The notes under the pieces: generated by a model | The model's input: only the letters and a program-made list of their open reading frames with translations | What the model was told of the DNA's origin: nothing | Databases searched by the model: none | Shown: piece by piece, positions 1 to 25,728 of the stretch | Layout of the letters: the number at the start of each line of letters is the position of its first letter | How positions within the stretch are numbered: position 1 is the first letter of the stretch | Translations under genes and position numbers: made by a program | Assembly (NCBI GenBank): GCA_014728765.1 | Contig: WJLA01000023.1 | Coordinates: 1-25,728, forward strand | From: Candidatus Peregrinibacteria bacterium | Lineage (GTDB): Bacteria > Patescibacteriota > Gracilibacteria > UBA1369 | Direction of reading: 5' to 3' | Length of the DNA stretch: 25,728 nt

Positions 1-333
1 ATTATGAAGATAGATCCTGTCGAAACATTGATTCAAGATGTTGTTTTCTATAAGGCGGAAATTGTTATTAACAGTGATGATCCAAGAATTAAACCAGGAA
101 TGACTGCAAATGTTGAAATAGTGTTAAATTCTGCCGAAGGTGTCTTGGTTATACCGGATAGGGCCGTGCAATTACGTGATGATGATTCAAGATATGTGAG
201 AATTTTGGTTGGTGAAGAAATTGAGCAGGTTGATGTTGAGCTTGGAATAAGTGATATTCAAGGAAATGTTGAAGTTAAGAGCGGTTTGGAAGAAGGCCAA
301 GAAATAATACTAAGGACTTTGAATGGCAACTAA
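1..333 (+). CDS. C-terminal part of a MacA/HlyD-type periplasmic adaptor (efflux RND membrane fusion protein), 5'-truncated by the window
   Basis: The frame is open from base 1. IKPGMTANVEI, VLVIPDRAV and VEVKSGLEEGQEII match adaptor C-terminal motifs. It overlaps the downstream ABC ATPase by 11 nt. Confidence 0.85.
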   Translation: MMKIDPVETLIQDVVFYKAEIVINSDDPRIKPGMTANVEIVLNSAEGVLVIPDRAVQLRDDDSRYVRILVGEEIEQVDVELGISDIQGNVEVKSGLEEGQEIILRTLNGN

Positions 334-1063
334 AAAAAAATCTGAGGAGCATATTATTGAAATAAATAATCTGAAAAAGACTTATTATACGGGGGATGTG
401 GAAACACCGGTCTTGCGTGGATTAGATTTGAAAGTTAAAGATGGAGAATTTATTGCAATAATGGGTCCATCCGGTTCCGGAAAATCTACTTTGATGCATA
501 TAATGGGTTTTTTGGATAAACCGACCGGAGGCTCATATCATTTTGAGGGAGTAGATGTGAGCGAGCTTTCTGATGATGATTTGGCTTTGGTTAGAAGGGA
601 AAGAATTGGATTTGTTTTTCAAGCTTTCTTCTTGTTGCCTCGGGCCACAGTGATAGAAAATGTAATGTTGCCACTGCTTTATCAAAAGCATTCACATGGT
701 CATGATATGGCAAAAAAAGCTTTGGATTCAGTTGGACTTTCTCATAGATTGGATTATTTGCCAACCAGTTTGTCAGGTGGAGAAAAACAAAGAACTGCGA
801 TCGCAAGGGCATTGATAAATGCTCCGTCTGTGATTTTTGCTGATGAGCCAACGGGCAATCTTGATTCCAAGTCGGGAAAACAAGTGATGAATATTTTTCA
901 GAAATTGAATGAAAAAGGTCATACAATCATCTTGGTTACACATGAAAAAACTACAGCTCAACATGCGGAAAGGATAATACACATTAGAGACGGATTAATT
1001 GAATCGGAAGAAAAGGTTAAGGGCAGAATCAATTATAGTGATGGCGATGAACTGCTAAAATAA
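323..1063 (+). CDS. ABC transporter ATP-binding protein, MacB/LolD family
   Basis: Walker A GPSGSGKS, signature LSGGEKQR, Walker B IFADE, EPTGNLD and H-loop VTHE are all present. Confidence 0.95.
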   Translation: MATKKKSEEHIIEINNLKKTYYTGDVETPVLRGLDLKVKDGEFIAIMGPSGSGKSTLMHIMGFLDKPTGGSYHFEGVDVSELSDDDLALVRRERIGFVFQAFFLLPRATVIENVMLPLLYQKHSHGHDMAKKALDSVGLSHRLDYLPTSLSGGEKQRTAIARALINAPSVIFADEPTGNLDSKSGKQVMNIFQKLNEKGHTIILVTHEKTTAQHAERIIHIRDGLIESEEKVKGRINYSDGDELLK

Positions 1064-1064
1064 A

Positions 1065-2303
1065 ATGAATAGAATAATAAAATTTGTCAGGATTGCATTT
1101 GTTTCTTTAACTGAAAATAAAACTCAGGCGTTTTTGACAATGCTTGGAATAATAATTGGAATTGCGGCGGTTATTATGGTGCTTTCAATTGGAAGGGGAG
1201 CGGAAAAGTTAATTTTGTCCTCGGTAGAAAGTTTTGGAAATAGAAGTATTTTTGTGCAGCCCGGAGGTGGGGAACAAGGTGGGCCTCCTTCGCCGACAGC
1301 CATAGATAAAGTTAAATATCGTGATTATCTTGCTATGCAAGATTTGGATTACTTGGAAGATGTAGCTCCAATTTTGGTTTATAGTGTCGCAATAACATAT
1401 GGTAGTCAAAATCAAAATACCAGAGTTGTCGGTTCGAATGAATACTATTTATCAGCTTTAAACAGTGGAGTCGATGAGGGGAGAAATATTTCACAAAATG
1501 ATTTGGATTTGTCGCGTCGAGTAGTGCTTATGGGCTATAAGGTGGCAGATGATTTATTTGCTGATCGTGATCCTATCGGTCAAAAAATCAAAATTAACGG
1601 AAAGACTTTTGAAGTTATTGGTATAATGGAGGAGCAAGGAACCAGATTTTTTCAGGATTTTGATAAGCGTATTGTTATTCCGATAACTACCATGCGTACG
1701 CAAATATTCGGTGTTGATTATGTGATGTCGGTTTTGGCTAATGTAAAAGAAGGATATCCGATTGAAGAAGCAATTGATCAAACCAGATTTTTTATAAGGA
1801 AGAGGCATTCAATTTATAATCCCCAAGATGACCCTTTGAAGGATGATTTTAGGGTTGTAAGTCAAGTTGATGCTGCTCAAACTTTTCAGGGTATTGCTGA
1901 TGTTTTAACATATTCTTTAGTGGTTGTTGCGGCAATTTCGTTATTGGTAGGTGGAATTGGAATTATGAATATTATGTATGTTTCGGTAACCGAAAGAACG
2001 CGTGAAATCGGTTTGCGAAAAGCGGTTGGTGCGACAGCTAAAGATGTGATGTTACAATTTTTGATAGAAGCGATAGTGATAACTTTTGTCGCAGGCTTCA
2101 TTGGAATTAGTACAGGTGTTGGGATGTCTTTTTTAATATCTTTGATTCTGACAGAATTTGTTGATTCTTGGGAATTTATAATAACTTTGGAATCGGTTTT
2201 AGCTGCTTTTTTTGTTTCCGTGAGTATTGGTATGATATTTGGTGTTTATCCTGCCAGAAAAGCATCTAGAATGGATCCTATTGAAGCATTAAGACTGGAA
2301 TAA
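1065..2303 (+). CDS. ABC transporter permease, MacB/FtsX family (copy 1)
   Basis: N-terminal LTMLGIIIGIAAVI TM, large periplasmic domain, GGIGIMNIMYVSVTERTREIGLRKAVGA, and C-terminal PARKASRMDPIEALRLE. Confidence 0.93.
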   Translation: MNRIIKFVRIAFVSLTENKTQAFLTMLGIIIGIAAVIMVLSIGRGAEKLILSSVESFGNRSIFVQPGGGEQGGPPSPTAIDKVKYRDYLAMQDLDYLEDVAPILVYSVAITYGSQNQNTRVVGSNEYYLSALNSGVDEGRNISQNDLDLSRRVVLMGYKVADDLFADRDPIGQKIKINGKTFEVIGIMEEQGTRFFQDFDKRIVIPITTMRTQIFGVDYVMSVLANVKEGYPIEEAIDQTRFFIRKRHSIYNPQDDPLKDDFRVVSQVDAAQTFQGIADVLTYSLVVVAAISLLVGGIGIMNIMYVSVTERTREIGLRKAVGATAKDVMLQFLIEAIVITFVAGFIGISTGVGMSFLISLILTEFVDSWEFIITLESVLAAFFVSVSIGMIFGVYPARKASRMDPIEALRLE

Positions 2304-3538
2304 TGATCAAAACTTTTACAAAATATTTACCTATAGCTTGGGTTTCAATAAAAGAAAACATGGCAAGAACACTTCTTACCATGCTGGGTATTATCATTGG
2401 CGTTGGTTCAGTTGTTCTGATGACTTCACTGGGAAAAGGAGCGGAGAGTTATATATTGGGTTCGGTGGCTCAGTTTGGTCCCGATGTTATATATATAAAT
2501 CCGGGATCTCCCGATGAGGGTTTAACAGGCTCGATCACAGCTTTGGATAGATTGAAATATTCCGATTATCTTGCTTTGCGGGAGGTTGACTTTTTGAAGG
2601 ATGTGACACCTTTTTTGGCATATGACGCAATAGTTACCTGGCGAAATGAAACTCATAAAACGCAGGTAATCGGTGTTAATAAAAATTATCCATCGGCCTT
2701 TAATTTCAGTGTGGCAAGCGGTAGATTTGTTGATGATAATGACATGTCTTCCAGGCAGAGGATAGCGGTTTTAGGTGTGAAGATGGCGGATAAATTATTT
2801 GATAATCGTGATCCAATCGGTGAAACGATCAAAATTGCCACCACTAATTTTAAAATAGTTGGTGTGATGGAAGAGCAAGGAGGAAATGCATTTGAAGATT
2901 ATGATAATATGGTTTTTATTCCGGTAACTACCATGCAAACTTATTTGTTTGGTGTGGATTATTTAATGACTATCGCTGCACGAGTGGTTGGTGATTTGGA
3001 GTCAGGTGTTGAGAAAACTAAAAATGTGATTCGTCATTTACACCGTATCGATAATCCTGAAGAAGATCCTGCAAAAGATGATTTTCAGATTATTACTCAA
3101 GTGCAAGCCTTGGATATTTTTGGTACCGTTTCTGATGTTTTGACTTATTTTATAACTTCCATTGCTTCTATTTCTTTAATTGTCGGAGGAATTGGTATAA
3201 TGAATATTATGTATGTATCAGTCAGTCAAAGAACTAGAGAAATTGGTCTTAGAAAAGCAGTTGGCGCTACTAATAGAGATGTTTTGATGCAATTTATTTC
3301 GGAGGCAGCATTGATTTCATTTGTGGGTGGGTTAATAGGAATTTGTTCCGGCATAGGTTTATCATTTTTGTTTTATTTGGTAATTATACAATTTGAGCCT
3401 TCTTGGGTTTTTGCGATTAATTTTGAGGCGGTCATTCTTTCCTCTGTTATTTCAGCTTTAATCGGAATCTTTTTTGGTTATTATCCCGCCAAAAGAGCGG
3501 CTGCCGCCAACCCGATCGAAGCATTGCGTTATGAATAA
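2303..3538 (+). CDS. ABC transporter permease, MacB/FtsX family (copy 2, tandem paralog)
   Basis: Same motifs as copy 1 (LTMLGIIIGVGSVV, GGIGIMNIMYVSVSQRTREIGLRKAVGA, PAKRAAAANPIEALRYE). It is coupled to copy 1 by a TAATG overlap at 2301-2305. Confidence 0.93.
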   Translation: MIKTFTKYLPIAWVSIKENMARTLLTMLGIIIGVGSVVLMTSLGKGAESYILGSVAQFGPDVIYINPGSPDEGLTGSITALDRLKYSDYLALREVDFLKDVTPFLAYDAIVTWRNETHKTQVIGVNKNYPSAFNFSVASGRFVDDNDMSSRQRIAVLGVKMADKLFDNRDPIGETIKIATTNFKIVGVMEEQGGNAFEDYDNMVFIPVTTMQTYLFGVDYLMTIAARVVGDLESGVEKTKNVIRHLHRIDNPEEDPAKDDFQIITQVQALDIFGTVSDVLTYFITSIASISLIVGGIGIMNIMYVSVSQRTREIGLRKAVGATNRDVLMQFISEAALISFVGGLIGICSGIGLSFLFYLVIIQFEPSWVFAINFEAVILSSVISALIGIFFGYYPAKRAAAANPIEALRYE

Positions 3539-3603
3539 TTATTTTAACTACATTAAGAAAGTCAGCATTCGATTGCTTATTAAAGATGTTCAGGTAAGAA
3601 ATT

Positions 3604-5877
3604 CTATTTGTCAGGCGGTATGGAATAGTATTCGTAAAGATACTCGGCAATTTCTTTGAAAAGGGGAGCGGCGGTTGAGTCGGCCCATTCACTGGAACGA
3701 GGATGGTCAAGTTTAACCAAAATTACGAATTGAGGATCATCGATTGGTCCAAATCCTCCAATGGAGGCAATTGTTGTTCCAGCTCCCGTTAACGGTTTAC
3801 CGTTTCGATAAGTTTGGGATGTTCCGGTTTTTCCGGCAACATAATGAGTGTTGATTTTAGCTGAGCCGGATACTCCTTTTTCGACTGCTCCTACCATCAT
3901 GTTTTTTACCAATTCCGCTGTTTCGGGTCTGATAATTTGTCCTAATACAGTTGGTTCAGTATTTTGGATTTTACCGGGAGTTTTTTCGATAGATTCAACG
4001 ATGTATGGTTGCATCATGATGCCATCATTGGCAATAGTTGAGATTGCTGTTGCCATTTGTACCATGGTAGCGGTAAAACCTTGTCCGAATGCATGCGTTA
4101 CGAGTTCAGATTCAGCCCAGCCATTAAAATGTTCGAGTTTTCCCGGATGTTCATTTTCAAATTCTATTTCTGTTCTTTTACCCATGCCAAATCTTTCCAT
4201 ATAGCTATAGAAAAGATTTCTTCCTACTCTTTGCGCAATTTGCCCCATTCCCGTATTGCATGAATAAGCTAATATATCTGCTACTGTAACTCTTCCGGTA
4301 CATTTAGCAGAGACGTTTTTTATTTCGAATTCATCTACTTTGAGGATTCCGGAATCATTAAAGACAGTACCGGGCTGAACATCTTGATCATCTATACCTA
4401 TTGCCGCAGTGATTATTTTATAAACAGACCCCGGTTCATATGGACCTGAAACCACTTTGTTTTGATAACTTTCAGGACCGATATTATTTTTATATTTTTG
4501 ATAAATAATGGTGTCATCGGCCAGTTCTTTTTTGAAGATCATGGTTCTGTCTTTGGCGGCAAAGTTGCGATATTGCCAAAAGGTATTTTCCATGCCTTCA
4601 ATCGGAACCAATTCTTCAATTTCTTTATCTGTGAGTTTAACATCTTCTTTTTCATAAACTTCACTGTAATTGTTTGGATCAAAGCTTGGGTAATGGGCAA
4701 TGGCAATGATTTTTCCTGTTTTCGGGTCCATCACAATAACTTGTCCAGTGTCTGCTCGAGTTCCTTTAACAGTTCTTTCAAGTTTATTTTCAACTACCAT
4801 TTGAATGGACCGGTCAATGGTCAAAGTTACATTGCTTCCATCAACTGCCGGTTCAATTACAGAATCTCCAACAGTAATGAGTCTGCCAACAGAATCTTTT
4901 TGAGTTTGAAAAACTCCCTTTTTACCTTTTAGATCAGTGTTGAATTTGCTTTCAATTCCATAGTTGCCATTGCCATCGGTTCCGACGAAACCAAGCACAT
5001 TGGCCGCCAGTGTTTTTTCCGGGTAATAGCGATAATATTCTTCTTTTAGTCCAAGGCCAATAAAATTATCTCCTTCATCGTTTGTCATGACTTCTTTTAT
5101 TTTTGTGGAAGTTTCGGGAGGAAGCTTTTTTTTCAAGACAACATAACGATTTCGTCCTTTTAAAATTGATTCGAGCTCAAGAGGAGGAGTTTCCAGAACT
5201 TCTCCCAATTGAGCTGCCGTGCTTTTTAAATTGATAATATCAGGTGGATAAGCTTTCAAAACATCATTCTCTGTTATTTCAATTCCGGTTAAGTTAAGGT
5301 CTTTGATTTGCTGTAATTTAGCCGGGTCCGTATTGGTGCTGAGTGTTATAACCGGTCTGATGTCGGAGCTGATTTTTTCCAATATTTCATCATAAAACTG
5401 TTCATATAATTCATCTTCTTTTAAAGGTTCAATATCTTCCAGCTCTTCTGCCGTTTTTGCACGAGAAATGGCTTTTTGTACTCTTTCTTCATCAAGTTTC
5501 TTAGCTTCCTCAGGATCATAAATCAGTGGTACAATAGTGTTTGCTACTAATTTTTTATCTTTGATCATGGTAGGGTCAGCATAAAGCAAATCAAGAGTGG
5601 AATTGGTTGCCACTCTGACCAAATCACCAGAAGCATAATCTTTGATGTAAATTTCGCCTCGATACGCAGGTAATTCATTAAATCCAAAGTGAGCTTCGGT
5701 GGCAATTTGCTTGTAGTGATCATAGGCTAGAACTTGAAGAGAAAATAATCGAATCAGTAGAATTCCTGAAAAAAGGATCACAAACCCGATCATGGCGGCG
5801 TTTCTGTCAAAATTAATAAGAGGTCTTGCTGATTTTCGTTGATTTCTGTAGCTCATATTTTTGCTTTGGATTAACAT
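3604..5877 (-). CDS. Class B penicillin-binding protein (FtsI/PBP2-type transpeptidase) with insertions; start may be the second Met at 5856
   Basis: N-terminal TM anchor, RGEIY, RYYPE and GIESKFN dimerisation-domain motifs. Catalytic SxxK (SVYK), SxN (SCN) and KTG motifs are intact. Confidence 0.9.
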   Translation of the reverse strand: MLIQSKNMSYRNQRKSARPLINFDRNAAMIGFVILFSGILLIRLFSLQVLAYDHYKQIATEAHFGFNELPAYRGEIYIKDYASGDLVRVATNSTLDLLYADPTMIKDKKLVANTIVPLIYDPEEAKKLDEERVQKAISRAKTAEELEDIEPLKEDELYEQFYDEILEKISSDIRPVITLSTNTDPAKLQQIKDLNLTGIEITENDVLKAYPPDIINLKSTAAQLGEVLETPPLELESILKGRNRYVVLKKKLPPETSTKIKEVMTNDEGDNFIGLGLKEEYYRYYPEKTLAANVLGFVGTDGNGNYGIESKFNTDLKGKKGVFQTQKDSVGRLITVGDSVIEPAVDGSNVTLTIDRSIQMVVENKLERTVKGTRADTGQVIVMDPKTGKIIAIAHYPSFDPNNYSEVYEKEDVKLTDKEIEELVPIEGMENTFWQYRNFAAKDRTMIFKKELADDTIIYQKYKNNIGPESYQNKVVSGPYEPGSVYKIITAAIGIDDQDVQPGTVFNDSGILKVDEFEIKNVSAKCTGRVTVADILAYSCNTGMGQIAQRVGRNLFYSYMERFGMGKRTEIEFENEHPGKLEHFNGWAESELVTHAFGQGFTATMVQMATAISTIANDGIMMQPYIVESIEKTPGKIQNTEPTVLGQIIRPETAELVKNMMVGAVEKGVSGSAKINTHYVAGKTGTSQTYRNGKPLTGAGTTIASIGGFGPIDDPQFVILVKLDHPRSSEWADSTAAPLFKEIAEYLYEYYSIPPDK

Positions 5878-5958
5878 ATTAAATCCCTTTTTTCACTAAA
5901 TCAATTGCATTTACCATTATTTTTTGATAAATAAGCTTTCTTGTTTAATTAAAAAAAT

Positions 5959-6732
5959 ATGGAAAGAGTTAGAAGTTGTGAAAATGAAAAGGATTATACA
6001 TGGATTGTGGTTGTTGCGATGAAGAATAAGAATTTTAACAATTCTTTGAAAGAGTTATATAGAATTGTGGCAAATGATGAAAAAGCAGATGATTTGCCAA
6101 AACCATTTATGAATATTGTAACGGGATATCTGGAAAAACTAAGTGATTTAACCAATTATTTAGATGATTTTTATGTAAACACTGATATTCAGTATTGGGA
6201 TCAAGAGTTCTTATCGGTTATTCGTGAACAATTCTTTCAGAGAGTTTTAGATAATGAAGATAGTGAAGAATATAATCAGTATTATGAAATTTTGACGGAG
6301 TTTGTCGATAATTTGCGAGATTATCATTATCAAGTATCAACAAATAAGATATTGGAAAACGTTGTTGTTGATGAAGCATTCAATAATGTAATAGCCAGCA
6401 AAGTGATAGCTTTATTTTTGTTGATAGCCGCAATGGAAAGGTCGGGATATGATTCTTGTAAAATTTCATTTACAAATGAGGAACTGGAATTGCTTGATTT
6501 GTGTTTGGATTATTGTGAAGCTTCAGAGATAATTGTTGATAAATACGGTGCAAGATTGCATTTTGATGAATTACAGTATTTTGATAGATTTGATGATTGC
6601 CAAGTTCCATATGTGCGCATGCAAGTTGACGAAGAATCTGATTTTGAAGATGTTTCGAAAGAAATTAAAGAGATTAGAGCATTATTGGTCAATTTTAAGT
6701 GCAATCTTGGATCTTTAAATTATCAGGCGTGA
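5959..6732 (+). CDS. Hypothetical acidic protein; start may be 6019 (MKNKNF)
   Basis: Long ORF with codon style like its neighbours; no family recognised. Confidence 0.7.
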   Translation: MERVRSCENEKDYTWIVVVAMKNKNFNNSLKELYRIVANDEKADDLPKPFMNIVTGYLEKLSDLTNYLDDFYVNTDIQYWDQEFLSVIREQFFQRVLDNEDSEEYNQYYEILTEFVDNLRDYHYQVSTNKILENVVVDEAFNNVIASKVIALFLLIAAMERSGYDSCKISFTNEELELLDLCLDYCEASEIIVDKYGARLHFDELQYFDRFDDCQVPYVRMQVDEESDFEDVSKEIKEIRALLVNFKCNLGSLNYQA

Positions 6733-6763
6733 ATGCTAGAATAAACGGGAATAAATAAAAAAA

Positions 6764-8035
6764 ATGGAAGTACAAAAAACAAAATTAAAAAATGGACTGA
6801 GAATAGTAACCAAGAAACTAGAAAATACAGCTTCATTGACGGTTTTGATATTGGTGGGTGCAGGTTCAAGATATGAATCGGAAGAAATTTCCGGAATATC
6901 ACATTTTCTTGAGCATATGTTTTTCAAGGGGGCAAAAAAATATAAAAATACTAGAGAAGTCTCTGAGGCTATTGATTCGGTTGGTGGAGAATTCAATGCT
7001 TTTACGGGAAAAGAATATGCGGGATATTTTGTGAAAGTGGCTGCGGAACATGGTGATTTGGCATTGGACGTGCTTTCGGATATGTTGATTCATTCAAGGT
7101 TTGATCCGAATGAAATCGATAAAGAGCGAGGAGTGATTTTGGAGGAATATAATATGTATCAAGATACACCTATTTATCAAATAGGATGGGATTTTGAAAG
7201 ATTGGTGTTTGGAGATTCGCCTTTAGGAAGAGATCAGATTGGCACAAAAGAGTTGATATCTTCTGTAACTCAGGAGCAATTCAGAAGCTATTTCGATAGT
7301 TTGTATACACCTGACAATACTGTGATAGCAATTGCCGGCAATATTGATCATCAGGATGCGGTAAAAAAAATTGAAGATTTGTTTAAATTTAAGGTCAAAG
7401 AGAAAAGCTTACAGTTTGAGCCATTGAGCCATTACTCAAAAGACAAAAGAATAAGTGTGCGTAATAAAAAAACGGAACAGGCGCATGTAGTGGTGGGTTT
7501 TCCCGCCTATCAAGATAATCATCCCAAGCAGTATGCGGCAAAGCTTTTATCGGTAATTCTTGGTGGGAATATGAGTTCAAGAATGTTTTTAAGTGTCAGA
7601 GAATCACAGGGTTTGGCTTATTACATCAATACCACGACGGATGAATACTATGATGGCGGAACTTTGACCACCAATTCCGGTGTTTCGGTTGAAAGAGTCG
7701 AGCAAGCAATTAAATCTATTATTAAAGAATATCAGAAATCGGCCAAGGAAGGAGTATCTCAAGCTGAATTGGATAAAGCCAAGGCATATCTTAAAGGCAG
7801 AATTACTTTGAGATTGGAAGATTCAGAGGAATATGCTCATTTGTTAGGAAAGTATGAGTTATTGCAAGGCAAATTCAAATCCCCCGAAGCAATATTGAAA
7901 CAAATGGAAGCGGTTAATTTGGAAGAAGTGAATGAGGTGGCGAAAGATATATTTAAACCGGAAGAGCTTAGGATTTGCATTATCGGCCCTTTCGAAGATG
8001 CTGAGCGCTTTGAAAAACTCCTGAATTTTGCCTGA
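6764..8035 (+). CDS. M16 (pitrilysin/insulinase) family zinc peptidase
   Basis: Inverted zinc motif HFLEH, GEFNAFT, EIDKERGVILEEY, and SSRMFLSVRESQGLAY in the C-terminal half. Confidence 0.93.
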   Translation: MEVQKTKLKNGLRIVTKKLENTASLTVLILVGAGSRYESEEISGISHFLEHMFFKGAKKYKNTREVSEAIDSVGGEFNAFTGKEYAGYFVKVAAEHGDLALDVLSDMLIHSRFDPNEIDKERGVILEEYNMYQDTPIYQIGWDFERLVFGDSPLGRDQIGTKELISSVTQEQFRSYFDSLYTPDNTVIAIAGNIDHQDAVKKIEDLFKFKVKEKSLQFEPLSHYSKDKRISVRNKKTEQAHVVVGFPAYQDNHPKQYAAKLLSVILGGNMSSRMFLSVRESQGLAYYINTTTDEYYDGGTLTTNSGVSVERVEQAIKSIIKEYQKSAKEGVSQAELDKAKAYLKGRITLRLEDSEEYAHLLGKYELLQGKFKSPEAILKQMEAVNLEEVNEVAKDIFKPEELRICIIGPFEDAERFEKLLNFA

Positions 8036-8507
8036 AAGTATCGGTGGAACTGATTATTAGAATTTCAAGTTGTTGTTTATTGTTGAAATCTGTTCTGGCA
8101 ATTTGATGTAGAACATTATGAATTGTTTTGGCAGCATCATTGTTTTTTGATTGTTCAAAATGTTGTTTGCGTGATTTTAGATATTTGATGCATTGGAGTT
8201 TGACTTTATCGGGTGAAGAAAATTGAGTAACTTCTTTACCATCATTGATGGCGATTGCTACTTCAATGAATGCTGATACTTGAGTTATATCCTGAGAGAA
8301 AAAAGTTGTTTCGACATTTGTAGGATCTTCATCTATGTTAAATGGAATTTCAACTATTGAACTTGTGTCTTTTTTAATTTTAGTGGATATATTCTCTGTT
8401 ATTTGACTATGTCGATATCTGCTTTCAAACGCTGAAACTTTTTTGGTTTCGGCAAATTCAATTGGATTGGGTTGCTCTGATCCGAATTTTGGTTCATCTT
8501 TTTTCAT
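7980..8507 (-). CDS. Hypothetical protein whose 3' end overlaps the M16 peptidase 3' end by 56 nt
   Basis: A 175-aa ORF filling the gap between the peptidase and pyrD; no family recognised. Confidence 0.6.
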   Translation of the reverse strand: MKKDEPKFGSEQPNPIEFAETKKVSAFESRYRHSQITENISTKIKKDTSSIVEIPFNIDEDPTNVETTFFSQDITQVSAFIEVAIAINDGKEVTQFSSPDKVKLQCIKYLKSRKQHFEQSKNNDAAKTIHNVLHQIARTDFNNKQQLEILIISSTDTFRQNSGVFQSAQHLRKGR

Positions 8508-8558
8508 TGTTGTTTTGTTATTGTGATGTTAAGTTTTTAAGGCTTATTATTATTTATA

Positions 8559-9698
8559 ATGTACAAATTATTTATTAGTATCAGGAATGCGATAATTGGC
8601 TTTTTCTACAAAAATTTTTTGAAGCCTGTTTTGTTCAAGCGTGATCCGGAGAAAGTTCATGACAATTTCATTAAAACAGGAAAGTTTCTGGGGTCAAATT
8701 TTTTGACTAGGTCAATAATTGGTTTAATGTTTAATTATCATCATAAAAGCTTGGAACAAGTTGTTTTGGGACTGCATTTTAAGAATCCTATCGGTCTTGG
8801 TGCCGGCTTTGATAAGAATGCTGATTTGGTTAAAACATTGCCCAAGATCGGGTTCGGCTTTTCCGAGCATGGATCTTTTACTGGAGAGCCTTGTGAAGGT
8901 AATGCAAAGCCAAGATTATGGAGACTTCCCAAATCAGAATCTATTGTCGTTAATTACGGCCTGAAAAATGATGGTGCTGAAATAATTGCTCGTCGAATGC
9001 AAAAACAGTTAAAAGAAGGAAAGTTTTCCATACCTCTCGGAATCAATATTGCCAAGACAAATTGTGAGGCGACTTCTGATGATGAAATTGGAATTGCTGA
9101 CTATGCTAAAGCTTATAAAGCGTTTTTGGCGGTTGGAGATTATTATACGGTAAACATCAGTTGTCCGAATGCTTTCGGTGGACAACCTTTTACGGATGGG
9201 AAACGCTTGGATAAACTGCTTACCGTTCTTGATAATTATTATATAGAAGGTAAACCTGTTTTTTTGAAAATATCTCCCGATTTAACCAGGGATCAAATTG
9301 ATGATATAATTGAGGTTTGCGATAAACATAAAGTTGATGGGTATATTTGTACAAATTTGACAAAGCCAAGAGACAAATCCAGGATCAGGGATGAAAAAGT
9401 GCCTGAAATTGGAGGTTTAAGTGGTAAATTGGTAGAGCACCTTGCCAATGATTTGATAAAATATATTTATAAAAAGACTAAAGGAGAAAAGGTTATTATA
9501 GGTCTTGGTGGAGTGTTTACTGCTGAAGATGCTTATAAGAAAATCAAATTGGGGGCAACATTGATTCAGTTGGTAACTGGGATGATTTTTGGAGGTCCTC
9601 AAACCATATCAGATATAAACAGGGGACTGGTTAAACTTTTACGAAAAGATGGATATGCTAATGTTTCTGAGGCTGTAGGTGTTGATAATAAGTTGTAA
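8559..9698 (+). CDS. pyrD: Dihydroorotate dehydrogenase, class 2 (quinone-type) architecture
   Basis: N-terminal amphipathic extension (DPEKVHD), GLGAGFDKN, GNAKPRLWRL, NISCPN, LKISPDL, TNLT, GGLSG, and IQLVTGMIFGGP. Confidence 0.93.
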   Translation: MYKLFISIRNAIIGFFYKNFLKPVLFKRDPEKVHDNFIKTGKFLGSNFLTRSIIGLMFNYHHKSLEQVVLGLHFKNPIGLGAGFDKNADLVKTLPKIGFGFSEHGSFTGEPCEGNAKPRLWRLPKSESIVVNYGLKNDGAEIIARRMQKQLKEGKFSIPLGINIAKTNCEATSDDEIGIADYAKAYKAFLAVGDYYTVNISCPNAFGGQPFTDGKRLDKLLTVLDNYYIEGKPVFLKISPDLTRDQIDDIIEVCDKHKVDGYICTNLTKPRDKSRIRDEKVPEIGGLSGKLVEHLANDLIKYIYKKTKGEKVIIGLGGVFTAEDAYKKIKLGATLIQLVTGMIFGGPQTISDINRGLVKLLRKDGYANVSEAVGVDNKL

Positions 9699-9751
9699 TT
9701 GATAGATTTCTTGTTTATAATTCGCGCAAATAATAACATTAACTTTTTAAT

Positions 9752-10237
9752 ATGGATTTTGAAGGTGTAAAAGAAAAAACTTTGGTTTTAATCAAACCTG
9801 ATGCAATACAAAGAAGTTTAGTAGGAGAAATTATTACTCGATTTGAAAGAAAAGGGCTAAAATTGGTAGGATTAAAGATGATGACTTTAGATGAAGCGGT
9901 TTTGAGAGAGCATTATGCTCATATTTCTGATAAACCATTTTTTCCAGGTGTAAGCAAATTTATGCAGAAATCTCCAGTGGTGGCAATTTGTCTTGAAGGT
10001 TTGGAAGTTGTTAAAGCTGTTAGGTTGATTACTGGAATTACCAAGGCACGTGAAGCGGAGGCCGGTTCGATCAGAGGAGATTTTGCTATGAGTGTGGCTT
10101 GTAACGTTATTCATGCTTCTGACAGCGTTGAAACTGCTCAAAAAGAGGTTTCCAGATTCTTTAAAGCGGATGATCTTTACAATTATTCTAAGACAGAATA
10201 TGAAAACGTTTACATGGAAGATGAGTTGGAAAAATAA
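9752..10237 (+). CDS. ndk: Nucleoside diphosphate kinase
   Basis: TLVLIKPDAIQRSLVGEIITRFERKGLK, EHY, GSIRGDF and the catalytic His in HASDS. Confidence 0.96.
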   Translation: MDFEGVKEKTLVLIKPDAIQRSLVGEIITRFERKGLKLVGLKMMTLDEAVLREHYAHISDKPFFPGVSKFMQKSPVVAICLEGLEVVKAVRLITGITKAREAEAGSIRGDFAMSVACNVIHASDSVETAQKEVSRFFKADDLYNYSKTEYENVYMEDELEK

Positions 10238-10259
10238 AAATTTTTTTAATTAGATAAAG

Positions 10260-10289
10260 AGGTTATGCAGTTTGCATTAACCTTTTTTT
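10260..10289 (+). terminator. Intrinsic terminator after pyrD-ndk
   Basis: Stem AGGTTATGCA (10260-10269), loop GTT, TGCATTAACCT (10273-10283, one bulge), then a T run; 22 nt after the ndk stop. Confidence 0.65.
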
Positions 10290-10308
10290 GGGTTTTTAGA
10301 AATATATG

Positions 10309-10317
10309 TGGTATAAT
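10309..10317 (+). promoter_or_regulatory. Extended -10 promoter (TGGTATAAT) of the TolB-like gene
   Basis: Perfect TGnTATAAT ending 26 nt before the ATG at 10344, just after the terminator. Confidence 0.6.
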
Positions 10318-10343
10318 TAAAAGATATATTTTAATAATTTTAA

Positions 10344-12032
10344 ATGAAATTCACAAAAATAACTTTGCTTACCATATCTTTGTTGTCGGTAAATTTTTTG
10401 TTTACAGCAGAGGTTGGTTTTGCTCAACCGGCAAATTATAACAAAATAGTATTTACTTCGGATCAAGGAGGAGATAATGAAATTTATTCTATGAATAAAG
10501 ATGGTACAGAAAGAACACAATTGACTAATAATACTTATTATGACGCTCTTTTGGATGTTAGTCCGGATGGTACTAAAATTTTATTTACAAATAGTTCTTT
10601 GGGTAATTACGAAATATTTCAAATGGATATTGATGGGAGTAATGTAGTTAATTTGACTAATAATTCTGCAAATGATTGGAATTTTAATACTGCGGTTTAT
10701 AGTCCTGATGGTTCGAAAGTCTATTTTGTCACTGACAGAACCGGAAATGATGAAATTTTCAGTATGAACTCCGATGGAACCAATCCGGTTAATTTAACTA
10801 ATAATTCTGCTGATGATACAAGAATAGCATTGAGTCCTGATGGTTCTGAAATTTTCTTTATAACTCGTAGAGTAAGTTTTTCTAATCCTGAGGTATTTAA
10901 GATGAATTCGGATGGTAGCAATCCGGTTAACATTTCCAATGATACTTTAATAAACGGTGATCCGGCACTGAGTAACGATGGAACAAAAGTAGTATTTAAT
11001 TCGAGAACGGGCACAAATACAGATATATTTGTTGCCAACTCTTCTGACGGTTCAGGTAGATTGCAATTAACAAATAGACCAAACTTGTGCGATTTTGGGG
11101 GAGTCTTTGATCCTAATGATAATAATATCATTTTTACAAGATGTGAAAGTGGAGGTGCTTTTGATGTTTATAGTATTGGAGTGGATGGTTCCAACTTGAC
11201 ACCATTGGCAGACGGCTCAGGAAATCAACAATTGGCTAAGTTCTCACCAGACAATGCGTATATCTATTATTCAGGACAGGTTTCCGGTGATGATCAAATA
11301 TTTAGGATGAATACTGATGGTACAAATAAAACAAATTTGTCCAATTCAAGTTATAATGATAGAGGTGCAAATTTTGGATTTGATTCTTCAATTGTAGCCG
11401 GGTGCTCCGGCACAGGAGCACCTGGAGAGGTTTGTTCTGAAGTTGAGGTTACATGTCCCAGCGTAACAACTGGTCCAATTGTATCTGTTACTCCTACTAT
11501 TAATTTTGAAACGGTTTCTTATGGAGCGGCTGTGCTCGATAATCCGATTGCCGCAGGACAAGCTTTTGTGATAAATGTTATTGACGATAGGGGATATAAT
11601 ATTAGTTCGGGAGAACAATGTGGTTCCGGATTTGATATTGTGGTACAAGCGACAAATGGACAATATTTCACTTCTGCCACAGGAAATAATGACAATGTTT
11701 TGGAAGTGGGTGGTGGTGTAGACAATGAAATAAGCTGGCAACCTGTATCTTGGTTGGATTCGGCTCTGAATGGTGGTTTGATAGAAGTAGTTGCCGGGGA
11801 TTCATTAACTGGCGTAGATTCAAGTAATATTACAGAACAGATGACTGCTACTGAATCATTTGTTTATGATTCAATTAGTAATACTTTCAATCTAATAACT
11901 TTGCTCTCAATTCAGGAATCATTTTCAGGAGAAATTTCGATAACTTTTGAAACAGACGATATAAATGTAGATGTGCCTGAAAATACACCTGTTGATGTTT
12001 ATTCCAAAGAAATCTTGATTACATATTCTTGA
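10344..12032 (+). CDS. Secreted TolB-like (PD40-repeat) beta-propeller protein with a C-terminal WxL-like domain
   Basis: Signal peptide, then seven ~44-aa repeats (KIVFTS, KILFTN, KVYFVT, EIFFIT, KVVFNS, NIIFTR, YIYYSG, with SPDG/MNxDGSN/NLTNN motifs), a Cys-containing linker and a ~190-aa beta-rich tail. Confidence 0.8.
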   Translation: MKFTKITLLTISLLSVNFLFTAEVGFAQPANYNKIVFTSDQGGDNEIYSMNKDGTERTQLTNNTYYDALLDVSPDGTKILFTNSSLGNYEIFQMDIDGSNVVNLTNNSANDWNFNTAVYSPDGSKVYFVTDRTGNDEIFSMNSDGTNPVNLTNNSADDTRIALSPDGSEIFFITRRVSFSNPEVFKMNSDGSNPVNISNDTLINGDPALSNDGTKVVFNSRTGTNTDIFVANSSDGSGRLQLTNRPNLCDFGGVFDPNDNNIIFTRCESGGAFDVYSIGVDGSNLTPLADGSGNQQLAKFSPDNAYIYYSGQVSGDDQIFRMNTDGTNKTNLSNSSYNDRGANFGFDSSIVAGCSGTGAPGEVCSEVEVTCPSVTTGPIVSVTPTINFETVSYGAAVLDNPIAAGQAFVINVIDDRGYNISSGEQCGSGFDIVVQATNGQYFTSATGNNDNVLEVGGGVDNEISWQPVSWLDSALNGGLIEVVAGDSLTGVDSSNITEQMTATESFVYDSISNTFNLITLLSIQESFSGEISITFETDDINVDVPENTPVDVYSKEILITYS

Positions 12033-12034
12033 AT

Positions 12035-12361
12035 TTAATTTTGATTTGGGTTTTTTGGCATCATAGGGTTTTCTTCCACTTCATTGAAGTTTCTTTTGAC
12101 TATGAAGTAGTAAATCAATGAAACGGGAAATCCTAACAGAACCATTAATATTATCCAAAGCGCTTTATTGTCTATTGGTTTTGTTGCGGCATGTATCAAC
12201 ATCCATAACCAAAAGATGAAGATAATGAAACCAATTATCAGAAAAGCTATCATTATGCCTATGCCTGCGCCCAGGAAAGGTGTTAGTTCTTCACATGGAA
12301 CAGATTGACCGTTTAGTGTGCAATTTGCCTGAGCATATGCTATTTGAACAACTGTATTCAT
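12035..12361 (-). CDS. Small membrane protein with a PLDc N-terminal-like two-TM hairpin
   Basis: IFWLWMLIHAATKPIDNKALWIILMVLLGFPVSLIYYFIVKR resembles the PLDc_N pattern (W..D....K..W......P..G.iiY). Confidence 0.65.
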   Translation of the reverse strand: MNTVVQIAYAQANCTLNGQSVPCEELTPFLGAGIGIMIAFLIIGFIIFIFWLWMLIHAATKPIDNKALWIILMVLLGFPVSLIYYFIVKRNFNEVEENPMMPKNPNQN

Positions 12362-12719
12362 TTTTTTGTTTAAGTTCTAAATTAATATAATTTAATTATT
12401 AGATTTTTTGAATAAATAGTTGAAATTTGTCTTAGTCTTACTTTTACATATTATGAAAATATTTTATCTTTAGTATATTGACATGATTGAAATTGTGTTT
12501 TTTTAAGTATTGTTGATTTTTTTGATTTTATGTTTTTCCGTATTAAGTTGTGAAATTTTATTTTTATGATGTTTATTACTGTTTACATATATTATGAATT
12601 TATTTTAATATGAGCGTGGCCTTACTCTTATGTTTTGTGAAATTATAATATTTTTTTCTTAAAATAACTTAAAACGTAAAATTCAAACATGCTTAATAAT
12701 TTGGTATTTGTTATTAAAA

Positions 12720-12748
12720 AAGCACTTAATTAATGACATTAAGTGCTT
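12720..12748 (-). terminator. Probable intrinsic terminator for the 12835-13236 gene
   Basis: Perfect 11-bp inverted repeat AAGCACTTAAT-N7-ATTAAGTGCTT, followed on the minus strand by a T run (plus-strand A run ending at 12721); about 90 nt downstream of the stop. Confidence 0.55.
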
Positions 12749-12834
12749 AACATAGATTTCTGTTAGGTGACTTGTAAATTTTGATAAATGTTATTTAACA
12801 GTGAATTGACAAATTGAATAAATAACTTATCCAG

Positions 12835-13236
12835 CTATTTGACTTTTTCCTCTTTGCCATTTAAATATAATCTCATTTCCGGTTGAATTTGTATTCTTAC
12901 AGGACCGCTTTCAAGGTCCAAACTAAGGTCAACCGGATTGGGTGGAAGCTTGAGGAGGGTCTTTGACAAATCTTCATTTCTTTGAGCAATTTCTTCTTCT
13001 TTTTTTAATTTCATTTCTTTCAATTGAATATAACTTTCTTCTTGAAGTAATTCTTGTTCCCATTCTTCTTTAAATGCTTTTATTTGTTTACGTAGGTCTT
13101 TATAAGCTTTTTCAAGGTCTTGATATTCTTCATTATCAATTTTTTCTTCATCTTTGATGTCTTTTTTTATACCTCTAAGTTCTTGTTTTAGTTTTGCAAT
13201 TTCTTGAATTAGTTGTCTTATTTTGTCTTCGATCAT
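12835..13236 (-). CDS. Hypothetical coiled-coil protein
   Basis: E/K/L-rich heptad pattern over ~100 aa, then a short beta-type tail (GPVRIQIQPEMRLYLNGKEEK). Confidence 0.75.
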   Translation of the reverse strand: MIEDKIRQLIQEIAKLKQELRGIKKDIKDEEKIDNEEYQDLEKAYKDLRKQIKAFKEEWEQELLQEESYIQLKEMKLKKEEEIAQRNEDLSKTLLKLPPNPVDLSLDLESGPVRIQIQPEMRLYLNGKEEKVK

Positions 13237-13267
13237 ATAATTGGGTTAGAAATAATACCCGCTAATT

Positions 13268-13834
13268 TTGTCACAGATGGAAATGATTGGCAAATTCAGG
13301 ACTTTTGGAGGTAAGATCATTATTCCACATGAATATGCCTATTATTTTTTTAAAAAACTGAAAAAAGCAGGAAAAACTATAGATCAAGAAACATTGGAGG
13401 AAAGTATTTTTAATTTGGAAAAGACTTTTGAAGAAGAGAAGGATTATTTAATTGAAGTTTTCTTGGATTCGGGGGGTGACGTTTTTATTGATAAAAAACA
13501 GTTGTTTAAGCCGAACTCGGATCAATTGAAAGCGGGAGAAAAGCTAAATGATTTGAATCAAAAATGTGTTTTTTGGTTTAAAAGAGATGGTTATCTATAT
13601 TATGTGGAGGATAATTTGACTGACTTGTTGGCGATTTATATTCTGCGAATATTGCAAGAAAAAATTGCAATTTGTCCTATCGATAGTGAAAAAGCTATAG
13701 AAATGTTAGAAAATGCAGAGGAGGCGTTTTATGTGGATTCTGAAAAAGGAATTATTTCTTTGTTCGAAGTGAATGGGGTTGCAATGGGAAATTCAAGATT
13801 TTACGCTAACTATTTAAGAAATTATCTTGAATAG
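13268..13834 (+). CDS. Hypothetical protein; TTG start called, ATG at 13277 or 13283 is plausible
   Basis: A 188-aa ORF immediately upstream of, and co-oriented with, the transketolase N-subunit; no family recognised. Confidence 0.7.
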   Translation: MSQMEMIGKFRTFGGKIIIPHEYAYYFFKKLKKAGKTIDQETLEESIFNLEKTFEEEKDYLIEVFLDSGGDVFIDKKQLFKPNSDQLKAGEKLNDLNQKCVFWFKRDGYLYYVEDNLTDLLAIYILRILQEKIAICPIDSEKAIEMLENAEEAFYVDSEKGIISLFEVNGVAMGNSRFYANYLRNYLE

Positions 13835-13862
13835 TTTTCGGAAAATAATTTAAGATCATTCT

Positions 13863-14744
13863 ATGAATTATCAGGAATATTTGACGGCTCTTCGTAGAAA
13901 AGCCACTGAGATAAGAATTAACACTTTAAAAGCTATTAGTAATGCGGGTTCCGGTCACACCGGAAGTTCTCTTTCAGCTGTGGATATATTGGTTGCTTTA
14001 TATTATGGAGAAAATCATGAAGGTCCTTTTATGAATATTGATCCGGTTAAACCGGGCTGGGAGGATCAAGATTATTTTGTCTTGTCTAAAGGTCAAGCTG
14101 CTCCTGTTTTATATTCCATTTTGGTTGATTTGGGTTATTTTGATGCGGATGAATTGAATTTTTATAAGCAGATGAACAGTTTGCTTTCAGTATCACCCAG
14201 GTCAAGAATTCCGGGTGTAGCTGTTAGTTCAGGTGCTCCGGGGCAAGGTTTATCTTCTGCTGTGGGATTAGCATTGGCACTTAGGATGGATAGAGCCAGA
14301 AATAAGGTGTTCACGTTGATTGGAGATGCTGAATTTGCTACGGGCGATGTTTGGGAAAGTTTGCTTTATGCAGGACATAACAAGTTGGGAAATATGGTAG
14401 TGATAGTTGATAGAAATACAATTCAATTGGATGGAATAGTGAGAAATCTTAATATTGCTGATCCAATAGCTGAAAAATTTGATGCTATCGGATTCAGGAC
14501 AATTAATGTGTTTGCAGGTCATGACTATGATCAGTTATTGGATGCATTCGAAAAGGCTATTAGTGAAACAAGATTGCCTGTGGCGATAGTTTGCAAGACT
14601 GTAAAAGGTAAAGGAGTTGATTTTGCTGAAAATAAAGGCTTTTATCATGATACTCCTTTGTCGGAGCAGGAATTGGAAGAGGCAATACGAAGTTTGACTC
14701 GATATCAAGAAAGTTTGAGTAATATAGCGGGACATTATGAGTAA
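13863..14744 (+). CDS. Transketolase N-terminal (ThDP-binding) subunit homolog, active site degenerate
   Basis: GSGHTGSSLSAVDIL, DYFVLSKGQAAP, GQGLSSAVGLALA, GDAE, DRNTIQLDG, GHD and KTVKGKGV align with two-subunit transketolase N-halves; several catalytic residues are substituted (see findings). Confidence 0.88.
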   Translation: MNYQEYLTALRRKATEIRINTLKAISNAGSGHTGSSLSAVDILVALYYGENHEGPFMNIDPVKPGWEDQDYFVLSKGQAAPVLYSILVDLGYFDADELNFYKQMNSLLSVSPRSRIPGVAVSSGAPGQGLSSAVGLALALRMDRARNKVFTLIGDAEFATGDVWESLLYAGHNKLGNMVVIVDRNTIQLDGIVRNLNIADPIAEKFDAIGFRTINVFAGHDYDQLLDAFEKAISETRLPVAIVCKTVKGKGVDFAENKGFYHDTPLSEQELEEAIRSLTRYQESLSNIAGHYE

Positions 14745-15189
14745 TTTTTATTTAATCTGGATGTTAGTCGGTTTGATGATCAATGTGACGCCGTATATGG
14801 TTGAAGGTGACTCGATGTATCCCAATTTGGAAACGGGAGATGTTTTTTTGATAGATCAAAGATTGGGTGAAATTGAAAGAGGGGATGTGATTGTTTTTAG
14901 TTATGATGATGAATACTATTACGTAAAAAGAGTGATAGGTTTACCGGGGGAAACGGTTAAAATTGAGGATGAACAGGTTTTCATCAGAAATGAAGAAGGA
15001 CGTTATGAAAGCTTGAATGAGCCGTATTTGGCTCAAGCGTTTGATTATGGAGATGAAAGATTTTTCAAAGTTCCGGAAGGTGAATATTTCGTGATGGGTG
15101 ATAATAGAGATTCAAGTAGAGATTCAAGATATTTTACTGATCCTTATATTGGTAGTAATTTAATTAGCGGAAAATATATTTGGCCTTAA
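14737..15189 (+). CDS. lepB: Signal peptidase I (short, P-type)
   Basis: Catalytic Ser in GDSMYP, Lys in YVKRVIGLPGE, RGDVIVF and YFVMGDNRDSSRDSR. Confidence 0.9.
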   Translation: MSNFYLIWMLVGLMINVTPYMVEGDSMYPNLETGDVFLIDQRLGEIERGDVIVFSYDDEYYYVKRVIGLPGETVKIEDEQVFIRNEEGRYESLNEPYLAQAFDYGDERFFKVPEGEYFVMGDNRDSSRDSRYFTDPYIGSNLISGKYIWP

Positions 15190-15198
15190 TTTATTGAA

Positions 15199-15720
15199 AT
15201 GTTAAAAATAATATTAATCAGTGGAATTTGTATTTTATTTTCAGCTTGTAATATGTCGTCTGCGCCTGAATCAGAACAAATAAGAATTGAGAATGAAAGA
15301 GCTAATGACAATTTGTCGCAGTCTAATGTAATGGTTTTGCCAAAAAAGCGGTTATTGATTTTAGATCATCAGGAAAATTCTATTGAATTCAATGTGGAAG
15401 TGGCGGAAACGCCCTTAGAGAGGCAGCAAGGCTTAATGTTTAGAGAAAAATTGCCGGCAGATGAAGGTATGTTGTTCATTTTTCAAAGTTCAGGAGAGGT
15501 GAATTTTTGGATGAAAAACACGTTGATTCCACTTGATATAATTTATATTAATTCAGCTAAAGAAATCGTTCATATTGCCAAAAACGCAATTCCTTGTGAA
15601 GAAGAGCCCTGTCCGCTTTATTCTTCGAATGGAGACACACAGTTTGTTTTGGAAATCAATGCAGGTTTGTCAGATCAGCTGGGTATAGAAATTGGAGATC
15701 GAGTCGAGTGGCTTGAATGA
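15199..15720 (+). CDS. DUF192 family lipoprotein
   Basis: Lipobox FSAC, EVAETPLERQQGLMFR, GMLFIF, FWMKNTLIPLDII and FVLEINAG. Confidence 0.88.
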   Translation: MLKIILISGICILFSACNMSSAPESEQIRIENERANDNLSQSNVMVLPKKRLLILDHQENSIEFNVEVAETPLERQQGLMFREKLPADEGMLFIFQSSGEVNFWMKNTLIPLDIIYINSAKEIVHIAKNAIPCEEEPCPLYSSNGDTQFVLEINAGLSDQLGIEIGDRVEWLE

Positions 15721-16656
15721 TTAGTTTTCCAGCCAGGCGTTTTTGACTTGTTCATAAATTCCTTTAGGAGTTAATTGATGTTTTTCAAGCACTTCTTGAT
15801 ATTTACCTGAAACAAGAGTTTCAGTTGTACCTATTTTTAGAATTTTGCGTGGTTTGTTTTGATTATAAATATTGATAATCTGATCTCCCAAACCGCCCAT
15901 GATAGTATGTTCTTCAATTGTAACAATTAAAGGAAAATCCGCTGTCATTTCCAATATTTTTGTTTTGTTTAAAGGTTTAATTGAAGAAACATTGATGATT
16001 TGGACACTGGTTCCTCTTTTTTCCAGCTCAGAAGCTGCTTCCATGGCATTGTGTAAAGCTGAGCCATAGGTCAAAAAACATATTTCTTCACCGGATTTGA
16101 TTATATCGGGTTTAGTAAAATCAAATTGGTGATTGTATTCATAGATGTTGGTGACGGTGTTTTTTGCCAAACGAAGATAAAATACTCCGAATTCATTGAT
16201 CATTTTGTCCATCATGGCTTTCATTTCAATTGCATCCGCCGGACTATAAACAGTAATTTCCGGTAATGATGTCAGAAGGGCAATATCCTCTGTCATTTCA
16301 TTGTGAACACCATTTTGACTGTTGCTTAATCCACTGTTTGATCCAATTAATTTGATGTTTAAATTGTTGTGACAGAGATTACTTTTGATAGTATGCCAAC
16401 CTTTACCAATTATGGAAGAGGCGTTACCGCAACAAATTGCAATTTTACCTCTACTGGTAATGCCTGCGGCTTGATTTAGCATGTTGGTTGAAGAAAGCGG
16501 AGAATGAATGAGTTTCTCCGGAAAACTTTTGGCAAATTTCAGGGTATTCAGATGATTAGAGAGGTCATTATCAAGCACAACCAGGTTTTTAACTCGATGA
16601 CCAAGTTTTTCCAAATATTCGCCAAACGTTTTTTGTAGATTCACTTTTTCGTCCAT
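15721..16656 (-). CDS. Transketolase C-terminal (pyrimidine-binding plus C-domain) subunit homolog, active site degenerate
   Basis: LVVLDNDLS, FAKSFPE, EDIALL, VYSPAD, YLRLAK, VQIINVSSIKPL and VTIEEHTIMGGLG align with transketolase C-halves; the GIAEQ and EDGxxHQ motifs are replaced. Confidence 0.85.
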   Translation of the reverse strand: MDEKVNLQKTFGEYLEKLGHRVKNLVVLDNDLSNHLNTLKFAKSFPEKLIHSPLSSTNMLNQAAGITSRGKIAICCGNASSIIGKGWHTIKSNLCHNNLNIKLIGSNSGLSNSQNGVHNEMTEDIALLTSLPEITVYSPADAIEMKAMMDKMINEFGVFYLRLAKNTVTNIYEYNHQFDFTKPDIIKSGEEICFLTYGSALHNAMEAASELEKRGTSVQIINVSSIKPLNKTKILEMTADFPLIVTIEEHTIMGGLGDQIINIYNQNKPRKILKIGTTETLVSGKYQEVLEKHQLTPKGIYEQVKNAWLEN

Positions 16657-16694
16657 TTATGTTAGAATAACATTGATAAAACTAAAATAAAATT

Positions 16695-17174
16695 ATGCGT
16701 ATATATATTGGTTCAGATCATGCAGGATTTCAATTGAAAAATGATATAAAAACATATTTGGAAGGAAAATATTCTTCAGATAATAGTTTTTCAATTCTTG
16801 ATTTGGGTGTTTTTACCACTGATTCTGCCGATTATCCTGATATTGCCAGAGAAGTTGGTGAAAAAGTCAGGGAGAATGAAAATGAAGATGGAGGATCTTT
16901 AGGTATTTTAATTTGTGGAAGTGGTGTCGGAATGAGTATTGCTGCCAATAAAATGAGTGGGATTAGAGCTGTATTGGCCAATAACGAAATTCAAGCCAGA
17001 CTTGCTAAAGCTCATAATAAAGCAAATGTGCTATGTTTAGGCGAAAGATTAACCGGGAAAGATTTGGCAATTGCCATTGTGGAATCTTTTTTGGAGGGTT
17101 CATTTGATGGAGCGGAAAGACATAAAAGAAGAGTTGATAAAATTAATGATATTCATAAACAATATGGTCCATGA
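16695..17174 (+). CDS. rpiB: Ribose-5-phosphate isomerase B
   Basis: GSDHAGF, DYPD, ILICGSGVGMSIAANK, HNKANVLCLGER and RHKRRV are intact. Confidence 0.95.
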   Translation: MRIYIGSDHAGFQLKNDIKTYLEGKYSSDNSFSILDLGVFTTDSADYPDIAREVGEKVRENENEDGGSLGILICGSGVGMSIAANKMSGIRAVLANNEIQARLAKAHNKANVLCLGERLTGKDLAIAIVESFLEGSFDGAERHKRRVDKINDIHKQYGP

Positions 17175-17803
17175 GAAAAATACAAGTAGCTCCTTCAATT
17201 TTGTCTGCTGATTTTGGTAAACTGTCTGAGGAAATAGCTTCAATTGAAGCATATGCTGATGCTTTGCATATTGATGTGATGGATGGGCATTTTGTTCCAA
17301 ATCTTTCTTTTGGTTATCCTGTTGCGAAATGGATAAAATCTGATTTGCCCAAAGAAGTTCATTTAATGGTCTATCATCCTGAAAATTATTATGATGTTTT
17401 TGCAAAAATGAATCCTGAAATTATTTTGATTCAAGTAGAAGCGGTACCACATTTGCATAGGCAAATTCAAAAAATAAAAGAGCTTGGAATAAAAGCGGGA
17501 GTAGTTTTGAATCCTGCAACTCCACTTTCGAGTATTGAATATGTTTTGGAAGATTTGGACAGAGTTTTGATTATGAGTGTTAATCCGGGATTTGGTGGTC
17601 AAAAGTTTATCTCAGGAGTTTTACAAAAGATTAAGAAGCTTAGAGAAATCGCTCCGGATTTGGATATTGAAGTGGATGGTGGCATAAATGAAGAAACTGC
17701 GGCTCTGTGCAAAGAAGCGGGCGCTAATATTTTTGTTGCCGGTTCATATATTTTCGGTAGTGAAAATAGAGCTAATGCTATTGCCAGTTTAAAAGGAGAG
17801 TAG
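17171..17803 (+). CDS. rpe: Ribulose-phosphate 3-epimerase
   Basis: APSILSADF, HIDVMDGHFVPN, VHLM, MSVNPGFGGQKF, EVDGG and FVAGS; ATGA overlap with rpiB. Confidence 0.96.
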   Translation: MRKIQVAPSILSADFGKLSEEIASIEAYADALHIDVMDGHFVPNLSFGYPVAKWIKSDLPKEVHLMVYHPENYYDVFAKMNPEIILIQVEAVPHLHRQIQKIKELGIKAGVVLNPATPLSSIEYVLEDLDRVLIMSVNPGFGGQKFISGVLQKIKKLREIAPDLDIEVDGGINEETAALCKEAGANIFVAGSYIFGSENRANAIASLKGE

Positions 17804-17829
17804 TATATTTCATTTCTTTAAAGTTTAAA

Positions 17830-18960
17830 ATGAATCATTTGGATTATGATAATGTTTTTGAAGAGGCATTAGTAGAAGTCAGTTCATCTAAGTGCTTAAA
17901 AAACATTAGAAATGAAATATTGCAGGTTTTTTTTGAAGATAGTTCGTCAGAAGGTGTTGTCGAATTTGATCAGAATTTGGAATATTTAGCAAAATTATCG
18001 ATAGAATTTATGAATTCTCAAAATGAGAATTATTATTTGAAAGGTTTTGATGATTTTAGTAAAAGTGATTTTTTGGAGTCAATTGAAATATCGTCTAATT
18101 ACTTGGAGTTAAGTCAATTTTTTTGGAATAAGGAAGTGCAAGCGATTATAACTGAATTGACAAGAATAATTTTGATGAACAACAAAAATGATATTAATGC
18201 CGAATTAATTCATGAATATATTTTTAAATATGTAGTTTATTTGTTTTGTAACTTTACTTTGTTTAAGCAGGGTCTAGATTTGAATATTGTTGATTTGGAA
18301 AATTTAGCTTCTCACAGGAAGATTAATGAAAATAATTATTTGGATTATGTTAAAAATAATCCTGATTTAGAAAGGATAATGTCAACGGAACAAGTTAAAG
18401 AAAGCTTATTTATGTATTTAAAAAGAACTTTTGATGAAGGGCAAAATGACGAATATGTTGTTCCACTGTCATTTATCAGAGATCTTTACAGATTAATAGA
18501 GGGAATACATTGTCTCAGCAATGAAATAGTTATTGAGGCAGTTGATATAAAAAAGCATGGTTGGGAGCTGGAATTTTTGCATAAATTCTCTACGAAAAAT
18601 CTTTATCCTCAAGTTAATGAAATTAAACATAATTTGAAGCCATTATTGTATGATTTGTTTGAAGAAACAAATATTGTTGCTGATTACGAGATTGATGAAA
18701 TCAGTTTTCAAATATTAGTCAGTCCGATGATAATCAGTGTATTGAATGTTGTTATTTGTTTAAGAAGTGGAGTTAGCCCCGCTTTATTGAATATGACAAA
18801 ATTGGAAAAATCAAAAATCGAACATACTTTACTGTCTTTGGGTAGATTGGTTGAATTATCGGATGGTTTATCGTCCGATTTGCAGATAAGGCTTAATATT
18901 AACAGTGAAACTCAAAAATTAATAGGGTTTAAACCGGAAAAAAATCCTAATCTTAACTAG
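17830..18960 (+). CDS. Hypothetical protein (376 aa, acidic, predicted helical)
   Basis: Long uninterrupted ORF; no family recognised. It overlaps the convergent gene by 8 nt. Confidence 0.7.
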   Translation: MNHLDYDNVFEEALVEVSSSKCLKNIRNEILQVFFEDSSSEGVVEFDQNLEYLAKLSIEFMNSQNENYYLKGFDDFSKSDFLESIEISSNYLELSQFFWNKEVQAIITELTRIILMNNKNDINAELIHEYIFKYVVYLFCNFTLFKQGLDLNIVDLENLASHRKINENNYLDYVKNNPDLERIMSTEQVKESLFMYLKRTFDEGQNDEYVVPLSFIRDLYRLIEGIHCLSNEIVIEAVDIKKHGWELEFLHKFSTKNLYPQVNEIKHNLKPLLYDLFEETNIVADYEIDEISFQILVSPMIISVLNVVICLRSGVSPALLNMTKLEKSKIEHTLLSLGRLVELSDGLSSDLQIRLNINSETQKLIGFKPEKNPNLN

Positions 18961-19993
18961 AGCTGTTTTTTAGCATTTTGGATGCTATCCAGGTTGAAAT
19001 CGGTACTGAAATGATTAAACCGATACTGGCTACGAGCATTCTAACCAATTCTTCTGTGATTACTTCTATGTTGATTAAGTTGTTGAGTTGGCTAAGATCT
19101 TGTGAAAGTAAAATGAATAAAGGAAGTGCGGCACTGGCATAAACCAAAATGAGCGTGTTGATCATTGAGCTGATATGGTCTCTCCCTATTCGCATAGCGG
19201 ATTTGTAGATTTCATGATGGGGTTTTCCTGAGTTATATAATTCTTGAACAATTGAAGCTTGGGTTATGCTGATATCGTCAAGAACTCCGATCATACCTAG
19301 CAAGATGGCGCCGATTAGCAAGCCTTTAAGATTGTTGATGTCTGCAAAATTCTGAGTTAACCAAAACACTTCGTCGGATGAATTTCCTGTGAGTCTGGTC
19401 CATTCAACAAAAAAGCTGGCTAACAAGATTGTCAGTGTCAGTGAGATCAAAGTTCCAAAAACTGCTGCCGTGGTTTGTTTTTTGAAACCATGAGTTAAAT
19501 AAAATCCGAATGGGATGATAATTATTGCTGTGATGATAGAAATGATGATTGGATCATTTCCAGCAGCGATCTGAGCTATTGTGAAATTGAATAGAATATA
19601 AAATGAACCTATTAAAGTAAGAATTGAGAAAAATCCTTTTTTTCTTCCTATAAGAATCGACAGAGCAATGAATATTCCAAATAAAACATAAATTTGTGTG
19701 TTTCTGGCATAATCAATGGGATTGTAGTTATTGTTTTCATCGGTTTTATAATTTTCTATGATGATTCGATCACCAGGCTCCAAGTCTTTTCTGATTTCTT
19801 CTTTTAAATTGACCGTTGGAAGTTCAAGTTGTGGTTCAACGGTTAAATCCGTGTCCGGATTGACAAGTACAGTTTCTTCATTAACTTGAATAACTTCTGC
19901 CTGAAAGATTTGATAATCCGTGTTTTGTGCCGAAGTTAAATTAGGAAGTGAAATCGCCAATATTGCGACTACTGAGAATAATAATTTTTTCAT
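18953..19993 (-). CDS. YibE/F family multi-pass membrane protein; likely start MKKLLFS at 19993 (ORF track start 20044)
   Basis: IGVLDDISITQASIVQEL, AMRIGRDHISSMINTLILVYASAALPL and EELVRMLVASIGLIISVPISTWIA are YibE/F hallmarks; N-terminal signal peptide. Confidence 0.88.
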   Translation of the reverse strand: MKKLLFSVVAILAISLPNLTSAQNTDYQIFQAEVIQVNEETVLVNPDTDLTVEPQLELPTVNLKEEIRKDLEPGDRIIIENYKTDENNNYNPIDYARNTQIYVLFGIFIALSILIGRKKGFFSILTLIGSFYILFNFTIAQIAAGNDPIIISIITAIIIIPFGFYLTHGFKKQTTAAVFGTLISLTLTILLASFFVEWTRLTGNSSDEVFWLTQNFADINNLKGLLIGAILLGMIGVLDDISITQASIVQELYNSGKPHHEIYKSAMRIGRDHISSMINTLILVYASAALPLFILLSQDLSQLNNLINIEVITEELVRMLVASIGLIISVPISTWIASKMLKNSSS

Positions 19994-20046
19994 GGTAATT
20001 TTTTGGTTTGAGCGTAAAATATAGAAAAAATAAAAACTTATCAATC

Positions 20047-20439
20047 ATGAAAAAAATATTTTTAATATTATTATCTTTGTTGCTTGGTGGTTGTATGTTT
20101 CAGTTTTCAGGAGGTTTGATTGGAGGAGAGGATTGTGCGGATTTGGTCGAACTTGAATTGGGCAGAGATGTCGAATCTGAAGATGGTGCAAGTGGATTTG
20201 ATTTAAAAGGTGTTTATTACAGCGAGAAACTTGATAGTTGTGTATCGGTTTGGACTTCACAGGTTTCTGATGGAGTAAATCAAGCGACTGTTAAATATTT
20301 CGATGTGGAGGCAAACACATTGATTGATGAATTTGTAGTAGAAGCCGGTCGAGTTTATGAGGAGCTGAAAGCGCGTGATGTGCTTTCTGATTTTGCTGAT
20401 GAGCTTCGTACATTATTAAATACTGAAGTGGAAGTATAG
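20047..20439 (+). CDS. Hypothetical lipoprotein; likely start MKKIFL at 20047 (ORF track start 20008)
   Basis: Lipoprotein signal MKKIFLILLSLLLGGC with an LGGC lipobox. Confidence 0.7.
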   Translation: MKKIFLILLSLLLGGCMFQFSGGLIGGEDCADLVELELGRDVESEDGASGFDLKGVYYSEKLDSCVSVWTSQVSDGVNQATVKYFDVEANTLIDEFVVEAGRVYEELKARDVLSDFADELRTLLNTEVEV

Positions 20440-20506
20440 ATAGTTAGAAATGATTTAAGTGTAAAATAGCAATTTAAATTATTGAACAGGTTTATTGTGA
20501 TTTTTT

Positions 20507-20534
20507 TTGCAATCTGTTTTTTTTCGAGTATATT
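20507..20534 (+). promoter_or_regulatory. Sigma70-type promoter upstream of the tRNA locus
   Basis: TTGCAA (20507-20512), 16 nt, TATATT (20529-20534). Confidence 0.45.
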
Positions 20535-20570
20535 AAGCAGGCAAAATTGAGGGAAGCAAAAAAGTGAGAA

Positions 20571-20602
20571 TTAGAGAGAGTGTGAAAAATGCACCCGTAG
20601 CT
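20571..20602 (+). repeat. 32-bp direct repeat (1 mismatch) of the tRNA leader plus first 12 nt; second copy at 20699-20730
   Basis: TTAGAGAGAGTGTGAAAAATGCACCCGTAGCT versus TTAGTGAGAGTGTGAAAAATGCACCCGTAGCT, 128 bp apart. Confidence 0.95.
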
Positions 20603-20718
20603 TAAGCTGGCCAAGGCCTCGGATGAGGCCAAAAAAGAAATAGGGCAGAATGCTCTACCAGCATCGGCAGGGATGTGAATAAAGAGAAAAAGAGGGGATT
20701 AGTGAGAGTGTGAAAAAT

Positions 20719-20795
20719 GCACCCGTAGCTCAGCTGGATAGAGCATCGGCTTGCGGAGCCGGGGGTCGTAGGTTCGAATCCTGCCGGGTGCACCA
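20719..20795 (+). tRNA. trnR: tRNA-Arg, anticodon GCG, with encoded CCA
   Basis: Acceptor GCACCCG/CGGGTGC plus ACCA; D-arm GCTC-AGCTGGATA-GAGC; anticodon arm TCGGC-TTGCGGA-GCCGG (GCG at 20753-20755); T-arm GTAGG-TTCGAAT-CCTGC; 77 nt. Confidence 0.96.
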
Positions 20796-20796
20796 T

Positions 20797-20832
20797 AAAA
20801 AAATAATATGCCATTCGGCATAGTATTTTTTT
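20797..20832 (+). terminator. Bidirectional-looking intrinsic terminator directly after the tRNA
   Basis: A7-TA-A-TATGCC, loop ATTC, GGCATA-G-TA-T7: 15 of 16 pairs, with a T7 tail. Confidence 0.75.
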
Positions 20833-20962
20833 AAGTTCGATGGGATGAGAACCGTAGATTGCGAAGCAATCAGGTTCGTGCAAGCAATGAGCGAGAAAGA
20901 AAAAGTCTGCCTGGGCAGACTTTTATTTGTGAGCGAAGCAGCGTAGCCGTCGCGAGGCGACT

Positions 20963-20982
20963 ATCCTGCCGGGTGCACCATA
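20963..20982 (+). repeat. 20-bp exact duplicate of the tRNA 3' end (att-like); first copy at 20778-20797
   Basis: ATCCTGCCGGGTGCACCATA occurs twice, 185 bp apart. Confidence 0.95.
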
Positions 20983-21158
20983 CGCAAATTGCCATGCGCA
21001 GCATGGATAGCAATTTGTGCTTCCTATTAGTGCGTAAGTACCATAGTCCAATCCGCGAAGCTTGAATTGGACCAATATATTAATGTGGTTGAGCTTTGAA
21101 AAATTTATAATTTTTTAATTATTAGATAATATAATTTGATCAGAGCTATTAGCTAGTA

Positions 21159-21212
21159 TTGACTTTGTCATTACGTTTTGTTTATAATTTGTAATGAATA
21201 TGTAATTACAAA
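21159..21212 (+). promoter_or_regulatory. Promoter and operator of the RelB/DinJ-YafQ operon
   Basis: TTGACT (21159-21164), 18 nt, TATAAT (21183-21188). Inverted repeats TTTGTAAT-N9-ATTACAAA (21188-21212) and TCATTAC...GTAATGA (21168-21197) straddle the -10, as expected for antitoxin autorepression. Confidence 0.7.
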
Positions 21213-21214
21213 AT

Positions 21215-21493
21215 ATGTCTCACATTCAAATCAGAATTGATCAAAAAACCAAGGAAGCTGCCAGAAAGGAGCTAAAAAAGCTTGGTCTTGATATGTCTTC
21301 TGCAGTGAAGCTTTACCTGCATCAGATTATTATTCACAAGGGTATTCCTTTCAGAATTGTTACTGAGAATGGTCTGACTCCAGCAGAAGAGAAGGCAATT
21401 CTAAAAGCATCAAAGGAGGCGAAAAATGGTAAAAATGTGACAAGAGTAATGGGAGTCGATGAGGCTCTTGAATATCTTGATAATTTGAAATGA
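21215..21493 (+). CDS. RelB/DinJ family antitoxin
   Basis: Ribbon-helix-helix N-terminus IQIRIDQKTKEAARKELKKLGLDMSSAVKLYLHQII and GIPF; ATGA-coupled to the toxin. Confidence 0.9.
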   Translation: MSHIQIRIDQKTKEAARKELKKLGLDMSSAVKLYLHQIIIHKGIPFRIVTENGLTPAEEKAILKASKEAKNGKNVTRVMGVDEALEYLDNLK

Positions 21494-21750
21494 GGATTCG
21501 TTATCATAAGTCTTTTTTGAAAAGCTATAGAAAGTTAGATGTAATTACAAAAGGTAAGGTGAAAAACGCCATTGTTTTGTTTTGTCAAAATCCAAAGGAT
21601 GTACGGTTATATAACCATGGCCTAAAGGGGCGTTTGTTTGGAAAGAGGGCTATCAAGGTGACAGGAGATGTGAGGATTATATTTGAAGAATATGATGATT
21701 ATTTGGAGGTATTGTTTTTAGATGTTGGAACACATAATCAGGTTTATTGA
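21490..21750 (+). CDS. RelE/YafQ family mRNA interferase toxin
   Basis: IRYHKSFLKSYRKL, LYNHGLKG, IKVTGDVRIIF and C-terminal DVGTHNQVY. Confidence 0.88.
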   Translation: MRIRYHKSFLKSYRKLDVITKGKVKNAIVLFCQNPKDVRLYNHGLKGRLFGKRAIKVTGDVRIIFEEYDDYLEVLFLDVGTHNQVY

Positions 21751-21758
21751 AAGAATGA

Positions 21759-22367
21759 TTATTTATCTAGCTCATACTTCCTCCAAAGGGCCGGCTTGCC
21801 GTTGTGTGTGCCGTCGTACTCTGAGGAGACTTGTTTGAATCCGAGTGATTCAAAGCTTTTGATGCTGCGGGTGTTGTCTTCCAGGATCCAGGCTTCGAGT
21901 TTGGTGAAATTGCCTTTTTCAAAAGCCCAGTTGATGACTTTTTGATTAACTGCTTTGGCTATGCCTTTGCCCCAATAGCTCGGATCTCCGATGATGATGA
22001 CCATTGTGCCGACTTTTTCTTTAGTTGATTCTTTGATTCCGCTGATGCATGGTGTGCCGATTATTTTGCCGTCGCATTCGATCATCCAGTAGAGTGAGTC
22101 TTTTTCCTCAATGATTTTTTGAATTCGTTCCAGTTCACTGTTTTGATTGATTTTTGTTTGTAGTTCGTCGGCAGAGTACTCAGAGTAATCTGCTCCCATC
22201 AATTGAGCCACCTCTGGTCTGCGCAGCCATTCAACAGATTCAGGAACATAGTTGACGCTTGGAGCTACCAGTCGGATTTGATGATTTGGATGCTCAATTT
22301 CCAATTCTTCGAAGTCGGGGTGATTTTCGAGATAGTTTTCCAAATCTGTGTTGTTTATTGTTTCCAT
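21759..22367 (-). CDS. GNAT family N-acetyltransferase, RimJ/RimL-like; likely start METINN at 22367 (ORF track start 22436)
   Basis: Acetyl-CoA motif A IIIGDPSYWGKGIA and motif B EDNTRSIKSFESLGF; an extended -10 lies 6 nt upstream of ATG 22367. Confidence 0.85.
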   Translation of the reverse strand: METINNTDLENYLENHPDFEELEIEHPNHQIRLVAPSVNYVPESVEWLRRPEVAQLMGADYSEYSADELQTKINQNSELERIQKIIEEKDSLYWMIECDGKIIGTPCISGIKESTKEKVGTMVIIIGDPSYWGKGIAKAVNQKVINWAFEKGNFTKLEAWILEDNTRSIKSFESLGFKQVSSEYDGTHNGKPALWRKYELDK

Positions 22368-22373
22368 CTGGTC

Positions 22374-22382
22374 ATTATACCA
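22374..22382 (-). promoter_or_regulatory. Extended -10 (TGGTATAAT) giving a probable leaderless GNAT mRNA
   Basis: Plus-strand ATTATACCA; 6 nt separate the hexamer from the ATG at 22367. Confidence 0.6.
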
Positions 22383-22410
22383 AATTTTGCGGGAGTTTGG
22401 TAGGCAGTGA

Positions 22411-22821
22411 TTAGACGAATTGATCCCATGCGTCACCTTGTTTTTGGTCTCTGCAGTTTCTGAGAGCTATTTCTTTGGATATCCTTCTGATTTTTATAGT
22501 TTTTGCTTTTTTGAGGTGAGCTTTGGTGAATCTGTGAACTCCATCAAGGATGATCCATTGATTTTGATGAAAATATATTTCGATTGGATAAGAAAGATCT
22601 GTTAAAAGCACTTTTTCTGCATGCGATATTTCTTTTTCAAAGTTATCTAATAGCATTTGTGGGGAGAGGTTCCAGTCATCTGTTCCTTCTTGTTCGAGAT
22701 AGGGGATGCTAAGGTTGTTATCCAAGTCTGACAAGTTGATGGTTTCTGTGGGGATGTCTTCTTGCCAAAGTTTTTCTTCGTCTATTTTGAAGCCGATGTT
22801 GAGGATTTCTGGGAGGGGCAT
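22411..22821 (-). CDS. Small ParB/sulfiredoxin-like fold protein
   Basis: DLSYPIEI...WIILDGVHRFTKA...KTIKIRRI resembles the ParB-N/Srx (I)DGxHR motif; no HTH or dimerisation domain follows. Confidence 0.6.
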   Translation of the reverse strand: MPLPEILNIGFKIDEEKLWQEDIPTETINLSDLDNNLSIPYLEQEGTDDWNLSPQMLLDNFEKEISHAEKVLLTDLSYPIEIYFHQNQWIILDGVHRFTKAHLKKAKTIKIRRISKEIALRNCRDQKQGDAWDQFV

Positions 22822-22830
22822 AATGAGTAT

Positions 22831-24135
22831 TTATGGGGTTAGTCGGTTTGGATCTCTTGGGAATAATTCTGCTTCTTTTACGTTTTCTAGTCCAATGATT
22901 TTTTGAAGTAATCTTGAAATTCCAAGTCCAAAGCCTCCATGGGGTGGGAGTCCATATTTGAAAGCTTCAAGATAATGTGTGAAGCCGTCATCATTTGGAT
23001 TTATTCCCTTTTCTTTTATTTGGGAAATTAATTTTTCGTAATTTTCTTCTCGGAGAGGAATAGTTGCAATTTCAACTCCTCTGAAGATCAAGTCAGCTCT
23101 TTCGGCATATTTGTTATCCGTGGTACTTCTTTTATGGTAGAATTTTGCATCGCTCCATGGAAAGTGTGTTATGAAAACAGCTTCGCAATGCCATTTTTCT
23201 TTGGCGTATTCACAAATAAATTTTTCTTCATCTGGTGAGGCATCTCTTTCTCCGGTGTGATCAATGCCAGTCTCTTTTTTGAATATTTCATGTAGTTCTT
23301 GAAGAGAGATTTTTGGAAATTTTGTACTCAGAACTGGCTTGGAACTGTTAAGTAGATTTAACTGATTTTCTCCGTCTTTCCAAATTTCAGAGACAACATA
23401 AATTAAGAACTCTTCAGACAAAGAGAGAAGTTGGTCAAGATTTTCAATGAATCCAATTTCCATATCGAGCATTAAAATTTCTGTCATGTGTCTGGATGTA
23501 TGGCTTTGTTCAGCTCTGAACACTCGTCCAATCTCAAATACTTTTTCAAAAACTCCTACCATCATCTGTTTATAAAATTGCGGGCTTTGGGCTAGGCAGG
23601 CTTCTTTTTCAAAATAGTTAATTCTGAAAACTTCAGATCCGCCTTCAGTTGGTGTGGCAATTATTTTAGGTGTGCTGATTTCAACAAAATTATTCTTTAT
23701 GTAAAAATCTCTGATGTGTTTTTGGAGAAGTGACAAGAGGGAGAATATTGCTTGTTGTTTTGGATGTCTCAAAGAGACAACTCGTGTATTGAAGAGGGTG
23801 TCCAAATTTAAACTAAGTTCTTTTTTTGTGATATCAATTGGTGGCACATTCTCAATTTGCTGAATGATTTCAAGCTTTTGGCAGTATAATTCACAGCCTA
23901 GTTCTGTGGGAGCCTTTTTTACTTCTCCTTCAACTTGAATGATTGATCCATTTTGTAAGTGTTGAATTTTTTGCTTTAAATCATCGGAGTCTATAACTAT
24001 CTGGCAAAGGCCGTTTTTGTCTCTTAAAATTAAAAAACATATGCTACCGTGATTTCTGATCAAATGTAACCATCCTTTGAGGAGAGCAATTTTACCTATG
24101 TTCTTTGGTAATTCTGATGAGTATATTCTTTCCAT
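22831..24135 (-). CDS. aspS: Aspartate-tRNA ligase, short archaeal/eukaryal type (possibly non-discriminating Asp/Asn)
   Basis: 434 aa with no bacterial GAD insertion. OB-fold KGWLH...FLILRD, TEGGSEVF, LAQSPQFYKQ, motif 2 VFRAEQSHTSRH, motif 3 PPHGGFGLGISR, C-terminal FPRDPNRLTP. Confidence 0.93.
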   Translation of the reverse strand: MERIYSSELPKNIGKIALLKGWLHLIRNHGSICFLILRDKNGLCQIVIDSDDLKQKIQHLQNGSIIQVEGEVKKAPTELGCELYCQKLEIIQQIENVPPIDITKKELSLNLDTLFNTRVVSLRHPKQQAIFSLLSLLQKHIRDFYIKNNFVEISTPKIIATPTEGGSEVFRINYFEKEACLAQSPQFYKQMMVGVFEKVFEIGRVFRAEQSHTSRHMTEILMLDMEIGFIENLDQLLSLSEEFLIYVVSEIWKDGENQLNLLNSSKPVLSTKFPKISLQELHEIFKKETGIDHTGERDASPDEEKFICEYAKEKWHCEAVFITHFPWSDAKFYHKRSTTDNKYAERADLIFRGVEIATIPLREENYEKLISQIKEKGINPNDDGFTHYLEAFKYGLPPHGGFGLGISRLLQKIIGLENVKEAELFPRDPNRLTP

Positions 24136-24319
24136 AGTATTAAAAATTATCCTTACAATTTATTGCAAGGGCGATATTAATACCGCGGTACCACCTTACT
24201 TGAAACTTTTACTGTTTTTCATCAGTTGTGCACTGTTTTGGGCGCATCCCACAGGGTTCTAATCTCCACTATATGGATTTCTTCCCCGAGCTCAGCTGTG
24301 TCAGCAGCATCATAGCTTT
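24136..24319 (-). ncRNA. T-box riboswitch (Asp, GAC specifier) with ultrashort Stem I in the aspS leader
   Basis: Antiterminator AAGG-UGGUACC-GCG...CGC-CCUU (24167-24197). Stem I with K-turn and loop CUGACA (24289-24317), Stem II (24252-24288), IIA/B (about 24230-24251), Stem III (24201-24221), and competing hairpin CCUUGCAAU/AUUGUAAGG (24151-24170). Confidence 0.9.
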
Positions 24320-24325
24320 GAGTAT

Positions 24326-24353
24326 ATTGTAATGATATTTTTATCGTTGTCAA
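24326..24353 (-). promoter_or_regulatory. Sigma70 promoter for the T-box-aspS transcript
   Basis: Minus-strand TTGACA (24353-24348), 16 nt, TACAAT (24331-24326). The predicted +1 near 24319 falls 2-3 nt before Stem I. Confidence 0.7.
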
Positions 24354-24483
24354 TCCTTGGTTTTTGAAATTTCAGTTAGCTATAAATCTTGTGGCGCCGA
24401 GCCAGGCGAGATTGAAAATTGAGCGTTGGGACTCGGTGTATTTTTTGCTGGTGAAAGTCATGCTGATGATTTCGCTTTTGTTG

Positions 24484-24756
24484 TTAATAAACTTCATCAT
24501 GTGCGCCAATGTAGATTGGTCTTATCTGCTGATTTTGGATGATGAATTTGATGATTATTCGATAAGAGATATTGATTGAAATGCTATGTAGTCCTTCGAG
24601 CTTGCCTGATAATTTATGACTTCTTAATGAAGGGTGATTGGGGTTGGTGCAAAGAATTTTTATAATCTTTTGGTATTGATTGAGGAGTTCAGGGTGTTTT
24701 TTGAAAAACTTTTTTGCTCTTTTTTGATAGCTTTCAGTGATAACAAGACTATACAT
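24484..24756 (-). CDS. RelE/YafQ-like toxin (plasmid stabilisation family)
   Basis: ITESYQKRAKKF, NPNHPSLRSHKLSGKLEGLHSISINISYRII and IGAHDEVY; overlaps its antitoxin by 8 nt. Confidence 0.88.
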   Translation of the reverse strand: MYSLVITESYQKRAKKFFKKHPELLNQYQKIIKILCTNPNHPSLRSHKLSGKLEGLHSISINISYRIIIKFIIQNQQIRPIYIGAHDEVY

Positions 24757-25006
24757 TTTTCAGTGATTTAATGTGCTTTTCGGGTGTGGTTATTTTGAAT
24801 TTTCCAGCCTTGATGTCTTTTTCTGTATCTTTGAGAGCAGTTTCAAGCTCCATTTCAAGAAGTGAATTGTATTTCTCAATTGTCAGGACGGCATATTTCT
24901 TTTTACCGTGTACTGTGATGAAAGCTTCCTGATTGTCTTTGGTTTTCTTGCTGAGGATTTGAGATCCTTTGGTTTTTAATTCTTGTGCAGTGATGTCATT
25001 ATTCAT
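24749..25006 (-). CDS. Phd/YefM family antitoxin; likely start MNNDIT at 25006 (ORF track start 25087)
   Basis: ITAQELKTKG...EAFITVHGKKKYAVLTIEKY is the Phd/YefM N-terminal pattern; it lies directly upstream of the toxin. Confidence 0.85.
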   Translation of the reverse strand: MNNDITAQELKTKGSQILSKKTKDNQEAFITVHGKKKYAVLTIEKYNSLLEMELETALKDTEKDIKAGKFKITTPEKHIKSLKNV

Positions 25007-25016
25007 GATACTAAAG

Positions 25017-25066
25017 TTAGTACTATTTATAGTATGTATTTTAGTACTATTTAATAATTTTTGCAA
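25017..25066 (-). promoter_or_regulatory. Promoter and operator of the Phd/YefM-RelE operon
   Basis: Minus-strand TTGCAA (25066-25061), 17 nt, TAAAAT (25043-25038). The 13-bp direct repeat TTAGTACTATTTA at 25017-25029 and 25041-25053 carries the palindrome TAGTACTA in each copy. Confidence 0.7.
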
Positions 25067-25180
25067 ATTCAAGATAGGTTTAAACATAGTAAATATTTCG
25101 GATGAGCTGATTGTACTATTTGTTTCTAAAAAAATATTAAATTTTGTGATTGTTAATTATAATATATGCACTTCATGTGA

Positions 25181-25209
25181 TTGGAGGGCATTTTTCTTTG
25201 TGTTATAAT
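25181..25209 (+). promoter_or_regulatory. Promoter giving a probable leaderless mRNA for the ABC exporter
   Basis: TTGGAG (25181-25186), 17 nt, TATAAT (25204-25209) with TG extension; ATG 6 nt later at 25216. Confidence 0.6.
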
Positions 25210-25215
25210 ATATTC

Positions 25216-25728
25216 ATGAAAAACTTTAAGCAGGCAATTGGTTTTTGGTGGAGATTCACAAAGCCGGTGATTTCAAAGCATTGGTATGTGTTTAGTGCAA
25301 TTTTGGTATTGACCGCGACTTCGATGATTGAGCCATATGTTTATAAGTTGATTATTGATGAGCTGACAAAATTAGTGGGTGTGAATGAAGTTGATTGGGG
25401 TTTGATGCTGACATATTTTGCAGTTTGGGGAGGAGTGAGTTTGATCGGACTAGCTTTTTATTCTTGGTATAAAATTACGCTCAATGTAGATTCGATGAAG
25501 ATTGAGCGAGATTATTATAATTATATGTATGAGAGATTTTTGAGTATGGATATTTCCAGGCATTTAACCAAGAAGTCCGGGGAGCTATATGAGAAATTTG
25601 AAAAGGCGGTTGAAGCGCTTTGGGTTGTGAATACGAATTTGTTTTTTCAGGTTTTGCCGAGTTGGTTTCCATTTTTGGGAGTTTTGACTTTGGCATTTAT
25701 TGTGAGTTGGCAGATGACTTTGTTTATG
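25216..25728 (+). CDS. N-terminal transmembrane domain of an ABC exporter (fused permease/ATPase, type IV), truncated at the window end; not in the ORF track
   Basis: My translation is open to the end: MKNFKQAIGFWWRFTKPVISKHWYVFSAILVLTATSMIEPYVYKLIIDEL...YERFLSMDISRHLTKKSGELYEKF...FIVSWQMTL. It matches ABC TMD patterns (P.....iID, l.l....h....sGel, SWqL). Confidence 0.85.
   Translation, partial: MKNFKQAIGFWWRFTKPVISKHWYVFSAILVLTATSMIEPYVYKLIIDELTKLVGVNEVDWGLMLTYFAVWGGVSLIGLAFYSWYKITLNVDSMKIERDYYNYMYERFLSMDISRHLTKKSGELYEKFEKAVEALWVVNTNLFFQVLPSWFPFLGVLTLAFIVSWQMTLFM

Follow-up and report, generated by a model that had tools for sequence, protein, structure and literature searches.

A degenerate split transketolase in Peribacteria, probably kept by selection as a pseudoenzyme

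The window analysed here, a stretch of 25,728 nucleotides, encodes the two subunits of a split transketolase, referred to as TKN and TKC in the following, in which 13 of 17 key residues for cofactor activation, catalysis and sugar-phosphate binding have been replaced and four are kept. Judging from its sequence and those of its relatives, the pair probably represents the two chains of a split transketolase ancestral to the Peribacterales, which lost the capability for ketol transfer and which selection has preserved as a pseudoenzyme that still folds and pairs. In a literature search, we found no paper describing a degenerate split transketolase in Peribacteria.

Gene organization

The window originates from a Peribacteria (CPR) bacterium with a tiny genome. 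Its TKN gene (positions 13863–14744, forward strand) encodes a degenerate PP domain of 293 amino acids (Pfam Transketolase_N, PF00456, 2.6e-44), and its TKC gene (15721–16656, reverse strand) a degenerate chain of 311 amino acids with the Pyr and C-terminal domains (Transket_pyr, PF02779, 2e-16; Transketolase_C, PF02780, 3.4e-23). Both frames are uninterrupted by frameshifts or stop codons, as a sequence-only reading of the locus had claimed. Their best PDB matches are the N chain (6YAK; phmmer, 3.3e-64) and the C chain (6YAJ, 2.4e-51) of the split transketolase from Carboxydothermus hydrogenoformans, an active heterotetramer (PMC13663882), with which they share the division into a PP chain and a Pyr/C-terminal chain as well as an equal length, with no large indels. 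An identity as DXS was rejected, as DXS models scored 57–112 bits against cut-offs of 395–510 and transketolase models scored higher.

Unlike in C. hydrogenoformans, the two window genes lie on opposite strands and are separated by two others, a layout that the sequence-only reading had left out. The first, for a lepB-like signal peptidase I of the S26 type (14737–15189, forward; PF10502, 6e-34), overlaps the TKN stop by 8 nucleotides, and most relatives likewise have it in the interval between the two subunit genes. The second encodes a DUF192 protein (15199–15720, forward; PF02643, 1.3e-36), whose translation begins with a hydrophobic, lipoprotein-like leader, and its placement between TKN and TKC is conserved throughout the family and order. 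Upstream of TKN lies a gene for a 188-residue protein (13268–13834, forward) with no match in Pfam; homologs with 29–37% identity are found directly upstream of TKN in four relatives (G016, G013, G022 and G004). On the other side, divergent from TKC and separated from it by a 38-bp spacer, follow ribose-5-phosphate isomerase B (rpiB; 16695–17174, forward; PF02502, 4.8e-50) and ribulose-phosphate 3-epimerase (rpe; 17171–17803, forward; PF00834, 2e-73). They are 61% and 62% identical to their G016 orthologs, respectively, and rpiB also shares its position there. A promoter and terminator scan of the locus yielded counts not above those of shuffled sequence, and Rfam searches revealed no riboswitch or other RNA near it, the sole match being a tRNA at 20719–20792. 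A lookup aimed at expression turned up no sequencing run for these genes.

Loss of active-site residues

To describe the state of the active site, we scored 17 key residues over 39 split pairs, using the Carboxydothermus structures 6YAK and 6YAJ as reference. TKN retains His26, Asp155, Asn185 and His261, while His66 is replaced by Gln (CAA, 14094–14096), His100 by Ser (14193–14195), Gly156 by Ala and Glu160 by Thr. On the motif level, SKGH has become SKGQ, LQGHP has become LSVSP, GSLG has become GAPG and GDGE..EG has become GDAE..TG; the ThDP-Mg motif GDG-X(25-30)-N thus reads GDAE...VDRN, with Asp155 and Asn185 in place.

In TKC, all nine scored residues are replaced. The cofactor-activating Glu411 is a Ser (TCA, 16489–16491), and the pyrimidine-stacking Phe434 and Phe437 are Asn and Ser. 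The sugar-phosphate binding residues Arg358, Ser385, His461 and Arg520 have given way to Gln, His, Asn and Lys, and both Asp469 and His473 to Asn. Accordingly, GIAEQ reads PLSST, STFAVF reads CGNASS, THAG reads SNSG, EDGASHQ reads QNGVHNE and RLGR reads RLAK. Of the catalytic and cofactor-contacting set comprising His26, His66, His100, His261, His473 and Asp469, just His26 and His261 survive in the pair, whereas the C. hydrogenoformans enzyme has the canonical residue at all 13 positions that the window pair has lost. Every substitution that the sequence-only reading had listed by eye was reproduced in the phmmer alignments, with Ser385 to His in addition, and its three codon coordinates proved exact.

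The loss of Glu411 alone is no proof of inactivity, because glyoxylate carboligase, which belongs to another branch of the ThDP superfamily, is catalytically active with ThDP in spite of lacking the canonical Glu. That enzyme has a hydrophobic residue at this position, however, unlike the Ser of TKC, and the window pair furthermore lacks pyrimidine-stacking Phe and catalytic His residues.

Such degeneration is unusual in the wider N-subunit family. Among 124 split-size representatives, each of the eight N-subunit residues is present in about 85–97%, and all eight are intact in 77; the degenerate ones are mostly the nearest matches of TKN itself.

Canonical transketolase and phosphoketolase

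A second, canonical transketolase, which the sequence-only reading had suggested looking for, is indeed encoded in the window genome (G000). It is a fused Tkt of 635 residues on a separate contig (C37; L002:1432-3339), located in an xfp-tal-pgi-tkt cluster. Its PP, Pyr and C-terminal domains are homologous to those of the window pair (31% identity for the N-subunit, 23% for the C-subunit), and it scores 113 bits on the Pyr-domain model, against 62 bits for the pair. The fused Tkt proteins of G000, G016, G022 and G004, which serve as an internal control, have 17 of 17 key residues at an overall identity of 55–64%. The pair is thus homologous to an enzyme and lacks residues essential to it, with 4 of 17 kept as opposed to 17 of 17 in the fused paralog.

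Among the 41 genera sampled, the search for a canonical transketolase came up empty in 7; six of these have phosphoketolase, which points to this enzyme as their pentose outlet. Phosphoketolase occurs in 33 of the 41 genomes, including five from the nearest clade of the window (G001, G002, G010, G013 and G015) that keep the degenerate pair and in which fused Tkt was not found. Four of the five, all except G010, are without both fused tkt and tal. In the closed genome G010, the syntenic cluster reads xfp-tal-pgi-LOG-like and cleanly lacks fused tkt; tal is present, and there is no transketolase besides the degenerate pair. This combination would make sense if the pair had residual transketolase activity. 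Neither a thiamine pyrophosphokinase (PF04263) nor a TPP riboswitch was found in the window genome, which is 91% complete, so that their absence is not established.

This distribution bears on two alternative explanations. First, the pair could form mixed oligomers with fused Tkt or phosphoketolase and thereby tune their activity. The precedent is human TKTL1, which does not bind ThDP, yet forms heterodimers with TKT and alters the activities of the latter (PMC12525540). The window genome encodes both putative partners, and several relatives have xfp no more than a few kb away from their split genes. Given that five relatives have the pair without fused Tkt, and that neither Tkt nor Xfp was found in G003 (a genome just 90% complete), we consider such a modulator improbable; a role that strictly requires fused Tkt as a partner is disfavored by the same five relatives.

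Second, the pair could be an ordinary, if weakened, transketolase of the non-oxidative pentose phosphate pathway. Its genes adjoin rpiB and rpe, the situation in G010 would suit this explanation, and a functional bypass through the pentose phosphate pathway is assumed in published reconstructions of Peribacteria (PMC4736985). This is nevertheless very improbable in light of the 13 lost residues, which include Glu411, His66, His100, His473, Arg358 and Arg520, of the intact fused Tkt in the same genome, and of the four relatives that have lost tal together with fused tkt but still keep the pair. In yeast transketolase, changing any one of several of these residues is enough to bring the activity down to a few percent or below.

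Distribution among relatives

The relatives of the window pair belong to Candidatus Peribacteria, where the arrangement TKN-lepB-DUF192-TKC is encountered repeatedly, in the family as well as in the order. Of the 25 genomes of the family, that of the window included, 23 have the split pair; the completeness of the other two is 70% and 82%. Most genera have degenerate pairs with varying replacements, and only Asp155, Asn185 and His261 are near-invariant across the family. TKN is 70% identical to its counterpart in the nearest genus. For TKC, no relative exceeds 45% identity, even among the 5.8 billion proteins that were searched.

The sequence-only reading had raised the question of whether relatives share the substitutions. 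For the N-subunit they do, as none of the 11 genera in the nearest clade has His66, Gly156 or Glu160, Gly156 being replaced by Ala in each of them, and a single genus has His100. The loss of Glu411, in contrast, is confined to the window and one relative within this clade, with the other 9 genera retaining the residue, and the replacements vary between genera. Because Glu411 is kept so widely, these relatives may still activate ThDP. The replacements at catalytic positions differ from genus to genus, and the active-site positions of the Pyr domain have acquired no new consensus; this is the pattern of a released catalytic constraint.

Some of these features would also suit the main rival to a pseudoenzyme, a neofunctionalized enzyme. 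In this case, the pair would still bind ThDP, or a cofactor akin to it, and employ it in an altered mechanism to convert a new substrate that is not phosphorylated. The first residues to be lost, as seen in G018, G019 and G006, are the sugar-phosphate binders Arg358, Ser385, His473 and Arg520, which looks like a change of substrate. The retention of Glu411 in most of the nearest clade and of the three near-invariant residues throughout the family fits this idea, too. In a sister clade, Glu411 is consistently replaced by Leu, Ile or Met, recalling glyoxylate carboligase, and His100 by Tyr or Phe, recalling DXS, which has Phe or Tyr at this position (PMC13663882).

Selection on the two subunits

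The two subunits evolve at different rates. Between G000 and G016, TKN is 70% identical, in the range of xfp (71%), fused tkt (64%), rpe (62%), pgi (61%) and rpiB (61%), and it is thus constrained as strongly as real central-metabolism enzymes; TKC is 45% identical. In the 11-genus clade, TKC evolves 2–4.6 times faster than TKN. The dN values are 0.24–0.36 for TKN and 0.54–0.68 for TKC, while dS between genera is saturated and undefined by NG86 for most pairs, which leaves dN and upper bounds on the ratio as the sole usable measures; where dS is defined, dN/dS amounts to 0.05–0.27.

One could read the fast evolution of TKC and the free variation of its catalytic sites as the onset of neutral decay into pseudogenes. 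Under neutrality, however, the terminal branch of the window TKC should have accumulated about 12 nonsense mutations, and the probability of observing none is about 9e-6, by which simple decay is rejected. Moreover, the frames of the pair are open in all 11 clade genera, the identity of TKN is on par with that of real enzymes, and both chains are predicted to fold well (see below), which makes incipient pseudogenes scarcely credible. The constraint on TKC is weaker than that on TKN, yet real. Hence, the earlier claim of selection rather than decay is borne out by the low dN/dS, the enzyme-like conservation of TKN and the odds of about 1e-5 for an open TKC under neutrality; being intact in 11 genera with low dN/dS, the pair behaves like a pseudoenzyme under purifying selection.

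In the N-subunit tree, the stem of the clade is long (0.64) and its tips are short (0.1–0.45), as would be expected if the function shifted first and was conserved thereafter. Across the clade, 136 of the 293 TKN positions are conserved, among them the clade-specific residues Ala156, Asp263 and Gly176 beside the Mg2+/diphosphate anchor. These residues are equally compatible with an enzyme of new function and with a binding protein, and both they and the shape of the tree can be counted in favor of the neofunctionalized enzyme introduced above. Against it stand the Ser411 of the window and the loss of both pyrimidine-stacking Phe residues, the lack of a new consensus in the Pyr domain, and the rapid evolution of TKC, which is unexpected for half of a working active site. 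On balance, we regard a new enzyme of this kind as rather unlikely.

Predicted structure

TKN and TKC fold with confidence, with pLDDT values of 87–92 in the model of their complex. They are predicted to pair through the PP–Pyr interface with an ipSAE of 0.68, compared to 0.14 for the best control. Of 78 solved complexes, 51 attain this value, as do 2 of 108 mismatched pairs. The prediction of the complex may reflect the model's memory of solved transketolase structures.

Discussion

Taken as a pseudoenzyme, the pair is best read as a heteromer of the transketolase fold that has retained the residues of its Mg/diphosphate anchor (Asp155, Asn185 and His261). The actual transketolase step is probably carried out by the fused Tkt of the xfp-tal-pgi-tkt cluster, and the pentose phosphates from the adjacent rpiB and rpe can presumably also exit via phosphoketolase, so that the degenerate pair would serve a role other than that of a transketolase. 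Most likely, the N-subunit would bind Mg2+ and a diphosphate-bearing ligand, with the C-subunit as its structural partner, and an output in sensing, storage or scaffolding is conceivable.

A close parallel to the window pair is human TKTL1, likewise a transketolase paralog that has kept the fold, lost cofactor and catalytic determinants, and exists alongside a canonical transketolase (PMC12525540). While TKTL1 arose via a 38-residue deletion in a fused eukaryotic transketolase, the window pair has no deletion but point replacements across both subunits, and it is of independent bacterial origin. Furthermore, several relatives keep the pair without a canonical transketolase. It would therefore be a clear bacterial example of a long-lived pseudo-transketolase maintained by selection, with asymmetric fates of its subunits, and a tractable system to study the role of a ThDP-enzyme fold after catalysis is gone.

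The label 'transketolase' is unsafe as a statement of activity, because a split pair kept by selection has lost 13 of 17 key residues while an intact Tkt is encoded elsewhere; in Peribacteria, this annotation cannot be read as enzyme activity. In CPR reconstructions, Peribacteria included, the pentose phosphate pathway bypasses a missing phosphofructokinase (PMC4736985). This argument depends on genes annotated as transketolase, and most of the split ones in the family are without the catalytic machinery.

Tentatively, and with less confidence than in the loss of ketol transfer, one may see TKN and TKC of Peribacteria as a new class of the transketolase fold, either a binder or sensor of Mg2+ and a diphosphate ligand, possibly ThDP, or an enzyme with a new chemistry, with the N-subunit carrying the function. 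If this is true, the class would be important enough to be retained near-universally in the family, even after the loss of classical transketolase and transaldolase.

A split transketolase with an eroded active site

The split transketolase (TK) of the window consists of an N-subunit with the PP domain (TKN; 13863-14744, plus strand; Transketolase_N, 2.6e-44) and a C-subunit with the Pyr and C-terminal domains (TKC; 15721-16656, minus strand; Transket_pyr and Transketolase_C). The sequence-only reading did not mention that the two genes are non-adjacent and on opposite strands: a signal peptidase I gene (lepB; 14737-15189, plus), whose start shares 8 nt with the end of TKN, and a DUF192 gene (15199-15720, plus) intervene, and TKC lies on the minus strand. 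TKC converges on the DUF192 gene with a spacer of 0 and diverges from rpiB (16695-17174, plus) across 38 bp; with rpe (17171-17803, plus), these six genes are packed tightly. The locus is flanked by two plus-strand genes for proteins without a Pfam match, at 13268-13834 (188 aa; its position before TKN is conserved in several relatives, at 29-37% identity) and 17830-18960. Just upstream, on the opposite strand, lies an ORF (12835-13236, minus) for a highly charged, Lys/Glu-rich, coiled-coil-like protein of 133 aa. The long ORFs of the window are mostly on the plus strand, GC content is 28-40%, and GC skew is positive in nearly all 1-kb bins of 1-25728 (maximum 0.39).

In phmmer searches against all PDB chains, both subunits matched best to the split transketolase of Carboxydothermus hydrogenoformans (TKN to the 6YAK N chain, 3.3e-64; TKC to the 6YAJ C chain, 2.4e-51). 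Onto these alignments we mapped 17 key residues (E. coli numbering), which in transketolases are established to anchor and activate the cofactor (Asp155, Gly156, Asn185, His66, His261, Glu160, Glu411, Phe434, Phe437), to act in catalysis (His26, His100, His473, Asp469) or to bind the sugar phosphate (Arg358, Ser385, His461, Arg520). Just four are retained, namely His26, Asp155, Asn185 and His261; Glu411 and both stacking Phe are lost. The alignments reproduced every substitution listed by the sequence-only reading, and its codon coordinates proved exact. These losses go far beyond the usual variation of the family: a search of 1.84 billion proteins gave 124 split-size representatives, of which ~85-97% retain any given N-subunit residue and 77 have all eight intact, and the degenerate N-subunits are chiefly the window's nearest matches. 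The one panel study of split TKs states that the canonical His100 is present in all ten of its enzymes (PMC13663882). The window's pair is a split transketolase by fold and descent, and it lacks the activating Glu, the phosphate binders and a complete set of catalytic His residues expected of one; that it works as an ordinary transketolase with residual activity is very improbable.

Both folds are predicted confidently (pLDDT 87-92), and the model joins TKN and TKC at their PP-Pyr interface, with an ipSAE of 0.68 versus 0.14 for the best control. Of 78 solved complexes, 51 attain this value, as do 2 of 108 mismatched pairs. The predicted pairing may in part echo transketolase structures that were already solved.

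Degeneration among relatives

The search covered 40 related genera of the window's family and order, each represented by one genome. The split pair occurs in 23 of 25 family genomes, the window's included; the two that lack it are 70% and 82% complete. Many further families of the order have it as well. The arrangement TKN-lepB-DUF192-TKC recurs across family and order, mostly on a single strand, and the window's nearest clade has an inverted TKC. Scored at the 17 residues, 39 pairs form a gradient from 17/17 downward, with the window's among the most degenerate. Two family-type pairs are fully canonical (17/17; G032 and G039), in genomes where neither a fused, one-piece transketolase (Tkt) nor a phosphoketolase was found; all other family-type pairs are degenerate. 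Four genomes carry a second, distinct canonical split type. Asp155 is present in all family-type pairs and Asn185 and His261 are near-invariant, while replacements at the remaining positions vary genus by genus.

In G018, G019 and G006, losses are limited to phosphate-binding residues and His473. A sister clade (G011, G014, G003, G007, G017, G009, G005, G025, G026; loci L014, L019-L023, L069, L078, L079, L083) subsequently and consistently replaced Glu411 by Leu/Ile/Met and His100 by Tyr/Phe and retains His26, His66 and His261, a pattern reminiscent of glyoxylate carboligase and DXS that could indicate a ThDP enzyme still working in a new role. In the window's own 11-genus clade, His66, Gly156 and Glu160 are gone in 11/11, His100 in 10/11 and His26, which the window keeps, in 9/11. 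Nine of the 11 genera keep Glu411, all but the window (Ser) and G021 (Asp). Another degenerate pair, from a different lineage and on a 45% GC metagenomic contig (Logan SRR22387838; L088:67-3879), has 2/8 key residues in its N-subunit and Ala for Glu411, and lies directly upstream of prs-rpiB-rpe with no lepB or DUF192 between its halves; degenerate split TKs may therefore extend beyond the sampled relatives.

Selection on the two subunits

As proposed from the sequence alone, both subunits are under selection. Synonymous sites are saturated between genera; TKN has a dN of 0.24-0.36 and TKC one of 0.54-0.68, with dN/dS at 0.05-0.27 wherever dS is computable. Protein identity within one genome pair (the window's genome versus G016) is a cleaner yardstick: it is 70% for TKN, compared with 86% for transaldolase (tal), 71% for phosphoketolase (xfp), 64% for fused Tkt, 62% for rpe, 61% each for rpiB and glucose-6-phosphate isomerase (pgi), 57% for lepB, 50% for DUF192 and 45% for TKC. 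TKN is therefore as constrained as real enzymes. Within the clade, 10 or all 11 genera agree at 136 of the 293 TKN positions, among them clade-specific residues next to the cofactor anchor.

For TKC, ~5.8% of non-synonymous changes would be stops, so ~12 nonsense hits would be expected on its terminal branch alone; under neutrality, the probability of none is ~9e-6, and the frame is open in all genera. This rules out neutral decay of TKC, and decay as an account of the pair is scarcely credible.

A neofunctionalised ThDP enzyme is the main rival explanation, albeit an unlikely one. In maximum-likelihood trees, the window's clade stands with full support on a stem that is long for both subunits (TKN 0.64, TKC 0.59), followed by conservation: TKN tips are short (0.1-0.45), and the clade-specific conserved residues Ala156, Asp263 and Gly176 lie beside the cofactor anchor. 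Together with the Glu411 kept in most of the clade, this is what a new activity might leave behind. However, the Pyr-domain active site shows no new consensus, TKC evolves fast (tips of 0.24-1.06, 2-4.6 times longer than those of TKN, whereas the two rates are equal outside the clade), and the window itself lacks Glu411 and both stacking Phe.

Metabolic context and possible function

Whole-genome profile searches (PF00456, PF02779) found exactly one further locus in the window's genome, the second, canonical transketolase whose existence the sequence-only reading had left to be checked: a fused Tkt of 635 aa with 17/17 residues on another contig (C37). It lies in a conserved cluster of xfp, a small ORF, tal, pgi, tkt and a LOG-like gene (L064:59-6464; L002), which is syntenic in G016, G022 and G004. 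In the closed genome G010, fused tkt is the sole gene absent from the syntenic cluster, a clean loss.

In published reconstructions of Peribacteria (PMC4736985), the pentose phosphate pathway is assumed to be a bypass around the missing phosphofructokinase step, and no genes for thiamine biosynthesis are reported. In the window's genome (91% complete), neither thiamine pyrophosphokinase (PF04263) nor a TPP riboswitch (RF00059) was found, although it encodes the ThDP enzymes fused Tkt and phosphoketolase.

Literature searches covering transketolase in Peribacteria, transketolase pseudoenzymes and split transketolases turned up no account of bacterial proteins like these. Among known proteins, human TKTL1 comes nearest in kind; its origin is independent and its lesion a different one, a 38-residue deletion. 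It provides a precedent (PMC12525540) for a modulator of Tkt or Xfp, a role that we consider improbable here, since it leaves the relatives without Tkt unexplained. No canonical transketolase was found in 7 of 41 sampled genera (G001, G002, G010, G013, G015, G003, G031), six of which have a phosphoketolase, which can consume the xylulose 5-phosphate from rpiB and rpe.

The best-supported reading, and in our view a probable one, is that the pair is a pseudoenzyme, i.e. a folded, paired TK-like protein under selection, from whose residue losses we infer a lack of ketol-transfer activity. TKN, with its Mg2+/diphosphate anchor, would probably still bind a ligand, and TKC would have turned mainly into a structural partner. 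In G001, G002, G013 and G015, where neither fused tkt nor tal was found, the degenerate pair is retained; its retention is therefore independent of a canonical Tkt or a complete non-oxidative pathway.

Follow-up and report, generated by a model that had tools for sequence, protein, structure and literature searches.

Can a T-box riboswitch whose Stem I has shrunk to 29 nt still read tRNA-Asp, and if so, which gene does it serve and by what output? The question is raised by the leader of an aspS gene in the window, by which we mean the whole stretch of DNA analyzed here (WJLA01000023.1, positions 1-25,728); the leader is read on the minus strand. An earlier note on this DNA, made from sequence, had proposed that the leader is an Asp-specific T-box with an ultrashort Stem I in a probable CPR bacterium.

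The gene behind the leader had been named simply as aspS. It does encode an AspRS, as judged by its match to NF003483 (476 bits, cut-off 353); what had gone unnoticed is that it is an extra, archaeal-type copy and that a bacterial-type aspS lies elsewhere, on another contig of the same genome (L150:92-1861; NF001750, 847 bits). The archaeal-type gene, which we call aspS2, specifies a 434-aa AspRS of the non-discriminating type (22831-24135, minus strand; AUG at 24135). It is probably co-transcribed with two overlapping ORFs at 21759-22821 on the same strand, one of 136 aa without a family match and the other a 225-aa GNAT acetyltransferase. The genome carries GatB, no AsnRS above the cut-off was found in it, and it encodes both tRNA-Asp(GUC) and tRNA-Asn(GUU), each with G73 and an encoded CCA. 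Assignment to a CPR host holds up well: the genome measures 1.05 Mb, and the closest relatives of the window AspRS all come from Patescibacteria MAGs, with class-level kin that include a 'Ca. Peribacteria' MAG and TGA-recoded genomes. In the AspRS tree the T-box-linked protein groups with G026 and G032 (support 99/97) inside a Peregrinibacteria/Peribacteria/SR1 clade, and six further archaeal-type AspRS genes from this family, none of them with a T-box, fall elsewhere.

Transcription of the leader is predicted to start near 24319, from the position of a sigma-70-type promoter that matches 11 of 12 consensus positions (TTGACA at 24353-24348, a 16-nt spacer and TACAAT at 24331-24326, minus strand). 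This placement agrees with the earlier one, and the promoter (24353-24326) is the joint top promoter-like site in the 20 kb scored. A search of sequencing runs found no RNA run that contains the locus. Only 8 nt separate the end of the -10 hexamer from the C-stem of Stem I, and promoter-like hexamers occur at an equal distance upstream of Stem I in three related leaders (L021, L023 and L053).

Stem I spans 29 nt (24317-24289, minus strand) and is identified by sequence reading, by alignment to the Rfam T-box model RF00230 and by covariation. Its 5' side runs AGC (24317-24315), a UAU bulge (24314-24312), GA (24311-24310), U (24309) and GCUG (24308-24305); after the 6-nt terminal loop CUGACA (24304-24299), its 3' side runs CAGC (24298-24295), U (24294), GA (24293-24292) and GCU (24291-24289). 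The layout is thus a 3-bp C-stem (AGC/GCU), a 3-nt bulge, tandem G.A and A.G pairs, a U.U pair and a 4-bp stem (GCUG/CAGC). At the base of Stem I this amounts to the sequence pattern of a K-turn (C-stem, 3-nt bulge, then G.A and A.G), and we speak of the pattern only. The UGA...GA motif of the K-turn aligns in most of 13 aspS leaders; among relatives the C-stem pair is A-U, G-C or G-U, and the pairs of the upper stem covary. The terminal loop would display the specifier GAC (24302-24300) followed by a conserved 3' purine, here A (24299).

Stem II follows directly (24288-24252; RF00230 alignment and covariation), with a basal helix CGGGG (24288-24284)/CCCUG (24256-24252), a purine-rich internal loop AAGAAA/GAUUAGAA that is S-turn-like in sequence pattern, and a distal helix UCCA (24277-24274)/UGGA (24268-24265). 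Next comes the Stem IIA hairpin UGGG-AUGCG-CCCA (24251-24239; covariation). A candidate partner for a IIB pseudoknot, UGCA at 24232-24229, was read by eye: UGC in the IIA loop could pair with GCA at 24231-24229, a pairing of 3 bp only and of ambiguous register. Relatives keep complementarity with other letters, as UGY:GCR among close kin and as AGU:ACU within family f37, again as read by eye. Stem III, CUG-AUGAAAAA-CAG (24225-24212; RF00230 alignment and covariation), is followed by the purine-rich linker UAAAAG. The T-box sequence and antiterminator occupy 24199-24165, with helix A1 (GUAAGG/CCUUGC), helix A2 (GCG(GUA)/(UAU)CGC), the T-box core AAGGUGGUACCGCG (24196-24183) and the 7-nt bulge UGGUACC (24193-24187). 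A terminator-like OFF element (24170-24139), which the earlier note had missed, completes the leader: an 8-bp hairpin, CCUUGCAA-UAAA-UUGUAAGG (24170-24151), and then AUAAUUUUUAAU. Each element that had previously been folded by eye was recovered on the minus strand at its position.

Does this arrangement belong to the T-box family? At Rfam gathering thresholds a tRNA was the sole match in the window, and no T-box was called. With E-value reporting, however, the Infernal search that had been suggested gave an RF00230 match at 24164-24322 (minus strand) that runs through the full model (positions 1-219) at 39.1 bits (E = 2.4e-7), where the Rfam gathering score is 93. In the alignment, 4 nt stand in for 74 Stem I positions. 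Only the absent interior of Stem I keeps the score below threshold, and the leader is still recognizably a T-box; the same match bears out the earlier expectations that Stem I is truncated and that standard T-box models would miss such a leader. It is the sole T-box match in the 1.05-Mb, 91%-complete genome.

A covariance model was built from the window leader and two aspS leaders of the same family and run against genomes sampled from the order, the class and the phylum; among the 151 genomes of the phylum sample, it matched in 28. Across 13 orthologous aspS leaders, 95.3% of cells in the proposed helices are paired, compared with 71.4% in shuffled alignments and 33-46% in controls with slid partners, although the alignment was fitted to the covariance model and so leans toward the structure. 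Compensatory change on both sides was found in 27 of the 34 pairs, and none of 500 shuffles reached the observed values. Both-side changes affect every pair of Stem II (10/10 in helices 3 and 4); Stem IIA (helix 5) is 100% paired with compensatory change in three of its four pairs, and Stem III (helix 6) is 81% paired with such change in all four. Since the AspRS proteins behind the T-box leaders are only 37-59% identical, these compensatory changes span real divergence. Folding the whole leader by minimum free energy (MFE) did not reproduce the T-box fold (z = -1.3), which says little because the RNA would be stabilized by its ligand. Its sequence and its pairing pattern place the leader in the T-box family, by core and by predicted mechanism.

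If the loop triplet is a true specifier, it should change with the gene downstream. The earlier note had proposed asking this with a dedicated covariance model, and the model built here recovered 63 ultrashort leaders across the phylum, in which a triplet at the same loop position does track the downstream synthetase. In the alignment of 63 leaders, the position was fixed by the innermost base pair of the window's Stem I, and the three bases ahead of the final loop base were taken as the specifier; the identities of downstream genes were checked with NCBIfam. The 20 aspS leaders carry GAC (9), AAC (8) or AAC shifted by one base (3). Before ileS (29 leaders) the triplet is AUC in 18 and shifted by one base in two, the rest being misaligned by an extra hairpin; about ten ileS leaders have such a hairpin between Stem I and Stem II, and by eye their AUC lies in an upstream loop. 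Seven of eight valS leaders carry GUC, and the single trpS leader carries UGG. A rule that located Stem I as the longest hairpin had often chosen hairpins in the promoter region and was replaced by the model-anchored one.

Ultrashort leaders were seen serving Ile, Val, Asp/Asn, Trp and Tyr, and AUC/ileS leaders of equal design are present in the same order as the window genome. RF00230 matches in 150 related genomes fall into two size classes, one of 260-295 nt found mostly before argG and argF, and one of 145-200 nt found before ileS and aspS. At the aspS loci of Saccharibacteria and other CPR bacteria (L031-L058), no upstream T-box was found except at L053. In the window leader, GAC complements the GUC anticodon exactly, and the match proposed between GAC-A and the downstream synthetase is borne out by both the AspRS gene and the tRNA-Asp(GUC) in the genome.

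We wondered whether the 29-nt hairpin might be just part of a larger Stem I, in a conventional T-box whose start lies far upstream. T-boxes with a long Stem I do occur within this order, upstream of argG and argF (260-295 nt, 60-83 bits), and the leader of an archaeal-type aspS in a Thermomicrobiales MAG (L082) appears to be of this kind. That leader resembles ours in its gene family (NF003483, 576 bits), its GAC specifier and its T-box core, but its Stem I, read by eye, appears to be long and conventional, with GAC placed in an internal loop and GGUGGUGGGA in the distal loop, and its AspRS belongs to a different clade from the window AspRS. In the window, by contrast, the two K-turn strands at the base of Stem I are 14 nt apart, with a 4-bp stem and a 6-nt loop as all that lies between them, so that there is no room for a long Stem I. 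Moreover, the near-consensus promoter abuts the hairpin, no T-box features were found in the 130 nt between the promoter and the stop codon of the upstream toxin gene (24484), orthologue similarity starts at the C-stem with none further upstream, and most of the 63 leaders have 22-27 nt between their C-stem strands. A long Stem I at this locus is hence highly improbable in our view. Only slightly less improbable is a decaying or non-functional T-box remnant carried along with a horizontally acquired aspS copy. The setting would suit it: the gene is a second AspRS, the leader is present in just 3 of 36 genomes of the family, and the locus is flanked by a toxin-antitoxin pair on each side and has, about 2 kb away, a tRNA-Arg with a duplicated 3' end (copies 185 nt apart). 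From these features it is plausible that aspS2 and its leader form an accessory, possibly transferred cassette. A search for mobile-element boundaries around aspS2 found no flanking repeat pair enclosing the gene. Decay, however, sits poorly with compensatory changes that keep the helices paired across the diverged AspRS proteins, with a specifier and purine, a UGGN sequence and an A1/terminator overlap that are all intact, and with the joint retention of the leader and its AspRS lineage across families.

The reading that we favor, and consider very likely, is a tRNA-Asp-specific T-box riboswitch that controls the second, archaeal-type (non-discriminating-type) aspS. Transcription would begin near 24319, and a minimal K-turn Stem I would form with GAC-A presented in its terminal loop, followed by folding of Stem II with its S-turn-like loop, the IIA hairpin (possibly engaged in a IIA/B pseudoknot) and Stem III. 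The GAC in the loop would then pair with the anticodon of tRNA-Asp(GUC). As there is no distal T-loop platform to bind the tRNA elbow, extra grip probably comes from Stem II and IIA/B, as in the actinobacterial ileS T-boxes. When the tRNA is uncharged, its free 3' end would pair with UGGU and stabilize the antiterminator (24199-24165), allowing RNA polymerase to read into aspS (ON). When it is charged, the 3' strand of the antiterminator would pair instead with 24158-24151, forming the 8-bp hairpin followed by a U-run, and transcription would most likely stop before the AUG at 24135 (OFF). The bulge sequence UGGU could pair with an ACCA-3' end and also with G73, through a U.G wobble at the discriminator (the tRNA-Asp end is GCCA). 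It counts somewhat against this reading that the bulge base facing the discriminator is U in the window leader; among the other 12 aspS leaders of the alignment, 11 have C there, and the twelfth match (L147) ends before the bulge.

How would binding be converted into expression? The 3' strand of A1 (CCUUGC, 24170-24165) doubles as the 5' arm of the 8-bp hairpin, an overlap of 6 nt, and the antiterminator and terminator-like helices as drawn here are mutually exclusive. The hairpin alone has a predicted energy of -8.8 kcal/mol with three G-C pairs and was flagged as terminator-like; together with the A2 hairpin it makes up the MFE fold of the platform (-15.4 kcal/mol). The antiterminator with only its three conserved A2 pairs reaches -7.5 kcal/mol, and a fold held to A1 lies about 8 kcal/mol above the MFE. 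As the OFF fold is the MFE and A1 is costly, the default state should be OFF, as in canonical T-boxes. Five U residues follow the hairpin. Against termination, the hairpin is weak and its U-run is interrupted, terminator-like sites are not significantly enriched in the window (16, with 10.9 +/- 4 expected), and neither of the two nearest relatives has a U-run. In the 40 nt before 536 long ORFs, GGAG, AGGA and AAGG showed no enrichment at any spacing, and this lack of Shine-Dalgarno use makes transcription termination the likelier output. We accordingly lean toward termination, with some reserve.

The same T-box sensor could instead act on translation, through an OFF hairpin that hides AAGGA (24154-24150) or blocks loading of the 30S subunit. 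We judge this rather unlikely, though far less so than a long Stem I or a remnant. In its favor, all ultrashort-Stem-I T-boxes described in the literature consulted (PMC7583486) are translational, and AAGGA, the sole Shine-Dalgarno-like motif, forms part of the hairpin's 3' arm. L021 and L023, the nearest relatives, also have no U-run and carry GGG 6-7 nt before the AUG, within a possible competing hairpin. In L023 the antiterminator is itself the MFE fold, so that output may differ within the family. Against a translational output in the window leader, AAGGA ends 14 nt short of the AUG, the 15 nt next to the start codon stay single-stranded in either state, the genome makes no apparent use of such motifs, and the hairpin is followed by U5. 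Furthermore, more distant orthologues (L053/L125 and L152-L155) have clear terminators, which are long and canonical and end in U4-U6 tails.

Set beside known classes, the window leader combines features of two. With canonical class I T-boxes (RF00230; for example Bacillus subtilis tyrS and glyQS) it shares the K-turn pattern at the base of Stem I, the order of Stems II, IIA and III, the T-box sequence AAGGUGGUACCGCG with its 7-nt bulge, a terminator that uses the 3' strand of the antiterminator, and a state that is OFF by default. It differs from them in that its Stem I has no internal specifier loop, no AG bulge and no distal loop to serve as an elbow-binding platform, and carries its specifier in the terminal loop. 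With the ultrashort ileS T-boxes of Mycobacterium and Nocardia (Sherwood et al. 2015 and structures 6UFG and 6UFM, as cited in PMC7583486) it shares a short Stem I hairpin in which the terminal-loop specifier is followed by a purine, the absence of a distal T-loop platform, the retention of Stem II with an S-turn-like loop and of IIA(/B), for which IIB here is only consistent, and the T-box bulge with its discriminator helix. Unlike those leaders, it pairs GAC with aspS rather than AUC with ileS, belongs to Patescibacteria (CPR), keeps the K-turn pattern at the base of Stem I and ends in a hairpin and U-run, pointing to probable termination where they sequester the Shine-Dalgarno sequence.

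PMC7583486 assigns the ultrashort Stem I to T-boxes that act on translation, 'mostly identified in Actinobacteria' and mostly before ileS; for transcriptional T-boxes it holds that the long Stem I platform is generally required if tRNA is to be captured quickly enough, and it links a short Stem I to slow, reversible translational control. The class II model of TBDB was applied only to Actinobacteria and to class I matches with a truncated Stem I (PMC7778990). Full-text literature searches for T-boxes in Patescibacteria, CPR or Saccharibacteria returned no description of leaders like this one. The earlier suggestion of an Asp-specific ultrashort T-box outside Actinobacteria is well matched by GAC before aspS in a member of the Patescibacteria, and it can be widened, as the design recurs for several amino acids. 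The window leader is one clear instance of a widespread and, to judge from the papers searched, undescribed CPR T-box design. Rfam-based annotation would miss T-box regulation of this kind in CPR bacteria, and by inference so would a class II search limited to Actinobacteria.

A broader proposal, which we put forward tentatively and at somewhat less than even confidence, is that the ultrashort Stem I is the normal form of T-box in Patescibacteria, serving several amino acids and acting mostly by termination, and that a single loop base (G or A) retargets aspS leaders between tRNA-Asp and tRNA-Asn according to how the AspRS is used. If true, recognition of the tRNA elbow would be dispensable for tRNA sensing that is co-transcriptional and kinetically controlled. 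The combination of a minimal arm with terminator-like platforms, for other amino acids and in a different phylum, contrasts with the long-platform requirement set out in PMC7583486. Ultrashort leaders are thereby small natural test cases for the minimum of RNA needed to read a tRNA during transcription.

The idea of retargeting draws on the related aspS leaders, about half of which carry AAC (Asn) instead of GAC. These include L053, from the 'Ca. Peribacteria' MAG, together with L125-L128 and L153, and AAC leaders also occur in TGA-recoded genomes in which the sole AspRS is of the bacterial type. A true AsnRS is present in two of the six genomes with GAC leaders and in none of the seven with AAC leaders, a distribution that would fit AAC leaders serving the indirect route to Asn-tRNA. 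This fit is suggestive only, and we treat it as a lead, since few genomes were compared and these are related to one another. Orthologous GAC and AAC leaders amount to a natural specifier-swap experiment, tied to the direct and indirect routes to Asn-tRNA. There is a possible precedent in Clostridium acetobutylicum, where Asn-specific T-box control of a non-discriminating AspRS and of GatCAB has reportedly been described (Saad et al. 2012, 2013, as cited in PMC4206432). The shared arrangement would be a T-box before an archaeal-type AspRS of the non-discriminating type alongside another AspRS; the window leader differs in carrying GAC rather than AAC and an ultrashort rather than a long Stem I. 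The AAC triplet of the relatives L053/L125-L128 and L153 is the one that the Asn-specific clostridial leader is said to carry.

Long-Stem-I T-boxes also occur in the window's order (loci L002-L018), where they score 60-83 bits, below Rfam's threshold of 93, and lie upstream of argG-like and ornithine-carbamoyltransferase-like genes. A single order therefore contains both the long and the ultrashort form, and the two even occur together in individual genomes (G106 and G090). Two further leaders from the order (L019 and L020; 176-179 nt), found upstream of arginine-biosynthesis genes, appear to have a shortened Stem I in which CGC (Arg) still seems to be presented as the specifier in an internal loop; this would make them a form between the long and ultrashort T-boxes.

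Among class-level relatives, several of them TGA-recoded, eight ultrashort leaders (L131, L133, L136, L139, L140, L143, L145, and L147) have a terminator hairpin that directly abuts the antiterminator helix A1. Whereas the terminator of a canonical T-box shares a strand with the antiterminator, these are self-contained hairpins with a long U-run that overlap A1 by only 1-2 nt. T-box leaders in three class-level relatives (L138, L142, and L143) precede a gene whose product has a Cys-rich N-terminus (CxxC...CxxC), and the Stem I loop in L142 and L143 contains AUC.

Archaeal-type AspRSs of other lineages (35-40% identical) are encoded in six genomes of the window's family f1 (G002, G010, G013, G015, G017, and G019; loci L180-L188), and our tree placed them near Chloroflexota and Bacillota sequences. 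No T-box was found within 1.5 kb of these genes in the six genomes. The window's own genome, G000, encodes a second, bacterial-type AspRS on contig C106 (L150:92-1861, minus strand), which is not preceded by a T-box. Since no AsnRS was detected in G000 and GatB is encoded there, Asn-tRNA is probably made by the indirect route in this organism. Shine-Dalgarno motifs were not enriched upstream of 536 long ORFs across the G000 genome, with the first ATG taken, crudely, as the start, so translation initiation seems largely to dispense with them.

Within the window, the aspS operon has one type II toxin-antitoxin pair on each side: RelB with a YafQ/ParE-like toxin (21215-21750, plus strand) and Phd/YefM with a YafQ/HigB-like toxin (24484-25087, minus strand). 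Short repeats are common to both toxin genes, which are therefore probably paralogues. Between aspS and a GNAT acetyltransferase gene lies a 136-aa ORF (22411-22821, minus strand) that had no match in a Pfam search and is probably co-transcribed with both. The window also contains a tRNA-Arg(GCG) gene (20719-20795) whose 3' end is duplicated 185 nt downstream; this pair of repeats does not enclose aspS. The two copies (20778-20804 and 20963-20989) are identical at 24 of 27 bases, the initial 20 without mismatch, and the duplication looks like an att-type scar left by integration at the tRNA gene.
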